This document shows positions 1-64,000 of a stretch of DNA of 64,000 nucleotides, one piece after another. The stretch lies in the sequence record ON528727. The stretch is one strand, 5' to 3'. A program made the translations under genes and the position numbers. The notes below the pieces were generated by a model, which saw nothing but the letters and a program-made list of their open reading frames with translations, searched no databases and was not told the origin of the DNA. The number at the start of each line of letters is the position of its first letter. Position 1 is the first letter of the stretch. This DNA comes from Shigella phage ESh17.

Positions 1-145
1 TATCTTTTAATTCAGTTTCTTTAACTCTTTTCTTATAATAAGCTTCAAGTTCTTCTAAACCTTCTAATGTTTGACAAGAGGCAATTTTACCCATAAATTC
101 ATCAATAGAAGCTTCATAAAGAAATTGTTTAAATTCTAGTAACAT
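1..145 (-). CDS. uvsW.1: UvsW.1 small protein, N-terminal 48 codons; runs off the window start
   Basis: rc ATG at 143-145 after a GGAG; translation MLLEFKQFLYEASIDEF... matches recalled T4 UvsW.1. Confidence 0.7.
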   Translation of the reverse strand, partial: MLLEFKQFLYEASIDEFMGKIASCQTLEGLEELEAYYKKRVKETELKD

Positions 146-156
146 CTTTTTCTCCA

Positions 157-172
157 AAGGGCCGAAGCCCTT
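157..172 (-). promoter_or_regulatory. intercistronic GC hairpin (CGAA loop) between uvsW and uvsW.1
   Basis: aagggc-cgaa-gccctt inverted repeat immediately 3' of the uvsW stop. Confidence 0.4.
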
Positions 173-1679
173 ATAAATTAACTGTTTTCATTACGTAATT
201 AAATTTTTCATCTGCGTAGCGCTGAATACGATCAATGCCGTGTTTTAAAAGATAGTTTAAATGAACATATTTCTTTTTCGTATTAGCAGATTTTGGCTTA
301 ACACCACAATCATCTATGAGGTCCCAGACTGTTGCTATTGTCTTAGAACCATGCTTACGTAATACACGACCGATTGTTTGTAATACAATGATTTTTGATT
401 TAACACCATGCGCTAAAACAACGTGATGCAGATTTTTAACTGAAATACCAGTAGAAAATACACCATAACTAGCTACTATAATTATTCCTTTACCATTTTC
501 AGCTAAGGTTTTCATTATATTGCGGGTTTCGGTATCAACTTCCCCTGATACGTAATAAACTTTATCGTACTCATTTTTAATTAAATCGAAAATAGCTTTA
601 CCATGTGATACATGTTTAAACATGACAAAAGCGTTTTCATCTTTTTGCGCAAGCTTAATAGCTAATTTAGCGATCCATTTATTTCTTTTACTAAGCCCCG
701 TAATAATTTTTATTTCTTCTTGATAAGTTTTTCCCTTTAATTTAGTAGTGAACTCATCGGGATAGCGAAGAAAAATACTATTAATTTTTAGCTCAGTTAC
801 TTGTCCATCTTCCATTAACTTAGAAGTCGTTACTGGCTTAAATATTTCACCAAACATTCCAACATACTGCATGATATTGGCTTTGCCATCACGTAATGAA
901 CCAGATAGACCAAATTTGAACATGCAGTTATTTAAACCTGATATGATGGATGAAATACTTTTTCCTGTAGCAAGATGACATTCATCATTCATCATCATTC
1001 CAAACTGTGAGAACCATTCTTTCGGTTGTTTTACTACAGTTTGCCATGTACCAACAACGACTGGTGCATCATTTTTATATTTATCATCTTTTGATGCTCC
1101 GCCACCAATTTTCTTTATCATTGCATGACTGAATAAACGATAGTCAACGAAGTCATCAGCCATCTGAGTTGTCAGAGCAGTTGTTGGAACAATGATAAGA
1201 ATTTTGCCTTCATAATTTTCCAAATAATATCGCGCAAGCAAAGCTTGAATTAAAGATTTACCAGCGGATGTTGGAAGATTAAGAATTCTACGACGATTAA
1301 CTAATCCTTCGAACACTGCATCTTTTTGATACCAGTGTGGTTCAATTCTTTTATTTCCTGAATAGATTTCTAATTTAGAAAGCCATTCATCAAAATCTTT
1401 TCTTGATAATTCTTCTTTTTCGTTAATTTGTGGGTCAATCCAGGCTTTATAGCCAAAGTTATCACAGAACTTTTTAATTTGCCCGACTAAGCCGAATGGA
1501 AGAAGACGATTATAATCTAAAAGACGGATTCGTCCATCCCAGTTGCCATATCTGAAGCGAGGATTAAACCTATATCCATCGGCCTCAAACGAAAAGAAAT
1601 CTCTTAATTCGTGGAACGTGCTCTCTTCACAATCGATGCGTACATGGCTGAAGTCGTGAAAATGTACTTTAATATCCAT
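171..1679 (-). CDS. uvsW: UvsW SF2 DExH helicase (recombination/repair), 502 aa
   Basis: P-loop TSAGKS and DECH box; N-terminus matches recalled T4 UvsW; length 502. Confidence 0.9.
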   Translation of the reverse strand: MDIKVHFHDFSHVRIDCEESTFHELRDFFSFEADGYRFNPRFRYGNWDGRIRLLDYNRLLPFGLVGQIKKFCDNFGYKAWIDPQINEKEELSRKDFDEWLSKLEIYSGNKRIEPHWYQKDAVFEGLVNRRRILNLPTSAGKSLIQALLARYYLENYEGKILIIVPTTALTTQMADDFVDYRLFSHAMIKKIGGGASKDDKYKNDAPVVVGTWQTVVKQPKEWFSQFGMMMNDECHLATGKSISSIISGLNNCMFKFGLSGSLRDGKANIMQYVGMFGEIFKPVTTSKLMEDGQVTELKINSIFLRYPDEFTTKLKGKTYQEEIKIITGLSKRNKWIAKLAIKLAQKDENAFVMFKHVSHGKAIFDLIKNEYDKVYYVSGEVDTETRNIMKTLAENGKGIIIVASYGVFSTGISVKNLHHVVLAHGVKSKIIVLQTIGRVLRKHGSKTIATVWDLIDDCGVKPKSANTKKKYVHLNYLLKHGIDRIQRYADEKFNYVMKTVNL

Positions 1680-1681
1680 AA

Positions 1682-2299
1682 TTATGCCTTACTAAATTTG
1701 CCTTTAGAATCTCTTTTCATGAGACGACCTTTAATAAATCCGTCGGGAATAATACCGTCTGGTTGTATTAATTTATTTATTGCACCATTATTGACCCAAA
1801 AAGTTCCTGTGGTAGTTGGTTTGACTTTACATCCTTTTCTGGACTTTCTATTAGGATGAACCATCCCTTTTACAAATCCTTCTGGAACAAGTTCTCCAGG
1901 TTTAATAAAAATATTTTTAGTTCCATTAGTGTAACAAGTTGTACCTAATACCGTGCCCGGTGAGTTTTCAAATCTCTTAGCGGAAGATTCTTTCATCTTT
2001 GCTATAACCTCTGTAGTCATAACAATTCCACCAATTCCACCAGGTTTCATATTATAATAATTTTTGCTTTTTATTATTTCAGGAGTTATAATTTCTTCTT
2101 CATACATGTACGCTTCTTCGGAAGTTTTAAACTCTTTTAGTATTGTTCTAGAGAAATTGTTTTCACCATATTTCTTTATAGCCTGCTGAATTGCCTTACC
2201 GGAACCAAGGTAACCATCATTCAAGTCATCAGTAGAGTGTTTTCCTATATACTTTTTACCATTTATTAGATTTGTTGTTTCATATACAAAGTGGTACAT
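1682..2299 (-). CDS. GIY-YIG homing endonuclease, Seg family (segE-like by position between inh and uvsW), 205 aa
   Basis: N-terminal KYIGKH ... YLGSG GIY-YIG motif; free-standing ORF between conserved genes. Confidence 0.75.
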   Translation of the reverse strand: MYHFVYETTNLINGKKYIGKHSTDDLNDGYLGSGKAIQQAIKKYGENNFSRTILKEFKTSEEAYMYEEEIITPEIIKSKNYYNMKPGGIGGIVMTTEVIAKMKESSAKRFENSPGTVLGTTCYTNGTKNIFIKPGELVPEGFVKGMVHPNRKSRKGCKVKPTTTGTFWVNNGAINKLIQPDGIIPDGFIKGRLMKRDSKGKFSKA

Positions 2300-2327
2300 A
2301 CTATTTTCCGAGTAATAAATATATCTA

Positions 2328-2335
2328 TATTTATA
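2328..2335 (-). promoter_or_regulatory. late-promoter consensus TATAAATA (minus strand) upstream of the seg-like gene
   Basis: plus-strand TATTTATA about 30 nt 5' of the minus-strand ATG. Confidence 0.4.
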
Positions 2336-2348
2336 CTGAGGAAATATT

Positions 2349-3029
2349 ATGATAGATAAAGATTATATTGCAGAGCTGAAGGCTCTTGATGATAACAAAG
2401 AAGCTAAAGCTAAATTAGCTGAATATGCTGAACAGTTTGGTATAAAGGTCAAAAAGAATAAATCTTTTGATAATATCGTTGTTGATATTGAAGAAGCCCT
2501 CCAGAAGCTCGCTAGTGAACCTATGCCAGAGACTGATGGGTTATCTATTAAAGACTTAATTGATGCTGCTGATGCTGCAGAGGGATTAAAATATGACGAT
2601 GAAGAAGTCAATCCAGAAGCAGCACTTCTGATTGATTCTCCGGTTAAATCTGACATTAAAATTGAAGTAGTAGAAACGGATAAAATTCCTGAAAATACCG
2701 ATGTTTTGATTGAAGATACTCCTTTTGTTGAAGAAAAATTTGAACAGGCTGTAGCTGAAATTATTGAATCTGAAAATCCGTCTGTATTTACTCTTCCGGA
2801 AAACTTTAGCCCGAATCTTCAGTTGATTGGAAAAAATCCAGGATTCTGTACTGTTCCTTGGTGGATTTATCAATGGATTGCTGAAACTCCGGATTGGAAA
2901 TCTCACCCAACAAGTTTTGAGCATGCGTCAGCACACCAAACTTTATTTAGCTTAATTTACTACATTAATCGTGACGGATCAGTTCTAATTCGTGAAACAC
3001 GTAATTCTTCTTTCGTAACATTAAAATAA
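2349..3029 (+). CDS. inh: Inh-like protein (inhibitor of prohead protease) by position and size, 226 aa
   Basis: 226-aa acidic ORF immediately upstream of hoc, as in T4; sequence itself not independently recognised. Confidence 0.55.
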   Translation: MIDKDYIAELKALDDNKEAKAKLAEYAEQFGIKVKKNKSFDNIVVDIEEALQKLASEPMPETDGLSIKDLIDAADAAEGLKYDDEEVNPEAALLIDSPVKSDIKIEVVETDKIPENTDVLIEDTPFVEEKFEQAVAEIIESENPSVFTLPENFSPNLQLIGKNPGFCTVPWWIYQWIAETPDWKSHPTSFEHASAHQTLFSLIYYINRDGSVLIRETRNSSFVTLK

Positions 3030-3038
3030 GGATAATTT

Positions 3039-4169
3039 ATGACTTTTACAGTTGATATAACTCCTAAAACGCCTACTGGAGTTATAGATCAGACTCAGCA
3101 GTTTACTGCTACACCCAGTGGTCAAACTGGAGATGGACCTATTACATATGCTTGGACTGTAGACGACGCTCCGCAGGAAGAAACGTCAGCAACTTTTAGT
3201 TATGTACTAAAAGGACCTGCCGGTCAAAAAACTATTAAAGTAGTTGCAACAAACCCAGTTCCAGATACTGATGCTGAAACAGCAGAAGCTACTACAACTA
3301 TCACAGTTCAAAATAAGACACAGACAACTACTTTAGCTGTAACTCCTGATAGTCCTTCAGTTGGAGTAATTGGAACCCCAGTTCAATTTACTGCTGCCTT
3401 ATCTTCTCAACCAGTTGGAGCGTCTGCTACGTATCAATGGCACGTTGACGGTTCTCCTGTAGGCGAAGCAACTTCTGCTACATTCAATTACACTCCTACC
3501 ACAAGTGGAGTAAAAAGAATTAAATGCGTAGCCCAAGTAACTGCTGAAAATTACAATGAAAAGGAAGTTACTTCGAATGAAGTATCATTAACAGTTAATA
3601 AGAAGACAATGAATCCACAGGTTACATTGACTCCTCCTTCTATTAACGTTCAACAAGATGCTTCGGCTACATTTACTGCTAATGTCACTGATGCACCAGA
3701 AGAAGCACAAATTGCTTATTCATGGAAGAAAGATTCTTCTCCCGTAGAAGGATCAACTAATGTGTATACCGTTGATACGTCATCTGTTGGAAGTCAAACT
3801 ATTGAAGTTACTGCTATCGTTACGGCAACTGATTATGATAGTAAAACTATTACAGCAGAAGGTCAAGTTCAAGTGACTGATAAAGTTGCTCCAGAACCAG
3901 AAGGTGAATTACCTTATGTTCATCCTCTTCCACACCGTAGCTCAGCTTACATCTGGTGCGGTTGGTGGGTTATGGATGAAATCCAAAAAATGACCGAAGA
4001 AGGTAAAGATTGGAAAACTGATGATCCAGATAGTAAGTACTACTTGCATCGTTACACTCTTCAGAAAATGATGAAAGACTATCCAGAAGTTGATGTTCAA
4101 GAATCACGTAATGGATACATCATTCACAAAACTGCTTTAGAAACTGGTATCATCTATACCTATCCATAA
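3039..4169 (+). CDS. hoc: Hoc, highly immunogenic outer capsid protein with Ig-like repeats, 376 aa
   Basis: 376 aa; tandem Thr/Val-rich Ig-like repeats; position next to rnlB/24. Confidence 0.85.
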   Translation: MTFTVDITPKTPTGVIDQTQQFTATPSGQTGDGPITYAWTVDDAPQEETSATFSYVLKGPAGQKTIKVVATNPVPDTDAETAEATTTITVQNKTQTTTLAVTPDSPSVGVIGTPVQFTAALSSQPVGASATYQWHVDGSPVGEATSATFNYTPTTSGVKRIKCVAQVTAENYNEKEVTSNEVSLTVNKKTMNPQVTLTPPSINVQQDASATFTANVTDAPEEAQIAYSWKKDSSPVEGSTNVYTVDTSSVGSQTIEVTAIVTATDYDSKTITAEGQVQVTDKVAPEPEGELPYVHPLPHRSSAYIWCGWWVMDEIQKMTEEGKDWKTDDPDSKYYLHRYTLQKMMKDYPEVDVQESRNGYIIHKTALETGIIYTYP

Positions 4170-4174
4170 TCATA

Positions 4175-4196
4175 AGGGGCTTCGGCCCCTTTTTTC
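4175..4196 (+). terminator. intrinsic terminator after hoc
   Basis: aggggc-ttcg-gcccct hairpin followed by T6. Confidence 0.75.
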
Positions 4197-4258
4197 ATTT
4201 TGAAAGCACACAAAACACAATCAGAAAATGGTGTATATAATGGCACCAACTCGATAAC

Positions 4259-4474
4259 ATGAGATTGATTATGAGAACTGAGGTTGTGGTGTTTACTCTT
4301 CATGAGTCTGGAAAGTCATTCATTGAAATTGCTCGTGAATTAAACTTACAGGCGAAAGAAGTGGCTGTATTATGGGCTCGAGCTATGACTGCTAAGAATA
4401 AATTTGAAACTCGAGAAAAAGTTGTCTATAGAAAAAGACATATCAATAAAAAGGTGAAAAATGGAACAGTATGA
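4259..4474 (+). CDS. small basic protein with helix-turn-helix-like segment (24.3 position), 71 aa
   Basis: ATG ORF; position between hoc and rnlB. Confidence 0.45.
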   Translation: MRLIMRTEVVVFTLHESGKSFIEIARELNLQAKEVAVLWARAMTAKNKFETREKVVYRKRHINKKVKNGTV

Positions 4475-4739
4475 TCTTTATGAAAATGAATCTTTTGCTA
4501 ATCAATTACGTGAAAAAGCATTAAAAAGTAAACAGTTTAAGCTAGAGTGTTTTATTAAAGATTTTTCAGAACTTGCTAATAAAGCAGCTGAACAAGGTAA
4601 AACATATTTTAGTTATTATTGTACTGCTCGCGATAAATTGATTACTGAAGAAATTGGTGATTGGCTGAGAAAAGAAGGATTCAGCTTTAAAGTCAATAGT
4701 GATCAGCGTGATGGTGATTGGTTAGAAATTACATTTTGA
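4461..4739 (+). CDS. hypothetical protein (24.2 position), 92 aa
   Basis: ORF overlapping previous gene end; typical phage coupling. Confidence 0.45.
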   Translation: MEQYDLYENESFANQLREKALKSKQFKLECFIKDFSELANKAAEQGKTYFSYYCTARDKLITEEIGDWLRKEGFSFKVNSDQRDGDWLEITF

Positions 4740-4748
4740 GGATTAATT

Positions 4749-5753
4749 ATGTTTAAAAAGTATAGCAGTCTTGAAAATCATTACAACTCTAAATTTATTG
4801 AAAAACTTTACAGCTTGGGATTGACTGGCGGCGAATGGGTAGCTCGTGAAAAGATTCACGGCACAAATTTCTCGTTGATTATTGAGCGTGATAAAGTGAC
4901 TTGCGCTAAACGTACTGGACCGATTCTTCCTGCTGAAGATTTCTTCGGTTATGAAATTATTTTAAAGAATTACGAAGATTCTATTAAAGCTGTCCAAGAA
5001 ATTATGGAAACTTCAGCTGTTGTGACTTATCAAGTTTTTGGCGAATTCGCTGGACCTGGCATTCAGAAGAATGTTGATTATGGCGATAAAGATTTTTATG
5101 TATTTGACATTATTGTCACTACCGAAAGTGGTGATGTAACTTATGTTGATGATTACATGATGGAATCGTTTTGTAATTCATTTGGGTTTAAAATCGCTCC
5201 ACTTTTGGGTCGTGGTAAATTTGAAGATCTTATTAAACTTCCAAATGATTTGGATTCTGTTGTTCCGTCTTATAATTTTACCGTAGATAATGCAGGTTTA
5301 ATTGACGCTAACAAATGTGTTTGGAAAGCTGAAGCCAAAGGCGAAGTATTTACCGCTGAAGGATATGTATTGAAACCTTGCTATCCTTCTTGGCTGCCTA
5401 ATCGCAATCGTGTAGCCATCAAATGCAAGAATTCTAAATTTAGTGAAAAGAAAAAGTCTGATAAGCCTATTAAAGCTAAAGTTGAACTGTCAGAAGCTGA
5501 TAACAAATTGGTGGGGATTTTAGCTTGTTACGTTACACTAAACCGAGTAAATAACGTTATTTCTAAAATTGGCGAAATTGGTCCAAAAGATTTTGGAAAG
5601 GTGATGGGACTAACTGTTCAAGATATTTTGGAAGAAACTTCTCGTGAAGGTATTACTCTAACTCAAGCGGATAATCCTTCTTTGATTAAAAAGGAATTAG
5701 TTAAAATGGTACAAGATGTACTTCGTCCGGCTTGGATTGAATTGAATTGGTAA
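4749..5753 (+). CDS. rnlB: RNA ligase 2 (Rnl2), 334 aa
   Basis: 334 aa; adenylation motif KIHGTN with Lys at residue 35; N-terminus matches recalled T4 Rnl2. Confidence 0.9.
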
Positions 5754-5760
5754 GTTAAAT

Positions 5761-5790
5761 AAAAAGGGACCGAAAGGTCCCTTTGTTTTA
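5761..5790. terminator. bidirectional intrinsic terminator between convergent rnlB and gene 24
   Basis: gggacc-gaaa-ggtccc hairpin flanked by A-run and T-run. Confidence 0.75.
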
Positions 5791-7071
5791 TTCATCAATG
5801 ATAATTTTTGGTAGCTTAACACCTAATAAAACAGACAAATCTGAACGACCCGCCATTTTATCCATGTCTCCACCATCAATTACTCTTGCTTCTTTTTCAT
5901 CTTTTGCTACGGTGTAAGGATTTGCAGATAAAGCATATCTAACTAATAAACCGATAGACGGTTGCAAGCTTTCTGGATCAACAACAACTTTAAATGCACC
6001 TACATGTTCAGGGTCATCTAAGTCGAGACCTTCTGTATACGGAGCATAGAAAATTGATCCAACAATTTCTTTTTCACCGATATTTTCTACTACGCCAACG
6101 ATTACATAATCTAATGGGCTGTTAGTATCGCAATAAAGTGGTAAACCATTAGCTAAAAACCCATAGGCATTTTGTGAAAGATATTTATCATCTTCTGGTT
6201 TATGTTTTAACCAACCTGATGCAGCAAGAATCGCGGCGGCACGAGCAGAAGCTACACAGAACGTTGCTGTATAAGTTGATTCTTTTTGGATATGCGAAAC
6301 CATTTCACATACCATTCGGTATAATGAACGACCAGCTTCAGGAGCAGATGCATAACTCAAATCAATGAATCCGGTATCAGTAATTCCTGTAACTTTATAG
6401 CGTTTTGACACTGTAATCAAAGACTGCAGAATATCTTTATTGATTTCATCTGCCATTTCAGTTGCAAGCAAATCTTCTAAGAAATTAGGAGCATCGAATC
6501 CATTTGCTTCTAAATCTTGCGCTAATTCAACTGTGATGCCAGTTTTAAGTTTACGAGATTTAACCGCGGTTTGCCATTTATTAATCTGGAATCTAGCATC
6601 CGCAATTTCACTATCAGAGCTTTCAAATTTGCTTGTTACTGCAGCATCAGAAAATAGACGAACCTTTAAAAGAACGATTGCAATCTGAAGAGCTAATTCT
6701 AAATCGCTTTCTTCAATATCAGCAAATGGTGTATCTTCTAATACTTTATAAACGATATTATTATATTTGAATAAATCGCCTTTATTGAGAGTTAATTTAG
6801 ACTCTTCTGTTAATTCTGTGATTTGTTCTCGGTCTACGTATCCAGCTTCGCCAGCGTAAGTAGCACCAGTTTTAAATGTAAATTCATTGTCTGGGTTAAG
6901 GTATTTGATACCATAAAAAGCAGCAACAGGTTGATTAGTTCTTTGTGTTGCTACAATGTCAGAATATATTAATTTAGTGGTAGCGCGAGTCAAAGCAACG
7001 AGATTTGGGCGACCGATTGAGTTGCTATTCGTTGTGGTTGATTCGCGCAGAAGTTCGTTGATTTTAGCCAT
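5788..7071 (-). CDS. 24: gp24 head vertex protein, 427 aa
   Basis: 427 aa; paralog-like to gp23; position. Confidence 0.9.
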   Translation of the reverse strand: MAKINELLRESTTTNSNSIGRPNLVALTRATTKLIYSDIVATQRTNQPVAAFYGIKYLNPDNEFTFKTGATYAGEAGYVDREQITELTEESKLTLNKGDLFKYNNIVYKVLEDTPFADIEESDLELALQIAIVLLKVRLFSDAAVTSKFESSDSEIADARFQINKWQTAVKSRKLKTGITVELAQDLEANGFDAPNFLEDLLATEMADEINKDILQSLITVSKRYKVTGITDTGFIDLSYASAPEAGRSLYRMVCEMVSHIQKESTYTATFCVASARAAAILAASGWLKHKPEDDKYLSQNAYGFLANGLPLYCDTNSPLDYVIVGVVENIGEKEIVGSIFYAPYTEGLDLDDPEHVGAFKVVVDPESLQPSIGLLVRYALSANPYTVAKDEKEARVIDGGDMDKMAGRSDLSVLLGVKLPKIIIDE

Positions 7072-7098
7072 TGCGCTTTCCTTTTGGTTTATATGATT

Positions 7099-7106
7099 TA
7101 TTTATA
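7099..7106 (-). promoter_or_regulatory. late promoter TATAAATA for gene 24
   Basis: TATTTATA on plus strand about 30 nt upstream of the gene 24 start. Confidence 0.6.
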
Positions 7107-7123
7107 CCATAAAAACAACTAAA

Positions 7124-7139
7124 GGGACCCGAAGGTCCC
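7124..7139 (-). terminator. hairpin terminator after gene 23
   Basis: gggacc-cgaa-ggtccc hairpin followed on the minus strand by a U-rich tract. Confidence 0.65.
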
Positions 7140-7154
7140 TTAAATCGTCAAAGA

Positions 7155-8720
7155 TTAGATACCTTTAACATATACACGGCGGAAGTAAGCGTTTTTACCA
7201 AGGCTATTCAGAATAGAAGGCATACCGCTTTGGATGCGAGAAGCCGGAGCCTGAGCAGCGGATTCTGCAAATGGGTTGATACCGATACCGTAACGAGTTT
7301 TGAATCCCATTACTGGTTGGAAGTTCTTCGGATCGGAACCACGCAGCGGAGTCAGCGCTACATATGGAGCGTAGTAAATACCAGCATCCATTTCGTTCGG
7401 ACCTTTATAACCTACAGTGAAATAATCCTGTTTAGCATACTGGTCGATATATACGCGGTATTTACCACCCAGAACACCAGCAAATACTGACTTGGTAGTA
7501 TCAGTGTTAAAGCCGGTAGCCAGACCCTGTGCAGCATAAGAAATGCCGGTATCAACTGAAGCCAGAACGTTAACTACGTTACGGGAAGCGATAATGAAGT
7601 TACCTTCACCACGACCGGTCTGACGAGCAATTTCAACTGCTTCTTTGTCAATCTGGAACAACAGAGCTTTAAAGGATTCACCCGCCCAGCGAGCACCACG
7701 AATATCAATCGGATCCTGGAAGTCAAATACACCAGCTTTAGAACCCGGAGTCAGGGTCATACCAGATTTACCAACCTGTGCGGAGTAGTTAATCCAATCA
7801 ACAACTTCACGGTTGATTTCTAGCATGATTTCGGTAGCCAGAATACCAGACAGTTCAGCATCAGCATCCATACCGTGAACAGCGCGGAGGTCTTGTGCTA
7901 ATTCGATAGAGTAAGCAGCTTTCAGCTGGCGAGATTTAGCTTCGATAACTTGTTTATCGATACGGAAGCCCATTTCATTCCATGGGTTATCGGTAGAACC
8001 ATTGAAACCTTCCTGAAGTTCAGCGATAGAAGTAGCCATGCCTTCAGCGATTTCTACCAGTACACCAGCTTCCATTTGTTTCTTAACTTCGGCATCTAAT
8101 TTAGCAGCATCAGTCGCACCAGCATCAATTGTTACTACAGCGGAAGCTTGCAGATATACAGTGCCAGTTTCCTGGAAGAAGTGAGAATAGATGTCACCTA
8201 CAACGGTTTGTGTGCTAGCAGCCAGAGCTGGGAATTTCTTAGCAGCACCCTGACCAGAGAACATTGCATCTGGACCATACATTGGGTGGAATGCTTCTTT
8301 AGCACCGGCAGCCACTGGGTCTTTACCATATACTGCGCGCAGTGCGAATACCTGGCCAGTCGGGCTGTTCATCGGCTGAACACCACAAATATCGAAAGCA
8401 ATCAGGTTAGGAATAGCACGACGTACCATACCCATAACAGCTGGGCCAATCTGGGTTACTGCGCCAGAAGTCTGACCTGCAGCGATGTTAGTAGCATTGT
8501 AACCATGGTCACCGCCGATTTCAGCTTCTGTTAAGAAAGAACCAAATGCCTGAGCAATTTTTTCGTCTTTATATTCCGGAGCTGTCTGGAAATCTTTTTC
8601 CTGGTTTTCAAAGATTTTAGCGATAATCGCTTGTTTGCTATTAGCAATTTCCGGTAAACCTTCACCTTCCAGTAATGGCTTCCATTTGTTCAAAAGTTCA
8701 GCTTTAGTTTTGATAGTCAT
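7155..8720 (-). CDS. 23: gp23 major capsid protein precursor, 521 aa
   Basis: 521 aa; begins MTIKTKAELLNKWKPLLEGEG..., matches recalled T4 gp23. Confidence 0.95.
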   Translation of the reverse strand: MTIKTKAELLNKWKPLLEGEGLPEIANSKQAIIAKIFENQEKDFQTAPEYKDEKIAQAFGSFLTEAEIGGDHGYNATNIAAGQTSGAVTQIGPAVMGMVRRAIPNLIAFDICGVQPMNSPTGQVFALRAVYGKDPVAAGAKEAFHPMYGPDAMFSGQGAAKKFPALAASTQTVVGDIYSHFFQETGTVYLQASAVVTIDAGATDAAKLDAEVKKQMEAGVLVEIAEGMATSIAELQEGFNGSTDNPWNEMGFRIDKQVIEAKSRQLKAAYSIELAQDLRAVHGMDADAELSGILATEIMLEINREVVDWINYSAQVGKSGMTLTPGSKAGVFDFQDPIDIRGARWAGESFKALLFQIDKEAVEIARQTGRGEGNFIIASRNVVNVLASVDTGISYAAQGLATGFNTDTTKSVFAGVLGGKYRVYIDQYAKQDYFTVGYKGPNEMDAGIYYAPYVALTPLRGSDPKNFQPVMGFKTRYGIGINPFAESAAQAPASRIQSGMPSILNSLGKNAYFRRVYVKGI

Positions 8721-8738
8721 TTGTGTTAACCTTTAAAA

Positions 8739-9548
8739 TTAGAAACGAGATGCGACTTTCGCATATACACTTACAATATCTTCTGCACCCTGTGCAGCTT
8801 TATCTTCTACAGCTTCAGTGACGAAATTCAGTCCGGCTGCTTCAGTATCAGGAGTATTTATACTCTCAGTAATAGTGCTTTCATCTTTATTAGATTTCTT
8901 CACCATTTCTACGATTGCACTCAATTTACTTGAGAATGCATCTGAATAATCCATACCTTCGACCAGAGCAGAGACTTTTTCTTTTTGAGACTCAGTCAGA
9001 TCTTTAGTACTTTCGCTCAATGCCACTTCACGCTGCACATAATTGATATATGCGTCACGCTTATTGAGTTCTTCGAACAGACGAGCTGATTCTTCTTTAT
9101 GTTCTTGCAGCTCTTCTTCCATTTCAGCTACAACATCAACTGATTCTTCTGGAACAACAACGTTGTGTTCAACAAAGAGCTCTTTTAATCCACCAAGCAT
9201 GGATTCAAACAGTTCGGCTTTGATGCCTTTATCAACTGCTAATTTATTTTCAGCGAGCCATTCTTTCGCAAGATGGTCAATGAATTTAGAAGCTTGCTCA
9301 GCGATTTTCTTCTCAGCTTTTTCTTCGGCTTCTTCTTTATTTTTTTCTACTTCTTCTTCTGCTTTTTCAGCAATTTTAGCGATATGAGATTCAGCTAATT
9401 TAACGGCGTGCTGCTTGACGGTAGCTTCGAATACAGTGCCGAAAGTTTCTTTTGCTTCCGGAGAAATATTAACTGATTCGAAAATACTATCAAGAGCAAC
9501 GGAAGCATCAATTTTCTGCGCTTCGGCAATCAGTTGTTCTTTAAGCAT
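8739..9548 (-). CDS. 22: gp22 prohead core scaffold protein, 269 aa
   Basis: 269 aa, highly charged coiled-coil; position. Confidence 0.85.
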   Translation of the reverse strand: MLKEQLIAEAQKIDASVALDSIFESVNISPEAKETFGTVFEATVKQHAVKLAESHIAKIAEKAEEEVEKNKEEAEEKAEKKIAEQASKFIDHLAKEWLAENKLAVDKGIKAELFESMLGGLKELFVEHNVVVPEESVDVVAEMEEELQEHKEESARLFEELNKRDAYINYVQREVALSESTKDLTESQKEKVSALVEGMDYSDAFSSKLSAIVEMVKKSNKDESTITESINTPDTEAAGLNFVTEAVEDKAAQGAEDIVSVYAKVASRF

Positions 9549-9575
9549 TTTGTAGTCCTGTTGTTTAGATAATAA

Positions 9576-9583
9576 TATTTATA
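9576..9583 (-). promoter_or_regulatory. late promoter TATAAATA for gene 22
   Basis: TATTTATA overlapping the gene 21 stop. Confidence 0.55.
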
Positions 9584-10217
9584 ACGCTTTTTTCATGGCC
9601 TCTGCGAGAGCCATATAGGCGTCATCGGCACTTGTATCGGCTTCCGCCGTCTGTGATTCGGTAATTTCCTTAGGAGTTACCCATGCATCTGGAGCACTTG
9701 GACCCCATACTGCATCAACACCTACAGTTAATTTGAATCCTTCGTTTACGATACGATAACCTTTATTTGTGTCAGTCAATGAACCTAATCCACGAGAAGA
9801 AACTCCTGGAATCCATCCGGCACGAATATTAGCTGCTAATTTATCTCCAGGACCATGGTCACCTTCAATAACACGAGCTCGTCCGTATACGTCATTTCCT
9901 TTCCACCACATATCTTCTATAATGATAGCGGCTTGCATCGGGTCAACATTAGCGCGTGGAGGATGATTTAATTCTCCGAGAGCTTGTTTAGTTAAAACTT
10001 GCTCATTAATATAGTCTTTTACCGCTTTTTCTAATATGCGTTTTGGATAAAGACGTTTATTTCTATTGACGACTTCCGCTTGCATGAATATTCCTTCGAT
10101 GTATAAACCTGGTTTTAAACCTAAGTCTTTTCCATCATGAGATTCAAGCATTGGTACGCCATCAATAATTTCGCCAGGTTGACCCCAAGTTTCAATTAGT
10201 AATTGGGGTTCATTCAT
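9579..10217 (-). CDS. 21: gp21 prohead core protease, 212 aa
   Basis: 212 aa; position and size. Confidence 0.9.
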   Translation of the reverse strand: MNEPQLLIETWGQPGEIIDGVPMLESHDGKDLGLKPGLYIEGIFMQAEVVNRNKRLYPKRILEKAVKDYINEQVLTKQALGELNHPPRANVDPMQAAIIIEDMWWKGNDVYGRARVIEGDHGPGDKLAANIRAGWIPGVSSRGLGSLTDTNKGYRIVNEGFKLTVGVDAVWGPSAPDAWVTPKEITESQTAEADTSADDAYMALAEAMKKAL

Positions 10218-10642
10218 TAGCTTAATCCTAATGCTTTACGGCGTTTAAGAGCTTTTTTACGCTTACGCTGAGCACGAGATTGACCTGCTGGATTGGCAAT
10301 CTTCGTTTTGGTAGCTTTGCGAGCAATTTGTCTACGTTTTGCTTTAGACAGCCCGGTGGTTTGAAATGCATTACGTTCACGCGTCTTGCGGTCTTTAGTA
10401 CGTGTAATTTCACCACGGGCGGAAACATGTTTAACGATAAATTCATTTAGCGGCATATTTTCATTAATAGAAGCTAATGCAACCGCTAAATCAGTTTCAT
10501 CATCAAGCATATTCTCGACAATTGTATTTATATCGTCTTTATTTAAAGCAGAAGACAATTCGTCAAAGCGACCCTGTGCTTCAGGAATAAGTGCTTCGAC
10601 ATTCTCGAGAACTAATTCATGAGTTTCAGGGATCAGAAGCAT
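10217..10642 (-). CDS. 68: gp68 prohead core protein, 141 aa
   Basis: 141 aa, basic C-terminus; position. Confidence 0.7.
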
Positions 10643-10889
10643 TATTCATCATCCTCGTCTTCGTCATCTTCATCAGAGTCTTTGTCTTTTTTGTCGTCTT
10701 TATCATCACTATCTTCGTCTTCGTCATCATCCTCGTCATCAGGTTCTTCACCTTCGATTAAGAAATTACGAGCGATAGCGATTTTTTCTTCTTTAATTAA
10801 ATCAATCGTTCTTGCAGCCATGGCTTCAGCAAATAATTTACGAGCGGCTACGAGGTCGTTTGATTTAATAGCTTCAATTAAACCTTCCA

Positions 10890-10890
<1 letters not shown>
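10642..10890 (-). CDS. 67: gp67 prohead core protein with poly-acidic C-terminus
   Basis: about 80 aa ending in a long D/E run; position. Confidence 0.75.
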
Positions 10891-12515
<1,625 letters not shown>

Positions 12516-12526
12516 TTAAGCAGGAT

Positions 12527-12540
12527 GGGGATTTCTCCCC
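12527..12540 (-). promoter_or_regulatory. GC hairpin downstream of gene 19
   Basis: gggga-tttc-tcccc; no clear U-tract. Confidence 0.4.
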
Positions 12541-12547
12541 ATTCATT

Positions 12548-13039
12548 TTATTCCCAATAATCGAGAGCAAGAGTTACTTCAAATGTTTGGATTTCATTGT
12601 TTGAATCCCAATCTAATTGAAGTTCACCCACGTTAGTAGGCCACAGACCTTTAATTTCAATTTCTTTTGTTACTGTTTTAGCGTCACGAGCATATTGACG
12701 AACGATAGCGCTCTTTTTATACTCTGCAGGTTTTCCACCAGTAATTTCGTTTCCTTGCCCCGCAGCAATGCTTTGCCAATCAACGAACTTCTGGCGAGCA
12801 TCATGAGCTTCATCGTTCATTACTGTAACAGTCCAGTCATCGAATGTACGATCGCCTGCTACGTTAATTTTACGGTTCATAAATCCGACTGGAATTTTTT
12901 CTACAATACCAGCTGGTAGAGCAGTAGCTTTACATTGGAACGTAAAATTTTGTCCAAGATAAGAAATTTCTACTTGGAATAAGTTAGGTCGAGCAAAATC
13001 ACCAGATTCAAACGCTCGTGTTACATCATCTACAAACAT
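12548..13039 (-). CDS. 19: gp19 tail tube protein, 163 aa
   Basis: 163 aa; position. Confidence 0.9.
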   Translation of the reverse strand: MFVDDVTRAFESGDFARPNLFQVEISYLGQNFTFQCKATALPAGIVEKIPVGFMNRKINVAGDRTFDDWTVTVMNDEAHDARQKFVDWQSIAAGQGNEITGGKPAEYKKSAIVRQYARDAKTVTKEIEIKGLWPTNVGELQLDWDSNNEIQTFEVTLALDYWE

Positions 13040-13053
13040 ATTAGCCTCTGTAG

Positions 13054-13061
13054 TATTTATA
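13054..13061 (-). promoter_or_regulatory. late promoter TATAAATA for gene 19
   Basis: TATTTATA 15 nt upstream of the gp19 ATG region. Confidence 0.5.
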
Positions 13062-13112
13062 TCCCTATGTTTAACCTAGGGCATATAGAATTAAAGAATT
13101 AAGGATATAGTG

Positions 13113-13120
13113 TATTTATA
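13113..13120 (-). promoter_or_regulatory. second late-promoter consensus in the 18-19 gap
   Basis: TATTTATA abutting the post-gene-18 hairpin. Confidence 0.4.
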
Positions 13121-13121
13121 T

Positions 13122-13139
13122 GGCCTGCCGAAGCAGGCC
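13122..13139 (-). terminator. hairpin after gene 18
   Basis: ggcctgc-cgaa-gcaggcc 7-bp stem. Confidence 0.5.
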
Positions 13140-13155
13140 TTTAGAATGCACCGTA

Positions 13156-15135
13156 TTAACCTGCAAGACCAGTTAACTCATCGAAATCTGCACCAGTAGC
13201 AGTTGCTACGAAGTTTAAGGTAATGTAGTTAATGCTTCTAGCCGGTTGGATGTAGAATGTTGCAACAAACTCATTTCTATCAATTACTGACGGAGTATTA
13301 TTTGTTGTATCGCAAACTACACGATATTCATAAATTCCACCGAGAGCTTTAATTCCCTGCAAGTATTGGGCAGTTTCTGTGCGGAATGATGAACGAGTAA
13401 ACGCGTTGTTTAATTCGAACAAACGATATTTTGAACTACGTCCGATATTCGTTTTCAACATATTAAACAGACGACGAACGTTAATACGATCAAATGGAGA
13501 AGGAACAGAAGTAGCTGTTTTATCACCATACAATACGTAACCATCACCACCTGTACCAGTTACTGGGTTGATAGCTTCTTGGTATAAACGGTCACGCTGA
13601 GCCTGGCGAGTTTCAATAGCAAGTTTAATAACGTTCAAAATTTGGCCACGATTATAACCAGCTGGAGACATCCAAGTCTGAGATACGTTATCAGTTCTTG
13701 CGCATAAACCAGCAATATCAGCTGCTAATGGAACCCAACGATTCACATCATTATATTTGTCATACTGATATTTGTAGTTGCCGTCGATTGCTGCATAGGT
13801 TGAACTGATATTAAAATTATTATCAGTGTATGAACCTGCTGCAGTTCTCCAATTGACTAAGTTATCAACAGCACGAGTTACAGGAATTCCAACTACAGTT
13901 TCGCGCGGAGGAGAACACAATACTAAGCAATCTTGACGAGCATCCCCGATTGAAACAACATGTTTTTGGACAGTAGATGCTGTTTCTAAAGATTCACCGG
14001 CACAAGAACCCGCAATAAACAGTTGAACGTCAACAGATTCACGGTCAGCAAAAAAGTCCCAAGCTTCCATCAAATCTCCTGCTGTTACTTCAGCATTTGA
14101 TGATAATCCACCAGACAGAGTTAAAATTCCAGAGAAGCCTTCTGGCCAGTTTTGTGCAGTTGCAAAAATATATTCTGAACCACCTTTTGCGAAAAAGTCA
14201 TCGATATAGATGTTACTATCGTAAATATCTTTTTCACCACGCTTAGTTGAAAGAACAACGCTTTGAACAATAGCATCATTACGACGAACTATAATAGCAT
14301 ACTGTGAATCAGTTTGTGGTCCATATCCAAACACTGCTTTAGCAGTAGATGCACGAGTACCACCGCCCGGATAAATTGGGAGTAATGCAGAAGCTCCTTT
14401 TGCGTAGTCAGCTTTAGATACAATTTCAATTTCAATTTTATCGCCTAATTCGCCTGGATAAAGAGCTACTACTCCTGGAATTCCGTATTTTTCGAGATTT
14501 GCTTGAAAGTCAACCGCTGTCATAGCAGCTTCAGCATTTTCAATTTCAGCTAATAAAATACCAGAATCAGTAATAATTTTTCCAAGAGTTATTACTGCGG
14601 CTAAACCAGAGGAAGACGAAGAAATTTCTGCAGTCCAGTTAGAACCTAATGTTGGGTATTCACCGACTTCTTTAGCTTTAGCGATAATTTTTGCAGTAGG
14701 AATATTAATTTTCTTAATTTTTCCATCTGCGTCTACTTCAGTAATTTTACCTTCAGTTTCAATATCATCTGAAACATATTTGACCGTGATTTTATCTCCA
14801 ACTGCATAGTTACTACCTGGGGTAGAAATTGTGTATTCAATATTACCAGCAATCGGAGATGAGTTTTTAGCGGTATCTCTATCAACAGCACGAACTACTC
14901 GTAAGTCATTTCCGTACTGTAAGAAATTCATCGCAGACATAAAATAGTCAGCAGTTTCAGCGGTTGGTTGACCAAAAGTATTAACTAAATCTACTTCATT
15001 TGTAACCTGTTTAATCTGAAAAGCAGGACCCCACTGGAATTTACCGGCCAAAGCTGCTGTACCAGTAGAGTTATTAACCACGGTGCTTTGAACCGTAGTT
15101 TCTTTGAGCTCAATGCCCGGAGATAATAAAGTCAT
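13156..15135 (-). CDS. 18: gp18 contractile tail sheath protein, 659 aa
   Basis: 659 aa; position. Confidence 0.9.
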   Translation of the reverse strand: MTLLSPGIELKETTVQSTVVNNSTGTAALAGKFQWGPAFQIKQVTNEVDLVNTFGQPTAETADYFMSAMNFLQYGNDLRVVRAVDRDTAKNSSPIAGNIEYTISTPGSNYAVGDKITVKYVSDDIETEGKITEVDADGKIKKINIPTAKIIAKAKEVGEYPTLGSNWTAEISSSSSGLAAVITLGKIITDSGILLAEIENAEAAMTAVDFQANLEKYGIPGVVALYPGELGDKIEIEIVSKADYAKGASALLPIYPGGGTRASTAKAVFGYGPQTDSQYAIIVRRNDAIVQSVVLSTKRGEKDIYDSNIYIDDFFAKGGSEYIFATAQNWPEGFSGILTLSGGLSSNAEVTAGDLMEAWDFFADRESVDVQLFIAGSCAGESLETASTVQKHVVSIGDARQDCLVLCSPPRETVVGIPVTRAVDNLVNWRTAAGSYTDNNFNISSTYAAIDGNYKYQYDKYNDVNRWVPLAADIAGLCARTDNVSQTWMSPAGYNRGQILNVIKLAIETRQAQRDRLYQEAINPVTGTGGDGYVLYGDKTATSVPSPFDRINVRRLFNMLKTNIGRSSKYRLFELNNAFTRSSFRTETAQYLQGIKALGGIYEYRVVCDTTNNTPSVIDRNEFVATFYIQPARSINYITLNFVATATGADFDELTGLAG

Positions 15136-15163
15136 TTTTAATCCTCTTTAATATGCTTTAATA

Positions 15164-18304
<3,141 letters not shown>

Positions 18305-18345
18305 GATTTCTCCTAATCTGGGCTTTAATTAGTTTATAATATTTA

Positions 18346-20047
<1,702 letters not shown>

Positions 20048-20059
20048 TTAAAATCCTTT

Positions 20060-20075
20060 GGGGCCTTGCGGCCCC
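20060..20075 (-). promoter_or_regulatory. intercistronic GC hairpin between wac and gene 13
   Basis: ggggcc-ttgc-ggcccc. Confidence 0.45.
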
Positions 20076-20078
20076 ATG

Positions 20079-21542
20079 TTATGCTGGTGATAAAAAGGTA
20101 GAAAGCAATACCCATTCGCCGTCTTTACGAACGTAAGCTTGGCCATCTTTTGGAGCTTCAGGAATATAACCTGCTTCTTGGAGAGCTTGAACATCGCCTT
20201 GTAAAGAAGATATATTGCCTTTAGCTGTATTCACTTCTTGTGTAACTGATGCAATGTTGGTTTCGTTAGCTTTTATTGAATTGGTTAATCCGCGTTCTTC
20301 AACAGTTGAACCATTTGGGTTAGTTCCATTTACTAAAGTATTTAACGCTACAACTTGCCCTTTAATTCCTGTGCTGTTATTACCAATCTCTACTTGTAGG
20401 TTTTGAACATCGTTATTCAAGCCTGAAACAGAAGTTTCAATTGTAGAAACTCGGTTTAAAAGAGACCCAGGAGGAGAAGGTTGTCCACCGCTAGAATCAG
20501 TTCCAACAATTTGGTTTAACCACGAAACATTCGCTCTTAAACCAGATGAAGTGTTTTCACCGACGATTCCATTTAAAGATTCGATTGAAGTTGTATTATC
20601 TTTGATTTGGCCTTTAATACTCGAAGGAATATCATCTGAACCAATAGAAGTTTCAATAACGGTTAAACGCTGTTTAATACCTCCACTTTGATTTAGCTCT
20701 AAATTAATAGATGCAATATTATCAGTGTTTGTATTAACACTAGTAATAATCGAATTATTTCCTGGATATCCTATTGAGGTCTTAATAGCACTAATGTCAG
20801 ACTCAACTGTTGTCTGTTTAGTGTCAATTTCATTTAAACGACTATAAACGTTCTGTGAAAATGATGGTGGTTTCGGTCCAAGCTCTTCGCGAAGATTACC
20901 AACTTCAATAGTCAAAGAACCTACATCAGATTCAATAAATTTTGTTTCTAATTCACTTAAACGTATTCCCTGTGAAGTAATGACATCAGTATTATTAATA
21001 ATGCGATGCTTCATTCCACTACTAGGATTTCCTACAACAGGAAGACCATTAATATCTTGACCGGTGTATTGTCCAAGTTCACGCTTTATCCACAGTAAAT
21101 CATTTCTGATTGTTCTGTATACAGAGTTGGCCTCGGAGTTAAATGGACCAATATCAGCAAGAATGTTGTCAACAGTACTATTAGTTCCATTTAATATTTC
21201 TGTATGTTCACTGGTTAGCGTTTTGAGGTCAGAAATATCCTTTTTATTGATACTTATTTGCGCTAAAGCTTCAATATCACCAGATACATCTAAGATGCCC
21301 TGGATGGTTTTAATATCACTATTTGCGGTTTCTAAAGATGTTTTAAGTATTCCAATGTTTTTATCAAGAACTTCAACATTTCTTAGTACAGAAACTGTAG
21401 GTCTATTCATTGAACCTTCGCTTCCATACTGTGTGTCAGCTCCTAATATTTCTTCGCCGTTTTTAATCCAGGAAATGCGGCTCTGGCCCTCCGCAGGAGG
21501 GCCGTCAACGAATGGTAAGTCATTCAGTACAATATCTGTCAT
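20079..21542 (-). CDS. wac: fibritin (whisker antigen control), 487 aa
   Basis: 487 aa; segmented coiled coil; C-terminal foldon [27 protein letters not shown]. Confidence 0.9.
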
Positions 21543-23122
21543 TCTTTTACCTTAATTATGTAGTTTAAAGAAATGTTCCATGGACGTGTTTCATTTCCAA
21601 TTAATTCAGGACGATTTAATGTATATTTGGAATTTCGTTGTGATGCCGGGTCAATTTCATATCCGTCATTGGTGAAGTATGAACGGTTATCCCAGTCAAG
21701 TCCTTTACGTGTACCAACAAAATTTGATCTACGGGTATTACCGAATGCTCCAGAATCATCATGCTCACCAAATCCGCCAGCATGTTTATGATAAGACATC
21801 TGTTGTTTCTGTACTTCACCAACATATCCACCAGTACAACCTACACCTAATCTAGGCTTACCAAACTGGTCATTACCATTAACATTTGGATTTGTTAAGT
21901 GAGAGCCACGACCAGAGCCGCGAACAAAAAGACCGCGCATATCAGGTAATCCAGGATTTGATGAACTTCCGCCATATCTTGTTCCAATTCTAGAAGCATA
22001 TAATGGACAATCTGATGCTGAAACAGTTCCGCCATGGCAAAAACGCCAAGCATCACTAGGAAGACTATCAGCGGCCCACATCATAATAGCTCCGACAGGA
22101 ATGGTTCTATCAATTTCATTTTGTGTTACGACACGCTTACCTTGAATATAACCACCGGTCATGTTAACTGTTCCGGTAATATTTGCTCCACCTGAAGCTA
22201 TCGTGAGCGTATTATTAATGCGAAGTGTTCCATTAATCGTTTGACCACCTCTTTGGTGGATAACATCAGCATTCCAAGCTAGTGCTGATGAAGCATCACC
22301 TCCACTCTGTGAGCCGGCAGTTGTAGTTAATTTAACTACGCCTCTCATTGACGTTGTAGAACCACGACCATTAAGAGTTGCGCCAGTAACCGCAACAGAA
22401 GCATTATTAGAGTTAACTTCTGATTGTGTTCCTAATTTAATTACGCCTTTATATTCTTCAGTAGCAGATGAATTCATAAACGTATAAGGAGAAATTGCAT
22501 AGCCTTCTCTTAAAGTTCCCTGACGAACCTGCGCTACTGTTGCTAATTGAACAACACCTTGGTCCGATTCAGTAGCTGTGGTTTCAGAAGGAGCAATTTG
22601 CGCAATTAATTTAATAGCTAACTGCTGTGTTTTTAATGGAGTCATTGCAGTAGTATCATCTGCACCAGCTAATGCTTGCGGTAGAGATGAAATTTTAATA
22701 ACACCATTCGAGGATTCAGTTGAAACTCGTGTTTCAAACGCATTATTAAGAGCAACAGTAAATTTAGCTGGAGTTATAGAAGATTCATTATTAACTCCGG
22801 CAATGGCTTCATCATTGGTTGAATATCTTGTTAATCCGTAAACAGTTTCAGTTGCGTTTGGATATGATAATCTTGTTGCCAACGTTGCTGGTGTAACTGC
22901 TTTGGTATTATTAGTTCCATCTATAACTTCCTGTTCAGTGGCAAGAAATAAAATTCCCTTTGTTGTTGACGATGCATCAGGAACTCCATTTACGCCAGCA
23001 GGAGAAATGGCTGCTATAGCAGCCTGAACATCAGTAATCTCTGGTGGAAAATTCGTATCGGTAGGATCAAATTTTACATAACGAGATTCATTAGAAACGT
23101 GTTGATATGTATTATTACTCAT
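21539..23122 (-). CDS. 12: gp12 short tail fibre, 527 aa
   Basis: 527 aa; position. Confidence 0.9.
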
Positions 23123-23778
23123 GCTGTTCTCTCAAAATGATAAAATACTGTAGGAGTCTGCTGATTATCTAAAGTTACAGTTTGTGCGCCTAATAAATTC
23201 CATGTACCATAGCCAGGTTTAGACTCAGAAATAATTTCCTGCGAAATAGTTATTCCATATGTAGAATATGTGCTTAATACATGTTTTTGATTATCTAAAT
23301 AAGTAACTTCTAATTTACTACCATCTGTTGGATGGTCTTTATATGAGTTGATAGCAGTAAATGACGCAATAGCTTCTTGAAGGGCAACACGAACTTTTGC
23401 AACAAACTCAATTGCCGTCATTCCAGTTGTTGCTGAAACTGGAAGACCAAATACTAATACCGTAACAGGAGAACCCGGAGGAAGAGAATCGTCTGTTACA
23501 GTTCCAGAAAATGCCCAATAATCAGTTTGAGAAACACCCTCAGGAGAAACACCAGTTTTATTAGTAATAATTGTACCAACGTCTTTTATAGAAAAATTAT
23601 GAACGTCATTAATAGCTGATTCTACGTTTGGTTCATAAAATCCTTTTGCTAATTGAGAAATTGTCACTGACCCAACTGATTGACGATTCATTACATCTAT
23701 ATTACCAGCTTTAGGTCTAAAACCAAGAAAATCGGCTAAGCGGGAAATAACTCCCGCTTTATTATTAAGTAAACTCAT
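23119..23778 (-). CDS. 11: gp11 baseplate wedge / short-fibre attachment, 219 aa
   Basis: start taken at rc ATG 23776-23778 (MSLLNN...), sharing one nt with the gene 10 stop; ORF-track start 23796 gives 225 aa. Confidence 0.85.
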
Positions 23779-25586
23779 TATGCAATCCTTATCCAACGAT
23801 AAACTGTAATATATGGTTGAATGTTAGTTATTGATGTTGGCGGAGTGTGAGTAGAGTTAGTAGATGCTTTAGCTTCACGGTATTTAGTGTAAATTGGACC
23901 GGATTCATCTGGATCGTATTGACACCCACCAACAATGACTGATCCATTTTCATCAACTATTAGAACTTCTTCATCTGTTTCAGTTGCAGGAAGATTAGCA
24001 TTTTCCAATGTAACAGAAGTAGAACCACCTGTTCCACCTGCAGTATGCGAAGGATTTCCGCCAGAATCTAAATCGTTGTTATTTAGAGCAAAATTCGGAT
24101 CCGAAATATCTTCATTCCATCCAACTAAAACTTTTCCTTGCCCAAATAATTTCCATGAGCCGAATCCCATATATGTAACAGGGTTGTTTGGATTAACAGC
24201 GTTTTCATATATAGTTCCAATAGGATAAATCGTATCAAAGATATTTGAAACAGCATTAAATTCGCGTTGATAAGATTGAACTGCTTCTACATTTGGCCAA
24301 CCAATTTTATCAAAGTCTGTTAAATTTACATCACCGGAAATATCTACTCCTGGTCCTTGCGATACATAGAGATTATCAGTTTCATCAATAATCTCATCTT
24401 TCGTTAATAATGTACCCAAATCATTATTAAACCAGGTGATATTGATAATGTCACCATGCTCAAATACTCTATCGAAATGTAAAATTTCCGGTATGCCGTT
24501 TTCATCAGTTTCAACTGAATAATCGGTATGAGATTGTTCCCAAGTTCCACCTAAAACAGAGCATTCTACTTCATCGTCTGAATCGGCACCAACACAATGA
24601 AATAATGGCATTCCAACTGTGCCAGCCAATTCCTGCAAAATCCCGTTAAAACGAACCTCAAGAGAGTTAGGATTAATAGGTTCTCCTGGAATTAATCCAA
24701 AAGCAGAAAATGGAATTGATTTCATTGTTGATAAATCAGTAACGTAAATGCTTCCTTCTAAAGAAGTTTTTGACGTTAATTTTGAATCTAACACTCTAAT
24801 TTGACGTCTTGTATATGAACTTCTCCACTGTGATACGCCATCCATAAATGTTTCAATTTGAACAGTATCACCAATATTACAAGGCTGTCTTAATCGAATA
24901 TTAAATCCATCAAGAGGAACTAATTCACCTTCGTTTTCGCCCGGAGAGCCAAAATCGCTGTTTTCACTAAATACATCGCCGTAATACAATTCGTTACCAC
25001 GATGTTTTACTCTGATGTTATTTACATTATAACTAGTTCCACGGAAAACATCTAAAAAGTCTGTTTGTCCTTGGACTTCGACTAAAAATTCTTTACGAGC
25101 TACATTACTAATGTCTGAACTGGTAATTTTGTCAATTTGTTTATTTTTGACATATTCCCAACGTCCTGGAGCACAATACACTAGTTCTAAATCGCTGAAT
25201 TGAACATTAATTTCAACTGGTACTGCAGACCCTTTAATCGTATCGCCGGAAGCAGCTACTAGTGTAACTGGGTTGACGTTCCACGTAGCAAATACGTCTC
25301 TAGCTCTAATTACCTTGTTGTAATCATTAACTGTACCCTTTGGAAGATTTATAGTCACTCTTCCAGAAGATGTATTAATAGCGTATGATTTTCCCCATTC
25401 TGCTGTTAATGTTTGTCCTGATGAAGCATTATAAGTTTTCCAGGCACCGGCTGAATATGGAACATCACCATCACCGAGTTCATAATAAAGCTCATCAAAG
25501 TTTTCATTTATTTTTATACCACCTTTACGCAGGTAGTCACCGGTACCATCATCAACAACATTACCGATATTAATATTTTGTTTCAT
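23778..25586 (-). CDS. 10: gp10 baseplate wedge protein, 602 aa
   Basis: 602 aa; position. Confidence 0.9.
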
Positions 25587-26452
25587 TATTGAGCCACCCC
25601 GATTTTCTGCGTAGCGATAACTTTAACTGCTGCTCTCATACCGACAGTTGAAGAACTTATAGTCGCCGTTACGTAATTTTCTTTAATACTAAATGCAATA
25701 TTAGCGATTTCGTCTTCTTCGGTTTCATTCCCAACTCGCATGACAGCATATTCAGAAGAAATGACCTCTGAATTAACAGTATCCACAAGAATATTTATTT
25801 CTGCTGTTTTAATTTTTCTTCCATCTACCGATTGGCATGTAACTAGCAATTTAGCCATATTGTATTCAGTGCGATGAAATAATGGAATGTCAACTGATCC
25901 AGATGTAGAAATATTCCATGTACCTTCAGCTGGTGATTCCTTTTGTCCAAACATACTTTCAATAGAATAATTCCAAACCGATGTAGAATTATCAGATGAA
26001 ATACAGCGTAAAGTTACTTTACTATATGGACTAGTTACTACTAAATTACCTGAAACACCTTTAATTGAATCAATAGCTTGAATTGTCAAAGGATTAGTAA
26101 CTGATATTGATCCATTAGAGTTAATGAATTCGACACAATCGCCGAGTTCGCCTCTTTCAATGATAACTTTAACACCTACAGTAGAGGTATCAATGTCATG
26201 CCTAGTGCCAACTTTTACTGGAGTTGCATACTCTGCAATAGAGTGTTTTTGATAATATCCAGTAGCATGGATAATTTGACCATCTGCTCCGGTGCCATTT
26301 GCTACTGCCATTTTACGTTGATCGCCAAACGCATTATAAATTGCGTTAAAATCACTATTAATTTTATTACCACCGTCGAATAAGATATCACCAGTAGAAG
26401 CGTTACCAATTTCGCCGGTATCAATCAATTTCTTTGGTTCTTGAATGAACAT
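25586..26452 (-). CDS. 9: gp9 baseplate wedge, long-fibre socket, 288 aa
   Basis: 288 aa; position. Confidence 0.9.
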   Translation of the reverse strand: MFIQEPKKLIDTGEIGNASTGDILFDGGNKINSDFNAIYNAFGDQRKMAVANGTGADGQIIHATGYYQKHSIAEYATPVKVGTRHDIDTSTVGVKVIIERGELGDCVEFINSNGSISVTNPLTIQAIDSIKGVSGNLVVTSPYSKVTLRCISSDNSTSVWNYSIESMFGQKESPAEGTWNISTSGSVDIPLFHRTEYNMAKLLVTCQSVDGRKIKTAEINILVDTVNSEVISSEYAVMRVGNETEEDEIANIAFSIKENYVTATISSSTVGMRAAVKVIATQKIGVAQ

Positions 26453-26476
26453 AGCGGTTTCCTTATGAGTTTATAG

Positions 26477-26484
26477 TATTTATA
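26477..26484 (-). promoter_or_regulatory. late promoter TATAAATA for gene 9
   Basis: TATTTATA 25 nt upstream of the gp9 ATG. Confidence 0.55.
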
Positions 26485-26492
26485 AAGAAAAA

Positions 26493-26510
26493 GGGAGCCC
26501 ATGGGCTCCC
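26493..26510. terminator. palindromic hairpin terminator after gene 8
   Basis: gggagccc-atgggctccc perfect palindrome. Confidence 0.6.
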
Positions 26511-26515
26511 TTAAT

Positions 26516-27520
26516 TTAAAATGTAAACAGAATATTGATTTCTTCTGTCTGATCCATTGCCATAATAATAGGTGGCCTATTTTCCATATAAATCATTTCG
26601 CCCGAATGCCTCATTAAATCTTCCGGATCATAATAATCCTTTTCAGCTTTAACATTTGGGTCATTTGGATGAGCTTTAGCTTCAAGAGGATTCGTGATTA
26701 TTGATATTTGTCTAAATCCTTTATTTCCTGGCAATGCAGCTTCAGGAAAATAAACTGAATCTAAATATGCTTTAAAACGGATAGTATTTGCCTTAACACG
26801 GTAAATTAATCCAAAATCATCTTGCTGCCAAGTGAGATTATCTTCATACCCCCATCTAGCCGGGTCTTCTTTTAATTCCTCAGGCCAAGGAACCACGATA
26901 TATTCATTCGTGCATCTATTTATAGATACATCAGGCGGAATCTCAAAAAGATATTCCCAAACATATCCGTCGCCGGGTTCGATTGTTCCTTCCGCGTCTC
27001 CTCGACCTTCAGGAGGAGTCATTGACCTAGCAGAAGGAGTCCATTTTCCACCTAATTTGAGGCATTCATCCTTATCAGTTAAAGATGCTATTGAACACAT
27101 TCCGGTATCAGGAACATCTAAACAACGATACACTAACCAACCCGCGCCTGATTCAGTAGCGTTGTAAGGAGCTGAGTTACACACTACAATATCGTTAATT
27201 CTAAATGTGTATGGATCCGGATATCTAGTATCTCCCCAATCTCTGCGAGGAATAACAGCATCAAGCATTGATGGAAGAACCTTTACTGTTCCCATCATAT
27301 GCGTCCACATGTCAGTTACGCCTAATACAGAATCGGTTGGATAAGGTGGGGCAAAGCCCACCTCATTTTCATTTGATGACCACGGTTCTGATCTTCCAAA
27401 TGTGATAAAGATAGTGTTTTTATCCGGACCACTTCCAATTGAATTATAAAAATTCAACATTTTTTCTGTTCTAAATTTTGAAGTAACTATCGCACGATAG
27501 ATAACACTTGAATCATTCAT
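26516..27520 (-). CDS. 8: gp8 baseplate wedge protein, 334 aa
   Basis: 334 aa; position. Confidence 0.9.
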   Translation of the reverse strand: MNDSSVIYRAIVTSKFRTEKMLNFYNSIGSGPDKNTIFITFGRSEPWSSNENEVGFAPPYPTDSVLGVTDMWTHMMGTVKVLPSMLDAVIPRRDWGDTRYPDPYTFRINDIVVCNSAPYNATESGAGWLVYRCLDVPDTGMCSIASLTDKDECLKLGGKWTPSARSMTPPEGRGDAEGTIEPGDGYVWEYLFEIPPDVSINRCTNEYIVVPWPEELKEDPARWGYEDNLTWQQDDFGLIYRVKANTIRFKAYLDSVYFPEAALPGNKGFRQISIITNPLEAKAHPNDPNVKAEKDYYDPEDLMRHSGEMIYMENRPPIIMAMDQTEEINILFTF

Positions 27521-30500
27521 CTATTTTAACCTGTGTTGGATTTTCAGGGTCTCTTGGATTTCCTATATTGTCTTTTAGACGTTTATTAACTAAATCTCTA
27601 AATTGCGCAAATGTTGTTCCAGATGCATCAAATAAAGGACTCATTAATTTACGTCGTTCAGACGGCAATTGACCTTGAAATATTGAATTATTATTTTCAG
27701 CATTATAGTCATCAGGAAGAGGATATTTTACACCAGCCATTGGGCCAGGCTCATAAATTGCTTCGCCTGTTACCGAATCATGCTCAATTTCACCAGTTGG
27801 AGTCAATTTAGCTACTCTATCAGCATATTCAGTAGGCAATCCAGAATCCCATTTATAGTTTTTGTATTTATTAATTATAGTCTCTGTATGTTTAAGAGTT
27901 AAACCAACATTAATAAACATTGTTAAAAGTGTAATTGCTATAAATCCAAATCCTACTGGATGAACAAAACGAATAACGTCAGATTTCCAGCGGGAAGAAG
28001 GTAAATTGGATTTAATTTTCATTACATAATATGATCTACTTCTATTAATATAGTCTATATTGTTTTGAAGCAAATCCTTTCCTTTGACCCCACGAATAAT
28101 TTCGCCTTCAAAACTAGGGAGTCTTTCTGCTTTAACTTCTTGACCAGCAATTAATCGTCCTAAAAGATTATGAATAGTTACGGTCCATTGCAATTTACCA
28201 TTAGAATAGCTTCTTTCTATATAAGTAACATTACATCTTCCTGTTGCCGTATAAATCGTTTGTCCTACTAAATCTTCAGTCAAAGAATCAGATTGAACGA
28301 TTATATCATATTCAGTACCAGCCCCAGATTCAATTTCAATTTCAACTTCTTCATTATAAAGAACTTTAAAAAGAAACTTGTATGATGCTTCAATTCCTTT
28401 AGTAGAATAAAAATCATAGCTACGTGATTCAAAGAATCTCGCAACAGCATCGCGTTTATCAGCATTTAAATAAATGTTTCTTTTATATATCTCTGACCAC
28501 AAATATTCCCATGCATGCTCTTCTCTAGGATACTGATTACGAATTAAATTTCGTAAATTATTGTATTGAGTTCCGTATCCATCAGAAAGATACTGAATAT
28601 ATGCTTCGCAAAATGCTTCAAAATTCGAATCCTGTAACAAATAAGAATCAGGCATCATTGTGCCAATTAATGGTCTTAAATCAGGGTCAGCTAATCCACG
28701 CTCTTCTTCTGGTGACCAAGGAGTCTCATGCTCTTGGTTTTGTAAAAATGCTTTTAAAAATACTTCAGTTGGCTTCCAAATAATTTCTACTGTATCTCTC
28801 ACACGATAGTTAAAATCATAGTAAGAAATTATTTCACCGGAGGCTTTGTAGAAAAGCATTCCTGATGCGTATTTTTTAAATCCAGTGAATTTGACATTTG
28901 GCATTACTATAGTGCAATCACCATCATCCCAGTATTCATGAACTAATCTATCTGGTGATGTTTCCGGAATATTTTCTATAACTTTGGTGTATTTTAAATC
29001 AGCATAAACTACTACAGCTCTATCAGAGTTGTTTATCCAACAACGTGTGTTAGATTTTTTAGACCAGTTAAAGAACGGTTCTGCGTAGTATTTCATTGGC
29101 TGAGGCGTAAAAGTTTCCCAATCAGATTTTTCATCCGCTATAAATGCCATCATATGATAATGCTTATCAGCTAACCATTCACGAGGAAATTCATATTTGA
29201 CAGCACCAATTAACTGATATTTTGCTGCAGTTTCAGGGTCATTAACAACATTATCACTTAAAAATTTAAAATTGCTCGAAGACAGAGAAACTAATTTACC
29301 GTCAGTTGACATATTCGCATATCCGGGTTGAATACGTCTTCTTTCTTCTTCGGTATTACCGAAAACTCTTTTCCATGTTTTTTCATCATGATTTAAAACA
29401 TATATTCCTTTATCAGCAGAATCAATTATTTTTGATGTTCTCGGATTGGCATTTAATGTTTCAACTTCTCCAATAATAAGAGCAAAAACTTTATCACCGA
29501 TAGAATCCATTTTATAGCATACTGCTTTAGGATTTCCAGTTATAGTCATTGTATCAGGTTCAAAAAGTCTTTCCGAATATGTTGGAGATAATGGATCAGA
29601 ATCTATAGGTGCATTACTCGTTTTTATGTATCTAACTTTGTCTCTGGCGACAACGTAAATGTAATCATCGGTGCAAGTAATAGCTTCTGCAATGCGGTAT
29701 ACATTCGCTGGTAAAGTCGCATAAGTGGCAAAAATTTCTACATCAAATCCTAGATGCAATTGGTCACCAAGTTTAGCGAATGTTATATCCTGTGAACTAA
29801 ATCTGACATCATCAGCTGACCATCTAACATCAGTAGATTTGCGGCCATAGAAAATCTTGTCGTATCCTAGAACGTATGTTGTGTTCGCAGATTGGTAATA
29901 TACTGTCTTAGATAAAGGATATCCTACACGGTCATTGAAGAGCTTTACAGCTTTCCAAGTTTGTCCTTTATCATTGGATACTTTAACTACGGGTTGATAG
30001 CGCTCAAAAAGATATAGAATCCCTTCTGATTCCATCAAATAAACTCGGTTAATATCCTTACATACTTGCTGAATAGAACCTTGTATTTCATGATACTCAT
30101 TTTCACCAATAATAAAATTACTTATTGATGAAACATCAACATATGATGGGCTGAATTGGAACGATTCATTCATCAATGCAGCCATTATAGTGTCATTATT
30201 AAAATTAACATAATCAGAATTATTAAGAGTAAATTTTTCCTGAATGAATTTATTGGCTAATTGCATTTCAATCATGTTTTGAAATGTATAAGCATTTGTA
30301 GCAAAAGTTTCAAACTCTTCGGTATAAATCCAATCAGACTGCTCAAAATCTTGCGCCGCCGTAGCTACTCTAATAATGTATGTTGTTAATGGATCAGCAT
30401 CATCAAAAAAGAAACTATTATTTGATGTATATCCTAAATTAATCCAACGATATTGATTACTCGGGAGTTTTTCCCCCGAGTTTGTTTTTGTCTCAGCGAT

Positions 30501-30611
30501 TTCTACAAAATAGTAGAAATTAGCACCAACGTCATCCCAGCGTACTTGCACCTGATTTGCGGATAACTTGGAAATTCTGAGACTAGTGACTGAAGGTGCT
30601 TTTACTGTCAT
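27513..30611 (-). CDS. 7: gp7 baseplate wedge initiator, 1032 aa
   Basis: 1032 aa; position. Confidence 0.9.
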   Translation of the reverse strand: MTVKAPSVTSLRISKLSANQVQVRWDDVGANFYYFVEIAETKTNSGEKLPSNQYRWINLGYTSNNSFFFDDADPLTTYIIRVATAAQDFEQSDWIYTEEFETFATNAYTFQNMIEMQLANKFIQEKFTLNNSDYVNFNNDTIMAALMNESFQFSPSYVDVSSISNFIIGENEYHEIQGSIQQVCKDINRVYLMESEGILYLFERYQPVVKVSNDKGQTWKAVKLFNDRVGYPLSKTVYYQSANTTYVLGYDKIFYGRKSTDVRWSADDVRFSSQDITFAKLGDQLHLGFDVEIFATYATLPANVYRIAEAITCTDDYIYVVARDKVRYIKTSNAPIDSDPLSPTYSERLFEPDTMTITGNPKAVCYKMDSIGDKVFALIIGEVETLNANPRTSKIIDSADKGIYVLNHDEKTWKRVFGNTEEERRRIQPGYANMSTDGKLVSLSSSNFKFLSDNVVNDPETAAKYQLIGAVKYEFPREWLADKHYHMMAFIADEKSDWETFTPQPMKYYAEPFFNWSKKSNTRCWINNSDRAVVVYADLKYTKVIENIPETSPDRLVHEYWDDGDCTIVMPNVKFTGFKKYASGMLFYKASGEIISYYDFNYRVRDTVEIIWKPTEVFLKAFLQNQEHETPWSPEEERGLADPDLRPLIGTMMPDSYLLQDSNFEAFCEAYIQYLSDGYGTQYNNLRNLIRNQYPREEHAWEYLWSEIYKRNIYLNADKRDAVARFFESRSYDFYSTKGIEASYKFLFKVLYNEEVEIEIESGAGTEYDIIVQSDSLTEDLVGQTIYTATGRCNVTYIERSYSNGKLQWTVTIHNLLGRLIAGQEVKAERLPSFEGEIIRGVKGKDLLQNNIDYINRSRSYYVMKIKSNLPSSRWKSDVIRFVHPVGFGFIAITLLTMFINVGLTLKHTETIINKYKNYKWDSGLPTEYADRVAKLTPTGEIEHDSVTGEAIYEPGPMAGVKYPLPDDYNAENNNSIFQGQLPSERRKLMSPLFDASGTTFAQFRDLVNKRLKDNIGNPRDPENPTQVKIDE

Positions 30612-32590
30612 TGTGATATAGGCTCCAAATCGATAGTTAAGTATTGTGGACGTAAGTCATTTTCAAATACAATCAGTGAACCATCGCGAGTAAAGATAAC
30701 ATCATCGGTTGGGTCAGAATATAATTCAATAGTCTGAACTTCAAATTTTTCAGATGTTAAATTAATTTTAGCGATATTCCAATAAATCATGTCAGCTGGA
30801 TAATTTATTTCACCGATAACATAATATTTGTCACGTCCATCAGAATTTGCTAATTTATTAAAATCATTGCCTGTATACGGCTGAATGTTTTCATTTTCTG
30901 TAACATCGCCAGAAGCAAATGGACCAATAATAACTTTACCAATTCCTTTAGAATCTCGGTCTGTTGATACTATACGAACGTCATATAATACATCTTCTTC
31001 TAAACCAGTATCAGGATTTACAACCTTTCGTCCAGAATTAAATGAAAACGTATTAGATTCCATAGAACGATCTTTTATTTGATTATTGTATTTAATACCC
31101 GCTTCAGGTGTTTTATAGAAGTTTTGTACTTCACGAACCATTTGAATAGTCGCTGATGAACCAATGACAGAATGATCTGCATCATCTACATATGTCAACA
31201 TCTTAGACTTGGCAAAAGACGAGTTAAAAATTTCTACATCTTCGGTATAATAGCGATCAATTTTATCAATTATTTGACCTTCAAGCCACTGCTCGGATTC
31301 TTGCAGTTTATTTAAAGCATATGTGACTTTTAAATTAGTCTTAATAAAAAGATAATTAGGAGAAATAATTGATGGCGTAATAGGAGCTAAATTATAGTCT
31401 TTGAGATAATTTTTAATATCTTCACGTTGTACAGTAGTTAAATACAATCCTGATTTAGGTTTAGCAGCAATAAATGCATACCCAGGTTTAGTAGAATCAG
31501 TGAAAGTCTGAACAGCTTGAATAATAGAACCAAATCTCTCTGAAACAAATGTATCGTAGTCAGTCGCAGTTACGCATCGTTGTTGGGTTTCACGTTTAAT
31601 AGTACCCAATTCGCGAATACGCTCAATATCTTCTGGATCACCGCCGCCATCTGCCCCAACAAAATCTGGGTCATCGTTTGGATTTTCATTAATATTGATG
31701 ACAGTTATATTTGTTAATGTATCTGCATATGAAAATCCGACTGCGCCATTCGCATCTGCACCGTTAGTACTGATGTACTCAATAACAATCGTAGAGTTCT
31801 GGGTAGGTTTAAGACCTCCGATATAATTAGCGGTCAAAGCTCCTTCAGAAGCATTAACAGAAATTTCACCTTCACCAAAATAGAATTCAGTGTTTCCATC
31901 AATAGTTTCACGCATATAGTAAATCGTTGATGTTGAACCAGCATGAACCATTGACTTTCTCGTCCAGTTAATCCATTCCGCTCCATCAACATATAATTTA
32001 ACCTGGTTTCTATCAATATTTTTATCATAAATGATAATAGGTGTTAATTTATCATAAATGATTTCAGTTCTTACTATACGTCCCTGGGCCAATTTTAAAC
32101 GCGGAAAATATTGGTTATTTTTATCACGAATAGCAATAACGTCTTCGGTAGAAACGAAGTTGTATGGATTAACAGAAGTATCTTTTGCATATGCTAAAAA
32201 GCGAGTTCCGCGAGGAATTGTAATGTAATTCCTATTCAATGCGTCGGTGCATGTTAACATAATTTCGGTCTGCGCAGCGGATTTTGAAGTAGGTAAATAT
32301 CCGTTATCTTGTGCAGCTTGAACAACTGAACTTCGTAAGTTAGCAGTACGCATAAAGCTTTCATACACAGCAGCATTACCAAACTGCTGAATGTATAATG
32401 TATTATAAGCTAAAAGGTCACACAGAACGTTTAATCTTGAGCCTTCAAAATCATAATCCAAAAATTCATTTTGGCCATTAAGCCATTCAATGAGGTTTTG
32501 TTTTATTTCAGCAAACGTACCCCCGACGAATATCTCGGGAATAGCATTTGCTGTTCTTGTTAATTGATAATTTACAGGGGTATTTGCCAT
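30608..32590 (-). CDS. 6: gp6 baseplate wedge protein, 660 aa
   Basis: 660 aa; position. Confidence 0.9.
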   Translation of the reverse strand: MANTPVNYQLTRTANAIPEIFVGGTFAEIKQNLIEWLNGQNEFLDYDFEGSRLNVLCDLLAYNTLYIQQFGNAAVYESFMRTANLRSSVVQAAQDNGYLPTSKSAAQTEIMLTCTDALNRNYITIPRGTRFLAYAKDTSVNPYNFVSTEDVIAIRDKNNQYFPRLKLAQGRIVRTEIIYDKLTPIIIYDKNIDRNQVKLYVDGAEWINWTRKSMVHAGSTSTIYYMRETIDGNTEFYFGEGEISVNASEGALTANYIGGLKPTQNSTIVIEYISTNGADANGAVGFSYADTLTNITVININENPNDDPDFVGADGGGDPEDIERIRELGTIKRETQQRCVTATDYDTFVSERFGSIIQAVQTFTDSTKPGYAFIAAKPKSGLYLTTVQREDIKNYLKDYNLAPITPSIISPNYLFIKTNLKVTYALNKLQESEQWLEGQIIDKIDRYYTEDVEIFNSSFAKSKMLTYVDDADHSVIGSSATIQMVREVQNFYKTPEAGIKYNNQIKDRSMESNTFSFNSGRKVVNPDTGLEEDVLYDVRIVSTDRDSKGIGKVIIGPFASGDVTENENIQPYTGNDFNKLANSDGRDKYYVIGEINYPADMIYWNIAKINLTSEKFEVQTIELYSDPTDDVIFTRDGSLIVFENDLRPQYLTIDLEPISQ

Positions 32591-32598
32591 TTTAAATC

Positions 32599-32892
32599 CT
32601 ATTTAATGAATACTTTAGATGATGCCTGAGCCACAGTATCACCGCATGATATTGGATCAGCCATTTGAACAGCTTTCTTTCCCGTGACATATACCTTAGA
32701 TGTTCTAGGTTGTGTCACTCCGCCATGTGTTTCATATGGCTTTTTAATTTCTGTATGTTCTGTAATTGGATCGCCTGCTACTAGAACAGCAATTCCTCCA
32801 GTGAATACTTTACTTTGTGTAGCATTCACAACTGTTGGAGGCCACGCTTCATGGCCAGCAGTAACACACTTATCATAACTTAATCCTGACAT
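32599..32892 (-). CDS. 5.4: gp5.4 PAAR-repeat tip of the cell-puncturing spike, 97 aa
   Basis: 97 aa; Gly/His-rich PAAR-like; position downstream of gene 5. Confidence 0.8.
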
Positions 32893-33450
32893 TTATGGCC
32901 TCTCATACACATAGCTTCTCAATTTATTAGCCCAACGACTCCAATTTCCAACTATAGTTTTAGTATAATTTTTAACGAGAGTTTTTCTTACTGGAGCAGG
33001 AGGATCCGTCGGTTCAGTAGTATCAGAAGATGACCTAGAATTACTGCCAGAACCTCCAGATTCACTTTGTTCTTGGTAGTCATATATTAATGTTACTTCG
33101 TAAGTGAATGTCTTCTGGAGATTTTGAGGAGCTTTCCACAAATACAACTGAGTATCAGAATCAGTAGGAAGTTCTTCCCATGAAGCAGCAGTTTTAAATT
33201 CATCGCCTAAACGATATTTCAACGCGTCATCTCCAAATCCAAACACAGATTCATATGTTCCATATAAGCGATTTTCTTCTACTAAAACCCCAGGAGTTTC
33301 TTCGTAACTAGTTATATTTATAGATACTAACGTTTCACCTGTTTCTAATTGAGCGGTAAAGGTGACGTCGATAGAAGAACCTTCCATGGATTCTCCTAAA
33401 TCAGCGCTCATTGGAAGTATATTAGCCAATGTCAATCCTCGATCCATCAA
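32893..33450 (-). CDS. gp5.1-position acidic protein, 185 aa
   Basis: ORF between 5 and 5.4. Confidence 0.6.
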
Positions 33451-35149
33451 TTGTGTATTGACCAGATGAAATAGAACTCATAGATGCCATTTTTTCTGTC
33501 CAATCACCACCAACGTCCCAATCAACTGTCCCAGCAACTTTCCAAGAAAGATTTCCATTTACTGTATTAGTTTGATTACCTTCAACTAAAGTGGTAGCAT
33601 CTCCTTTAACTGTAATGTCAGCATTACCTTCAACTACAATAGTAACATTACCTTTAACTAGGATAGTTCCATTACCTTCAACCGTCTTAGTTTCATCGCC
33701 ACGTACAAATATTGTATTGCTTCCATCGATTTGATGTAAACGATTATCCATGTTGTAATAAATTTCTGATCCACCGACGTTAGTCTTTTTATCACCGGCT
33801 ACCAAAAAATTACCATCAGCATTTGTTATATCATACAAATTATCAACAGTTTTTCTTGTTCTTCTTCCTGACGGTGATACTTCTTCATAAGTTCCAGTTG
33901 GATGAACTAATCTGTATCGTTCTTGCCCAGGGGTATCATCAAATTCTTGGATATGTCCACTTTCAGTTTCCATCGTATGCACATAAGGATACTCACCTTT
34001 ATATGAAGAAACTGGTTCTTTGAATAAAATTCTCGAGTCATTTGGAATAGGAGGATCAGCAGGGTCAGAAGATTTAGCTACAGTAGCAGCCATTGCAGAT
34101 AAAGACCTAGCTGGTGTTTTCACTTCAACACCATATGATTCCAAATTTCCCGTAAGAATAATCATGGTAACACGGGATGCACGACCCTTTGTTTGTTGAT
34201 ACCACAATGAATCACGACCGGCTTTATACGCTTTTTCCCAATCTCCTGCTAACATAGCAGTTAACATTGTGTTAAATTTAGCTACACCACCAACACCCAT
34301 CTGAAATGCCATATTTTCTAACGCCATTTGACGAGAACGGTTGACAGCTTGCCAGACTGGTCCTACTTTAGAATGTGATTTAATGTCACGTTGCATATCA
34401 GCCAAATCACGCTCAAATAAAGTCGTCGCCTCTTCCATTGTAATAGAACCTGGGTTTCCAGTAATTTCACGACCAACTTGTTTTGATAAAACTTTATTAA
34501 TTTGAGCCATATCACGAACTGGCTGCTTCATAATAAGATGACCAATACCAATTGTCGGATATCCTTCTGTATCCCAATAAACTTTTAGTCTTAATCCTTC
34601 ATCACGGCGAAGCATGTCAGCCATTGACATATTTGGATTATCATCGGTTGGAATTTCTGATAGCGGTCTATCATCGGGATTTATCGCAGTATCTAGATTG
34701 CTATCTTGGATAATATTAGAAGACGAATCATATCCTACTTCTCCGCCTTGGTTTAATACGTTCGTATCATTTCCTAAACGTCTAGGATACTGCCCAGTTG
34801 GGTCAGAAAATCCTTCAAGTCTATTCGGTTTTTCGCGAACTATTCCACCATACGTGCCAAGGACAATTCCGTTAGTTTTCCATTTGTCTAAAAAATGACC
34901 ATAAACTCTAGTTCCTTCTACCGGACCAGTAACGGAGCCTCCAATTCCTGACATTGCTGCAGAAGTTATAGGTTGAATAACTGACATCCATGGTAATTTT
35001 TCAGTTGGAATACCCATTACATCACCTTGTGCTCTTTGAGGTGGATGCAGACCAACAACACGAACACGAACACGACCTAATTTTAATGGGTCCATTCTAT
35101 CTTCAACAACACCAACAAACCAATTGAGGTTATTACTTATCATTTCCAT
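33422..35149 (-). CDS. 5: gp5 baseplate hub / tail lysozyme, 575 aa
   Basis: 575 aa; OB-fold N-terminus, lysozyme middle domain, C-terminal VxGxxxxx beta-helix repeats. Confidence 0.9.
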   Translation of the reverse strand: MEMISNNLNWFVGVVEDRMDPLKLGRVRVRVVGLHPPQRAQGDVMGIPTEKLPWMSVIQPITSAAMSGIGGSVTGPVEGTRVYGHFLDKWKTNGIVLGTYGGIVREKPNRLEGFSDPTGQYPRRLGNDTNVLNQGGEVGYDSSSNIIQDSNLDTAINPDDRPLSEIPTDDNPNMSMADMLRRDEGLRLKVYWDTEGYPTIGIGHLIMKQPVRDMAQINKVLSKQVGREITGNPGSITMEEATTLFERDLADMQRDIKSHSKVGPVWQAVNRSRQMALENMAFQMGVGGVAKFNTMLTAMLAGDWEKAYKAGRDSLWYQQTKGRASRVTMIILTGNLESYGVEVKTPARSLSAMAATVAKSSDPADPPIPNDSRILFKEPVSSYKGEYPYVHTMETESGHIQEFDDTPGQERYRLVHPTGTYEEVSPSGRRTRKTVDNLYDITNADGNFLVAGDKKTNVGGSEIYYNMDNRLHQIDGSNTIFVRGDETKTVEGNGTILVKGNVTIVVEGNADITVKGDATTLVEGNQTNTVNGNLSWKVAGTVDWDVGGDWTEKMASMSSISSGQYTIDGSRIDIG

Positions 35150-35723
35150 AAGATTTCTCCATTATACGTATAAGGTCGTTCATAAATGAATTGATGTCTG
35201 ATTTTGCTATTATTTTTATTTGACGAAGTTTTTCATTTTCAAGAACAGCAGCTTCATACGTATCGACCGCAGCAAGTGCTCCTTCATATTGAGGATATTT
35301 TCTAGCTTTATCGCCTTTGTCATACCAAACATATGGATTATCATCATATGATACTAAATTATAAAATTTTTCACCGTTCTCGTTCACGTGATATACTATT
35401 TGGTCTCCACCTACGTTTTTGTATTTTTGTATAGATGCTTGATAAGCAGCTTCTTGCGAAGTAATCCATCCATAATACGGATCATAATTATCATTACACA
35501 TCAATAAAACCCAATACAGCTGTGGATTTCCATATATAGCATTTGCTAATTCTTCCGGGCGTGGTGAACCTTTAATATAATAAGTACGTAAGCGGTATCC
35601 CGCAAGAGCGCGTTTAAAATAGTCTTTATAGTTTCTAAAAATATCTGTCATAGGAATAGTCGGCGCGTTTTTATTCACCGTTTTGGCCGCATATTCAATC
35701 GGATCAAAAAATGTAAAGAGCAT
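35133..35723 (-). CDS. 53: gp53 baseplate wedge protein, 196 aa
   Basis: 196 aa; position. Confidence 0.85.
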   Translation of the reverse strand: MLFTFFDPIEYAAKTVNKNAPTIPMTDIFRNYKDYFKRALAGYRLRTYYIKGSPRPEELANAIYGNPQLYWVLLMCNDNYDPYYGWITSQEAAYQASIQKYKNVGGDQIVYHVNENGEKFYNLVSYDDNPYVWYDKGDKARKYPQYEGALAAVDTYEAAVLENEKLRQIKIIAKSDINSFMNDLIRIMEKSYGNDK

Positions 35724-35736
35724 GGGCCCTCCTGTT

Positions 35737-35744
35737 TATAAATA
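35737..35744 (+). promoter_or_regulatory. late promoter TATAAATA for gene 4
   Basis: exact TATAAATA about 27 nt upstream of the gp4 ATG. Confidence 0.6.
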
Positions 35745-35751
35745 TATTATC

Positions 35752-35759
35752 TATTTATA
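35752..35759 (-). promoter_or_regulatory. late promoter TATAAATA for gene 53 (divergent)
   Basis: TATTTATA on plus strand upstream of the minus-strand gene 53. Confidence 0.55.
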
Positions 35760-35770
35760 AGGAGAATCCA

Positions 35771-36223
35771 ATGGCATATTCTGGAAAATGGGTTCCTAAA
35801 AATATATCAAAGTATAGAGGTGACCCTAAAAAAATTACGTATAGATCAAATTGGGAAAAATTCTTTTTTGAATGGTTAGATAAAAATCCAGAAATTATTG
35901 CATGGGGTAGTGAAACAGCAGTAATTCCTTATTTTTGTAATGCAGAAGGGAAAAAACGTAGATACTTCATGGATATTTGGATGAAAGATTCTTCTGGACA
36001 AGAATTTTTTATTGAAATAAAACCTAAAAAAGAAACACAACCACCAGTTAAACCAGCACATCTAACAACCGCAGCGAAGAAAAGATTTATGAATGAAATT
36101 TATACATATTCTGTTAATACTGACAAATGGAAAGCAGCACAGTCTTTAGCTGAAAAGCGTGGAATAAAATTTAGAATTCTAACAGAAGATGGATTACGAG
36201 CTCTTGGCTTTAAGGGGGCATAA
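35771..36223 (+). CDS. 4: gp4 head completion protein, 150 aa
   Basis: 150 aa; begins [21 protein letters not shown]...; position. Confidence 0.85.
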
Positions 36224-37047
36224 TGGCTATTTTTCAAATAATTAATGAAAGCACTCCCCAAGTTCCAAAGGTTAAGCAATCATTAAACGAAAAGAAATGG
36301 ATTCAAATAGGTCTTGAATATAAAAAGGCCAAAGCAAAAGGAATGACAGGAAAACAATTTGCTGAAGAAAGAGGAATCAAATACTCTACGTTTACTTCGG
36401 CAATGTCAAAATATGCTTCAGGAATTAAAACGGCTGAAAAGATTCAAAAGCTTGAATCAAAACCAATGAATAAACTCAATAAGCAAGAAAGACAACTGCT
36501 TATGATAAATTCATTCAGGCAAACATTGCGTGATAAAATTCGTAATGAAGGCGCAGCAATTAATAATAAAACCAGAAAGTGGTTTGCTGAAACTATTAAG
36601 CAAGTAAAAGGACATAAAGTTGTTCGCCCGCAGCCGGGACGAATATATGCTTTTGCTTATGATGCTAAACACAAGGAAACTCTTCCTTACTGGGATAAAT
36701 TTCCTTTGATAATTTACCTTGGTTTAGGTAAGCATAATTTAATGTACGGATTAAACTTGCACTATATTCCACCTAAAGCTCGTCAGCAATTTCTAGAAGA
36801 GCTTTTAAAGCAATATTCAAATACACCTACTATTACTAATAAAACGAAATTAAAAATTGATTGGAGTCAAGTGAAAGGATTTAGGGGTGCAGACCAAATG
36901 ATTAAGGCATATATACCTGGTAATATTATGGGTAGCCTTGTTGAAATCGCCCCGAAAGATTGGGCGAACGTTGTGTTGATGCCACTTCAGCAGTTCGTTT
37001 CAAAAGGAAAACGTTTCTCTGCAAACAAAGTCTGGTCAAATATCTAA
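36223..37047 (+). CDS. 2: gp2 DNA end-protector protein, 274 aa
   Basis: 274 aa; position. Confidence 0.85.
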
Positions 37048-37153
37048 TTCTATTATCTTCCATTCTTTTCTGTTGTTTGTTCTAAATGGAATTGAATGGA
37101 AGGGACTTAGACCCATTATACCACCAACAGTTATAAAGCATTATGAGGAATAT

Positions 37154-37684
37154 ATGTCGCAAGCTCTGCAACAAATTTTTAACCAAGCAAATACAACTAA
37201 CTTTGTAGTATCAATACCACATAGTAATACTACATCTGCTTTTACTTTAAATGCTCAGTCAGTTCCTATTCCAGGAATTAGAATACCTGTTACTGATACC
37301 GTGACTGGGCCGTTTGGACTGGGCCGAGCACAACGTCCAGGTGTTACATTCGAGTATGATCCACTCATTGTGAGATTTATAGTTGATGAAGAACTTAAGT
37401 CGTGGATAGGAATGTATGAATGGATGCTAGGAACTAGCAACTATCTTACAGGTGAAAATACTGCTCAAAAAACAGGTCCTGAATACATTACGCTTTACAT
37501 CTTAGATAATAGCAAAACTGAAATCGTGATGTCAATAAATTTTTATAAGCCTTGGGTTTCTGACCTGTCTGAAGTAGAATTTAGCTACACAGAAGATTCA
37601 GACCCGGCTTTAGTATGTACTGCAACGATTCCTTACACCTATTTTCAAGTAGAAAAAGATGGTAAAATTATAGCAGAAGTTTAA
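37154..37684 (+). CDS. 3: gp3 tail tube terminator / completion protein, 176 aa
   Basis: start at ATG 37154 (MSQALQQ...) after GAGGAA; ORF-track start 37073 is an upstream non-ATG extension. Confidence 0.85.
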   Translation: MSQALQQIFNQANTTNFVVSIPHSNTTSAFTLNAQSVPIPGIRIPVTDTVTGPFGLGRAQRPGVTFEYDPLIVRFIVDEELKSWIGMYEWMLGTSNYLTGENTAQKTGPEYITLYILDNSKTEIVMSINFYKPWVSDLSEVEFSYTEDSDPALVCTATIPYTYFQVEKDGKIIAEV

Positions 37685-37733
37685 TGCTTCAGTTTTGTGT
37701 GTTATAATCTTAATTAAATTTGAGGAGAAACAC

Positions 37734-38458
37734 ATGAAACTAATCTTTTTAAGCGGTGTAAAGCGTAGTGGAAAAGATACTACTGCAGATTTTATCATGA
37801 ATAATTATTCTGCAGTTAAATATCAACTTGCTGGTCCTATTAAAGATGCATTAGCTTATGCATGGGGCGTATTTGCAGAAAACACTGACTATCCTTGCTT
37901 AACTCGTAAAGAGTTTGAAGGAATTGACTATGATCGTGAGACTAATTTAAATCTGACTAAATCAGAAGTAATCACGATTATGGAACAAGCATTTTGCTAT
38001 CTTAATGGTAAAAGCCCAATTAAGGGTGTGTTTGTTTTTGATGACGAAGGACAAGAATCAGTTAATTCCGTAGCATTTAACAAGATTATTGACGTTATAA
38101 ATAATATTGAAGATCAATGGTCAGTCCGTCGTCTGATGCAAGCCCTAGGTACGGATTTGATTGTTAATAACTTCGACCGCATGTATTGGGTAAAATTATT
38201 TGCTTTAGATTATCTTGATAAATTTAACTCAGGTTATGATTATTATATCGTTCCTGATACTCGTCAAGATCATGAAATGGATGCGGCTAGGGCGATGGGT
38301 GCTACAGTAATTCATGTAGTTCGTCCTGGTCAAAAATCCAATGATACACATATTACAGAAGCTGGATTGCCAATTCGTGATGGTGATTTAGTAATTACAA
38401 ACGATGGTTCTCTTGAAGAACTTTTTTCTAAAATTAAAAATACACTAAAGGTACTATA

Positions 38459-38459
<1 letters not shown>
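37734..38459 (+). CDS. 1: gp1 deoxynucleoside monophosphate kinase, 241 aa
   Basis: start at ATG 37734 after GAGGAG; P-loop GVKRSGKDT. Confidence 0.85.
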
Positions 38460-39168
<709 letters not shown>

Positions 39169-39175
<7 letters not shown>

Positions 39176-39198
39176 CGCTGATGAGGTAGTGATACTAT
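39169..39198 (+). promoter_or_regulatory. early promoter (GTTTAC -35, N18, TACTAT -10) enclosed in a stem-loop
   Basis: GTTTAC / TGATACTAT; inverted repeat gatgag...ctcatc around the -10. Confidence 0.6.
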
Positions 39199-39228
39199 TA
39201 TCTCATCAAAATTAATTAGGAAAATAAA

Positions 39229-39486
39229 ATGAAAACTTTCAAAGAGTTTGCTACAAAAACTACTATCACCGAATCTTCCCACGGTATGGAAGTAAAGCTT
39301 GGAATGGCTTTAGCTGAAGCTGAGCGTCTTTTCTCTCGTATTAAAGAACTTGCTGCTGCAGTCGATCCTTCATCTTTTAAAGGAGACCAAACTAAAGTTA
39401 AAGCGCTTTTAGCATTATGCTCTGATGCAGGCGAAATCGCTAAGAACGGTTCTAAGATGAAGAAACGATTAGAAGATTTAAAATAA
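39229..39486 (+). CDS. internal-protein-like head protein with capsid-targeting-sequence-like N-terminus, 85 aa (ipI position)
   Basis: begins MKTFKEFATKTTITE; position between 57B and the tRNA region. Confidence 0.6.
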   Translation: MKTFKEFATKTTITESSHGMEVKLGMALAEAERLFSRIKELAAAVDPSSFKGDQTKVKALLALCSDAGEIAKNGSKMKKRLEDLK

Positions 39487-39505
39487 TTTCACAAAGTTGT
39501 TTACA
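39475..39505 (+). repeat. 31-bp perfect direct repeat, copy 2
   Basis: identical to 39145-39175. Confidence 0.9.
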
Positions 39506-39528
39506 TAGGGTTTTAGTTGTGATACTAT
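39499..39528 (+). promoter_or_regulatory. early promoter, duplicate of the one at 39169
   Basis: GTTTAC / TGATACTAT; stem atagggt...accctat. Confidence 0.6.
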
Positions 39529-39556
39529 TACCCTATCAACTACTGAGGAGAATAAA

Positions 39557-39742
39557 ATGAAACGTTGTGAATTAATTCGAAATGTTGCTATTGCAATTTC
39601 TGCTTCCGCTTTTAGTTTTTCAATGTTTGTTGGATTTATATGCGGATTATTAACTACAGCAGAAAATGTGTTTTCGCTTGTAGTAGCATTTTTAATTGGT
39701 TTAATCGCTATCGTTATGGATAAAATTTCTAAAGGTGAATAA
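39557..39742 (+). CDS. small two-helix membrane protein, 61 aa
   Basis: GAGGAG SD; two hydrophobic helices. Confidence 0.5.
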   Translation: MKRCELIRNVAIAISASAFSFSMFVGFICGLLTTAENVFSLVVAFLIGLIAIVMDKISKGE

Positions 39743-40153
39743 ATGAGTATTAACGAATATTATGTTTATGCCGGGGATTATGCAAATCCTTCTCATTTTG
39801 AAGGTAATTTAATACCTGATAAAGTTTTTAATACTCCTTTTGAAGCGTGGAGTTGGATTGAAAGTAAAAATGGATTTTCTTACCGTTATGTTGAAGTAAC
39901 TGATTGGAGAGGAACTAAATATCCTAAAGACCATTATTACGTAAATCCATCTAAGGTAAATTTTCTTTTATTCGCAGGTGATAATTATTATCCTTGCGGT
40001 GGATATGATGATTTAATTGCGTATGCTGAAACAGAAGATAAGCTGCGTGATATCATTAAAGAAAATGAAAATAAACTAGATTATGGTTCCAATCGTTTCG
40101 ACTGGTGGCAAATCGTAAATGCCCATACTCATGCTATCGTTGATAGAGGCTGA
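39743..40153 (+). CDS. hypothetical protein, 136 aa
   Basis: ATG after AAAGGTGA; start overlaps previous stop. Confidence 0.5.
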   Translation: MSINEYYVYAGDYANPSHFEGNLIPDKVFNTPFEAWSWIESKNGFSYRYVEVTDWRGTKYPKDHYYVNPSKVNFLLFAGDNYYPCGGYDDLIAYAETEDKLRDIIKENENKLDYGSNRFDWWQIVNAHTHAIVDRG

Positions 40154-40176
40154 CAATGATTCTTTATGCTAAAGTA
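40151..40176 (+). repeat. 26-bp direct repeat copy 1 (stop/start junction), 24/26 identical to 40606-40631
   Basis: tgacaatgattctttatgctaaagta versus tgataatgattctttatgcaaaagta. Confidence 0.85.
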
Positions 40177-40203
40177 CTACCTTATAGGAATGATATTGCT
40201 TAA
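40156..40203 (+). pseudogene. 15-codon remnant ORF duplicating the 5' end of the gene at 40611
   Basis: MILYAKV then divergence and stop; same first 7 codons as the 40611 gene. Confidence 0.45.
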
Positions 40204-40227
40204 ATTAATATTGAGGTAGCTGAGACT

Positions 40228-40608
40228 ATGAAATTAATTAAATCGGGTGGAACCAGATGGGTACTACTAACACGTAAGTATGCTATTAAGTTCCCTATCC
40301 CCAAGACATGGAAACACTTCGTGCAGGGTATGCTCAGCAATCTTACAGAAGGTCAGTGGAAGGGGTATGATAACAAGCACCTATGCCCGATAGCATACTC
40401 AAACAGATTTGGTCTCATGGTTGTGATGCACAAAGCAGAGCCAGTTGAGGATAAGGAGCTTTTTAAATCTGATTTGCAAAAGCTCTATAATGATGTTGAT
40501 GGTGATGAATGTAGAACGCTTGACCGTGATTTCTTTGAGTATGATGCCTTTCCAAAGAACTTTGGCTACTACAAAGGTAGATTGGTCAAGATAGACTACG
40601 GAGTGTGA
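40228..40608 (+). CDS. hypothetical protein on an inserted cassette, 126 aa
   Basis: ORF with noticeably more G/C-ending codons than its neighbours; bracketed by the 26-bp direct repeats. Confidence 0.5.
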   Translation: MKLIKSGGTRWVLLTRKYAIKFPIPKTWKHFVQGMLSNLTEGQWKGYDNKHLCPIAYSNRFGLMVVMHKAEPVEDKELFKSDLQKLYNDVDGDECRTLDRDFFEYDAFPKNFGYYKGRLVKIDYGV

Positions 40609-40631
40609 TAATGATTCTTTATGCAAAAGTA
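40606..40631 (+). repeat. 26-bp direct repeat copy 2
   Basis: see copy 1. Confidence 0.85.
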
Positions 40632-40904
40632 TCATCCATTGAAAATGGATATAAATATGATCAAGACGCGGCTAAAGCCTTGATCGATGATTATGGCGTT
40701 TTAACGTGTTTTGAAGTTGAAAAGGTTTATGTTGACCGTTCATCTTCTCAAGTTAAATTAGTGAAGGAAGACCGTAAATTTAATACAGTAAATTTTGATT
40801 TCTTTATTGAAACGGAAAAAGGTCCTCTTGAATATGATATTTTCAAGAATCCTTTGGGTCTTGAATGTATTGAATATACTTACATTAATATGGTGAGCAA
40901 ATGA
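40611..40904 (+). CDS. hypothetical protein, 97 aa
   Basis: start at ATG 40611 (MILYAKVSSIENGY...); ORF-track start 40605 is GTG. Confidence 0.5.
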   Translation: MILYAKVSSIENGYKYDQDAAKALIDDYGVLTCFEVEKVYVDRSSSQVKLVKEDRKFNTVNFDFFIETEKGPLEYDIFKNPLGLECIEYTYINMVSK

Positions 40905-41416
40905 ATATTTGTTTAGGTACTACAATTCCGCAGGGTTATGTGATTGATGTAACTACATGGGAAAATGACGGTGACAACTATAAAACCAAAACATTGTTTG
41001 GTGTAGAAGAGAATGAAATCTTACAATTCCAATATCTTTTAAAGAAGTTTAAAAGTAGACATTCTAGCACAAAAGTTGAACGTTATTGCGGTAATGGCTT
41101 GTTCAGCGAGCAATCGCTTTTTATCTATGAATACTTGGTTGAAGGACTGTTCTCAGACCAGCTTTATCCAGAATTCATTAAAAAGGTCTTTGATATAGAA
41201 GTTGACCTTGGTAATAAATCTGAAGAAGATGAAGAACGTGTATTTGACTTATTCTTTGTGAATGGTAATAAAGTGCTTGAAGGACTTATTAATATTTTAG
41301 GCAGTGCTTCTGAATATTATGATTATGATTTTCTGCGCGTAGTTGAGAGTGTTAAATACTCTTATATAGAAAAAGAAATTGTTTTGCCGACTGTTAAAAT
41401 GTTTAATTTGCTTTAA
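40901..41416 (+). CDS. hypothetical acidic protein, 171 aa
   Basis: ATGA overlap with previous gene. Confidence 0.5.
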   Translation: MNICLGTTIPQGYVIDVTTWENDGDNYKTKTLFGVEENEILQFQYLLKKFKSRHSSTKVERYCGNGLFSEQSLFIYEYLVEGLFSDQLYPEFIKKVFDIEVDLGNKSEEDEERVFDLFFVNGNKVLEGLINILGSASEYYDYDFLRVVESVKYSYIEKEIVLPTVKMFNLL

Positions 41417-41433
41417 GAATTATTTGTTATTAT
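41409..41433 (+). promoter_or_regulatory. candidate middle (MotA-type) promoter upstream of the tRNA cluster
   Basis: TGCTTTA box, 12-nt gap, then TATTAT. Confidence 0.4.
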
Positions 41434-41502
41434 TAACTCATACCGCACTGATTAATACCCTCTATCATCAAGGGTTCTTGCTTGAGAGCCTTTGTTAATA
41501 AT

Positions 41503-41575
41503 TGGGAATTAGCCAAGTTGGTAAGGCACTGGATTTTGATTCCAGGATGCAAAGGTTCGAGTCCTTTATTCCCAG
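41503..41575 (+). tRNA. tRNA-Gln (anticodon UUG)
   Basis: cloverleaf folded by hand; 7-bp acceptor tgggaat/attccca; anticodon loop ttTTGat; GGTTCGAGTCC T-arm. Confidence 0.8.
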
Positions 41576-41576
41576 C

Positions 41577-41663
41577 GCGAGAATGGTCAAATTGGTAAAG
41601 GCACAGCACTTAAAATGCTGCGGAATGATTTCCTTGTGGGTTCGAGTCCCACTTCTCGCACCA
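41577..41663 (+). tRNA. tRNA-Leu (UAA), type II with long variable arm
   Basis: acceptor gcgagaa/ttctcgc; loop ctTAAaa; encoded CCA. Confidence 0.8.
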
Positions 41664-41668
41664 AATTT

Positions 41669-41742
<74 letters not shown>

Positions 41743-41752
41743 ATTTAATTTA

Positions 41753-41826
41753 CTCCGTGTAGCTCAGTTTGGTAGAGCGCCTGATTTGGGATCAGGAGGT
41801 CCAAGGTTCAAATCCTTGTATGGAGA
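41753..41826 (+). tRNA. tRNA-Pro (UGG)
   Basis: acceptor ctccgtg/tatggag; loop ttTGGga. Confidence 0.8.
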
Positions 41827-41828
41827 CT

Positions 41829-41918
41829 GGAGGCGTGGCAGAGTGGTTTAATGCACCGGTCTTGAAAACCGGCAGTCGCTCCGGCGACTCATAGGTTCAA
41901 ATCCTATCGCCTCCGCCA
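41829..41918 (+). tRNA. tRNA-Ser (UGA), type II
   Basis: acceptor ggaggcg/cgcctcc; loop ctTGAaa; long variable arm; encoded CCA. Confidence 0.8.
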
Positions 41919-41924
41919 GTTTTT

Positions 41925-42000
41925 GCTGATTTAGCTCAGTAGGTAGAGCAACTCACTTGTAATGAGAAGGTCGGCGGTTCGATTCCGTCAATCAGCACCA
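41925..42000 (+). tRNA. tRNA-Thr (UGU)
   Basis: acceptor gctgatt/aatcagc; loop ctTGTaa; encoded CCA. Confidence 0.8.
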
Positions 42001-42001
42001 A

Positions 42002-42076
42002 GGCCCTGTAGCTGGAAGGTTCAAGCAAGCGACTCATAATCGCCAGATGGTGGTTCAATTCCACCCAGGGCCACCA
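42002..42076 (+). tRNA. tRNA with CAU anticodon (Ile2 lysidine-type or Met)
   Basis: acceptor ggccctg/cagggcc; loop ctCATaa; encoded CCA. Confidence 0.75.
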
Positions 42077-42088
42077 AATTATGAATTA

Positions 42089-42175
42089 GGGGAGTTATCC
42101 CGTAGAGGTAGCGGTGTGGACTGTAAATCCATTGTCATTGCGACTCGGGTGGTTCGACTCCATCACTCCCCACCA
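42089..42175 (+). tRNA. tRNA-Tyr-like (GUA), type II, with irregular acceptor/D-arm junction
   Basis: perfect 7-bp acceptor ggggagt/actcccc, anticodon stem-loop gtgga-ctGTAaa-tccat, long variable arm, T-arm ggtgg-ttcgact-ccatc, CCA; but 4 nt rather than 2 between acceptor and D-stem. Confidence 0.5.
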
Positions 42176-42179
42176 ATTT

Positions 42180-42254
42180 GGATGTGTAGCTCAGTGGTAG
42201 AGCAGTTGACTGTTAATCAATTGGTCCATGGTTCGAATCCATGCATGTCCGCCA
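42180..42254 (+). tRNA. tRNA-Asn (GUU)
   Basis: acceptor ggatgtg/catgtcc; D-arm gctc-agtggta-gagc; loop ctGTTaa; encoded CCA. Confidence 0.75.
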
Positions 42255-42368
42255 AATTTGTGACAACTGTCACATTAATATCTACTTGACGCGATTATAA
42301 GGGTTGAACTGATCACTCTTCTCTTAATTTCGTGTGAAGACATCTTGATTGTTGGAGTAGGTATTAAT

Positions 42369-42444
42369 GTGGCCGTAGTTCAGTTGGTAGAACTCGAGAT
42401 TGTGATTCTCGTAGTCATGGGTTCGACTCCCATCGGTCACCCCA
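42369..42444 (+). tRNA. tRNA-His (GUG); no encoded G-1
   Basis: acceptor gtggccg/cggtcac; loop ttGTGat; discriminator C; encoded CCA. Confidence 0.7.
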
Positions 42445-42448
42445 ATTA

Positions 42449-42524
42449 CGGGGCATAGCTCAGAAGGAAGAGCAAGGACCTTCTAAGTCCTAGGTCGTAG
42501 GTTCGATCCCTACTGCCTCGACCA
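42449..42524 (+). tRNA. tRNA-Arg (UCU)
   Basis: acceptor cggggca/tgcctcg; loop ctTCTaa; encoded CCA. Confidence 0.8.
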
Positions 42525-42542
42525 ATTATAAGTGAGGAAAAT

Positions 42543-42893
42543 ATGAAAGGTAATGTTTATTTAGTAGTTCATGATTTAACATTCTATTTTAATCATAATG
42601 ATACTGTTATTTCTGAACGTGTAATTAATTTACTTTATCAGCATGCAGATTATGTTTATGTTGAAAATGAATTTGGCCATTGGCAATTTCTCAAAAATCG
42701 TTCATTTGGTTTAGATGGTTACGAATACTTTGATCGTAAAGACCTTTTAGATACAATTCCATTATCTACACAATATCAAAATCATAAGTCTTTACATAAA
42801 TGCCGGCTAATTCGAAATGCTGAATCTGCGTATGAAGCAATTGATTTATGGCGTAAACGCCGTGAACAAATTGATGCTTTAAAAGAATATTAA
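42543..42893 (+). CDS. hypothetical protein, 116 aa
   Basis: ATG after GAGGAAA directly downstream of tRNA-Arg. Confidence 0.5.
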   Translation: MKGNVYLVVHDLTFYFNHNDTVISERVINLLYQHADYVYVENEFGHWQFLKNRSFGLDGYEYFDRKDLLDTIPLSTQYQNHKSLHKCRLIRNAESAYEAIDLWRKRREQIDALKEY

Positions 42894-42894
42894 G

Positions 42895-43200
42895 AAACCG
42901 GGTCGCTACCGGTAAGTCGTCGGACTGATGTTCCCTGAGTAAGGAATTGCGTTAATAATCTTTGCGTTTATTGATGCCCTCTTACATCACAGCAGAAACG
43001 GCGCACCGAATTATCGATTCGAGGAAATATCTTTGCCGTAAGCCGAGTAGCGTTTTTGACGGAACGTTCGGATATGGTCGAGATATGGCCTTTTAAAAAT
43101 ATTGAGTAGCGTCAACTGCTTAATAACCGGGTTCGAATCCCGGCGTTTCGTACAAACACTTGCCTTAGCAGGTGGAACCCCGACAAGGTTGCCGCAAGGC
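42895..43200 (+). ncRNA. candidate stable small RNA region, GC-elevated and structured, with a tRNA-like T-arm (possibly analogous to T4 species RNAs C/D)
   Basis: no ORF; palindromic hairpin at 42897-42913; ccggg-ttcgaat-cccgg T-arm at 43127-43143 with 7-bp acceptor-like pairing 43060-43066/43144-43150. Confidence 0.3.
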
Positions 43201-43230
43201 TTAGCCCCAGCCGAAAGGTTGGGGCTTTTT
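43201..43230 (+). terminator. intrinsic terminator (GAAA tetraloop hairpin plus T5), copy 1
   Basis: ttagccccagccgaaaggttggggcttttt. Confidence 0.8.
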
Positions 43231-43232
43231 AG

Positions 43233-43240
43233 TATAAATA
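43233..43240 (+). promoter_or_regulatory. late promoter TATAAATA for the internal-protein-like gene at 43277
   Basis: exact TATAAATA 37 nt upstream of the ATG. Confidence 0.55.
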
Positions 43241-43276
43241 AGTATATTAAATCTACAAATTAAAACAGGAAATAAG

Positions 43277-43750
43277 ATGAAATCATATACTCAATTTTTA
43301 AATGAAGCGGTGTTAAATGAAGCGTCTAGCACCGAAATTCAAGCTGTCGCAAAAGCAGCCATTGCAGCGGGTAAATATTCCTATAAAGATGCTTCTGATG
43401 AATCACGATTCCAATTTGCTCGCGACATGAAAGCAGAAGGATTTACGGGGAATGCTGTTAGTATGGCCTGGAAAAGTTTAGTTGCTACTGGCGCTGCTTT
43501 TGCAAAGGCTTCGGGTAAACCTGCTCCTAAAGCAGATCCTAAAGTCACACAAGAGAAAAATATCGTTAAAGGAATTATCTCCAAATATGAAGCTATCCTT
43601 AAAGAGCTTTTAGTAATCAAAACTGAAGGCCAAAAGCTAGCTCGTGCTTATAGTTTCAAAGATAACCCACATGCTCACTCTCTTGAGTATGTTGAAGACA
43701 TCCAAAAAATTATTAAAGACCGCATTTGGTCTGCTAAACAAATCAAATAA
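43277..43750 (+). CDS. internal-protein-like protein with variant capsid-targeting-sequence N-terminus, 157 aa
   Basis: begins MKSYTQFLNEA; Ala/Lys-rich; own late promoter; flanked by duplicated terminators. Confidence 0.55.
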   Translation: MKSYTQFLNEAVLNEASSTEIQAVAKAAIAAGKYSYKDASDESRFQFARDMKAEGFTGNAVSMAWKSLVATGAAFAKASGKPAPKADPKVTQEKNIVKGIISKYEAILKELLVIKTEGQKLARAYSFKDNPHAHSLEYVEDIQKIIKDRIWSAKQIK

Positions 43751-43755
43751 CATTC

Positions 43756-43785
43756 TTAGCCCTAGCCGAAAGGTTGGGGCTTTTT
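43756..43785 (+). terminator. intrinsic terminator, copy 2 (29/30 identical to 43201-43230)
   Basis: ttagccctagccgaaaggttggggcttttt. Confidence 0.8.
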
Positions 43786-43918
43786 GGTATCTAGGCCTTT
43801 CCAGGCCTCTCTAGACATCATTTAGTTTCTACCCTTTATAATATATTATCCTATCCTTTGATTTCCCCTCCCTGCCCTAGAATTCCCCAAAACTTTTTAA
43901 AAATTTTTTCACAAAACG

Positions 43919-43948
43919 GTTTACATCCTTGTCCTTCCATGGTACTAT
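43919..43948 (+). promoter_or_regulatory. early promoter with conserved leader tggtactatacaactatcaactac
   Basis: GTTTAC, 18-nt spacer, TACTAT. Confidence 0.6.
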
Positions 43949-43991
43949 ACAACTATCAACTACTGATACAGAAAACAACTTGGAGAATGAA

Positions 43992-44255
43992 ATGGATAAT
44001 TACGGTGAGCTGTTCAACTTCTTTATGAAATGTGTTTCAGAAGATTTCGGTCGTACAGTGAATGATATTAAAGTTATCGGTCCTGATCATCCGTTGTTTG
44101 AAACTTACGCAGTAATGGGTAATGAAGATGGTCAGTGGTATACTGTAAAGGTTGTGATTAACATGTTCACTGCTGAAAGTTATGTTAAACTGTCTTCTAA
44201 AGTTTATCATGATAATGATGAAATTGCTGAAGAATATTTCAATAATATGAAATAA
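43992..44255 (+). CDS. hypothetical acidic protein, 87 aa
   Basis: start at ATG 43992 after GGAGA; ORF-track start 43929 translates through the promoter. Confidence 0.5.
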   Translation: MDNYGELFNFFMKCVSEDFGRTVNDIKVIGPDHPLFETYAVMGNEDGQWYTVKVVINMFTAESYVKLSSKVYHDNDEIAEEYFNNMK

Positions 44256-44285
44256 GTTTACACAGGCTCATGATTGAGATATTAT
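44256..44285 (+). promoter_or_regulatory. early promoter with stem-loop around the -10
   Basis: GTTTAC ... TATTAT; inverted repeat ggctcat/atgagcc. Confidence 0.55.
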
Positions 44286-44311
44286 GAGCCTATAACTTTG
44301 AGGAGAACATT

Positions 44312-44644
44312 ATGAAACGTAACTTTAGTAAAGCTTTTTGTAATAGAAATTATTATCCTGAAGAGCTTTTTGAATCTAAGGACTTTGAAGAGTTTAATGA
44401 ACGCTCTCAAAACATGCCTGTACAATGGGTGTTGGATTATGCTAAACGTATCTTTGAAGGTGTACGTTGGTTCAGTCCTGATGATGAAGCCCCATATTTT
44501 CAAAGGGCATGGTCTATAGTCAATCAAGCTTATATTGATGCTTTAGAAAATATTAATATTATAGATGATGATGCTTTGTTAATCATCGATGAGTCTATTA
44601 ATAGTAGTATCGATAAATTTATTGATGAATTGGACGAAGAATAA
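44312..44644 (+). CDS. hypothetical acidic protein, 110 aa
   Basis: GAGGAG SD. Confidence 0.5.
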   Translation: MKRNFSKAFCNRNYYPEELFESKDFEEFNERSQNMPVQWVLDYAKRIFEGVRWFSPDDEAPYFQRAWSIVNQAYIDALENINIIDDDALLIIDESINSSIDKFIDELDEE

Positions 44645-44674
44645 GTTTACAAACTCTTGGGAGTAGAGTATAAT
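44645..44674 (+). promoter_or_regulatory. early promoter with stem-loop around the -10
   Basis: GTTTAC ... TATAAT; inverted repeat gggagta/tactccc. Confidence 0.55.
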
Positions 44675-44718
44675 ACTCCCACGGATTATAAAACCCTTAA
44701 TTAACTAAAGGAAATGCT

Positions 44719-45312
44719 ATGAACATGCTGAAGAAAATTGTTGAGTTTATTCGCACTAAACTTGGTTCTGCTATGGCTAAAAATCTATCTGTTGAAGAAC
44801 AGTATACTGCTGCGGCAGCAAAACTACTTGATAAGATTAAAGATCTAAAAACTGCTTCTGTTAAATCTATTAATGAAGAAAAGCGTATTCGTGAACTTAT
44901 TGTCGAAAAGAATAAGCAGGCCGAATCAAAAGAGCGTGAAATTCGCAAGCTTCTTTCTGAAGGTCAAGATGTAACAATGCATGCTAAACTCGGTTTACTA
45001 TATCGTCGAACAGCTGAGCAGTTGACTACTAAAGCTGATGGTTATGCTGAAATGCGAATTGAAATTGCCAAGAAAGTAGTTGAGTTAGATGATGCTCGCC
45101 AAGAACTTGCAGTTAAATTGGAATATATCCGTGAAACTCGTGCTGCGAATGCCCTCGGAATTAGTACTGCCGATGATGTAGTTGAAATTGCAGCGCTGAC
45201 TAAGGTTGATATTGAAGATACTCTTGCCCGAGTTGAAACCTTTAATGGCAATATTTCTGGGGTTGAAACTACCTCTGCCGATGTTCAGGAATACATTAAT
45301 TCTCTGAAATAA
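44719..45312 (+). CDS. coiled-coil protein, 197 aa
   Basis: AAAGGAAA SD; long helical charged sequence. Confidence 0.5.
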
Positions 45313-45317
45313 TGATA

Positions 45318-45340
45318 AGGGGCTTCGGCCCCTATTACTT
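45318..45340 (+). terminator. hairpin terminator candidate
   Basis: aggggc-ttcg-gcccct then a weak T-tract. Confidence 0.55.
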
Positions 45341-45353
45341 GGAGTAAATAGGA

Positions 45354-45959
45354 ATGAAAATGCAAAGTGATTTCAATTCAATGTTTGAAGAGTTCCAAAG
45401 ACAGGTTGATGTTCCAGATCAATTACTAAATGCTCTTAAACGTATGGCAGAAGGACGTAATTACTATTGGGGGTCTTCATATGAAACTGATGAAAGTCTT
45501 TCTGGATTTTATAAAGGTAAAAAGTCTTTAATACGTCCTGGAATACTCATTAAAAGTATTGAATCAATTCATTCATTGACATGTGATTTTGATGTTGAAT
45601 TTACTGATTTCATTTCTCCTGAATGGACGGTTTGTTATTTAAACGACGATTATGATTATCTTGGCGTTTATAGTTTAAGTGACGCATGGTTTAAACGTAA
45701 TTTACAAAAGTCAAATTTGTTCTATATTGATACTACGGTAAAATTTCAGGGAAAGAAATATTTCTTTACTCTTATAGTTGACTCTGAAACAAAATATGAA
45801 AATAAGCGTATTCTTAATAAAAAGAATATCTTAACTATCGTTGATGATCTTTTTGATAAATTCGTGGAAAATCCTAATTTTGAAAGCGATTTATTATTAG
45901 AAAAATTTGTTAAGGAATGTAGAGAATATGTCAAAGCCATCACTATACCTTCCAAGTAA
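45354..45959 (+). CDS. hypothetical protein, 201 aa
   Basis: ATG ORF; C-terminus KFVKECREYV shares the junction motif of the following genes. Confidence 0.5.
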   Translation: MKMQSDFNSMFEEFQRQVDVPDQLLNALKRMAEGRNYYWGSSYETDESLSGFYKGKKSLIRPGILIKSIESIHSLTCDFDVEFTDFISPEWTVCYLNDDYDYLGVYSLSDAWFKRNLQKSNLFYIDTTVKFQGKKYFFTLIVDSETKYENKRILNKKNILTIVDDLFDKFVENPNFESDLLLEKFVKECREYVKAITIPSK

Positions 45960-46320
45960 ACCTGTGAAGTATGAACTAAAGCGTCAGCTAATTCCTACTG
46001 ATGTATTAATAGGTCCTGTGACAGCTATATCATTTGTAATTCTATTGGTTGTTGGAATGGTTATAGACTTTATGACTGATATTGAATCTGGCGTAATATT
46101 TTTGTTAGTATTAATTCTTCCATTAGTAGTTCCGCTTTTATTAGTACCTATAAATTGGATAGGATATTGGTATCAAGGAAGACACTATCGTAAACGTGTA
46201 CGTGATTGGAAAGCTCAGTGTAAAAAGATTAAAAAGGAACATCAGCTTAAACTTGCTGCGCATGAATTTGATGAAATTATGAAATTTGTTAAGGAATCAC
46301 GATGCAAAAGCCAAAACTAA
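45928..46320 (+). CDS. two-helix membrane protein, member 1 of a tandem family, 130 aa
   Basis: start at ATG 45928 (ORF-track 45907 is TTG); two hydrophobic helices then a basic tail ending FVKESRC. Confidence 0.5.
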   Translation: MSKPSLYLPSKPVKYELKRQLIPTDVLIGPVTAISFVILLVVGMVIDFMTDIESGVIFLLVLILPLVVPLLLVPINWIGYWYQGRHYRKRVRDWKAQCKKIKKEHQLKLAAHEFDEIMKFVKESRCKSQN

Positions 46321-46664
46321 ATAAAGTCAAATATTCTCTTCCTGAGTCATTTTTAATTTTTGCTGTAGCGTTGGCTGCAGCTCTTGCGGGTAGTCTTTTT
46401 GGATTGTTAATTGACTGTCTTATTTTAAACATTGACGGCACAGTAAATATAATAGAAGTTTGGAGTGAACTTCACTATACTAAAATTATTTCATTATTTT
46501 CATTCTTTGGTACAATGTTATATTTTCATTATGATAATTTTAAAATAAATTGGCAAAGAAAAAAGGATTACAAAATACAATTAAAGGAATATAATAGCTA
46601 CATGTCTTATATTGAAAAAGAATCAATGGAAGAGTTTGTGAGTGATTGTAGGAAAATTAAATGA
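46302..46664 (+). CDS. two-helix membrane protein, member 2, 120 aa
   Basis: two hydrophobic helices; C-terminus EFVSDCRKIK. Confidence 0.5.
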   Translation: MQKPKLNKVKYSLPESFLIFAVALAAALAGSLFGLLIDCLILNIDGTVNIIEVWSELHYTKIISLFSFFGTMLYFHYDNFKINWQRKKDYKIQLKEYNSYMSYIEKESMEEFVSDCRKIK

Positions 46665-47145
46665 TTTTAAAAACTCGCTGGTATGATTTAGATGATGGGG
46701 ATGATGGCATTTCAGTTGATAGAGTTGACTGGAATGGTTGTTCCGAAGATATGAAAAATTTGTTGATTAGGGAGTTTAGAATGGGATATCAAGCAGCTAA
46801 GCCATCTATTATAACAGATGATAAATTCGTGTGTATTCATAATGGTCGTGCTAAGTTAACGAACGCTGATTGGTTCACAGATAAAATTATGATTCTGTGG
46901 TATATTATTAGTCTTCCTGTGACATCATTCGTATTTTACTTTTTTATAAAAAATCCAATGGACAGAATAGGAGATTGGATTCTTTTAACCATACTTGTTA
47001 ATATTTTTACAGCAGCAATATTATCTGGGATATGGTGCGTGTTCATTGAAATGCCATGGCGGCTACGCAGACAGCAAAAGATTTTTGATGAAAAGAAATA
47101 CACTCAAAATTTAAATAACTTTATCACTGAATGCAGGAAATTAAA

Positions 47146-47149
<4 letters not shown>
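46661..47149 (+). CDS. two-helix membrane protein, member 3, 162 aa
   Basis: C-terminal two helices; C-terminus NFITECRKLK; ATGA overlaps. Confidence 0.5.
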
Positions 47150-48118
<969 letters not shown>

Positions 48119-48122
48119 AGTT

Positions 48123-48152
48123 GTTTACTTTCTCCTAGAATTGTGATAGTAT
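48123..48152 (+). promoter_or_regulatory. early promoter
   Basis: GTTTAC, N18, TAGTAT; stem tgtga/tcaca. Confidence 0.55.
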
Positions 48153-48212
48153 ATTCACAGTTACTTGAAGAGATAAATTATTAATTAAAATATTTACATT
48201 TAAAGGATACAC

Positions 48213-48686
48213 ATGAAAACATATCAAGAATTTATTACTGAAGCAGCTATTAATTCTCAAATTATTGCTGAATCTTTTACTGATCTTTTGAAATTTAAAA
48301 AAGGTCAAAAAATCACTGCTGTATTGGATGATGGTACAGAAGTTGAGATGGATGTACAGGGATATAATTATGCAGTAGATGGAAAACTGTATAATAAATC
48401 TCATGCTAAATTTGATTCATTTGACGACTTTGTTAATACAGTTGAAGATGAAAAAACTCGTAGATCCATTGCAACTGGCGACGCTAAGGTTCTTATGGCA
48501 CATGGCCATGAACGCATCCGCGCTAAACAGAATAAAATGGGCGAAGATAATTTTGCATTAGTTGGTTATCAATCTGGTAAACAAACTTATGGCTATCAAC
48601 GTACTGCTACCATGTATAACAAAAATGGTAAAATTGCCTTTGTGAATAGTAAAGGTTCTATTCAGTACGTTAAATCGTTCAAATAA
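48213..48686 (+). CDS. internal protein (ipIII/ipII family) with canonical capsid targeting sequence, 157 aa
   Basis: begins MKTYQEFITE, matching the recalled T4 CTS MKTYQEFIAE; position downstream of e. Confidence 0.7.
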   Translation: MKTYQEFITEAAINSQIIAESFTDLLKFKKGQKITAVLDDGTEVEMDVQGYNYAVDGKLYNKSHAKFDSFDDFVNTVEDEKTRRSIATGDAKVLMAHGHERIRAKQNKMGEDNFALVGYQSGKQTYGYQRTATMYNKNGKIAFVNSKGSIQYVKSFK

Positions 48687-48839
48687 GCAAATAAGAAATA
48701 TGGGAACAAGCTGGACCTCATGATTCTGTGAGGGATTCCCGCCAACCTGTAATAAGGTCGAGCCCAAGTGCGGTAATGGGTAAATACAGAAATGGACAAT
48801 TCATGCGCCATGGAATGGCCCAAATTTAGAGAGAATAAA

Positions 48840-49379
48840 ATGAGAACATTTTTAACTGGTCCTTATCTATCCCTGATGAATGCTTTTACACACCATTCTG
48901 ATGCTAGAGTAGAAGAAATTTGTAAAAACGATTATATCCCACCATTTGAAGAATTACTTAAACAGTATTGCACACTTCGACTAGATGGTGGACGTCAATC
49001 CGGTAAATCAATTGCTGTGACTAACTTTGCTGCTAATTGGCTGTATGATGGCGGAACAGTTATTGTTCTTTCTAATACTTCAGCTTACGCTAAAATTTCT
49101 GCAAATAACATCAAAAAGGAATTTTCGCGTTATTCTAATGATGATATACGTTTTCGTTTATTTACTGATTCTGTGCGCAGTTTTATTGGTAATAAAGGAA
49201 GTAAGTTCAGAGGTTTATCGCTTTCGCGAATTTTGTATATAATTGATGAGCCTGTCAAATCTCCTGATATGGATAAGATTTATAGCGTCCATATTGACAC
49301 TGTACACTACTGCTGCAATAGTAAATGTTGCATTGGTGGTATTACTCGTCCACAGTTTTTCGTAATCGGAATGCAATGA
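48840..49379 (+). CDS. small P-loop NTPase with C-terminal Cys cluster, 179 aa
   Basis: start at ATG 48840 after GAGAG; Walker A GGRQSGKS, Walker B LYIIDE; C-terminal HYCCNSKCC. Confidence 0.5.
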   Translation: MRTFLTGPYLSLMNAFTHHSDARVEEICKNDYIPPFEELLKQYCTLRLDGGRQSGKSIAVTNFAANWLYDGGTVIVLSNTSAYAKISANNIKKEFSRYSNDDIRFRLFTDSVRSFIGNKGSKFRGLSLSRILYIIDEPVKSPDMDKIYSVHIDTVHYCCNSKCCIGGITRPQFFVIGMQ

Positions 49380-49705
49380 TGACAGACACTCAGCTTTTCG
49401 AATATCTTTATTTTTCGCCAAAAACTATTAAAAATAAATTGGTGAATCATTTTGAAATTTTAGCAAATAATAACATTTTGAGCGAATTTTATCCCAAGCA
49501 ATACAAATTACAAAAAGGCGTATTCAAAGGATGCAGAGTTTTGTGTACTGCTCCTAATGCACGGCTAATGAATAAAATTCCATATTTTACCATGGAATTT
49601 ATTGATGGGCCTTTTAAAGGACTAATCACCCAAAGTTTAATGGCATATGATTCTGAGCCATTTTTAATTAAAGAACAATCTTGGATAAATTTATTTTCTA
49701 ATTGA
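49376..49705 (+). CDS. hypothetical protein, 109 aa
   Basis: ATGA overlap with previous gene. Confidence 0.45.
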
Positions 49706-49712
49706 GGTTTAT

Positions 49713-50075
49713 ATGAAAGCATATCAAATTCTTGAAGGCACACATAAAGGTACTATTTATTTTGAAGATGGTATTCAAGCACGAATTATTGTTTCTAAAA
49801 CCTTTAAAGAGGACTCTTTTGTAGACCCAGAAATTTTCTACGGTTTGCACACCCGTGAAATTGAAATTGAATCACAGCCTACAGTTAAAATTGAAGGTGG
49901 TCAACACCTGAACGTAAACGTTCTGCGTCGTGAAACTCTGGAAGATGCAGTTAAGCATCCGGAAAAATATCCGCAGCTGACCATCCGTGTATCCGGATAT
50001 GCAGTTCGCTTTAACTCTCTGACTCCGGAACAGCAGCGCGACGTTATCGCTCGTACCTTTACTGAGAGTTTGTAA
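49713..50075 (+). CDS. GrcA/YfiD-like autonomous glycyl-radical cofactor, 120 aa
   Basis: C-terminal [29 protein letters not shown] glycyl-radical motif; the last ~180 nt use host-like GC-rich codons. Confidence 0.85.
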
Positions 50076-50296
50076 TGGCAAAGATAATTATTGAAGGTTC
50101 TAAAGATGTGCTAAATGCTTTCGCCGAGTGGTTTAGTAATTCAGGCGAACAGCAATTTAACGAAGCCTGGAATATGGGTGATATTGATGGAATTTATCCT
50201 ACGACAGAAATTTCTGTTCAAGGATATGGCATTCATGAACCTATTCGTTTAGTTGAATATGATTTATGTACTGGTGAGGAAGTCAAATATGATTGA
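50075..50296 (+). CDS. hypothetical protein, 73 aa
   Basis: ATG overlapping previous stop. Confidence 0.45.
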   Translation: MAKIIIEGSKDVLNAFAEWFSNSGEQQFNEAWNMGDIDGIYPTTEISVQGYGIHEPIRLVEYDLCTGEEVKYD

Positions 50297-50555
50297 AGAC
50301 ATTAAAGGTTATAAGCCGCATACTGAAGAGAAAATCGGTAAAGTGAATGCTATCAAAGACGCTGAAGTTCGTTTAGGACTTATCTTTGATGCTTTATACG
50401 ATGAATTTTGGGAAGCATTTGATAGCTGTGAAGATGATGAACTCGCGAAGAATTACGCCGAAAGCCTCGATCAGTTAACTATTGCTAAAACGAAACTCAA
50501 AGAAGCAAGTATGTGGGCTTGCCGTGCTGTGTTCCAACCAGAGGAAAAATACTAA
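50289..50555 (+). CDS. hypothetical small protein, 88 aa (vs.4-equivalent position)
   Basis: start at ATG 50289 after GAGGAA. Confidence 0.45.
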
Positions 50556-50833
50556 TGGCTCAATTAAGTGCAGGGTTTGGTTATGAGTATTATACTGCAC
50601 CTCGTCGTGTATCTGCCGCTCCTAAGAAAATTCAAAGTCTTGATGACTTTCAGGAAGTAGTCCGTAAAGCTTTTCAGGACTATGCACGTTATCTTAAAGA
50701 AGATTCACAGGACTGTCTCGAAGAAGATGAAATTGCTTACTATGAGCAGCGTCTTGAACAGCTTAAAAACTTACGTGAGGTTCGTGCAGAAGTTTCAAAG
50801 TCTATGAATAAATTGATTAGATTTAAAGAATAA
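50555..50833 (+). CDS. hypothetical small protein, 92 aa (vs.3-equivalent position)
   Basis: start at ATG 50555 (MAQLSAG...). Confidence 0.45.
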
Positions 50834-50835
50834 CT

Positions 50836-50865
50836 GTTTACTTTTCCTCTTGACTGTGGTATAAT
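50836..50865 (+). promoter_or_regulatory. early promoter for regB with extended -10
   Basis: GTTTAC, N18, TGGTATAAT; inverted repeat cttgactg/cagttaag. Confidence 0.6.
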
Positions 50866-50892
50866 TTTTCTATCAGTTAAGAGGAGAATAAC

Positions 50893-51354
50893 ATGACTAT
50901 CAACACAGAAGTTTTTATCCGTCGAAATAAGCTTCGTCGTCATTTTGAGTCGGAGTTTCGTCAAATTAACAATGAGATTCGTGAGGCATCAAAAGCAGCA
51001 GGGGTCTCATCGTTTCATCTAAAATATTCTCAGCATCTTCTTGATCGTGCAATTCAACGGGAGATTGATGAGACATATGTTTTTGAATTATTCCATAAAA
51101 TAAAAGACCATGTTTTAGAAGTTAATGAATTCCTGAGTATGCCTCCGCGTCCTGACATTGACGAGGATTTTATTGATGGGGTTGAATATCGTCCTGGACG
51201 TTTAGAAATCACAGATGGAAATCTTTGGCTTGGGTTTACAGTTTGTAAACCTAATGCGAAGTTCAAAGACCCGTCGCTTCAATGCAGGATGGCAATTATT
51301 AACAGTCGTCGTTTACCAGGAAAGGCTTCTAAAGCAGTAATTAAAACTCAATGA
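50893..51354 (+). CDS. regB: RegB site-specific endoribonuclease, 153 aa
   Basis: 153 aa; begins MTINTEVFIRRNKLRRHFESEF, matching recalled T4 RegB. Confidence 0.85.
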   Translation: MTINTEVFIRRNKLRRHFESEFRQINNEIREASKAAGVSSFHLKYSQHLLDRAIQREIDETYVFELFHKIKDHVLEVNEFLSMPPRPDIDEDFIDGVEYRPGRLEITDGNLWLGFTVCKPNAKFKDPSLQCRMAIINSRRLPGKASKAVIKTQ

Positions 51355-51361
51355 GGTAAGC

Positions 51362-51907
51362 ATGAGAAAAGCACTACTCGCTGGTCTATTGGCCATTTCA
51401 ATGATGGCACATAGCTCCGAGCATACTTTCAGTAATGTCCAACTCGATAACATGCGTTACGCGTATCAATTCGGGGAACAGTTTTCTAAGGATGGAAAAT
51501 ATAAAACACACAAAAATATCCACAAGAGCGGATTAGGTCATATAATGGCTGCTATTTTATGGCAAGAAAGCTCTGGCGGAGTTAATTTAAAATCTAAACC
51601 AAAGCATCACGCCTACGGAATGTTCCAAAATTATTTGCCTACTATGCGAGCAAGAGTTAAGGAACTTGGTTATAATATGACCGATGCTGAAATAAAAAGA
51701 ATGTTGAATAAACGATCCAATTCAGCTTCCTGGGCGTACATTGAACTTTCTTATTGGTTAAATATACATAAGGGCGATATAAGAAAAGCAATATCCTCTT
51801 ATAATTCGGGATGGAATGTTAAAGCAGGTTCTAAATATGCTTCTGAAGTCCTAGAAAAGGCTAATTACCTTAAAAATAATAAACTTTTGGAAATAGTAAA
51901 TGACTAA
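51362..51907 (+). CDS. secreted protein with signal peptide (vs.1 position), 181 aa
   Basis: N-terminal signal-like hydrophobic segment. Confidence 0.55.
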   Translation: MRKALLAGLLAISMMAHSSEHTFSNVQLDNMRYAYQFGEQFSKDGKYKTHKNIHKSGLGHIMAAILWQESSGGVNLKSKPKHHAYGMFQNYLPTMRARVKELGYNMTDAEIKRMLNKRSNSASWAYIELSYWLNIHKGDIRKAISSYNSGWNVKAGSKYASEVLEKANYLKNNKLLEIVND

Positions 51908-52241
51908 AATTTTGGTTTTATGTATAGGATTAATTTCATTTTCTGCGTTAGCAGATACATCATATACTGAAATTAGAGAGTATGTAAACCGTACTGCAGC
52001 GGATTATTGCGGGAAAAATAAAGCATGCCAAGCTGAATTTGCGCAGAAATTAATATATGCATATAAAGACGGAGAAAGAGATAAATCAAGTAGATACAAA
52101 AACGATACATTATTAAAACGATATGCTAAAAAGTGGAATACCTTAGAATGTTCAGTTGCGGAGGAGAAAGATAAAGCCGCTTGTCATTCAATGGTTGACC
52201 GTTTGGTAGATTCTTATAATCGAGGATTGAGTACTAGATGA
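51900..52241 (+). CDS. small protein with signal peptide (vs position; valyl-tRNA synthetase modifier in T4), 113 aa
   Basis: position and size; signal-like N-terminus. Confidence 0.5.
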   Translation: MTKILVLCIGLISFSALADTSYTEIREYVNRTAADYCGKNKACQAEFAQKLIYAYKDGERDKSSRYKNDTLLKRYAKKWNTLECSVAEEKDKAACHSMVDRLVDSYNRGLSTR

Positions 52242-52717
52242 TTGTAAAATATATCAAGGGCGATATTGTCGCCCTATTTCTTCAAGGTAATATTATTGCG
52301 CACGGGTGCAATTGTTTTCATACTATGGGTTCAGGTGTAGCGGGTCAATTAGCAAGAGCCTATCCCAAAATTTTAGAAATAGATAAAACCACTACTGAGT
52401 ACGGTTCTCGTGATAAATTAGGCGATATGTCTATTGTTTTTAAACATAAACCTAATGGTTTTGGCATATGTTATAACTTGTATACGCAATACGAACCAGG
52501 TCCTAATCTTGATTATGGTGCTTTAGTAAACTGCATGATAGAATTAAATCTACAGGCAGAAACCCTTTTGTTTAAACCGGTAATTTACATTCCACGCATA
52601 GGTTGTGGTATTGCTGGCGGCGATTGGGATAAGGTTTCTAAATTAATCGACATGTTTACTCCTGATATTGATTTAATAGTGGTGGATTATGAAAGTACAT
52701 TACCCGCATCCGTTTGA
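52238..52717 (+). CDS. macro-domain (ADP-ribose binding/processing) protein, 159 aa
   Basis: motifs HGCNCFHTMGSGVAG and IGCGIAGG resemble macro-domain glycine-rich loops. Confidence 0.55.
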   Translation: MIVKYIKGDIVALFLQGNIIAHGCNCFHTMGSGVAGQLARAYPKILEIDKTTTEYGSRDKLGDMSIVFKHKPNGFGICYNLYTQYEPGPNLDYGALVNCMIELNLQAETLLFKPVIYIPRIGCGIAGGDWDKVSKLIDMFTPDIDLIVVDYESTLPASV

Positions 52718-52901
52718 TCCTAAAAACAAAGCAGTAATTATTCGTCAATGGGAACGCATTTGCCGTACTAAATGTCCAATTAATAGTCCACATGATGTAG
52801 ATAAAGACTACATTGGAACATTCGTTGAATATACCTTTATTGATAAGAAAGGTCGTAAACAACATGTAGAAGAATATTGCTTAAAGGTTACATGGTTATG
52901 A
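52689..52901 (+). CDS. hypothetical small protein, 70 aa
   Basis: ORF overlapping neighbours. Confidence 0.4.
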   Translation: MKVHYPHPFDPKNKAVIIRQWERICRTKCPINSPHDVDKDYIGTFVEYTFIDKKGRKQHVEEYCLKVTWL

Positions 52902-53104
52902 GCCAAACTAGTATTCTTAAAAATGCCCACTGTGAAAAGTGTAAGTGGCCTGTTGTTTTTGCTTTATGCAACGATGAAATGGCTTGTGATTTCGATTATT
53001 GGTGCTATTGTTCTAATAAAGGATGCATCAATCATAAAGGTGAAGGATTTTATTCAGGATTTTATCCTTATCCTGATTTCGTTAAAGAAGGTAAACCAAA
53101 ATGA
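52877..53104 (+). CDS. Cys-rich small protein, possible zinc ribbon, 75 aa
   Basis: CEKC ... C ... CxC ... C pattern. Confidence 0.4.
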   Translation: MLKGYMVMSQTSILKNAHCEKCKWPVVFALCNDEMACDFDYWCYCSNKGCINHKGEGFYSGFYPYPDFVKEGKPK

Positions 53105-53286
53105 ATAATTTTGAGTTACAATACGAAGTGTTACGTGAGCTTGATAATTTAATTGAACTCGCTGTTAATAAAGGTTTTGCCATTGGAATCGGTCAAAAAG
53201 ATACTGGTCATTTAACTATGGAAATATTTAAGCAAAAGCGAATTATTTTAAAACTCCTGGAAATTAATATATATGAGTCTGAGTAA
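53101..53286 (+). CDS. small helical protein, 61 aa
   Basis: ATGA-coupled ORF. Confidence 0.4.
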   Translation: MNNFELQYEVLRELDNLIELAVNKGFAIGIGQKDTGHLTMEIFKQKRIILKLLEINIYESE

Positions 53287-53458
53287 AGAACAAAAAGATA
53301 AATTGTTTGAGCTTATCCATGAACTTCTAGATGAGCATATAGAAGCAAACACTTTTTATGATGAATACGGCCCGCTATCTCCAGAACAGCAGGAAGAATT
53401 TGCTGATCGGTTTGATAAGAAAGAAAACGAATTAATAGCTTATGTGAATACGCTTTAA
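53273..53458 (+). CDS. small acidic helical protein, 61 aa
   Basis: ORF; coupled. Confidence 0.4.
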   Translation: MSLSKEQKDKLFELIHELLDEHIEANTFYDEYGPLSPEQQEEFADRFDKKENELIAYVNTL

Positions 53459-53467
53459 GAAGGTGAT

Positions 53468-54049
53468 ATGGCGAGTTTAATTTTTACTTATGCAGCAATG
53501 AATGCTGGAAAATCTGCTTCTCTTTTGACTGCTGCACATAATTATAAAGAACGTGGAATGAGTGTATTAGTTCTTAAGCCTGCTATTGATACTCGCGATT
53601 CTGTCTGCGAAGTCGTTTCTCGCATTGGAATTAAACAGGAAGCGAATATTATTACAGATGATATGGATATTTTTGAGTTCTATAAATGGGCTGAAGCACA
53701 AAAAGATATTCATTGCGTATTTGTAGATGAAGCTCAGTTTTTAAAAACTGAACAGGTGCATCAATTAAGTCGAATTGTTGATACATATAATGTTCCTGTT
53801 ATGGCTTATGGATTAAGGACTGATTTCGCTGGAAAATTATTTGAAGGTTCTAAAGAACTTTTAGCGATTGCAGATAAACTTATTGAACTAAAGGCAGTTT
53901 GTCATTGCGGCAAAAAAGCGATCATGACAGCTCGATTAATGGAAGATGGAACACCAGTTAAAGAAGGTAATCAAATCTGTATTGGTGATGAAATTTATGT
54001 TTCTTTGTGTAGAAAACATTGGAATGAATTAACTAAAAAGCTCGGTTAG
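53468..54049 (+). CDS. tk: thymidine kinase, 193 aa
   Basis: P-loop NAGKSAS; C-terminal Cys zinc motif; 193 aa. Confidence 0.9.
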   Translation: MASLIFTYAAMNAGKSASLLTAAHNYKERGMSVLVLKPAIDTRDSVCEVVSRIGIKQEANIITDDMDIFEFYKWAEAQKDIHCVFVDEAQFLKTEQVHQLSRIVDTYNVPVMAYGLRTDFAGKLFEGSKELLAIADKLIELKAVCHCGKKAIMTARLMEDGTPVKEGNQICIGDEIYVSLCRKHWNELTKKLG

Positions 54050-54058
54050 TGCAAAAGT

Positions 54059-54066
54059 TATAAATA
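54059..54066 (+). promoter_or_regulatory. late promoter TATAAATA upstream of the rI region
   Basis: exact TATAAATA 26 nt upstream of the 54092 ATG. Confidence 0.5.
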
Positions 54067-54091
54067 GGTTTATCTAACTAAAGGGGTATAT

Positions 54092-54304
54092 ATGCTACAA
54101 TTAACTGAAAAGCAACTTCGCAATCTTACTGTGCTTCAATTAGATGAAATTCGTAGGGAAGTTGGAAATATCATTTCAGCTTTGCGTCGAGAAGTATCAC
54201 TCAACCAATCTCCGGCAGACTATACTAGATTGCGAAATTTTGAAAAATACCTTGATAAAGTTAAGGCCGTGCATCGGCATAAAGTAAATACAGGACAAAA
54301 ATGA
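54092..54304 (+). CDS. small basic protein (rI.1 position), 70 aa
   Basis: ORF with AAAGGGG SD. Confidence 0.5.
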
Positions 54305-54316
54305 TAGGAGGCCTTT

Positions 54317-54610
54317 ATGGCCTTAAAAGCAACGGCACTATTTGCCATGCTAGGATTGTCATTTGCTTTATCTCCATCGATTGAAGCGAATGTCGATCCT
54401 CATTTTGATAAATTTATGGAATCTGGTATTAGACATGTTTATATGCTTTTTGAAAATAAAAGCGTAGAATCATCTGGACAGTTCTATAGTTTTATGAGAA
54501 CGACCTATAAAAATGACCCGTGCTCTTCTGATTTTGAATGTATAGAACGAGGCGCGGAGATGGCACAATCATACGCTAGAATTATGAACATTAAATTGGA
54601 GACTGAATGA
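54317..54610 (+). CDS. rI: RI lysis-inhibition regulator, 97 aa
   Basis: 97 aa; begins MALKATALFAMLGLSF...; signal-anchor plus periplasmic domain, matching recalled T4 RI. Confidence 0.85.
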   Translation: MALKATALFAMLGLSFALSPSIEANVDPHFDKFMESGIRHVYMLFENKSVESSGQFYSFMRTTYKNDPCSSDFECIERGAEMAQSYARIMNIKLETE

Positions 54611-54993
54611 AATTCAGCGACTTTTCACAAAGTGGAAAACCTTCAAAGGCAGATGAATACTTAGGTTTATTAATGGCTGCACAAGCTTATTTTCATTCTG
54701 CACATTTTGAAACTAAAAGTTATGCTAGACACAAAGCATACGATTTTATTTTCTCCGAGTTGCCAGATTTGATTGATAAATTTGGTGAGCAATATTTGGG
54801 GTATTCTGGTAGAAAATACACGCCTTCAATTCCAGATGCCAGTAAACTTCCTACCGACACAATTAAAATGATTGATCGCATACTAGACCAATCTAACAGC
54901 ATTTACAAAGAAATGCCTCCAGCCATTCAAAGCACGATAGATGATATTACTGGAATGTTTTACCAGAGTAAATATCTTCTTTCCCTCGAATAA
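54607..54993 (+). CDS. hypothetical protein (rI.-1 position), 128 aa
   Basis: ATGA overlap with rI. Confidence 0.5.
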
Positions 54994-54997
54994 CGTT

Positions 54998-55021
54998 AGT
55001 CTCCTTCGGGAGACTTTTTTC
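54998..55021 (+). terminator. intrinsic terminator
   Basis: agtctcc-ttcg-ggagact hairpin then T6. Confidence 0.8.
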
Positions 55022-55030
55022 ATTTTACCG

Positions 55031-55060
55031 GTTTACTTTCCGTTTGAGCTGTGATACTAT
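55031..55060 (+). promoter_or_regulatory. early promoter with conserved tactatacaactatc leader
   Basis: GTTTAC, N18, TACTAT. Confidence 0.6.
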
Positions 55061-55088
55061 ACAACTATCGGATAAAGAGGAGAACATC

Positions 55089-55277
55089 ATGAAAATTGAA
55101 GCACTCAATCAAGAAGGAAATATCTACGTCATCATTAATGGTGATTTTTTCGTCGACATGGATGAAGTTACTAGTGAAGAACTTGTAGAACTTCTTAAGA
55201 AACGTTATAATATGTGTGATGAAGTTGCAACTCACATGGCGTGTGCAATATTCTCTCTGTCATATGTGGTGGAATAA
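55089..55277 (+). CDS. small protein, 62 aa
   Basis: start at ATG 55089 after GAGGAG. Confidence 0.4.
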
Positions 55278-55480
55278 TGATTAGTATAGAGCAAGCAGAT
55301 AAAATCAAGGAATTAGTGGCTTCAATTCGTAAAGCAGATGAAGAGCTGATTGACTTTGCTTGGTATTCATCGGGTATTTCGAATAAAGGCATTAAAGACT
55401 TTGAAACTAAAGTGGATAATGCTTTAGAAGCGTTAGATATGTTTCTTGATGAAATTATCGATCATAATACGAGAGTTTAA
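55277..55480 (+). CDS. small helical protein, 67 aa
   Basis: start at ATG 55277 ([12 protein letters not shown]...). Confidence 0.4.
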   Translation: MISIEQADKIKELVASIRKADEELIDFAWYSSGISNKGIKDFETKVDNALEALDMFLDEIIDHNTRV

Positions 55481-55482
55481 GT

Positions 55483-55677
55483 ATGCTAACACGTGAACAG
55501 TTTGAAAAAATCATTAAATTAGCACGTGATATTGAAATAGATTCATACCAATTAGCAGTTGAGCATTGTGAAGGATATTCATACGACGGTATAGAAGCAG
55601 CTAAAAGAGATTTGGATAAATCCAAAGCTAAGTTAGTTCAATATCTTGAAATGATTAGGTGGAATAATGAAAACTGA
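55483..55677 (+). CDS. small helical protein, 64 aa
   Basis: ORF. Confidence 0.4.
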   Translation: MLTREQFEKIIKLARDIEIDSYQLAVEHCEGYSYDGIEAAKRDLDKSKAKLVQYLEMIRWNNEN

Positions 55678-55840
55678 AAAGCAGATGTTTTTAATGAAGC
55701 TAATTGAAGAATATGCTAATGCAGTTTCTGACTATGAGTATTCTGCTCGGGAAAGAGGTACGGCTTTCGCAAAGGAAGAAATGAAAATCATGGTTGATGC
55801 TCACACAAAGCTTCAGAATTTTATTGAAAACGTCATTTAA
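55667..55840 (+). CDS. small helical protein, 57 aa (below the ORF-track cutoff)
   Basis: ATG 55667 after GGTGGAA; in phase with the neighbouring small-protein array. Confidence 0.35.
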   Translation: MKTEKQMFLMKLIEEYANAVSDYEYSARERGTAFAKEEMKIMVDAHTKLQNFIENVI

Positions 55841-55842
55841 TG

Positions 55843-55872
55843 GTTTACAAGTTGGCAAGGTTATGGTATAGT
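55843..55872 (+). promoter_or_regulatory. early promoter inside a long inverted repeat
   Basis: GTTTAC, N18, TATAGT; inverted repeat aagttggcaag/cttgtcaactt. Confidence 0.55.
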
Positions 55873-55900
55873 AATCTTGTCAACTTCCAAGGAGAAGAGA

Positions 55901-56005
55901 ATGAAAGTTTTGTTTGTTGTGTATGTGATGATTCAATATAATTACCCAATGTTTACTTATAATCTGGTGAACAATATTATTGATATGATTCAGAGGAGTA
56001 TGTAA
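55901..56005 (+). CDS. 34-aa hydrophobic peptide
   Basis: ATG 9 nt after GGAGAAGAGA; MKVLFVVYVMIQYNYPMFTYNLVNNIIDMIQRSM; stop overlaps the next ATG. Confidence 0.35.
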   Translation: MKVLFVVYVMIQYNYPMFTYNLVNNIIDMIQRSM

Positions 56006-56190
56006 TGACAAGTGAGCAGGCTTTTAAATTAAGAGAATTAATTGAGACGTATAGTAAAGCTGTTCATACATCAACAATTATTGATGAATCAGCTTTCTCC
56101 GGACATGCCAACAAGATTAAATACAAAACTCTTATGGAAGAAGCTAAAGTAAATCTTGATTCTTATATTGAAACTTTAATTGGTAAATAA
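56005..56190 (+). CDS. small helical protein, 61 aa
   Basis: GAGGAG SD. Confidence 0.4.
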   Translation: MTSEQAFKLRELIETYSKAVHTSTIIDESAFSGHANKIKYKTLMEEAKVNLDSYIETLIGK

Positions 56191-56191
56191 T

Positions 56192-56734
56192 ATGAAAGCT
56201 GTAATTGAAACAACTGATTTGTTCGGTGACCTAGTTATCGAAAAACGCGGTAATGTATACGTTCTGACGCAGGAAGACGATAGTATTACTATTCTTCCTA
56301 TGGAACTGGCTGCGATTTTATCTTATGCTCCCTCAGGAGTTACCGGTGTAACTAATATTACAGACGACCTCCAAGTTCGTTTTTATCGTGGCCTTTACGG
56401 CGGTAATATTGAAACTGAATTTATGTGTCTTTCTATCAACAATTGGGCAACATTCGTTGCCAAGGTGAAAGAATTCTTGGAATCTGAAACAGTCGAAACA
56501 CCCGAAAAGGCTAAACTTCAATGGGCTAAAGATCGCGGTGCTAGCATTATTAATCCAGTAGCTGCAAATTATACTACGACTTTGGATGTCAAGACTTCTT
56601 ATGAAGATGGCGATGTCGTACTTGTTCGCCAAATTGATGATTCTCGAGCACATATTGTCACATTTACCAAAGACGAAGCTATTGCACTAAAGACTTATCT
56701 TGATTCTGTTATTCCAACTATGATTTCAAAGTGA
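56192..56734 (+). CDS. hypothetical protein with internally duplicated ~60-aa module, 180 aa
   Basis: start ATG 56192; module repeated twice within the protein and shared with the next gene. Confidence 0.45.
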   Translation: MKAVIETTDLFGDLVIEKRGNVYVLTQEDDSITILPMELAAILSYAPSGVTGVTNITDDLQVRFYRGLYGGNIETEFMCLSINNWATFVAKVKEFLESETVETPEKAKLQWAKDRGASIINPVAANYTTTLDVKTSYEDGDVVLVRQIDDSRAHIVTFTKDEAIALKTYLDSVIPTMISK

Positions 56735-56740
56735 GGAAAT

Positions 56741-57262
56741 ATGTTTATTTCAAGTGGAAGTGGTTTAATTCGTGTTGAATTTAAAAATGACATCTTTCTT
56801 ATTCAAGGAGATGATATTATTAAAATGAGTTATGACGAAATCAAGAAAATTTGTCATGCTCTTGAAAGTCATGGAAAAGTGAACGCTGTTATTGATATTG
56901 GCGATTTATGGGTGACACTTTATGAAGTATCCGAAGGATTTAACATTGAAGATGAAAATAACATTTTAGCTATTGATAAAAGAAGTGATTTGTTTGATGT
57001 ATTAAAAGTTTATGAACAGTCAAATGGCGGAAGAAAAGCTGTATTGATTTATCAAAAACCGCATTCATGTGGAACTGCTTCAATCATTTCAAATATTGAA
57101 GATGAAACTGATACTTATATGTGTGTTTTAAAAGCTGGTGGTGACCGTCATCCGGATTTTATTTCTATTCGTCAAAACAATGGAGAAATTTCATTATCAA
57201 AATCAGAAGCTGAGGCTATGATTAAGTATTTAACAACTGTTACACCTTCAATGAAAGGATAA
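56741..57262 (+). CDS. paralog of the preceding gene, 173 aa
   Basis: shares the Q-x-DD ... E-A-x-A-[IM]-K-x-Y-L-x-x-V-x-P-[ST]-M module. Confidence 0.45.
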   Translation: MFISSGSGLIRVEFKNDIFLIQGDDIIKMSYDEIKKICHALESHGKVNAVIDIGDLWVTLYEVSEGFNIEDENNILAIDKRSDLFDVLKVYEQSNGGRKAVLIYQKPHSCGTASIISNIEDETDTYMCVLKAGGDRHPDFISIRQNNGEISLSKSEAEAMIKYLTTVTPSMKG

Positions 57263-57264
57263 TT

Positions 57265-57738
57265 ATGATTATTAATGAAAACTCTTGGCACTTTAAAATT
57301 TACTCGGCATTTAACAGCACATGGAATCGTCCAAAAACGTTATGTGCTTATTTTTGGAAAACGTTTCTCCCGGTATTAGCTGTTTCAATTGTTGGATTTG
57401 CAACTTTAGCAGGTGCCGCAATCATTGGCCAAGAAATTTTAATTAAATTCTTTGTCTTTAGTAGTCTATGGACATTAGTTCCGGCTTCAATTGGTATAGG
57501 TATTTTAACAATATCAATAATGGTTCTTATTGCAGTCGCGGCGGTAATTGGTCCTTCCTGGTTGTTAGACAAATATAACGACCGAAAGCTCAATAAAGAA
57601 ATTGAACTCATTATACAAAACGAAGAACGAATCAAAAATGGACTTGAGCCTATTCAACCCAAGAAATCGATTATCGTTGAATTTTTAAAAGCTCGTAAAG
57701 CTAAAGTATGTCCTGTTATTGAATATAAGGCTGAATGA
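57265..57738 (+). CDS. polytopic membrane protein, 157 aa
   Basis: three hydrophobic helices; overlaps the next gene by 4 nt. Confidence 0.45.
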   Translation: MIINENSWHFKIYSAFNSTWNRPKTLCAYFWKTFLPVLAVSIVGFATLAGAAIIGQEILIKFFVFSSLWTLVPASIGIGILTISIMVLIAVAAVIGPSWLLDKYNDRKLNKEIELIIQNEERIKNGLEPIQPKKSIIVEFLKARKAKVCPVIEYKAE

Positions 57739-58748
57739 TGAAAACAGTAATGAAAAGCTATTTTGGTAGTCATCTTTATGGAACTTCTACTCCAGAATCG
57801 GATGTAGATTTTAAAGAAATTTTTGTTCCTCCTGCTCGTGATATTCTTATCGGAAACGTTAAAGAGCATATGAGCAAAAACACTAACAACACATCATCTA
57901 AAAACACTAAAGATGATATTGACCATGAACTATACAGTCTTAAATATTTCTTTAAATTAGCAGCAGATGGTGAAACTGTAGCATTGGATATGCTCCACAC
58001 TCCACCTGAACTAGTAGTTAAATCTGATTTGCCTGATGTGTGGAAGTTTATTCAAGACAACCGTTCTCGTTTTTATACGACTAACATGAAATCATATTTA
58101 GGATATGTCCGCAAGCAAGCTTCTAAATACGGTGTTAAAGGTTCTCGTTTGGCTGCATTACGTGATGTATTGAAAGTAGTTAATCAAATCCCTGAGCAGT
58201 GGATTGATTACCAAGAAGATGGTTCTATTAAGCAGCGTCGCACTAAAGTTGAAGATATTAAGCATCGTCTTCCAGAAAACGAATTCTGTGAATGGGTGTT
58301 CCATAATCATGAGAAAACAGGCCCACAAACGTTCTACACTGTGTTGGGTCGTAAATATCAGACAACGCTTTCTCTTATTGAGCTTAAGCAGTCACTGAAC
58401 AAATTAGATGCTGAATATGGTGAACGTGCTCGTAAGGCCGAAGCCAATGAAGGTATTGACTGGAAAGCTTTGAGTCATGCTTGTCGTGGTGGACTCCAAC
58501 TATTGGAAATTTACAAAACTGGTGACTTAGTCTATCCACTTCAAGATGCTCCATTTATTCTCGACGTGAAGTTGGGTAAACATCCATTTAAAACAGTTCA
58601 AGAGTTTTTGGAAGATGTGGTCGATCAAGTAGAAGCAGCATCTACTGAAGCTTCTAAGAACGGTATGCCTAAAACAGTAGACATGAGTTTCTGGGATGAC
58701 TTCCTTGAGAAGGTCTATCTTGAAAACCACCGAAGTTATTATAAATGA
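57735..58748 (+). CDS. Pol-beta-superfamily nucleotidyltransferase-like protein, 337 aa
   Basis: N-terminal GSHLYGTSTPESDVDF (GS-x9-DxD) and downstream VALDML acidic strand. Confidence 0.5.
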   Translation: MMKTVMKSYFGSHLYGTSTPESDVDFKEIFVPPARDILIGNVKEHMSKNTNNTSSKNTKDDIDHELYSLKYFFKLAADGETVALDMLHTPPELVVKSDLPDVWKFIQDNRSRFYTTNMKSYLGYVRKQASKYGVKGSRLAALRDVLKVVNQIPEQWIDYQEDGSIKQRRTKVEDIKHRLPENEFCEWVFHNHEKTGPQTFYTVLGRKYQTTLSLIELKQSLNKLDAEYGERARKAEANEGIDWKALSHACRGGLQLLEIYKTGDLVYPLQDAPFILDVKLGKHPFKTVQEFLEDVVDQVEAASTEASKNGMPKTVDMSFWDDFLEKVYLENHRSYYK

Positions 58749-58750
58749 TA

Positions 58751-58776
58751 GGGAGCCTTCGGGCTCCCTTTTTTAT
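58751..58776 (+). terminator. intrinsic terminator
   Basis: gggagcc-ttcg-ggctccc then T6. Confidence 0.8.
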
Positions 58777-58799
58777 TTCAAAAATTTTTTCACAAAACG

Positions 58800-58829
58800 G
58801 TTTACAGGCATAAAGCTTTATGGTACTAT
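58800..58829 (+). promoter_or_regulatory. early promoter with conserved leader tggtactatacaactatcaact
   Basis: GTTTAC, N18, TACTAT. Confidence 0.6.
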
Positions 58830-58863
58830 ACAACTATCAACTGATACGGATTTGGAGAATAAA

Positions 58864-59832
58864 ATGAAAACTGTAACTATCAATAAGGGTATCTACTTCG
58901 GTAAAGAAATCTCTGGAACTTTTGAGCTCTTAGGTGAATGGTTCCCAGATAATGCTCCGGTGGATGCACAAGGAGATGGTAAAGTTTTTGTTGAAATTGA
59001 CGGTAAGCGTCGCGGTGTTTGGGTTTACAAATCAGACATTTCATATGATGGTGTAAAAGTTGAAGAAGTTAAAGAATCATATGAAGATATGAAAACCCGC
59101 ATTAATAAAAGATTTAATGTTATGGGAATGATGACGAATGGTATTATTAACGGAAACATTCGTTCATTAATTATCTCTGGTGCGGCAGGCATTGGTAAAA
59201 CGTATTCTTTAGATAAAGCTTTAAATAAAGCAAATGATATTGGATACATTGAATATAAAAGCATTAACGGTAAAATCTCTGGTATCGGTCTTTATGAACA
59301 GCTCTGGAATAATCGTGAAGAGAATTCTGTCCTTTTGATTGATGATGTGGATGTTTTCTCTGATATGGACATTCTTAATCTTTTGAAAGCTGCTCTGGAC
59401 ACTGGAGAGACCCGTAAAGTCTGCTGGAGCACTGCATCTTCTTACTTAGAAGAAAAAGGCATTGAGCGTGAGTTTGAATTTAAAGGAACGATTGTTTTTA
59501 TCACAAACGTTGACATTGACCGCGAATTAGACCGTGGTACTAAACTTGCTCCACATTTACAAGCATTAGTTTCCCGCTCGGTTTATTTAGATTTGGGTGT
59601 TCACACTAATGAAGAAATTATGGTCAGGGTTGAAGATGTTATTCTTTCAACCGACATGATGCAAAAGCGTGGTCTTTCTGATGAAGAAACTTATAAAGCA
59701 TTATCATGGATGAAAGTCAATGTTAATCGTTTACGCAATGTTTCACTGCGTACTGCTCTTTATCTTGCTGACTTTATTATGACCGACAAAAATGGTTGGG
59801 AAGAAATTGCTGAGGTTACTCTTCTGAAATAA
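58864..59832 (+). CDS. AAA+-type P-loop ATPase, 322 aa
   Basis: start ATG 58864 after GGAGAA; Walker A GAAGIGKT, Walker B VLLIDDVD, sensor-1-like FITN; ORF-track N-terminal extension crosses a terminator and promoter. Confidence 0.55.
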   Translation: MKTVTINKGIYFGKEISGTFELLGEWFPDNAPVDAQGDGKVFVEIDGKRRGVWVYKSDISYDGVKVEEVKESYEDMKTRINKRFNVMGMMTNGIINGNIRSLIISGAAGIGKTYSLDKALNKANDIGYIEYKSINGKISGIGLYEQLWNNREENSVLLIDDVDVFSDMDILNLLKAALDTGETRKVCWSTASSYLEEKGIEREFEFKGTIVFITNVDIDRELDRGTKLAPHLQALVSRSVYLDLGVHTNEEIMVRVEDVILSTDMMQKRGLSDEETYKALSWMKVNVNRLRNVSLRTALYLADFIMTDKNGWEEIAEVTLLK

Positions 59833-59933
59833 TTCATAAGAGGCCTTCTATGACAAAAAGGCAGTTCAGAAATAGATTATATGGACTGCCATTAAAAAGA
59901 TGACTAGAATTAAACTGGTAAATGGAGGTAGTG

Positions 59934-60236
59934 ATGTTATACTCAAAGGCTCGTGAAATTTACGAAACTAAAATTAAAGAAGCAGTATTTCAGTTCGCAA
60001 CAACGATGCGATGGACAAATGATTGGGAATACTCCAAGAATCATAAGAAGCCCTTGGTGACAAGAAAGGCTCATATGTTAGTGTTAATAGACCGTGAGCA
60101 GATTAAAGCCCGAGAAGCCCTCCAGAATCATAAAAAGGCTGCCTTTGAATGGTTTATGGATAACACTGCTCCTGAGACTAAGAAAGCAGTGAGCGCGTGG
60201 TTCAGTGGAAAAAATTGTGAAAGAAGTTTCTTTTAG
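59934..60236 (+). CDS. hypothetical basic protein, 100 aa
   Basis: ATG 59934 after GGAGGT; in-frame upstream ATG at 59922 is an alternative start. Confidence 0.4.
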   Translation: MLYSKAREIYETKIKEAVFQFATTMRWTNDWEYSKNHKKPLVTRKAHMLVLIDREQIKAREALQNHKKAAFEWFMDNTAPETKKAVSAWFSGKNCERSFF

Positions 60237-60238
60237 TT

Positions 60239-60268
60239 GTTTACAAGACTGTTCCTCCATGGTACTAT
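60239..60268 (+). promoter_or_regulatory. early promoter with conserved leader, inside a 9-bp inverted repeat
   Basis: GTTTAC, N18, TACTAT; tgttcctcc ... ggaggaaca. Confidence 0.6.
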
Positions 60269-60296
60269 ACAACTATCAACTACGGAGGAACAGAAA

Positions 60297-60824
60297 ATGA
60301 ACGCTAAAGATATTTTCAACCTGGTAAATTACAACGATGGTAAATTTAAATCAGAAGCACAAAGCAAGTTCTTTAATGACATCTCAATTGGAGGTGAAAT
60401 CACTGTTGATGGAGGACAAATTTACAAATCCCGTTGGAATTGGATCGTTATTATTGACGAGATCGGTATTGTAGAAATTTACAAGAATACGAATAAAAAT
60501 CGTACATTACACTGGTCTCGTGATACTAACGAACAGTACAAAAAGGATAAAGCATCTAAATTATCTCGTGTAACTCAAGAAGATATTGAGTTCATCAAGA
60601 AAGATATTTTGATGTATGATAACTTAATTGCTGAAGAGCAAGCTGTTATTGATAAATTTGACGAGATTAAAGCTTCTCGTGAAATTCCTGATTTTATGAA
60701 AGAATCAGTAAATGAACGATACACTCTCATTTCAGAGCGTATTGAAACTTACAAAAAGCAAAGAGCTGAACGCCAAAATACTCTTCGGAAGTTTGAAGAA
60801 CGGTTAAAGACGGTACTCGCATAA
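60297..60824 (+). CDS. hypothetical protein, 175 aa
   Basis: start ATG 60297 after GGAGGAA; ORF-track start 60237 is a TTG inside the promoter. Confidence 0.45.
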   Translation: MNAKDIFNLVNYNDGKFKSEAQSKFFNDISIGGEITVDGGQIYKSRWNWIVIIDEIGIVEIYKNTNKNRTLHWSRDTNEQYKKDKASKLSRVTQEDIEFIKKDILMYDNLIAEEQAVIDKFDEIKASREIPDFMKESVNERYTLISERIETYKKQRAERQNTLRKFEERLKTVLA

Positions 60825-60841
60825 CCGCTTTATACCAAGGA

Positions 60842-60850
60842 TGGTATAAT
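60842..60850 (+). promoter_or_regulatory. candidate extended -10 promoter element
   Basis: TGGTATAAT 30 nt upstream of the 60880 ATG; no clear -35. Confidence 0.3.
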
Positions 60851-60879
60851 GGTTCTAAGCCCTTTTAATTGAGATTATT

Positions 60880-61287
60880 ATGAAACAGTTGATAATTAAA
60901 AGATTGAATTTATTGATATGTTGTTTATGCGTAGTAGTTGCATATGGTTATTATGCTATTAATGATTATATGCATTATAAAGATTATGATGTTACTGTAG
61001 TTAATACCTTTACAGGAACTCAAGGAAAGGGGTCTAGTTTATCGTTTATTGCCGTATATGAACTAAATGACGGTTATAGATTTAGCGAATATATTTCACC
61101 GGAGATGTATTCTTCAATAGAAAAAGGTGATAATATTACTGTAAGTTTACGTCCTTTCGACGTAAAACAGACATTGTTTGATAATATTGTTTGGTTCTTT
61201 GGAATGGTATTAGTTCAATCTGTGTGTGGTGCTTATATAGTCTGTTCCATCTTATTCTGTATATTTAGTAAAATTGAAATTGAGTGA
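60880..61287 (+). CDS. membrane protein with N- and C-terminal hydrophobic helices, 135 aa
   Basis: ORF; hydrophobic termini. Confidence 0.45.
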   Translation: MKQLIIKRLNLLICCLCVVVAYGYYAINDYMHYKDYDVTVVNTFTGTQGKGSSLSFIAVYELNDGYRFSEYISPEMYSSIEKGDNITVSLRPFDVKQTLFDNIVWFFGMVLVQSVCGAYIVCSILFCIFSKIEIE

Positions 61288-61294
61288 GGAAAAT

Positions 61295-62182
61295 ATGTCA
61301 GTAGTAATTAATAATGTCAATGCAGTAATTAAATCTTTAGTTAATAAAAAATTGAATGAATGGACTGTACTTCGTCGTGGAGAGCCAGATAAATTTTTTC
61401 ATAGATTTAACCCAACTTTGGATTTGAATGTTATTGACAGAGATGTTCATGCAGAAATTTTAGATAAGTTTAAAGTTGATATTGGATTTGGATTAGAAAA
61501 ACATTTACAGCGAACAAACGGATCTGGAATGAGTTTATCTAATCGCATTATGAAAGCACTTAATAAAATTGGAGCATTGTCTCGTATTAACGCGAGTGAA
61601 ATCCTTCGCAATTATAATAAAGGATACGACCTTTATGGTCGACTAATGCCGAAATTATCATTTGACCAAATGATTGCGGATTTGTGGGAAAATCAACGAC
61701 GATTATTAGCATTAGGCGCTCGATTAGCTAAAGGTCTAGATAAACAAATGATTTTTAAGACCAATAATACAGAAGACCTTAAATGCTTTAAATTTAGTAT
61801 TCGCGGCGATGATTATTACGTCAGAGCTCGCTCTACAGATTATGTTAATATGGGGCATCATCTCTGTTTAGCTTTTGAAGTTTTAAAAGAAGCCGGAACA
61901 TTAGAATATGTGTCTGGTGCTAAATGCCCGATTGGTTCAAGTTGTATTTTAATTTATCGCCCGGATGAATCCAGTTCAACTAAATTGCCTACAAAACCTG
62001 TACCAGTTCGCAGTAATGAAAAACATTCTGAGCAAATTGATTATTTTAATAAGCAAATTGAAGAGCTGAATATTTCTATTCAACAGTATGACGATGAAAT
62101 TTTCAGACTATCTGGATTGAGTAGTAAAGCTAAATCTGAGCGTGAAAAATTAATTAAAATTGTTGATTTACTTAAATCTTAA
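61295..62182 (+). CDS. hypothetical protein with C-terminal coiled coil, 295 aa
   Basis: start ATG 61295 after GAGTGAGGA; ORF-track start 61274 is TTG. Confidence 0.45.
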   Translation: MSVVINNVNAVIKSLVNKKLNEWTVLRRGEPDKFFHRFNPTLDLNVIDRDVHAEILDKFKVDIGFGLEKHLQRTNGSGMSLSNRIMKALNKIGALSRINASEILRNYNKGYDLYGRLMPKLSFDQMIADLWENQRRLLALGARLAKGLDKQMIFKTNNTEDLKCFKFSIRGDDYYVRARSTDYVNMGHHLCLAFEVLKEAGTLEYVSGAKCPIGSSCILIYRPDESSSTKLPTKPVPVRSNEKHSEQIDYFNKQIEELNISIQQYDDEIFRLSGLSSKAKSEREKLIKIVDLLKS

Positions 62183-62190
62183 GGAACACT

Positions 62191-63210
62191 ATGAAAACTC
62201 GTTCTCAAATTGAAGATATGGTTCGTAATGCCAGCTATACTCGTGATGTTATGACATTTTTGTGCCAAAATAATTTAGACCCTGATAAAGTTAATAGTGA
62301 TATTCACTTTAAGTATATGAATAGCAGTGAATGGTTACGTCATTTTGATAAAGCTGGATATATTACACAAATGACTGCTCGTGAGCAGCTCACCGATTTC
62401 TGTAAAACTATTGATTATAAAAATCCTCTATTTGTTCAAGGTGTTGGTCAGAGTAAGGTCGATTTATCATCTGGATTTTTCAATCCAAATCATTATCGTA
62501 TTGAATGGAGATTTATTGCTCTATTCCGTAAACAATTAAAGCAAATTTTGTCGACGGCTAGTCGATTAAAAGGTTCTGATATTAACTTAAAGAACCTGAA
62601 ATTTGATGGTTATACTCTTCAGATGGAAGTAAGACCATTAAAAGAAAATAATAGAACTGCACGAATTAGCTTTAAACCTAATACAAAAAATTCTCTTTCA
62701 ATTTGTGAATGTCTTAAATCACAGCTGACAGAAGCATTTAAGTATATGGATGTTGTTGCTGCTGTTCAATCTAAGATTTCGCCGCATTTCGAACGATTTA
62801 AATTAGATACGACAACATATGAACTTGATATGATCGTTTCATTTAAATACGATTTTTTGAGAAAGGACGAAGTCCCGCAAGAGAAAAAGCAGGAAGTGCA
62901 AGATAACTTAAATTTATCCAATTACTTATCAAACGATCCTAAATTTTGGATGTATAGTTCAGGTAATAATGATGCATGGAAATTCAATAAAGTGAATTTT
63001 CTTCCTGTTGAAAATCCGAGTCTTAAACCTGTTGAAAAATGGCACGCGGATGCGATTGAGAAGTCTATCAAGGCAGTAGATGATGAACTCGTTAAAGCGA
63101 CCAATGAAGTGCTAGAAGCTGAAAAGGCGTTAGAACAAGCTCAATCGAGGGTTCAAAATCTGACAAAACAACGTTCTAAACTGAACAACGCACTAAATGC
63201 ACTAAACTAG
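62191..63210 (+). CDS. hypothetical protein with C-terminal coiled coil, 339 aa
   Basis: AAGGAA SD. Confidence 0.45.
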   Translation: MKTRSQIEDMVRNASYTRDVMTFLCQNNLDPDKVNSDIHFKYMNSSEWLRHFDKAGYITQMTAREQLTDFCKTIDYKNPLFVQGVGQSKVDLSSGFFNPNHYRIEWRFIALFRKQLKQILSTASRLKGSDINLKNLKFDGYTLQMEVRPLKENNRTARISFKPNTKNSLSICECLKSQLTEAFKYMDVVAAVQSKISPHFERFKLDTTTYELDMIVSFKYDFLRKDEVPQEKKQEVQDNLNLSNYLSNDPKFWMYSSGNNDAWKFNKVNFLPVENPSLKPVEKWHADAIEKSIKAVDDELVKATNEVLEAEKALEQAQSRVQNLTKQRSKLNNALNALN

Positions 63211-63239
63211 TTTACTTCGTCACAAGGATGTGGTATAAT
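63210..63239 (+). promoter_or_regulatory. early promoter with extended -10
   Basis: GTTTAC, N18, TGGTATAAT. Confidence 0.6.
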
Positions 63240-63267
63240 GTTCTTACTTTCTACTGAGGAGATTAAT

Positions 63268-63819
63268 ATGACTCGCAACGAATATATTAAATCGTTCAAC
63301 AGCGTTATTGATGATAAAGCTATACCGATGTTTGGTCAAAATATCGTTCTTTCTATTATCAATCAATGGCTCAATAGTGTTGATGCAAGTATTGTTTCTT
63401 CTACTAAATTTATTCATGAAATTCGTAAAATTTCTAGCCGTGTAGATAAAGATGTTATCAAAAAAACTTTTAAAGAGTCTCGTCTTCTTTCATATTTGGT
63501 TAATCGGGATATTCTTGGTAATTTTGGGAAAGAAATTAAACGAACCAAAGATGTAGTAGGATATAATTGGTTCGGTGATGTTAATTCTTATCATCTTAAT
63601 AATAAAGAAGACCCTGAGAATATTTTTACTCGTCGTTGGATTAGTAATTTCAGACTTTTCAAAGGACAGATTCTAAAATCAGCTTCTAAATTATGTTATG
63701 GCGATTATCGTCAAATTCATCCTTTGGCTTCTGATATGATTATCATAAAAGAATATGAACTTGATAAAAATAAAGTATCTATTTTTTGTGAATTATGGAT
63801 TTTTTACACCAGAAACTAA
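63268..63819 (+). CDS. hypothetical protein, 183 aa
   Basis: start ATG 63268 after GAGGAG; ORF-track start 63238 lies in the promoter. Confidence 0.45.
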   Translation: MTRNEYIKSFNSVIDDKAIPMFGQNIVLSIINQWLNSVDASIVSSTKFIHEIRKISSRVDKDVIKKTFKESRLLSYLVNRDILGNFGKEIKRTKDVVGYNWFGDVNSYHLNNKEDPENIFTRRWISNFRLFKGQILKSASKLCYGDYRQIHPLASDMIIIKEYELDKNKVSIFCELWIFYTRN

Positions 63820-64000
63820 CCAAAAGAACATTAATAAATTTTTCTCAATTGCTAGCACTATAACTCGTCAATTAGAGACCGCATTACTTTGCATGGAAAC
63901 AGTAGAAAATATTCATACATATCCTTTTAAAAATATATGCGGTTGGGAAGGATATAAACTCGTAATTAGCCTTCGTGAAGTGAAATGTGCTTATTCACCT

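Follow-up and report, generated by a model that had tools for sequence, protein, structure and literature searches.

A foreign DNA segment of 455 bp was probably inserted once, through joins at short microhomologies, into the junction between the tRNA.3 and tRNA.2 genes of a T-even phage, and it seems to have spread later among related genomes together with a cargo gene whose product is predicted to adopt a kinase fold. The segment was found in Shigella phage ESh17 (ON528727), in a stretch of 64,000 nucleotides that is referred to here as the window. The cargo gene, called ORF126, now lies between two copies of the gene junction that it interrupted, and all of the parts mapped between 39500 and 40904 lie on the plus strand.

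A duplicated gene junction

Two 26-bp sequences in direct orientation, TGACAATGATTCTTTATGCTAAAGTA at positions 40151-40176 and TGATAATGATTCTTTATGCAAAAGTA at positions 40606-40631, are identical at 24 of 26 positions and differ at repeat positions 4 and 20. This repeat pair had been pointed out in an earlier note on this DNA, and it far exceeds chance expectation: when the 1.3-kb region was simulated 200 times with a first-order Markov model, the best direct match between 26-mers averaged 18.5 identities, with a maximum of 21 of 26. In a repeat search, the match grew to 31 nt (40146-40176 and 40601-40631; 87% identity; spacing 455).

The resident gene upstream is a tRNA.3 homologue of 136 aa (39743-40153; RB32 annotation, PHROG 1411), and its TGA stop codon (40151-40153) forms the first bases of the left repeat. 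After this stop, the left copy continues with 2 nt and the first seven codons of tRNA.2. The ATG at 40156 opens a chimeric remnant ORF of 15 codons, MILYAKVLPYRNDIA plus a stop, which spans positions 40156-40203 and ends at a TAA (40201-40203). Codons 1-7 of this remnant derive from tRNA.2, and codons 8-15 are read out of the imported 5' leader of the foreign gene. The leader (40170-40227) was recognised by its homology to the corresponding region of phage phi G17 and contains the ribosome-binding region TTGAGGT...GAGACT. The left junction, with its microhomology, lies at about 40170-40178 (CTAAAGTAC).

ORF126 itself, the foreign cargo, encodes 126 aa at positions 40228-40608 and is assigned to PHROG 4301. 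Its TGA stop, followed by 2 nt and by the intact start of tRNA.2, makes up the right 26-bp copy, and the right junction with its microhomology reads TGAnnATGATT (40606-40616). The intact downstream resident, a tRNA.2 homologue of 97 aa (40611-40904; RB32 annotation, PHROG 2023), begins with the ATG at 40611 right where the earlier note had placed the opening of an intact gene after the second copy. This start retains the stop/2-nt/start coupling, with an SD-like GGAG that is now supplied by the insert.

The gene order in the window is tRNA.4, tRNA.3, insert and tRNA.2, which corresponds to the Tequatrovirus region upstream of the tRNA genes. A site resembling an early promoter (TTTACA and TACTAT 17 nt apart, with a TG extension) precedes tRNA.4 at positions 39500-39528, within a promoter-bearing repeat. 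This site is likely the promoter of the operon that now holds the insert, with which ORF126 would be co-transcribed.

The codon usage of ORF126 also sets it apart from its surroundings. With a GC3 of 0.449, it ranks first among the 75 window ORFs of at least 90 aa (mean 0.248, z = 4.2), and the values of its ten neighbour genes range from 0.13 to 0.27. These statistics confirm the excess of G/C-ending codons that had been noticed earlier. The GC3 of ORF126 matches that of its homologues (0.42-0.53), which reside in phages of about 40-43% GC, and this agreement supports the foreign origin that had been proposed for the gene.

Empty and filled sites among T-even phages

The undisturbed form of the site is widespread. 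The empty junction, ...GAGGCTGATAATGATTCTTTATGCTAAAGTATCATCC..., is present as a single copy in RB32, T6, TadeuszReichstein and hundreds of other T-even genomes (it was seen in T6 and about 500 other records), and the two flanks are also adjacent in relatives down to about 80% identity. Among 769 matching records, about 760 are empty with a single copy, and the nine filled records represent seven distinct phages. The only carriers are QOTSP, EL, PhiZZ30, PaulHMueller, G10400, G4507 and ECP52, all with the same junctions and with 98.8-99.6% identity. The comparison with T-even genomes thus upholds the view that a gene was inserted at a gene junction and that its target was duplicated. The earlier note had named two findings that would speak against its reading, the same arrangement in relatives with diverged flanks and a lack of compositional contrast. 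The first applies in part, since seven relatives share the arrangement, and the second does not, since the insert is compositionally distinct.

The carriers have different backgrounds, as seen in their ip genes, in the presence of ORF171 and in the homing-endonuclease content of their tRNA clusters. Because identical junctions recur in seven relatives with different local surroundings, the insertion is not private to the ESh17 genome. The SNP patterns in the flanks of the filled genomes are mosaic. Taken together at the level of sequence, the small number of carriers, their identical junctions and their mosaic flanks point to a single insertion that was later spread by recombination.

Several alleles of the repeat are found among empty sites (GCT, GCA and GCG; TGAT, TGAC and TAAT). 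In six of the seven filled genomes, the left copy carries TGAC..GCT and the right copy carries TGAT..GCA, and in PaulHMueller the two copies are perfect (26/26). The sole empty genome with a chimera of the left 5' part and the right 3' part, TGAC..GCA, is LF82-9, which matches at 100% over 78 nt. Dating the insertion by the two mismatches was considered and rejected because the same positions are polymorphic in empty sites and the flanks are mosaic. PaulHMueller (Bas45 of the BASEL collection) has flanks nearly identical to those of the empty-site phage TadeuszReichstein (Bas43; allele TGAT..GCT), and the two are very similar over the roughly 900 nt of flanks compared. An exact-pattern scan of IMG/VR gave no match to the filled left junction and recovered the empty junction from only three contigs, all with TGAT alleles.

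Homologues of the insert in unrelated phages

The nearest relatives of ORF126, at 72-86% nucleotide identity, reside in unrelated and mostly N4-like phages, including phi G17, Moonfish and metagenomic N4-like contigs, and the rV5-like phage A7_1 is also among them. In one of the metagenomic N4-like contigs, the homologue adjoins Phage_N4_Gp1. Homologues as a whole are distributed over N4-like, rV5-like, FelixO1-like and jumbo phages. Those of phi G17, A7_1, Moonfish and the metagenomic contigs are part of ordinary gene arrays without flanking repeats.

The leader of ORF126 is also shared with phi G17. An ungapped comparison of the 58 nt upstream of each ORF gives 41 matches (71%, p ~2e-10), and the 30 nt further upstream match at chance level (9/30). 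A single blastn alignment spans both leader and ORF (window positions 40171-40616). Since the similarity continues for 58 nt ahead of the ORF, the end of the remnant represents donor leader. The idea that this tail (40177-40203) was frameshifted, decayed tRNA.2 was considered and rejected, as the tail can be aligned to the leader of phi G17 but not to tRNA.2. The 15-codon remnant that the earlier note described does exist, but its frame switches into imported sequence after the repeat and does not decay there.

The best nucleotide match to ORF126 (locus L010, 85.6%) has a different leader, and phi G17, the only one of the homologues compared that shares the leader, has an ORF that is only 74% identical. 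The leader of the window is absent from the closest protein homologues (P0002 at 85%, P0003 at 83%, P0005, P0007, P0013 and P0016). A protein-guided locus search returned nothing from IMG/VR and only two loci, with 66-73% identity, from the metagenome collection, and the true donor was not found.

Probable route of insertion

The recipient would have been a T-even phage of Tequatrovirus type, and the insertion point is placed exactly at the stop-start junction of tRNA.3 and tRNA.2, in the early operon that precedes the tRNA cluster. The segment of 455 bp would comprise a 5' leader of about 57-58 nt and the 126-codon gene. We infer that the segment came from an unrelated coliphage with a GC content of about 40-43% that used the same host, most likely an N4-like phage (Schitoviridae, Gamaleyavirus-type).

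Donor-like sequences match the target briefly at both ends, by C.AAAG.AC and by TGAnnATGATT; their 3' ends read TGACTATGATT, with GTATGACTATGATTAT in phi G17 and GTTTGACTATGAATAT in A7_1. Both joins would have formed at these short chance similarities, whose exact extent is estimated from relatives of the donor. At the left join, the T-even sequence ...GCTAAAGTA, seven codons into tRNA.2, would pass into the donor leader at C.AAAG.AC. At the right join, the donor stop/start overlap TGAnnATGATT would lead back into the T-even sequence TGATAATGATT. On the recipient, the left join would lie 26 nt downstream of the right join, and because of this stagger the same 26 nt stand on both sides of the insert. 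Two staggered joins of this kind explain the duplication better than a transposition-style target-site duplication would.

The process was most likely microhomology-guided template switching or illegitimate recombination during the recombination-dependent replication of T4-type phages, a route that would also recopy the foreign cytosine DNA into the modified bases of the phage. Template switching and break-join recombination leave no trace by which one could be told from the other. In T4, illegitimate recombination or template switching mediated by microhomology is known from deletions and duplications with end-points at short repeats, and from join-copy replication. The junctions seen here are similar in that they lie at matches of 8-11 nt and in that the duplication is as expected from two staggered switches. 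The classical T4 cases are intragenomic, however, whereas the partner in this case would be an unrelated co-infecting phage, with the gain of a gene and with coupling kept on both sides. A literature search for microhomology-mediated gene capture in T4-like phages found nothing specific.

Expression of the surrounding genes could have been kept throughout. The stop of tRNA.3 still overlaps a start, which would now be that of the 15-codon chimeric peptide, and a ribosome-binding region appears to have arrived with ORF126. At the end of ORF126, the codons GGAGTG and the stop would restore to tRNA.2 both an SD-like motif and the coupling of stop, 2 nt and start. After this single event, the cassette was probably carried from one T-even genome to another through homologous recombination in the flanking DNA, and perhaps also by way of the 26-bp repeats.

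Repeat-flanked cassettes and alternative explanations

The arrangement resembles the PeSL cassettes of T4-type phages (Arbiol et al. 2010, PMC2839356; Comeau et al. 2014, PMC4122927), in which a single accessory ORF in a hyperplastic region is present or absent between close relatives, and in which recombination between flanking direct repeats would excise the ORF as a circle or re-insert it. ORF126 likewise lies between direct repeats, and close relatives without the gene have one copy of the repeat at this position. The repeats themselves are different. PeSL repeats consist of an early promoter, a stem-loop terminator, an SD sequence and an ATG and are pre-existing dispersed motifs, whereas the ORF126 repeat is a promoter-less 26-bp coding junction whose duplication is a product of the insertion. 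No promoter-like site was found in the left repeat (40146-40176). A weak promoter-like site (9/12) at 40583-40612 overlaps only the right copy, and the total number of such sites equals the shuffle expectation. No terminator-like site was predicted between 39100 and 41097, and no inverted repeat was found in or beside the 26-bp copies.

A second parallel is provided by the internal-protein (ip) genes of T-even phages, which reportedly form repeat-flanked cassettes. These gene-sized cassettes between direct repeats occupy the same neighbourhood, about 600 bp upstream of the insert. In the window, repeats of about 94 nt (39141-39234 and 39471-39562) flank an ip5-like gene, and the TTTACA-17-TACTAT sites that these repeats carry are at 39170-39198 and at the position of the likely operon promoter, 39500-39528. 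GenBank notes for RB32 record 43-bp direct repeats around Ip7/Ip9. The ip repeats bear early promoters and exchange alternative ip genes that are native to T-even phages, whereas the ORF126 repeats are promoter-less and their cargo comes from outside the T4 superfamily.

The strongest competing explanation follows the PeSL mini-circle model for RB49 and phi1 and invokes a circle, composed of ORF126 and one 26-bp copy, that entered the resident junction by a single crossover (Campbell-type integration). This process would automatically leave the insert between direct repeats, and a single gene bracketed by repeats in direct orientation is indeed what is observed. Mini-circles of PeSL cassettes have been demonstrated experimentally in T4-type phages (PMC2839356). 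The allele pattern of six of the seven filled genomes is the one expected if a TGAT..GCT circle had crossed with a TGAC..GCA recipient between positions 4 and 20, and the expected recipient or excision allele, TGAC..GCA, exists in LF82-9. The perfect copies of PaulHMueller and the chimera of LF82-9 would fit just as well with a circle that was excised and integrated by way of the repeats, and the flanks of PaulHMueller are nearly those of a genome with TGAT..GCT, TadeuszReichstein. As the primary capture event, however, the circle is impossible because it must already hold T-even sequence, and the model is silent on how the foreign gene was first joined to that sequence. Furthermore, the haplotypes of the flanks form a fine mosaic that changes as close as about 60 nt to the insert, and the alleles are also accounted for by ordinary recombination in the flanks or by bases that the donor contributed to the microhomology blocks; the two mismatches, at repeat positions 4 and 20, both fall inside these blocks. 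A length of 26 bp is also said to be far below the homology that is efficient in T4 recombination. Integration of a circle is an unlikely origin for the insert. A circle route could serve for movement of the cassette between T-even genomes and for its loss.

It is very improbable that ORF126 and the duplicated junction were already present in a T-even ancestor and were mostly lost by deletion between the repeats. Recombination between the repeats would restore exactly the observed empty junction, and the chimeric allele of LF82-9 fits such a deletion. Against this stand the scarcity of filled sites (9/769 records) and the empty sites of relatives that are only about 80% identical. In GC3, ORF126 stands 4.2 standard deviations above the genes of this genome and on a par with its homologues in other phage families. 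Its 5' leader has a homologue in an N4-like phage, the copy of the first seven tRNA.2 codons upstream of ORF126 is itself an insertion scar, and the insert copies, at 98.8-99.6% identity, are no more diverged than their flanks.

Still harder to sustain is the action of a mobile element, such as a transposon, a miniature element or a homing-endonuclease cassette, that made a target-site duplication with a 26-nt stagger. A composition-distinct insert between direct repeats would suit this explanation, and relatives often carry free-standing homing endonuclease genes at a distance of 1-2 kb, but the tRNA cluster of the window has no endonuclease gene. The ends of the insert lack terminal inverted repeats, and its sole ORF encodes a kinase-fold protein and not a transposase or an HNH/GIY-YIG nuclease. 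Typical target-site duplications, as far as is known, are much shorter than 26 bp. The homologues in phi G17, A7_1, Moonfish and metagenomic contigs have no flanking repeats, and the insert occupies one site only in T-even genomes: a tblastn search detected near-identical copies of ORF126 (at least 95%) at no other T-even site, and no other genomic copy of the 429-455-bp unit with a new duplication of about 26 bp was found. Short repeats can mislead assemblers, but an assembly or chimerism artefact deserves almost no credence because the same structure, with differing flanks, is present in seven phages from Switzerland, the UK, Germany and elsewhere that were sequenced independently.

A predicted kinase fold without a C-lobe

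The AF2 model of ORF126 has a pLDDT of 92, and its structure matches are protein-kinase folds. The model comprises an N-lobe (five beta-strands and helix C), a hinge, the catalytic-loop strands and the Mg-binding loop. The chain stops three residues after Asp123, which is DFG-like, and the C-lobe with its activation segment and helices F to I is absent. This ending is typical of the family, in which 62 of 66 diverse members terminate two to three residues after the invariant Asp. The family is unannotated and includes 1030 cluster representatives (E<=1e-3), nearly all of 110-135 aa.

The same 66 members (28-49% identity) share the invariant residues G7, R10, V12, K21, P23, E41 and D123. At position 106, 43 members have D and 23 have E; at position 111, 44 have N and 21 have S. 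A Lys is found at position 108 in most members and at 110 in ORF126. When assigned by position within the predicted secondary structure, K21, E41, D106, N111 and D123 occupy the places of the beta-3 Lys, the helix-C Glu, the catalytic-loop Asp...Asn and the DFG Asp.

Sequence profiles do not reveal this relationship. The best Pfam match of ORF126, DUF3440, is sub-threshold (E = 0.087), NCBIfam and PADLOC gave no match, and a profile search of PDB sequences returned nothing at E<=10. In a comparison by hhalign with an approximate PknB sequence, only IDYGV and MDFGI were aligned, and the match was insignificant (E = 0.6). No GIY-YIG or HNH nuclease was detected for ORF126 in Pfam, PHROG or NCBIfam, and no transposase or integrase profile in Pfam or PHROG. 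The earlier description of the gene as one of unknown function agrees with these profile searches but needs amendment now that a truncated kinase fold is predicted. The minimal bacterial effector kinases OspG/NleH and HopBF1 and the small archaeal kinases Bud32, Rio and Ark1 have 170-270 aa and extend well past the DFG, whereas members of the ORF126 family have about 120 aa, and no sequence-profile link was found to any of these proteins.

Judging from the model, ORF126 would bind ATP/Mg and might act early in infection as a phosphotransferase or as a nucleotide-binding accessory factor, with a predicted role in host take-over or counter-defence. We know of no described active kinase that lacks the alpha-F helix and the remainder of the C-lobe, and for this reason ORF126 might depend on a partner or do no more than bind nucleotide. 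Literature searches for a phage "minimal kinase" found nothing specific.

Implications

The insertion of ORF126 is a clean but ordinary case of horizontal gene transfer with an uncharacterised cargo. T4-like phages are well known to gain genes in their hyperplastic regions, but the scars of primary capture are rarely so legible: both junctions, the empty site, a leader of donor type and the translational coupling that was preserved are readable here. The locus can therefore illustrate, step by step, how a phage whose DNA is modified takes a gene from an unrelated co-infecting phage.

A bolder reading, which we judge decidedly doubtful, is that the ORF126 family represents new, catalytically active "half-kinases" of about 120 aa that are exchanged among T4-, N4-, rV5- and FelixO1-like and jumbo phages as an early host-takeover or counter-defence gene, and that the T-even copy is a self-excising, promoter-less mini-circle. 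If true, the 26-bp duplication would extend PeSL shuffling to repeats that are made by the insertion itself.

The cargo is the more interesting part of the finding, with more than 1000 unannotated clusters, a confidently predicted kinase fold, residues of catalytic type and no C-lobe. Because the family occurs in the early regions of many phage lineages, its members are candidate accessory or counter-defence factors. The presence of the carrier PaulHMueller in the BASEL collection, along with the very similar, insert-free TadeuszReichstein, provides a system in which this could be tested directly.

A Repeat-Flanked Gene Between tRNA.3 and tRNA.2

Direct repeats of 26 bp at a stop/start junction bracket an additional open reading frame between the genes tRNA.3 and tRNA.2. 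The left copy (40151-40176, TGACAATGATTCTTTATGCTAAAGTA) and the right copy (40606-40631, TGATAATGATTCTTTATGCAAAAGTA) agree at 24 of 26 positions and differ at repeat positions 4 and 20. When the local 1.3 kb was simulated 200 times with a first-order Markov model, the best 26-mer match had a mean of 18.5 and a maximum of 21. In a repeat search the pair reached 31 nt (87% identity, spacing 455); it belongs to a set of only about 20 direct-repeat families, 20 nt or longer and within 3 kb, that the entire window contains. The TGA stop of the 136-aa gene tRNA.3 (39743-40153) forms the first three bases of the left copy, which also opens a 15-codon remnant (MILYAKVLPYRNDIA; ATG at 40156, stop at 40201-40203). 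In the right copy, the first three bases are the TGA stop of ORF126 (126 aa; 40228-40608), and the ATG at 40611 starts the intact 97-aa gene tRNA.2 (40611-40904). The GC3 of ORF126 is 0.449 versus 0.13-0.27 in ten neighboring genes, the highest value among the 75 window ORFs of at least 90 aa (z = 4.2). Thus, both the repeated stop/start junction and the distinct composition claimed in the earlier note are confirmed.

The window is a T-even (Tequatrovirus-type) genome. On its plus strand, a dNMP kinase gene, 57A, 57B, and an ip5-like internal-protein gene precede tRNA.4 (39557-39742); tRNA.3 and tRNA.2 lie directly before and after the insert, followed by an RB32ORF135c-like gene (40901-41416; 171 aa, PHROG 2290) and a cluster of 11 tRNA genes (41503-42524). 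Because an early-promoter-like site is located upstream of tRNA.4 (39500-39528) and no terminator-like site was found from there to 41097, ORF126 probably belongs to an early transcript running into the tRNA cluster.

Several nearby loci are variable. The RB32ORF135c-like gene is present in the window, PaulHMueller (Bas45), LF82-9, RB32, and TadeuszReichstein (Bas43) and absent from T6, PhiZZ30, EL, G10400, and ECP52; in QOTSP it is divided into two pieces. Homing-endonuclease genes are lacking from the tRNA cluster of the window; in close relatives, the cluster includes segB-like or other endonuclease genes, at positions that vary, and the set of tRNAs differs as well. The internal-protein slot (39229-39486) holds an 85-aa ip5-like gene, not ipI, and three different ip arrangements occur there among insert-bearing relatives.

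Empty and Filled Sites

A 2-kb query around the site matched 838 phage records, only two with full coverage, and a tighter query matched 769, of which nine (seven distinct phages plus RefSeq duplicates) are filled. Alignment with RB32 and TadeuszReichstein gives a clean empty site with one copy of the 26-mer (...GATAGAGGCTGATAATGATTCTTTATGCTAAAGTATCATCC...), and the same single-copy junction is found in T6, PST, and about 500 further records. These empty sites bear out the suspected insertion at a gene junction, and the flanks are adjacent even in relatives of about 80% identity, such as Yersinia phages and AV120.

The filled genomes (QOTSP, EL, PhiZZ30, PaulHMueller, G10400, G4507, and ECP52) have identical junctions and are 98.8-99.6% identical over 481 bp. 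The same structure in seven independent genomes rules out an assembly artefact. Nearby, these genomes differ in ip genes, in homing-endonuclease genes of the tRNA cluster, and in the ORF171 homolog (present, absent, or split), and their flank SNP patterns are mosaic to about 60 nt from the insert. Identical junctions in such differing backgrounds indicate a single insertion event, after which the cassette spread by recombination. The deposited genomes already contain the insert, annotated as "hypothetical protein", and no published description of it was found.

Foreign Origin of ORF126 and Its Leader

Only T-even phages, and only at this site, carry ORF126 at 95% protein identity or more. After these, the best matches come from unrelated phages, namely rV5-like A5-4 and A7_1 (78% aa identity) and N4-like phi G17 and Moonfish (74%); further matches are in GaoY1-9D and in the Salmonella phages SWJM-02 and vB_SalM_SPJ41 (61%, 85-90 kb genomes), and many jumbo phages carry homologs at about 40%. 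The nearest nucleotide match (85.6%) is a short metagenomic contig whose upstream sequence is of N4-like type, and another relative adjoins a Phage_N4_Gp1 gene. The GC and GC3 of ORF126 are those of its homologs (0.42-0.53) and not of the T-even host; the proposed foreign origin is supported.

A blastn alignment with phi G17 spans 40171-40616, reaching 57 nt upstream of ORF126. Ungapped, the phi G17 leader matches 40170-40227 at 41 of 58 positions (p about 2e-10), and the 30 nt before 40170 match at 9 of 30, which is chance level. The remnant had been taken for a decayed tRNA.2 frame, an interpretation that was not upheld; judging from this homology and its upstream limit, the last eight codons are imported leader read in the tRNA.2 frame. 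Among the other ORF126 relatives, none shares the leader of the window.

Proposed Origin of the Duplication

At the left junction, recipient identity stops at ...GCTAAAGTA/TC (slash marking the break) and donor-type identity runs from C.AAAG.AC, where phi G17 has CCAAAGCAC. At donor-type 3' ends the ORF stop overlaps the start of the next gene (GTATGACTATGATTAT in phi G17, GTTTGACTATGAATAT in A7_1), and the recipient has GGCTGATAATGATT at the right junction. Because donor-type and recipient sequences agree at both ends, each join falls inside a short match of about 8-9 nt (left) or 9-11 nt (right). On the recipient, the position of the left join is 26 nt downstream of that of the right join, an offset that would have duplicated the interval. 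Only about 7 nt of the repeat (CTTTATG) lie outside the two microhomology blocks; mismatches 4 and 20 are both within them, as expected if these bases are donor-derived.

Template switching in recombination-dependent replication is the favored process for the capture. A T-even 3' end would prime on a DNA fragment of a co-infecting phage, copy the leader and gene, and then switch back. From established T4 biology, we infer that this would also turn foreign cytosine DNA into the modified DNA of the phage. Break-join illegitimate recombination would be expected to leave the same scar. The insertion product preserves expression signals: stop/2-nt/start coupling is kept at both repeats, the insert brings its own ribosome-binding region, and the original GAGG is replaced by a GGAG that the final codons of ORF126 supply 7 nt ahead of the tRNA.2 start codon.

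Later Mobility and Other Cassettes

In the window and six of the seven filled GenBank genomes, the left copy has TGAC..GCT and the right copy TGAT..GCA; in PaulHMueller the copies are identical (26/26), both TGAT..GCT. The empty site of Escherichia phage LF82-9 (L026, PV660452.1; 2501-2578) combines the 5' part of the left copy with the 3' part of the right copy (TGAC..GCA; 100% identity to this chimera over 78 nt), and every other empty site differs from it. The LF82-9 record is assigned to Mosigvirus, but this region shares about 98% identity with Tequatrovirus phages, so the genome is locally mosaic. These alleles fit LF82-9 as the recipient lineage, LF82-9 as a precise-excision product, or a circle with TGAT..GCT that could have integrated into different alleles, by analogy with the mini-circle model for PeSL regulatory cassettes (PMC2839356). 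All three readings are compatible with the pattern, and the finely mosaic flanks allow no choice among them. The 26-bp repeat itself, in which neither a promoter nor a stem-loop was present, is not a PeSL.

In contrast to the promoter-less ORF126 repeats, those of the neighboring ip5 cassette bear promoters. Direct repeats of about 94 nt (39141-39234 and 39471-39562; 81% identity) flank the ip5-like gene (39229-39486), each with an early-promoter-like site (TTTACA-17-TACTAT), SD, ATGAAA, and a 7-bp stem around the -10 hexamer that shows compensatory differences between the copies (TGATGAG..CTCATCA versus ATAGGGT..ACCCTAT). They form a regulatory-repeat cassette of PeSL/ip-locus type adjoining the 26-bp repeat. 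Elsewhere, a 43-nt promoter-like repeat (58800-58842 and 60239-60281; GTTTACA...TGGTACTATACAACTATCAACT, 79% identity) brackets about 1.4 kb that includes a 104-aa ORF (59922-60236; PHROG 1931, function unknown) whose GC3 (0.429) ranks second in the window; the 58800-60281 region is possibly a further acquired cassette. Immediately beyond the downstream end of the tRNA cluster, 36-nt GC-rich, terminator-like hairpins with a T-run (43200-43235 and 43755-43790; 94% identity, 555 bp apart) may bracket another small one.

A Predicted Half-Kinase

Close ORF126 homologs are all 120-128 aa. In an exhaustive profile search, 1030 cluster representatives passed E<=1e-3, 440 of them also E<=1e-10; nearly all are 110-135 aa. 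The family corresponds to PHROG 4301, without known function, and searches of Pfam, NCBIfam, PADLOC, and PDB sequences gave no match for it. An AlphaFold2 model (38-sequence alignment; pLDDT 92, pTM 0.80) has kinases among its Foldseek matches in the PDB and viral models, and the GenBank annotation of one homolog reads "STE family protein kinase catalytic domain". Across a set of 66 diverse members, residues G7, R10, V12, K21, P23, E41, and D123 do not vary, D or E occupies position 106, N or S occupies position 111, and the chain ends 2-3 residues past D123 in 62. Mapped onto the predicted secondary structure, the conserved residues would be the kinase beta-3 Lys, helix-C Glu, catalytic-loop Asp...Asn, and DFG-type Asp, and the chain would stop where the activation segment would begin. 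Given this fold and these residues, the product is predicted to be an early-expressed ATP/Mg-binding protein, and possibly an active phosphotransferase as an oligomer or with a partner. Its predicted fold is like that of the minimal kinases OspG/NleH and HopBF1, but it lacks a C-lobe and no profile similarity to them was found; the family may be a previously undescribed form of the kinase fold.

Accessory ORFs that vary in presence between T4-type phages in their hyperplastic regions, cassettes bracketed by repeats, and illegitimate recombination through short matches are established phenomena. The ORF126 insertion is therefore ordinary in kind, but it is an unusually legible case. Further interest lies in the half-kinase family and in the BASEL collection pair Bas45, with the insert, and Bas43, without it, which together provide a ready experimental system.

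Follow-up and report, generated by a model that had tools for sequence, protein, structure and literature searches.

The question raised by this locus is what kind of protein is encoded by a 157-aa open reading frame (ORF) lying between two almost identical terminators in a T4-like phage, and how the stretch between these terminators came to differ among close relatives. The window analyzed here, meaning the whole stretch of 64,000 nucleotides from Shigella phage ESh17 (ON528727), is 100% identical to Shigella phage SHBML-50-1 (KX130864, a T4-like Tequatrovirus), the plus strand of the window being the minus strand of the record. We consider it likely that the ORF encodes an unnamed internal protein (Ip) of the T-even type, carried by a late-transcription cassette (hereafter cassette A) whose position between rnaC and e.8 constitutes a third Ip locus.

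Cassette A is located just 3' of a cluster of 11 tRNA genes (41503-42524), which is followed by homologues of rnaD and rnaC (about 42890-43152). An Rfam search gave no family for rnaC or rnaD, the tRNAs being the only matches. The counterpart of the e.8 promoter on the other side is annotated in phage fPS-90 as a predicted early promoter. The elements next to the slot are as follows:

about 42890-43007: rnaD homologue, from alignment to annotated T4 rnaD
43014-43152, plus strand: rnaC (species 1 RNA) homologue, from alignment to annotated T4 rnaC; conserved upstream anchor of the slot
43920-43948, plus strand: early-type promoter for e.8 (TTTACA-17-TACTAT with TG)
43992-44255: e.8 ORF, which with its promoter is the conserved downstream anchor of the slot

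The rnaC-e.8 interval is neither of the two described Ip loci (57B-trna.4, and downstream of e, e-denV), and the two other genes of the window with a capsid targeting sequence (CTS) sit at those classical loci. Within the slot, the following features were delimited:

43200-43235, plus strand: upstream copy of a 36-nt repeat; intrinsic terminator formed by stem-loop 43203-43226 plus T5
43233-43240, plus strand: TATAAATA, the T4 late-promoter (gp55) motif, overlapping the last 3 nt of the repeat
43267-43272, plus strand: Shine-Dalgarno-like AGGAAA, 4 nt before the ATG at 43277 and kept in orthologous cassettes
43277-43750, plus strand: 157-aa ORF (cassette A, PHROG 2280), predicted precursor of an internal head protein
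43277-43321, plus strand: predicted propeptide, with the CTS MKSYTQFLNE (aa 1-10, including Y4, F7, L8 and E10) and a duplicated AVLNE
43298-43324, plus strand: 15-bp tandem duplication (TTAAATGAAGCG repeated, spacing 15), which doubles the cleavage context and is polymorphic among phages
43755-43790, plus strand: downstream copy of the 36-nt repeat; stem-loop 43758-43781 plus T5; presumed right-hand recombination boundary

An earlier note, made from the letters of the window, had proposed a self-contained module consisting of a terminator, an exact late promoter, a 157-aa ORF starting MKSYTQFLNEA and a second terminator. This order was borne out: the two 30-bp terminators (43201-43230 and 43756-43785) are indeed identical at 29/30 positions, the promoter motif is an exact match and the ORF is present as described. 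The direct repeat proved longer than noted, extending over 36 nt with 34/36 identical positions at a spacing of 555. Both hairpins score as intrinsic terminators with a 10-bp stem, a GAAA loop and a T5 run (folding energies of -20.6 kcal/mol, z -4.0, and -18.3 kcal/mol, z -3.7), and their one stem difference changes a G-C into a G-U pair, so that pairing is kept. The 28-mer of the hairpin occurs at these two sites only in the 64 kb, and shuffled sequence contained none. The upstream hairpin would end the tRNA/rnaC transcript and insulate the cassette from early transcription, and the downstream hairpin would be the cassette's own terminator.

The late-promoter motif by itself is not above chance, since the plus strand of the window shows no enrichment (base composition predicts 6.8 copies, and 6 are present). 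What gives it weight is its placement immediately behind the T-run, which is conserved across genera: TATAAATA follows the T-run likewise in RB27, fPS-90, sutha, slur03, pSs-1, KpV477, p000v and the JS98-type loci, and JK45, AV110 and ABTNLsp5 carry AATAAATA in its place. No early-type promoter was found between the upstream hairpin and the ATG. From these motifs and their conservation, we suggest that the upstream hairpin may block early and middle read-through from the tRNA/rnaC region, that the gene may be read late only, from TATAAATA, and that transcription may stop at the second hairpin.

The ORF is under purifying selection, with a dN/dS of 0.06-0.10 against three orthologues. Because this selection and the conservation are found in the plus-strand frame, we discarded two ORFs on the opposite strand (79 aa at 43381-43620 and 38 aa at 43637-43753). 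A tblastn search detected the ORF in 511 of 50,697 phage records, including most of the Tequatrovirus genomes sampled. In BASEL phage FelixPlatter and in phage KIT03, the protein is identical. Its sole family match is PHROG 2280, labelled 'unknown function', and searches of Pfam, NCBIfam and PDB sequences with the protein gave no match. All GenBank annotations sampled for the homologues (60/60) say hypothetical or phage protein. The lone Ip label is one UniRef entry, a Klebsiella-phage homologue named 'Internal head protein'; apart from this name, the protein was not found in any sequence family already named internal head or virion protein. With 13 clusters at 50% identity in a set of 1.84 billion proteins, the family is very small, and PHROG 2280 also takes in the Klebsiella-phage variant and two further cassettes of the same slot, B and C. 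Between cassettes A and B, BLAST similarity is confined to the first 11 residues. A relation of the C-terminal half of cassette B to the Klebsiella variant was considered and rejected, as BLASTP gave it no support (E above 1), though PHROG 2280 groups both.

The evidence connecting cassette A with the Ips lies mainly in its leader and its composition. It has been reported that Ips share 'only a conserved CTS' and provide diverse defence counter-measures (PMC3012670). In the mutational map of IPIII, residues 4 and 7 serve targeting while residues 8 and 10 serve processing, and the prohead protease gp21 cleaves after L/I-x-E (PMC9026906). All four of these residues are present in MKSYTQFLNE, with Y4 and F7 at the targeting positions and L8 and E10 at the cleavage positions; thus, the earlier proposal of an N-terminus of the T4 CTS type with an L-x-E protease context is supported. 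Two gp21-type sites are predicted, L8-N-E10↓A and L13-N-E15↓A. Only a single copy of the 15-bp unit is found in SP21535, JK45 and RB27, and the leader of SP21535 and JK45 is a plain 10 residues; E15 is invariant in the family alignments. In distant members of the family, M..[FY]..F[LV].E and a small residue behind it are retained throughout, and the leader is the most conserved feature across these very divergent members.

Within the window, the motif M..[YF]..F[LIV].E occurs in 2 of 576 ATG-initiated frames of at least 40 aa, namely cassette A and the gene at 48213, which is a PHROG-annotated internal virion protein. When ORFs of the window were scored by BLOSUM against the T4 CTS, the top three were the ipIII-locus gene, cassette A and the ipI-locus gene, with a wide gap below them. 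These data bear on the reading of the product as a late cytoplasmic protein that is not packaged, its leader resembling a CTS through recombination with ip genes or by chance. Such a reading agrees with the annotations, as nothing in the family except the one UniRef name is called an Ip, but we regard it as highly improbable: conservation within this family is strongest exactly at the leader, the four functionally mapped positions are all retained, and a chance match is unlikely given that the only other frame with the motif belongs to an annotated Ip.

The composition of the protein was compared with that of the T4 Ips. The full-length product of cassette A has a pI of 9.5 with 13% Lys and 16% Ala, and the predicted mature protein has a pI of 9.6 with 14% Lys, 17% Ala and no Cys; the corresponding values for T4 IPI*, IPII* and IPIII* are a pI of 9.0-9.65, 13-16% Lys, 13-17% Ala and no Cys. 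Of the 72 window ORFs with at least 100 aa, cassette A alone has both Lys and Ala at 12% or more, and the median pI of the window ORFs is 5.5. Structure prediction, which the earlier note had suggested as a check, did not reveal a function. The AF2 model (pLDDT 72, moderate) consists of a three-helix N-domain (aa 18-75), a Pro/Lys-rich disordered linker (aa 76-87) and a helical hairpin (aa 88-154), and a Foldseek search of the PDB and BFVD with this model returned only the protein's own family and meaningless helical matches such as ferritin (E above 0.7). As these fold searches were uninformative, the target of the protein is a guess.

These properties would also suit a protein that is targeted by its CTS, cleaved and injected but serves mainly as a DNA counter-ion or packing aid, filling the head and neutralizing charge with no specific host target. 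The product is basic and rich in Lys, as are the T4 Ips, in which lysine residues contact the phosphates of the DNA (PMC3012670); the fold predicted for it is a simple, generic helical one that matched nothing resembling an enzyme or an inhibitor; and the gene is dispensable, being absent from T4 and present as frameshifted or truncated copies in some phages. Nevertheless, we consider this reading unlikely, because the three T4 Ips, formerly regarded as 'fillers', have all proved to be specific GmrSD inhibitors, and the combination of strong allele divergence, purifying selection and presence/absence turnover fits an effector in an arms race better.

A role as an accessory of the prohead core or scaffold, comparable to gp67 or gp68, with targeting to the core followed by fragmentation by gp21 and expulsion, so that the protein would be neither in the mature virion nor injected, would follow the same leader logic with late expression signals, and an all-helical predicted structure is shared with scaffold proteins. 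In addition, T4 IPs have exactly one [LI]-x-E apiece, and the product of cassette A contains a third L-x-E (LKE, aa 108-110) within the predicted mature part, cutting at which would fragment it like a core protein. This LKE lies mid-way along a long predicted helix, however, and not every [LI]-x-E motif gets cut; the composition matches that of the retained Ips; and the gene is dispensable, as T4, T2 and T6 assemble normal heads without it. A core accessory is therefore very unlikely in our estimation.

Taking the product as an Ip, the matches to experimentally defined determinants suggest a possible course. MKSYTQFLNE would act as the CTS and bring the precursor into the prohead scaffolding core, gp21 would cut after Glu10 and/or Glu15 (L-N-E↓A) and remove 10-15 residues, and the remaining basic protein of about 142 aa (about 15.5 kDa) would stay with the DNA. 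The protein of cassette A would thus be packed into the head, cleaved and injected together with the DNA. In the next cell, it could act before any phage gene is expressed, and, speculatively and by analogy with Ip1-3, would most likely neutralize a host defence. The published LC-MS of virions of SH7, which carries cassette A, gives 13 proteins only and mentions no Ip of any kind, and thus says little on whether the product of cassette A is packaged.

Concerning this analogy, Ip1, Ip2 and Ip3 each inhibit one distinct subtype of the GmrSD type IV restriction systems, and ten other ip genes showed no inhibition when combined with additional GmrSD systems (PMC12373910). Thus, the name 'Ip' does not guarantee a GmrSD target. 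For injected Tequatrovirus proteins that bear a CTS, the GmrSD inhibitors Ip1*, Ip2 and Ip3 are the sole functional precedent, and by this analogy the protein of cassette A is a reasonable candidate anti-defence protein. It showed no similarity to Ip1, Ip2 or Ip3 beyond the leader and no structural match to them, so that homology to these inhibitors was not found.

Compared with T4 IPI-III and the Ip4+ proteins more broadly, cassette A shares a CTS of about 10 aa with Y/F4, F7, L/I8, E10 and an L/I-x-E↓A gp21 site; a small, basic, Lys/Ala-rich and Cys-free predicted mature part; and a non-essential gene that is variably present in close relatives, the mature parts being unrelated between families. 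The differences are that sequence similarity to the named Ips ends with the leader, that the gene sits at a third locus and is absent from T2, T4 and T6, and that IPI* has an alpha/beta fold, whereas the product of cassette A is predicted to be two-domain and all-helical with a Pro/Lys linker. Repoila et al. in 1994 reportedly described an Ip4+ series of T-even phages and IpIV-VI of phage PST. The PHROG 2280 family may already be among the variants of Repoila 1994 or Comeau 2007.

How the slot varies was assessed by comparison with related phages. In T4, the flanks are almost identical to those of the window, with one hairpin and no ORF between them; T4 lacks exactly the 555 bp between the repeats, and its junction falls inside the repeat, leaving exactly one hybrid copy. 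The empty junction is also present as a single uninterrupted match in T2, T6 and RB3, and the site is likewise without an ORF in PST. With a 116-nt junction query, about 9 of the 60 listed records were empty at the slot, a rough count, as BLAST joined split pieces and the 60 listed rows were therefore classified.

When occupied, the slot holds at least four cassette types, namely A, B, C and a membrane-protein gene (Mem). These combine in eight or more ways (A, B, A+B, C, Mem, Mem+C, A+Mem, and A plus a Mem remnant), and cassettes A, B and C each open with a CTS-like leader. In fPS-90, A is followed by cassette B, which encodes 187 aa starting MKTYAEFLTEAAKLP; B stands alone in IME340 and in RB69, where the copy is frameshifted, and it was detected in 165 records. 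Mosigvirus p000v carries cassette C (208 aa starting MYTFNEFLAETEVITEA), and Gaprivervirus RZ has the membrane-protein gene, which lacks a CTS and belongs to PHROG 2143. Three further states, Mem+C (JS98, IME281), A+Mem, and A beside a remnant of a Mem deletion, came from IMG/VR loci in which e.8 served as the anchor. In the JS98-type loci, a unit of hairpin, T-run and TATAAATA is found at every module boundary.

PHROG 2280 genes occupy the rnaC-e.8 site in four genera (Tequatrovirus, Mosigvirus, Dhakavirus and Jiaodavirus). This same-site occupancy indicates that the occupied state is probably ancestral and that the empty state of T4, T2 and T6 probably arose by deletion through recombination between the repeats. 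The earlier description of the cassette as 'recombination-delivered' is accordingly to be divided: the module is bounded by recombination, as judged from the 555-bp indel at the repeats, the other cassettes in the slot and a drop in identity to RB27, but delivery to the site is not favored by an occupancy that looks ancestral.

The comparison with RB27 was informative on the exchange of alleles. The flanks are 95-100% identical, whereas identity falls to 62-85% inside the cassette, with breaks at about 43230 and about 43700, and dS within the ORF is 1.1. These sharp breaks together with this dS indicate that whole alleles have been swapped through flanking homology. The hairpins show a related pattern: in 8 of the 9 genomes whose two flanking hairpins belong to one family, the variable stem positions agree between both copies (AG/AG, GA/GA or TT/TT). 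This co-variation within genomes points to exchange between the hairpin copies and not to constraint alone. Synteny across relatives, which the earlier note had named as a check, upholds the variability in view of the empty slot of T4, T2 and T6, whereas a near-identical hairpin pair is limited to Tequatrovirus and some Mosigvirus; in KpV477, p000v and ABTNLsp5, the two flanking hairpins differ from one another.

This last observation is relevant to the possibility that the two hairpins are similar by functional constraint alone, with no role in recombination, and that the difference to T4 is an unrelated deletion. Terminators are constrained, GC-rich stems with a GAAA loop can converge, and the flanking hairpins of Jiaodavirus, p000v and Dhakavirus are unrelated in sequence. 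Constraint alone is quite unlikely in our judgement, since the T4 junction is one hybrid copy, stem positions that are not essential co-vary between the copies, the composite of hairpin and TATAAATA recurs at each module boundary of the JS98-type loci, and the repeat reaches past the stem into a 5' flank (CTTA) and a 3' tail (GTAT), positions without a role in termination. Therefore, we prefer a reading in which the repeats take part in recombination. The comparative pattern at the slot is directly observed, and recombination is the mechanism that we infer for it. Short homologies for the recombination system of the phage would be provided by the hairpin repeats together with the late promoter and the leader that is conserved, and the cassette could thereby be deleted (T4, T2, T6), exchanged for a diverged allele or joined with B, C or the membrane-protein gene.

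Several known systems resemble this arrangement. Arbiol et al. in 2010 and Comeau et al. in 2014 are said to have described PeSL (promoter-early stem-loop) cassettes of T4-like phages. Cassette A is similar to these in having repeats of a stem-loop terminator and a promoter beside non-essential ORFs in a hyperplastic region, and in the use of the repeats as end-points of insertion, deletion and replacement; as in PeSL units, the 36-nt repeat is found on both sides and the end-points of the T4 indel lie in the repeat. The PeSL promoter, however, is a sigma-70-like or T4 early promoter, while that of cassette A is the late TATAAATA, and in SHBML-50-1 the hairpin alone is duplicated, the promoter following the upstream copy only. 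Phage morons likewise have their own promoter and terminator, are dispensable and lie between genes that are adjacent elsewhere, as the neighbours of cassette A are in T4; but the moron concept stems from temperate lambdoid phages, in which the prophage is the usual source of expression, in contrast to cassette A, a late cassette of a virulent phage with a product that is probably virion cargo. For the Ips themselves, more than 30 variants and promoter/stem-loop elements at two variable Ip loci have been reported (PMC2839356, PMC4122927), and the Ip loci were earlier linked to shuffling mediated by promoter/stem-loop elements (PMC2839356). The stem-loops of these Ip loci are AT-rich, whereas the stem of cassette A is GC-rich with a GNRA loop.

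A more far-reaching interpretation is that the rnaC-e.8 site is an integron-like array of late virion cargo, in which the terminator and late-promoter repeats and the CTS-coding leader act as recombination joints, and in which PHROG 2280 proteins (A, B, C and others) are diversifying injected effectors, that of cassette A acting against a host defence other than the GmrSD subtypes covered by Ip1-3. We put this forward tentatively, as possible but doubtful. If it were true, T2, T4 and T6 would have missed this class of effectors because all three lost it.

Since 2025, all three T4 Ips have been recognized as injected inhibitors, each of a different GmrSD, and many other Ips are without a known target. 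CTS-bearing internal proteins are already a known and diverse class, and the present finding, which bears on the current account of Ips and type IV restriction, would not surprise a T4 specialist. What is new here is modest: a third locus, a repeat made of a terminator and a late promoter as an architectural twist, and a family almost never labelled Ip. The family is common in Tequatrovirus, but the model phages T2, T4 and T6 lack it; it is called 'hypothetical' nearly everywhere, and its recognition as a probable Ip adds a third locus to those known for Ips. Natural controls are at hand, as isogenic-like phages exist in which the slot is empty or occupied by A, B, A+B or other combinations. 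Cassette A is also a concrete candidate for explaining host-range differences among near-identical T4-like phages, which is relevant to phage therapy and to screens of defence systems, and the idea of PeSL shuffling is extended to a composite of terminator and late promoter.

At the ipI locus of the window, an 85-aa Ip (PHROG 3499) is located between direct repeats of about 31 nt that contain an early promoter. This cassette shows the classical arrangement with an early-promoter repeat, whereas the repeat of cassette A is of the terminator/late-promoter type.

The leader of cassette A (157-aa PHROG 2280 ORF between rnaC and e.8) contains a 15-bp tandem duplication (43298-43324), by which the AVLNE/LNE|A cleavage context is doubled, and the presence of this duplication varies from phage to phage. 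In JS98 and IME281, a C-type body is joined to the identical duplicated leader, MKTYNEFLNESVLNEA. The occurrence of the same leader on a second type of body suggests that recombination has taken place inside the leader-coding DNA.

The slot between rnaC and e.8 is also occupied by a different gene in Gaprivervirus and Dhakavirus:

L009 2356-2910; also L014 and L022-L025 (loci of related phages, own coordinates): predicted membrane protein, 184 aa, beginning MKLLKYLSWILLVPLDF, PHROG 2143

This gene lies downstream of the hairpin and TATAAATC in RZ, and downstream of the hairpin and TATAAATA in the IME281-type locus L022. In IME341 (L021), only the first 5 and the last few codons are left, and this remnant is a deletion scar.

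Genes of the slot are interrupted in several phages:

L004 1495-2029; L028 1766-2328; homologous proteins P0018, P0032 and P0034: interrupted copies

The KpV477 copy is broken by an in-frame TAA, cassette B is frameshifted in RB69, and the copies in T4_ev240 and G28 are shortened to 93-97 aa. The interruptions are compatible with an accessory gene that is not essential, or with errors made in sequencing homopolymer runs.

Two further internal protein (Ip) genes were found in the window, the first of them flanked by a direct repeat:

39229-39486: ipI-locus gene, 85 aa, beginning MKTFKEFATKTTITE, PHROG 3499 'internal head protein'
39146-39176 and 39477-39507: direct repeat of ~31 nt, GATTTAAAATAATTTCACAAAGTTGTTTACA, on both sides of the ipI-locus gene
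48213-48686: 157-aa ORF, beginning MKTYQEFITEAAINS, PHROG 3155 'internal virion protein'

The GATTTAAAATAATTTCACAAAGTTGTTTACA repeat contains the final codons (DLK*) of both the Ip gene and the gene before it, together with an early-type promoter. The ipI-locus unit (39146-39507) is the classical Ip cassette built on an early promoter, whereas cassette A is terminator-based. The 48213-48686 ORF, directly preceded by the lysozyme gene e, likewise has an early-type promoter upstream and not the late-promoter motif TATAAATA. In length and position, it equals the PST gene annotated as ipIV. No T4 ipII- or ipIII-like ORF was found between e and ~49400 in the window.

Concerning the surroundings of the terminators, the 47 nt from the annotated 3' end of rnaC to the terminator (43153-43199) are conserved and could pair (CTTGCCTTAGCAGG...CCGCAAGG); Rfam has no family for rnaC or rnaD. 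Directly 3' of the second terminator lies a small palindrome, CTAGGCCTTTCCAGGCC (43791-43807; stem GGCCT/AGGCC), which is kept in T4 and most relatives.

The region upstream differs from that of T4:

41503-42524: tRNA cluster of 11 genes, with Met(CAT), Tyr, Asn and His among them
42543-42893: 116-aa ORF between tRNA-Arg and rnaD, PHROG 3355, unknown function

T4 has 8 tRNA genes in a cluster split by the homing-endonuclease gene segB, which the window cluster lacks. The Tyr gene, a pseudo-tRNA in GenBank, barely exceeds the Rfam threshold (30.2 against 29 bits). While rnaD immediately adjoins tRNA-Arg in T4, the 116-aa ORF intervenes in the window, and an ORF of similar size is found between them in JK45 and RB69.

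Follow-up and report, generated by a model that had tools for sequence, protein, structure and literature searches.

The window, by which we mean the whole 64-kb stretch of Shigella phage ESh17 analysed here, belongs to a T4-type phage (Tequatrovirus). Around positions 49713-50075 it keeps the T4 gene order, with homologues of T4 lysozyme, nudE, vs.8, vs.7, vs.6, vs.5, vs.4, vs.3 and regB. The closest record was Shigella phage SHBML-50-1, with 99.9 % identity over 1 kb and 100 % over the vs.6 homologue. The product of the gene at 49713-50075 shows 97.5 % protein identity to T4 Vs.6, three residues differing between the ESh17 product and T4 Y06I, and in both phages the gene is preceded by the vs.7 and followed by the vs.5 homologue. 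Judging from sequence and synteny, we regard it as the T4 vs.6 (Y06I) gene, predicted to code for a spare-part protein. The features referred to in the text are as follows.

49704-49707, plus strand: Shine-Dalgarno-like GAGG, 5 nt 5′ of the ATG, read from the sequence
49713-50075, plus strand: vs.6 (Y06I) homologue of GrcA/YfiD, an ORF of 120 aa, assigned by synteny with T4
49713-49890, plus strand: phage-type 5′ segment, codons 1-59 and the first base of codon 60, delimited by GC3, identity and alignment
49891-50065, plus strand: putative host-derived conversion tract, equivalent to E. coli grcA nt 200-374, with one private synonymous change
49916, plus strand: third base of a Val codon, site of the GTA/GTT polymorphism of E. 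coli grcA; A in ESh17
49995-49997, plus strand: codon of the presumed radical glycine, Gly95 in RVSGYAV, located by alignment to YfiD; GGA here, GGT in E. coli
50066-50075, plus strand: phage-type 3′ end, the third base of GAG and then AGT TTG TAA, with 3 mismatches in 10 nt

The stop codon TGA of the vs.7 homologue (49703-49705) overlaps the Shine-Dalgarno-like GAGG of the vs.6 homologue, and the last A of the vs.6 stop codon TAA is the first base of the ATG of the vs.5 homologue (50075-50296). A scan for promoters and terminators between 48700 and 51000 gave no signal above shuffled expectation.

Protein encoded by the vs.6 homologue

The preliminary description of this DNA, made from its letters, saw in the product a GrcA/YfiD-like glycyl radical protein whose last 60 or so residues are those of E. 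coli GrcA. Both points were borne out by our searches. The Pfam family PF01228 (Gly_radical) was recognised in residues 60-101 of the 120-aa product with 67.1 bits, the cut-off being 22.2, and the structure of YfiD (6OWR) was matched with E = 9e-42. The C-terminal alignment to PFL covered PFL residues 697-759 (1H16, E = 4e-26). Phage residues 61-120 are all identical to residues 68-127 of E. coli GrcA. The product is a small stand-alone protein, in line with the class of about 14 kDa, and carries the glycyl radical domain in its C-terminal part. Gly95, which from knowledge of the family we take to be the radical-bearing glycine, corresponds to Gly102 of YfiD with an offset of 7 residues.

The TIGR04365 profile scored 154.8 bits over residues 20-120, below the NCBIfam equivalog cut-off of 170, because the N-terminal half is diverged. 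We therefore place the protein in a diverged phage Vs.6/Y06I subfamily of GrcA-like spare parts and not with the bacterial equivalog. Profile searches with the 5′ segment alone (Pfam, TIGR04365) returned no family match. The N-terminal half is homologous to GrcA, as its alignment to TIGR04365 and YfiD begins at residue 20-22. Its type is common to the Tevenvirinae, Slopekvirus and Pseudotevenvirus genes that we compared and absent from the host GrcAs that we read. Compared with E. coli GrcA (YfiD; TIGR04365/IPR011140; NMR structure 6OWR), the ESh17 protein has the same C-terminal 60 residues with the RVSGYAV domain, but its N-terminal half is shorter by 7 residues and is encoded, in phage codon usage, by DNA with about 49 % identity over the alignable part.

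According to Wagner 2001, as summarised in PMC8683613, T4 Y06I receives its glycyl radical from PFL activase and restores oxygen-cleaved PFL, and this agrees with the rescue of oxygen-damaged PFL that the preliminary description ascribed to a T4 homologue of YfiD. By analogy, the ESh17 protein is expected to be a stand-alone glycyl radical domain that can be charged by PflA and replaces the C-terminal piece of oxygen-cleaved PFL. The annotation of vs.6/grcA is inconsistent, and we met the names 'pyruvate formate-lyase', 'ribonucleotide reductase subunit' and 'hypothetical'.

Host-like tract within the gene

The gene had been described as a mosaic in which codon choice switches at about 49896 from an AT-rich phage pattern to GC-rich host codons that continue to the stop. 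An abrupt change inside the gene was indeed found, but it is located at 49891. The maximum chi-square breakpoint fell on this position, with identity to E. coli grcA of 48.7 % on the left (over the alignable part) and 97.8 % on the right, and the observed value was not attained in any of 5000 permutations. GC3 is not uniform across the gene and rises from 0.20 in the 5′ 178 nt to 0.42-0.43 in the 3′ part. In blastn searches, nucleotides 179-363 of the gene (49891-50075) matched grcA in all 5426 of the 5426 complete E. coli genomes with up to 97.8 % identity, while the first 178 nt gave no alignment in the same genomes.

The tract itself (49891-50065) is identical to E. coli grcA at 174 of 175 nt. 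It starts with a perfect match of 106 nt (49891-49996), and after the only difference, the synonymous and private GGA for GGT at 49997, the match is perfect again up to 50065. It codes for the glycyl radical domain (residues 61-117 and two bases of codon 118), and the protein coded by this E. coli-type tract is identical to that of the host. E. coli-identical codons make up 56 of its 57 codons, compared with 23.1 ± 3.2 expected from the codon usage of the window (P = 6e-27). Among 57-codon segments of the long ORFs in the window (mean GC3 0.237, sd 0.065), its GC3 ranks within the top 0.65 %. For Leu, Arg and Pro, the codons CTG, CGT, CGC and CCG account for 14/14 cases in the tract and for 1/6 in the 5′ half. 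The codons are host-like, as described earlier, but they are the codons of E. coli grcA itself, and the GC3 of grcA is only 0.43-0.44.

Host-like sequence was found from 49891 on; it does not reach the stop as had been proposed, but breaks off about 10 nt short of the stop codon. The three final sense codons read GAG AGT TTG in the phage versus GAA AGC CTG in E. coli. The GAG and AGT states of this 3′ end are common to the unconverted genes of Slopekvirus and Pseudotevenvirus, and position 50072 within it is a genus-fixed difference between Tequatrovirus and Mosigvirus. Phage-type sequence thus lies on both sides of the tract, which is therefore an internal patch in one ORF.

Among potential donors, ranked by the number of differences over 173 bases of the tract, E. 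coli came first with 1 difference, followed by Citrobacter with 15, Klebsiella with 26 and Salmonella with 28. At the 23 sites that separate E. coli from K. pneumoniae, the ESh17 tract has the E. coli state at 22. We also considered pflB and tdcE as donors and rejected them, as pflB ends share only about 80 % identity with it. When the 64-kb window was compared with the 5426 E. coli genomes using megablast, the grcA tract was the only chromosomal match, and no other host-like DNA in the window was found on E. coli chromosomes. The search also linked a phage tRNA-Tyr/Asn stretch to tRNA genes on E. coli plasmid records.

The tract in other phages

The mosaic and its 5′ junction are present in T4 and in all Tequatrovirus and Mosigvirus genes examined. 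Base-by-base alignment covered 12 Tequatrovirus/Mosigvirus and 4 Jiaodavirus genes, and the larger counts given here are BLAST identity bands. By this measure, 519 phage records matched E. coli grcA at ≥95 % and 90 at 90-95 %, and the match always started at host nt 199-202. Longer tracts suggested by BLAST in some Mosigviruses (from host nt 162) were dismissed, as these alignments extend through moderately similar sequence and the junction is unchanged.

Between Tequatrovirus and Mosigvirus, identity amounts to 68-84 % in the flanking genes, 89.3 % in the 5′ half of vs.6 and 98.2 % in the tract, the last value being no lower than within a genus. Genus-fixed differences occupy 12/178 sites in the 5′ half and 0/173 in the tract (Fisher p = 4e-4), and the nearest ones lie at 49882, 9 nt before the tract, and at 50072, 7 nt after it. 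The 5′ segment tracks the phage phylogeny through these 12 fixed differences and is shared with phage homologues only. A tract that predated the split of the genera would have diverged like its flanks, and therefore the tract is younger than the split of Tequatrovirus and Mosigvirus.

The 12 phages have 0-6 differences from E. coli alleles over 173 tract positions, fewer than from any other bacterial genus, and four of them, two per phage genus, match a living E. coli allele at 173/173. Private changes within the tract (1-6) were seen in many phages, and conversion is therefore too infrequent to erase all drift. At 49916, GTA is the codon of ESh17, and GTT that of the remaining 11 Tequatrovirus/Mosigvirus genes in the comparison; at the equivalent position in E. 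coli, GTT is found in about half of evenly sampled genomes. T4 Vs.6/Y06I shares with ESh17 the gene, the neighbours, the mosaic and the 5′ junction but differs in having GTT at the polymorphic Val and R73H in the tract, where ESh17 has GTA and the private GGA. Conversion was probably repeated within the E. coli phages, although the sample is 12 sequences and the shared GTA/GTT could be a parallel mutation.

A counterpart was found in Klebsiella phages of the genus Jiaodavirus. Their vs.6 homologues (for example in PSE-D1, KPV15 and 15882-6-2) change from a GC3 of 0.20-0.32 in the 5′ half to 0.60-0.65 in the tract. The identity of this tract is 97.1 % with grcA of K. pneumoniae, 92 % with that of K. 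aerogenes and 88.6 % with that of E. coli. The 5′ junction is located at GAAGG as in the E. coli phages, and the 3′ end is about 13 nt earlier. PSE-D1 has the K. pneumoniae state at 18 of the 23 sites diagnostic for E. coli and K. pneumoniae. Jiaodavirus vs.6 resembles the ESh17 gene in being the same gene with a phage-type 5′ half and the GAAGG junction, and differs from it in the tract, which seems to be derived from K. pneumoniae and codes for LLDAVEH versus LEDAVKH in the E. coli type. This substitution could be relevant to the fit with host PflA and PflB. Conversion may be selected, through such matching or through codons preferred by the host, or it may be neutral. The K. pneumoniae grcA used here came from two PLSDB records filed as plasmids, one of which, at 5.37 Mb, is evidently a whole chromosome. 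BLAST against it recovered 106 phage records at 95-99 % and 28 at 90-95 % identity, and all of these K. pneumoniae grcA-like records were Klebsiella phages among the matches listed. The Jiaodavirus tract had also been considered an old event, given a best match of 89.6 % (Pseudocitrobacter) among 80 GTDB host genes, but this reading was discarded, as the panel did not include K. pneumoniae. No Salmonella-type tract was found, the best phage record reaching 83.8 % identity to Salmonella grcA; the effect is therefore specific and does not belong to the gene in general. The comparisons indicate two independent donors, E. coli for the E. coli phages and K. pneumoniae for the Klebsiella phages.

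The same gene is present in Karamvirus, Slopekvirus, Pseudotevenvirus, Krischvirus, T4-like phages of Aeromonas and T5-like phages. In the more distant groups, the N-termini are more diverged than the type found in Tevenvirinae, Slopekvirus and Pseudotevenvirus. The 3′ half of these unconverted relatives encodes an almost unchanged protein but shares only 73-83 % of its nucleotides with E. coli grcA; 22-32 of the 57 codons match those of E. coli, and the longest exact runs measure 20-31 nt. Such identity is the background to be expected when a protein is conserved and its synonymous sites are saturated. The mosaic is thus best read as the conversion of an older, diverged phage homologue and not as a fusion. 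Other phage homologues in IMG/VR did not exceed about 84 % identity to the 80 host genes, with the exception of one contig. This contig (L120) carries a full host-type gene.

Origin of the tract

The host gene has a uniform composition, with a GC3 of 0.44 and 0.43 in its two halves. It adjoins ung in both E. coli and K. pneumoniae, and between these species its halves diverge equally (84.4 % and 86.7 % identity). The ESh17 gene is located in a phage early-gene cluster and not beside ung. Because host grcA is uniform, ung-adjacent and equally diverged in its halves, and the phage genes are mosaics, the transfer appears to have run from host to phage.

We consider it likely that the tract arose by repeated gene conversion from host to phage, limited to the part in which the phage and host genes stay homologous. 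The comparisons point to at least one conversion from E. coli and one from K. pneumoniae. The preliminary description had suggested a recent gene conversion of the 3′ end against the host gene; the conversion fits the finding that a diverged phage homologue already existed, but it is neither special to ESh17 nor a single event. In the proposed sequence of steps, an old, diverged phage gene would have had its radical-domain stretch (about 175 nt) overwritten by host grcA via homologous recombination. The tract starts at the point where the phage and host genes become alignable (GAAGGTGG) and ends a few bases 5′ of the stop codon, at the limit of homology. A host DNA fragment or single strand may pair with replicating phage DNA over the full homologous stretch, after which non-homologous ends would be trimmed and replication would fix the conversion. 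As the limits of the tract are the limits of phage-host homology, pairing over the whole homologous stretch fits. During T-even infection, host DNA fragments are abundant and recombination-dependent replication is very active; in T4-type phages, host DNA is degraded and cytosine is modified. In view of this degradation and of the modified cytosine, the entry route of a host strand into the phage genome is a conjecture.

Alternatively, a single transfer from the host into an E. coli phage could have been followed by spread from phage to phage between the genera, with the Klebsiella tract as a separate one-off and nothing ongoing. T-even phages recombine readily in mixed infection, the 5′ boundary is common to all 12 E. 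coli phages, and most phages carry the GTT allele, all of which would suit such a spread. However, it needs crossovers in two intervals of <10 nt that coincide with the limits of host homology (49882 and 50072), and the 5′ half, being 89 % identical between the genera, should often be co-transferred, yet it has 12 fixed differences. Moreover, both E. coli alleles at 49916 occur among the phages, and both genera have members identical at 173/173 positions to a living host allele. Since phage-phage spread needs two such tiny coincident intervals, independent host conversions are simpler, and we regard the single transfer as unlikely. A very improbable explanation is one ancient capture of a 3′ fragment of host grcA in a common ancestor with vertical inheritance since then. 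The gene architecture, alike across Straboviridae and T5-like phages, speaks for it, but the sequence around the tract is 11-32 % diverged between the genera and the tract itself displays no divergence and no fixed differences. At the diagnostic sites, the states are those of E. coli in the E. coli phages and those of K. pneumoniae in the Klebsiella phages, and the 3′ halves of sister genera are 73-83 % identical and use phage codons.

The 60 C-terminal residues are nearly invariant across phages and hosts, and host-preferred codons are used in the tract, so it could be argued that no DNA was transferred at all and that purifying selection together with codon adaptation to host translation led to convergence. 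This is highly implausible in our opinion. Relatives infecting the same hosts, with nearly the same C-terminal protein (few residue differences), match only 22-32 of 57 codons; at 23 sites, mostly synonymous, each phage group follows its own host despite similar codon preferences; and the 5′ half of the very same gene is without such adaptation (GC3 0.20). We attach a negligible probability to an artefact, in which host reads would have been mis-assembled into a phage contig, and to transfer from phage to host. Identical junctions are seen in T4 and hundreds of other phages that were sequenced independently and have private substitutions of their own, and the tract is in frame with phage-type flanks inside one ORF. 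Host grcA is uniform, lies beside ung and diverges between species in this part like in the rest of the gene.

Recurrent conversion from the host may also reinforce itself. If a gene with about 78 % identity to grcA were converted once, in a rare homeologous event, some 170 nt of near-perfect homology would result, which would ease later conversions at each infection, so that the tract would be synchronised with host alleles and the rest of the gene would drift. Conversion would be rare for genes such as those of Karamvirus, Krischvirus and the T5-like phages, in which drift has left the 3′ halves with about 75-83 % identity and longest exact runs of 20-31 nt. We tentatively put forward such a 'homology trap', by which the strictly lytic T-even phages could keep the radical domain synchronised with grcA of their current host species; it is quite possible, and we hold it with less than firm confidence. 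If it is true, vs.6 would be a natural reporter of the rate of recombination from host to virulent phage in the wild. It would further represent a general route by which phage auxiliary genes track PflA and PflB without mutation and selection, with the phage-specific N-terminal half evolving freely.

T4 and its relatives are the textbook example of virulent phages: they destroy the chromosome of the host and are considered to have almost no DNA in common with it. The vs.6 gene offers a small, defined locus for the direct measurement of recombination from host to lytic phage, and the same locus is suited for studying how much homology is required, which enzymes take part and what role the breakdown of host DNA plays. 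It also indicates how copying, and not mutation, can keep an auxiliary gene of a phage in step with the partner proteins of the host.

The closest precedent for the conversion of vs.6 is cyanophage psbA. In cyanophage psbA and psbD, patchy G+C content and the exchange of segments with host copies were described using composition and recombination tests (Zeidner 2005; Sullivan 2006, PMC1484495). Both systems involve a phage copy of a host metabolic gene and intragenic recombination between host and phage. Like the psbA-type mosaics, vs.6 displays an abrupt change in composition and similarity, one segment nested among host sequences and others following the phage phylogeny, and a direction of transfer. 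Unlike psbA/psbD, it has one sharply bounded tract restricted to a single domain, which can be 100 % identical to a living host allele, and it is found in host-DNA-degrading enterobacterial T-even phages with reciprocal specificity for two hosts and transfer only from host to phage.

The gene and its biochemistry are already known, and the mosaic itself is present in the T4 reference sequence. The literature found on the gene consists of functional work and Pfam-level notes (PMC8683613, PMC1524935). In the literature on Y06I/YfiD, vs.6, and grcA with phage, we found no account of a mosaic at the nucleotide level, of its recurrence or of its specificity for the host, although T4 reviews could mention the mosaic. 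A PCR tag for Straboviridae based on vs.6/grcA has been put forward (PMC12845203), and primers or read mapping that touch the 3′ half of vs.6 cross-match to host DNA.

Radical-domain types of host and phage GrcA

The host GrcA proteins, encoded at 601-984 in each of the 80 compared host grcA loci (L012-L091), could be sorted into types by two positions of the radical domain. The phage types track the host types in part. At the corresponding stretch PflB reads LLDAMEN/H.

Radical-domain types and where they occur
LEDAVKH: host GrcA of Escherichia and Citrobacter; phages: the compared E. coli phages and RB43
LLDAVEH: host GrcA of Klebsiella, Raoultella and Salmonella; phages: Jiaodavirus, Slopekvirus and Krischvirus
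LMDAVEH: host GrcA of Enterobacter

The K. pneumoniae ung-grcA region was taken from PLSDB, from a 5.37-Mb replicon labelled 'plasmid unnamed2' (L175, CP125156.1), and because this replicon bears the region, the comparison of the Jiaodavirus tract with K. pneumoniae grcA was feasible. The grcA gene of K. aerogenes NCTC10006 was taken from LR134122.1 (L176), where it contains a one-base gap by which the annotated CDS is truncated.

Variants of vs.6 and its use as a PCR tag

The T4 reference (L002, NC_000866, gene at 5558-5920) carries a non-synonymous change from CGT to CAT, Arg73His, within the host-derived tract; this change was found neither in the 11 other compared E. coli phages nor in E. 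coli. The vs.6 homolog of Klebsiella phage KPV15 (L004, 1501-1862) has a length of 362 nt, contains a frameshift and is split by the annotation into two short CDS; the gene has either become a pseudogene or was misread in sequencing. A third gene lies at 1501-1797 of a 19-kb IMG/VR contig designated 'viral' (L120, UViG_2706794630_000006). This grcA has a host-type N-terminal region, and its 3′ part is 91.3 % identical to Yersinia artesiana; more probably than a phage vs.6, the gene is part of host DNA or of the flank of a prophage.

The gene grcA has been picked as a PCR/qPCR tag for Straboviridae (PMC12845203, 2026). The forward primer of that study is identical to 49764-49785 of the window, inside the phage-only half of the vs.6 homolog, and the reverse primer spans the last 20 nt of the gene (50056-50075), with 2 mismatches. 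With the primers so placed, specificity against host DNA therefore comes from the forward primer alone.

Differences from T4 around vs.6 and in the tRNA cluster

In T4, the interval between lysozyme e and vs.8 is occupied by ipIII, ipII and denV, whereas the same interval of the window (48119-48791) holds a single ORF:

48213-48686, internal-protein-like ORF, 157 aa, matching IpII weakly

The gene for endonuclease V, denV, was found nowhere in the 64-kb window. Compared with T4, the vs.8 homolog (48728-49379) lies in two frames, with residues 1-32 encoded by 48728-48823 and residues 26-219 by 48792-49376. The frame changes also in the vs.5 homolog (50075-50296), which has 73 aa versus 58 aa in T4. 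Both discrepancies are either frameshifts by which closely related phages differ, or mistakes in one of the two sequence records.

The window contains a cluster of tRNA genes:

41503-42524, 11 tRNA genes: Gln, Leu, Gly, Pro, Ser, Thr, Met/CAT, Tyr, Asn, His, Arg

As T4 has 8 tRNA genes, those for Tyr, Asn and His look additional. The Tyr-Asn stretch (~42086-42240) matches no E. coli chromosome, but in 255 E. coli genomes it finds tRNA-Tyr/Thr genes of 84-91 % identity, all on records of plasmids 92-115 kb in size.

Follow-up and report, generated by a model that had tools for sequence, protein, structure and literature searches.

Tk.4 of a T-even Shigella phage as a predicted short-loop, Gln-type macrodomain with a probable role in removing DarT2-installed ADP-ribose from phage DNA

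In the 64,000-nt stretch of Shigella phage ESh17 DNA that we analysed (ON528727; hereafter the window), the open reading frame at 52238-52717 is the gene tk.4, which in T4 carries the name adfM. We put the probability at roughly 70% that its product serves mainly to hydrolyse off, by lysine-independent, SCO6735-like chemistry, the ADP-ribose that DarT2 has placed on thymidines of the phage DNA. The gene would encode a stand-alone, single-domain ALC1-like macrodomain hydrolase, expressed from the regB-vs-tk block, whose job is counter-defence against the host toxin-antitoxin system DarTG2. In the proposed mechanism, DarT2 would ADP-ribosylate thymidines (in TNTC motifs) of single-stranded phage DNA and so block replication. 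The two glycine-rich loops of Tk.4 would bind the ADP-ribose, and the distal ribose would be brought into place for a water attack by Gln84, with Asn25 holding this Gln (both residues are invariant). Cleavage of the C1''-N3(thymine) bond would then restore normal DNA. DNA ADP-ribosylation by DarT is a widespread anti-phage defence, against which the T-evens stack AdfA, AdfN and AdfM. The tk.4 gene of the window is the AdfM layer, which is already known, and it adds no new biology.

Results and Discussion

The reading frame comprises 159 codons on the + strand, from an ATG start to a TGA stop (stop included in the coordinates), and gives a single-domain macrodomain protein of 159 aa. With the neighbouring genes assigned by PHROG, the order in the window is regB (50893-51354), vs.1 (51362-51907), vs (51900-52241), tk.4, tk.3 (52689-52901), a set of small ORFs, and tk (53468-54049). 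Because this gene order places the frame between vs and tk.3, it is tk.4. A sequence-only reading of the same DNA had proposed a 159-aa ORF at this position in a vs-tk early block; both the ORF and its location are correct, while its identity with tk.4 went unrecognised there. The window belongs to a Tequatrovirus (T-even phage), and the 2.2-kb stretch around tk.4 shares 99.7% identity with Escherichia phage TH09 and 98-99% with many others. At the protein level, gp115 of Shigella phage A2, which is annotated as "macro domain containing protein", matches it at 100%, and bas39_0234 of the BASEL phage Bas39 (FriedrichMiescher) at 158 of 159 residues. GenBank phage records already carry the macro domain annotation for tk.4.

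The gene of the window is orthologous to and syntenic with T4 tk.4, since it fills the same slot between vs and tk.3, aligns over its full length with the T4 protein (57% identity over 155 aa, E=1e-69) and has the same 10-residue loop signature with its short Q-x-x-PGPN loop; the invariant residues are the same as well. The two proteins fall in one length class, with 155 aa in T4 and 159 aa in the window, whose copy is 4 residues longer at the C-terminus. The second glycine-rich loop reads IGCGIAGGDW in the window and IGAGIGKGNW in T4, so that the window allele is nearer to the family consensus (IGCGIAGGDW) than is T4's own copy, a point in favour of our main reading. The overlap of tk.4 with tk.3 amounts to 29 nt in the window versus 4 nt in T4. 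At the DNA level, identity to T4 is 95-100% through regB, vs.1, vs, tk.3 and tk, and it falls to 48-78% inside tk.4 (~52300-52700), of which the first 51 nt are identical in both phages; the small ORFs at 52900-53450 show ~30%. Relative to T4, the tk.4 of the window is a swapped allele. Phage accessory and anti-defence loci typically show cassette-like allele exchange of this sort. Both alleles are about equally common among sequenced phages: the window type is found in 278 records at >=95% identity, and the T4/T2 type in 221 records at >=95% and 159 at 80-90%.

The function of the T4 gene has been approached genetically. In a T4 transposon library grown on a DarTG2-expressing host, tk.4 was the sole significant hit and was depleted, and a clean tk.4 knockout sensitised T4 to DarTG2, upon which the gene was renamed adfM for anti-DarT factor, Macrodomain (bioRxiv 10.1101/2025.11.20.689424). 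The drop in tk.4 read counts is described there as specific to the DarTG2 host, and the removal of ADP-ribose from DNA by T4 AdfM is the authors' inference from its structural similarity to DarG (bioRxiv 10.1101/2025.11.20.689424). The DarTG2 resistance of T-even phages was known before, but AdfA and AdfN act on DarTG1 only and so leave it unaccounted for (PMC11257639). The tk.4 result fills this gap. In its discussion section, PMC11257639 calls a T-even panel that includes Bas39 "all DarTG2 resistant", and Bas39 carries the window allele of tk.4. The sequence-only reading had suggested that a phage macro domain may reverse ADP-ribose marks set by host defences. This agrees in essence with the role published for the syntenic T4 ortholog and is already known. 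Natural T-evens hold two roughly equally common, 57%-identical tk.4 alleles, with the DarTG2 phenotype known for T4's; we infer that the window allele does the same job. That its identity to the tested T4 protein is only 57% was counted against our main reading.

The assignment to the macrodomains is borne out by profile, predicted fold and residue conservation. The Pfam profile Macro (PF01661) matches window Tk.4 with E=6.2e-8 and 33.1 bits, above the gathering cut-off of 22 bits, over profile positions 2-117 of 118; this is the profile check that the sequence-only reading had named for its macro-domain proposal. PHROG 335 ("phosphatase") matches at E=1.8e-71, 775 homologs are found in the database at E<=1e-5, and a tblastn search with window Tk.4 gives matches in 2773 phage records. 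The likeness to macrodomains is far beyond chance. An AlphaFold2 model, built from 59 diverse homologs, reaches a mean pLDDT of 93.9 and a pTM of 0.89, and it predicts for window Tk.4 the three-layer alpha/beta/alpha macro fold with a central mixed beta-sheet. The top PDB matches of this model in Foldseek are TARG1, Poa1p, BT1257, DarG and SCO6735, and with the Tk.4 family profile ALC1-like proteins alone were matched in the PDB at E<=1e-3. In structure and sequence, the protein is nearer to the ALC1-like class (members TARG1, DarG, SCO6735/Bt_1257, Poa1p and ALC1) than to MacroD, viral Mac1, PARG or macroH2A. On the basis of the Foldseek and family-profile matches, we assign window Tk.4, as modelled, to the ALC1-like class.

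Both glycine-rich loops that had been proposed from the sequence were found. Loop 1 (aa 22-36, HGCNCFHTMGSGVAG, 52301-52345, + strand) is supported by conservation and residue mapping, and its residues H22, G23, N25, C26, G33 and A35 are invariant. By alignment, N25 (codon 52310-52312) corresponds to DarG N22, SCO6735 N27 and PhiKZ AdfM N23, and mutational data exist for these equivalent residues (PMC5179494, PMC9411070, PMC13309987). Loop 2 (aa 121-128, IGCGIAGG, 52598-52621, + strand) is the predicted diphosphate-binding glycine-rich loop, in which G122 and G124 align with DarG G117/G119 and SCO6735 G126/G128. The two loops would accordingly be the counterparts of the ADP-ribose-contacting loops of solved macrodomains (in DarG, N22 and the G-x-G loop with G117/G119/G121). 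Between them lie Gln84 (CAA, codon 52487-52489) and a short "mobile loop", QYEPGPNLDY (aa 84-93, 52487-52516, + strand). Gln84 occupies the column of the catalytic Lys (DarG K80, TARG1 K84) and corresponds to SCO6735 Gln85, a placement on which three independent alignments agree: hmmsearch versus TARG1, hhalign (98.7% probability versus DarG/PhiKZ AdfM) and MAFFT, which took in eight reference sequences. Gln84 is present in 121 of 121 family sequences, as are Asp49, Asn80 and Tyr82; the columns of Asn25 and His22 are covered by 119 sequences, all of which have these residues. The alleles of T4 and the window have the loop signature NLYTQ[YF]xPGPNxxY in common with all homologs above ~48% identity; in more distant relatives the loop runs to 12-14 residues. 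That both T-even alleles share this short loop signature supports their functional equivalence. By this reading, which draws on alignment to solved homologs, window Tk.4 is best termed a short-loop, Gln-type ALC1-like macrodomain, with a predicted active site that is not DarG-like, as the Lys position is taken by Gln.

We then compared window Tk.4 with DarG, the antitoxin macrodomain protein of DarTG2 (PDB 5M31, 5M3E, 5M3I, 7OMU). Taq and Mtb DarG carry the catalytic Lys80 in an FPTK motif where Tk.4 has Gln, and the K80A mutant of TaqDarG shows no activity and fails to rescue cells from DarT (PMC5179494). The second most important residue for turnover, DarG N22, is matched by Tk.4 N25. DarG further has a C-terminal DarT-binding domain, whereas Tk.4 lacks a second domain and has no adjacent darT. 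With the NCBIfam DarG equivalog NF048014, Tk.4 scores 27.7 bits versus a cut-off of 250, and the PADLOC DarG profile is matched with 27.7 bits over its N-terminal 144 of 329 positions only. We therefore rejected DarG membership: the score lies far below the equivalog cut-off, and the catalytic Lys, the second domain and the darT neighbour are missing. Derivation of Tk.4 from a DarTG operon, as an "orphan antitoxin", found no support, as the bacterial relative examined, P0089, stands alone on a chromosome amid housekeeping genes, without a DarT neighbour, and other relatives reside in large phage genomes. Human TARG1/OARD1 (PDB 4J5R/4J5S) is the top Foldseek match (E=3.6e-10; profile E 1.7e-16), and TARG1, too, removes thymidine-ADPr from DNA (PMC8501950). 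Its dyad of Lys84 and the catalytic Asp125 is, however, Gln84/Ala126 in Tk.4, and these two residues rule out the TARG1-type Lys/Asp mechanism with its covalent lysyl-ADPr.

A second phage protein has independently been named AdfM. PhiKZ gp104 removes T-ADPr from DNA in vitro and counters DarTG2 (Cell Rep 2026, PMC13309987); its Asn N23 matters, and the protein is imported into the phage nucleus (PMC13309987). Like Tk.4, it is a stand-alone phage macrodomain and belongs to PHROG 335. It is, however, DarG-like and Lys-type (FPTKDNW), whereas window Tk.4 is Gln-type, and BLASTP aligns the two at 27% over just 33 aa (E=0.001). With such marginal pairwise similarity and a Lys-type site in the PhiKZ protein, an equivalence of the two was rejected, and PhiKZ AdfM and T4-type AdfM are separate lineages under one name.

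Among proteins of solved structure, SCO6735 of Streptomyces coelicolor (PDB 5E3B) and Bacteroides Bt_1257 (2FG1/2AFC) come out best in sequence and fold; the identity of Tk.4 to them is only ~25-29%. They have in common with Tk.4 the Gln at the Lys position, the Asn that holds it, an H-x-C-N motif and the stretch PRIGCG-x-AGG-x-W, and all three stand alone without a partner toxin gene. SCO6735 takes DarT-made thymidine-ADPr off ssDNA faster than DarG or TARG1, leaves guanosine-ADPr untouched and rescues E. coli from DarT; its Q85A mutant is dead and N27S nearly dead, and a water-mediated mechanism was proposed (PMC9411070). The Gln and the Asn that mark the Gln-type subclass are both present in Tk.4 (Q84 for Q85, N25 for N27), and G124 stands in the column of SCO6735 G128. 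Judging from these comparisons, the chemistry of Tk.4 is probably SCO6735-like and not that of DarG and TARG1. As the T4-type AdfM is without the DarG lysine and resembles SCO6735, the wording "DarG homolog" in the preprint understates the mechanistic difference.

Several differences from SCO6735 have to be named as well. The mobile loop of SCO6735 and Bt_1257 is ~5-6 residues longer and bears Lys residues, and the SCO6735 authors linked this extended loop to DNA binding (PMC9411070); the insertion is absent from Tk.4 of both the window and T4, and QYEPGPNLDY has no Lys. The Val/Ile two positions before the Asn, a further mark of the subclass (Val25 in SCO6735), is a family-invariant Gly23 in Tk.4. 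As the backbone carbonyl of Val25 is what positions the proposed catalytic water (PMC9411070), Gly23 is compatible with a SCO6735-like mechanism. Directly before the Gln, Tk.4 has Thr83 where SCO6735 and Bt_1257 have Gly, and Ser32 stands at the place of SCO6735 K34 and DarG K29, a column at which PhiKZ AdfM has Ala and is still active (PMC13309987). The absence of the extended Lys-bearing loop, Gly23 for Val25 and Ser32 for Lys34 were counted against the main reading.

The published work on SCO6735 also bears on whether the protection needs catalysis at all. Although catalytically dead, the Q85A mutant of SCO6735 retains inhibition of DarT in vitro, and this is stronger than with DarG K80A or TARG1 K84A (PMC9411070), and full-length DarG K80A inhibits DarT, too (PMC5179494). 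Protection by direct binding and inhibition of DarT2, or by acting as a sponge for ADP-ribose-derived molecules, would moreover fit the pattern that surface residues are diversified between the alleles while the core is conserved, as expected in a protein-protein arms race. On the other hand, the residues corresponding to the SCO6735 catalytic set (Gln, Asn and the Gly loop) stay invariant across relatives at 39-100% identity, which argues for selection on the enzymatic activity, and the one-domain Tk.4 of 159 aa has no equivalent of the C-terminal domain with which DarG binds DarT. We therefore regard such a non-catalytic role as very improbable and infer that proteins of the Tk.4 type protect through hydrolysis and not through an interaction with DarT2. 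The Q85A inhibition, by which protection need not be purely enzymatic, was nevertheless counted against the main reading.

A different substrate is suggested by the finding that SCO6735 and TARG1 act on proteins as well, where they take off Glu/Asp-linked ADP-ribose (PMC9411070). Tk.4 could in this way reverse ADP-ribosylation of protein or RNA, be it marks set by host ADP-ribosyltransferase toxins or, as a tuning device, the phage's own Alt, ModA and ModB modifications, in line with the first suggestion of the sequence-only reading; according to the Bas39 annotation, T-evens with the window allele do encode Alt, Alt2, ModA and ModB. SCO6735, however, strongly prefers DNA over protein in competition (PMC9411070), and Tk.4 is without the Lys84/Asp125 dyad that TARG1 uses for protein substrates. 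We found no report of an effect of tk.4 loss on plain E. coli K-12, and the drop in read counts is described as specific to the DarTG2 host. A main role on protein or RNA is accordingly held to be quite improbable, and removal of ADP-ribose from thymidines stays the preferred reading.

The alternative with a proven enzyme behind it comes from Vibrio phage Gary. [quoted passage not shown] Gary Adpp (gp182, flanked by Adps and Namat) is among the tblastn matches of window Tk.4, with 39% identity (E=3e-27), and has in common with it H22, N25, C26, D49, N80, Y82, Q84 and the GCG-x-AGGDW loop. As a 39%-identical protein with the same invariants is a proven phosphatase, the substrate is not fixed by sequence alone, and this relative was likewise counted against the main reading. 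PHROG 335 "phosphatase" takes in T4 Tk.4, PhiKZ AdfM, Gary Adpp and window Tk.4, and yeast Poa1p is among the top sequence and fold matches of Tk.4, where the comparison with Poa1p H23/S30 draws on PDB entry titles and partial alignments. The labels "phosphatase" and "Poa1p-like" in phage records stem from this similarity to Adpp and Poa1p. Tk.4 might hence be mainly an Adpp/Poa1p-like enzyme that turns ADPR-1''-phosphate, a product of RES-type NADases (the aRES defence), into ADP-ribose, with the DNA activity secondary or absent.

We consider this improbable. Adpp works only within NARP1-AP, and neither Adps nor Namat was found in the 64-kb window or in the complete Bas39 genome, which holds exactly one macrodomain gene and no second one; a NARP1-AP role for window Tk.4 was rejected for this reason. 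The Namat-bearing Escherichia phages among the sampled matches belong to other genera and are not T-evens. The loop after the Gln is 7 residues longer in Adpp, with G in place of T before the Gln, while window Tk.4 groups with T4 Tk.4, and the sole known phenotype of the ortholog concerns DarTG2. A phosphatase side activity of Tk.4 is nonetheless quite plausible. The sequence-only reading had offered, as its second option, that the protein processes small molecules derived from ADP-ribose, and this option keeps standing because Adpp is a proven ADPR-1''-P phosphatase.

The two activities may also be combined. Tk.4 could be dual-purpose, with one site that cleaves any C1'' substituent of ADP-ribose, T-ADPr as well as ADPR-1''-P; we view this as unlikely. 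If true, the AdfM role (T-ADPr made by DarT2) and the Adpp role (ADPR-1''-P made by RES-type NADases) would be united in one enzyme. The deep divergence of the two alleles, found in T-evens that are nearly the same elsewhere, would be the trace of an arms race, for instance with DarT2 variants to which the protein also binds or with host inhibitors, and tk.4 would represent a natural lysine-independent DNA ADP-ribosylglycohydrolase without the DNA-binding loop of SCO6735. For annotation, the consequence is more immediate. The name AdfM is borne by two unrelated macrodomain lineages, and a third PHROG relative, Adpp, has a different proven substrate, which makes the transfer of labels such as "phosphatase", "Poa1p-like" or "DarG-like" within the family unreliable.

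Finally, we looked at how tk.4 would be expressed. A scan for promoter-like sequences gave 14 sites versus 18.9 expected in shuffled sequence, so that such matches are no commoner than chance. The top-scoring sigma-70-like site of the + strand (50837-50865; TTTACT-17-TATAAT with TG) lies just upstream of regB; this putative promoter, a consensus match only, is likely the start of a co-directional regB-vs.1-vs-tk.4 unit. From vs.1 to tk.4 the + strand holds only weak 9/12 matches and no convincing promoter dedicated to tk.4. In the sequence ATGA, the start codon of tk.4 overlaps the stop codon of vs, so that translation of the two genes may be coupled, and the translation start region (52222-52241, + strand), as read from the sequence, has a Shine-Dalgarno-like GAGGA at 52222-52226 ahead of the ATG at 52238. 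Because there is no convincing promoter directly upstream and because of the ATGA overlap with vs, tk.4 reads most simply as a member of a co-directional regB-to-tk unit. Inside the gene, a scan for terminator-like elements picked out a stable hairpin, AGGGCGAUAUUGUCGCCCU, at codons 7-13 (52257-52275, + strand), followed by AUUUCUU, with a fold of -12.9 kcal/mol and z = -3.19. The hairpin is identical in T4, and in the alignment with T4 and Bas39 the divergence of the allele from T4 starts directly after it; OL631480.1 annotates it as a (predicted) "rho-independent terminator".

The tk.4 gene of the window is a swapped allele relative to T4. Within tk.4 (52300-52700) the DNA identity to the T4 locus falls to 48-78%, while it stays at 95-100% across regB, vs.1, vs, tk.3 and tk. 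Among sequenced phages both alleles are about equally frequent, with 278 records of the window type versus 221 of the T4 type, counted at a protein identity of at least 95%. Because the C-terminus of the window allele is four residues longer, tk.4 overlaps with tk.3 by 29 nt (52689-52717, in different reading frames), whereas the overlap in T4 is just 4 nt. Directly downstream, a second patch (52900-53460) is replaced and shows only about 30% identity to T4. Three small ORFs lie in this patch, a Cys-rich one matching Pfam Phage_zn_bind PF23895 (52892-53104), a PHROG 3452 member that gave no Pfam match (53101-53286) and a DUF7438 ORF (53273-53458), where T4 instead carries two PHROG 653 ORFs. 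Adjoining the anti-defence gene tk.4, these variable small ORFs may represent additional genes with accessory or anti-defence roles.

Codons 7-13 of tk.4 contain a stable hairpin on the + strand (52257-52275; -12.9 kcal/mol, z = -3.2), whose 8 bp stem is followed by AUUUCUU and whose sequence is unchanged in T4 and in the T-even phage Bas39. In record OL631480.1 it is annotated as a rho-independent terminator. The hairpin could attenuate or stabilise the transcript; alternatively, it may merely mark the edge of a recombination cassette.

Upstream, both Vs (51900-52241; MTKILVLCIGLISFSALA|D) and Vs.1 (51362-51907; MRKALLAGLLAISMMAHS) begin with a signal-peptide-like N-terminus, and Pfam assigns an SLT lytic transglycosylase domain to Vs.1 at 25.1 bits. 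A secretion signal is unexpected in the case of Vs, given its annotation as modifying valyl-tRNA synthetase, a cytoplasmic enzyme. According to the HIDEN-SEQ preprint, vs was the most strongly depleted gene in minimal medium.

The labels of tk.4 vary among phage records between phosphatase, Poa1p-like, macro domain protein and hypothetical. The name AdfM has been given to two unrelated macrodomain lineages, T4 Tk.4, which is of the Gln type, and PhiKZ gp104, which is of the Lys type and DarG-like. PHROG 335, termed "phosphatase", pools these two proteins with Adpp of Vibrio phage Gary, a genuine ADPR-1''-P phosphatase.

The homolog P0094, a macrodomain of the Tk.4 family, is encoded on a ~200-kb contig from a large uncultured phage (L005/L007, 1541-1888), about 4 kb from a gene with a match to Pfam Acb5 (anti-CBASS), a proximity that hints at clustered counter-defence genes. 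Nucleotide-metabolism genes are found in the same neighbourhood.
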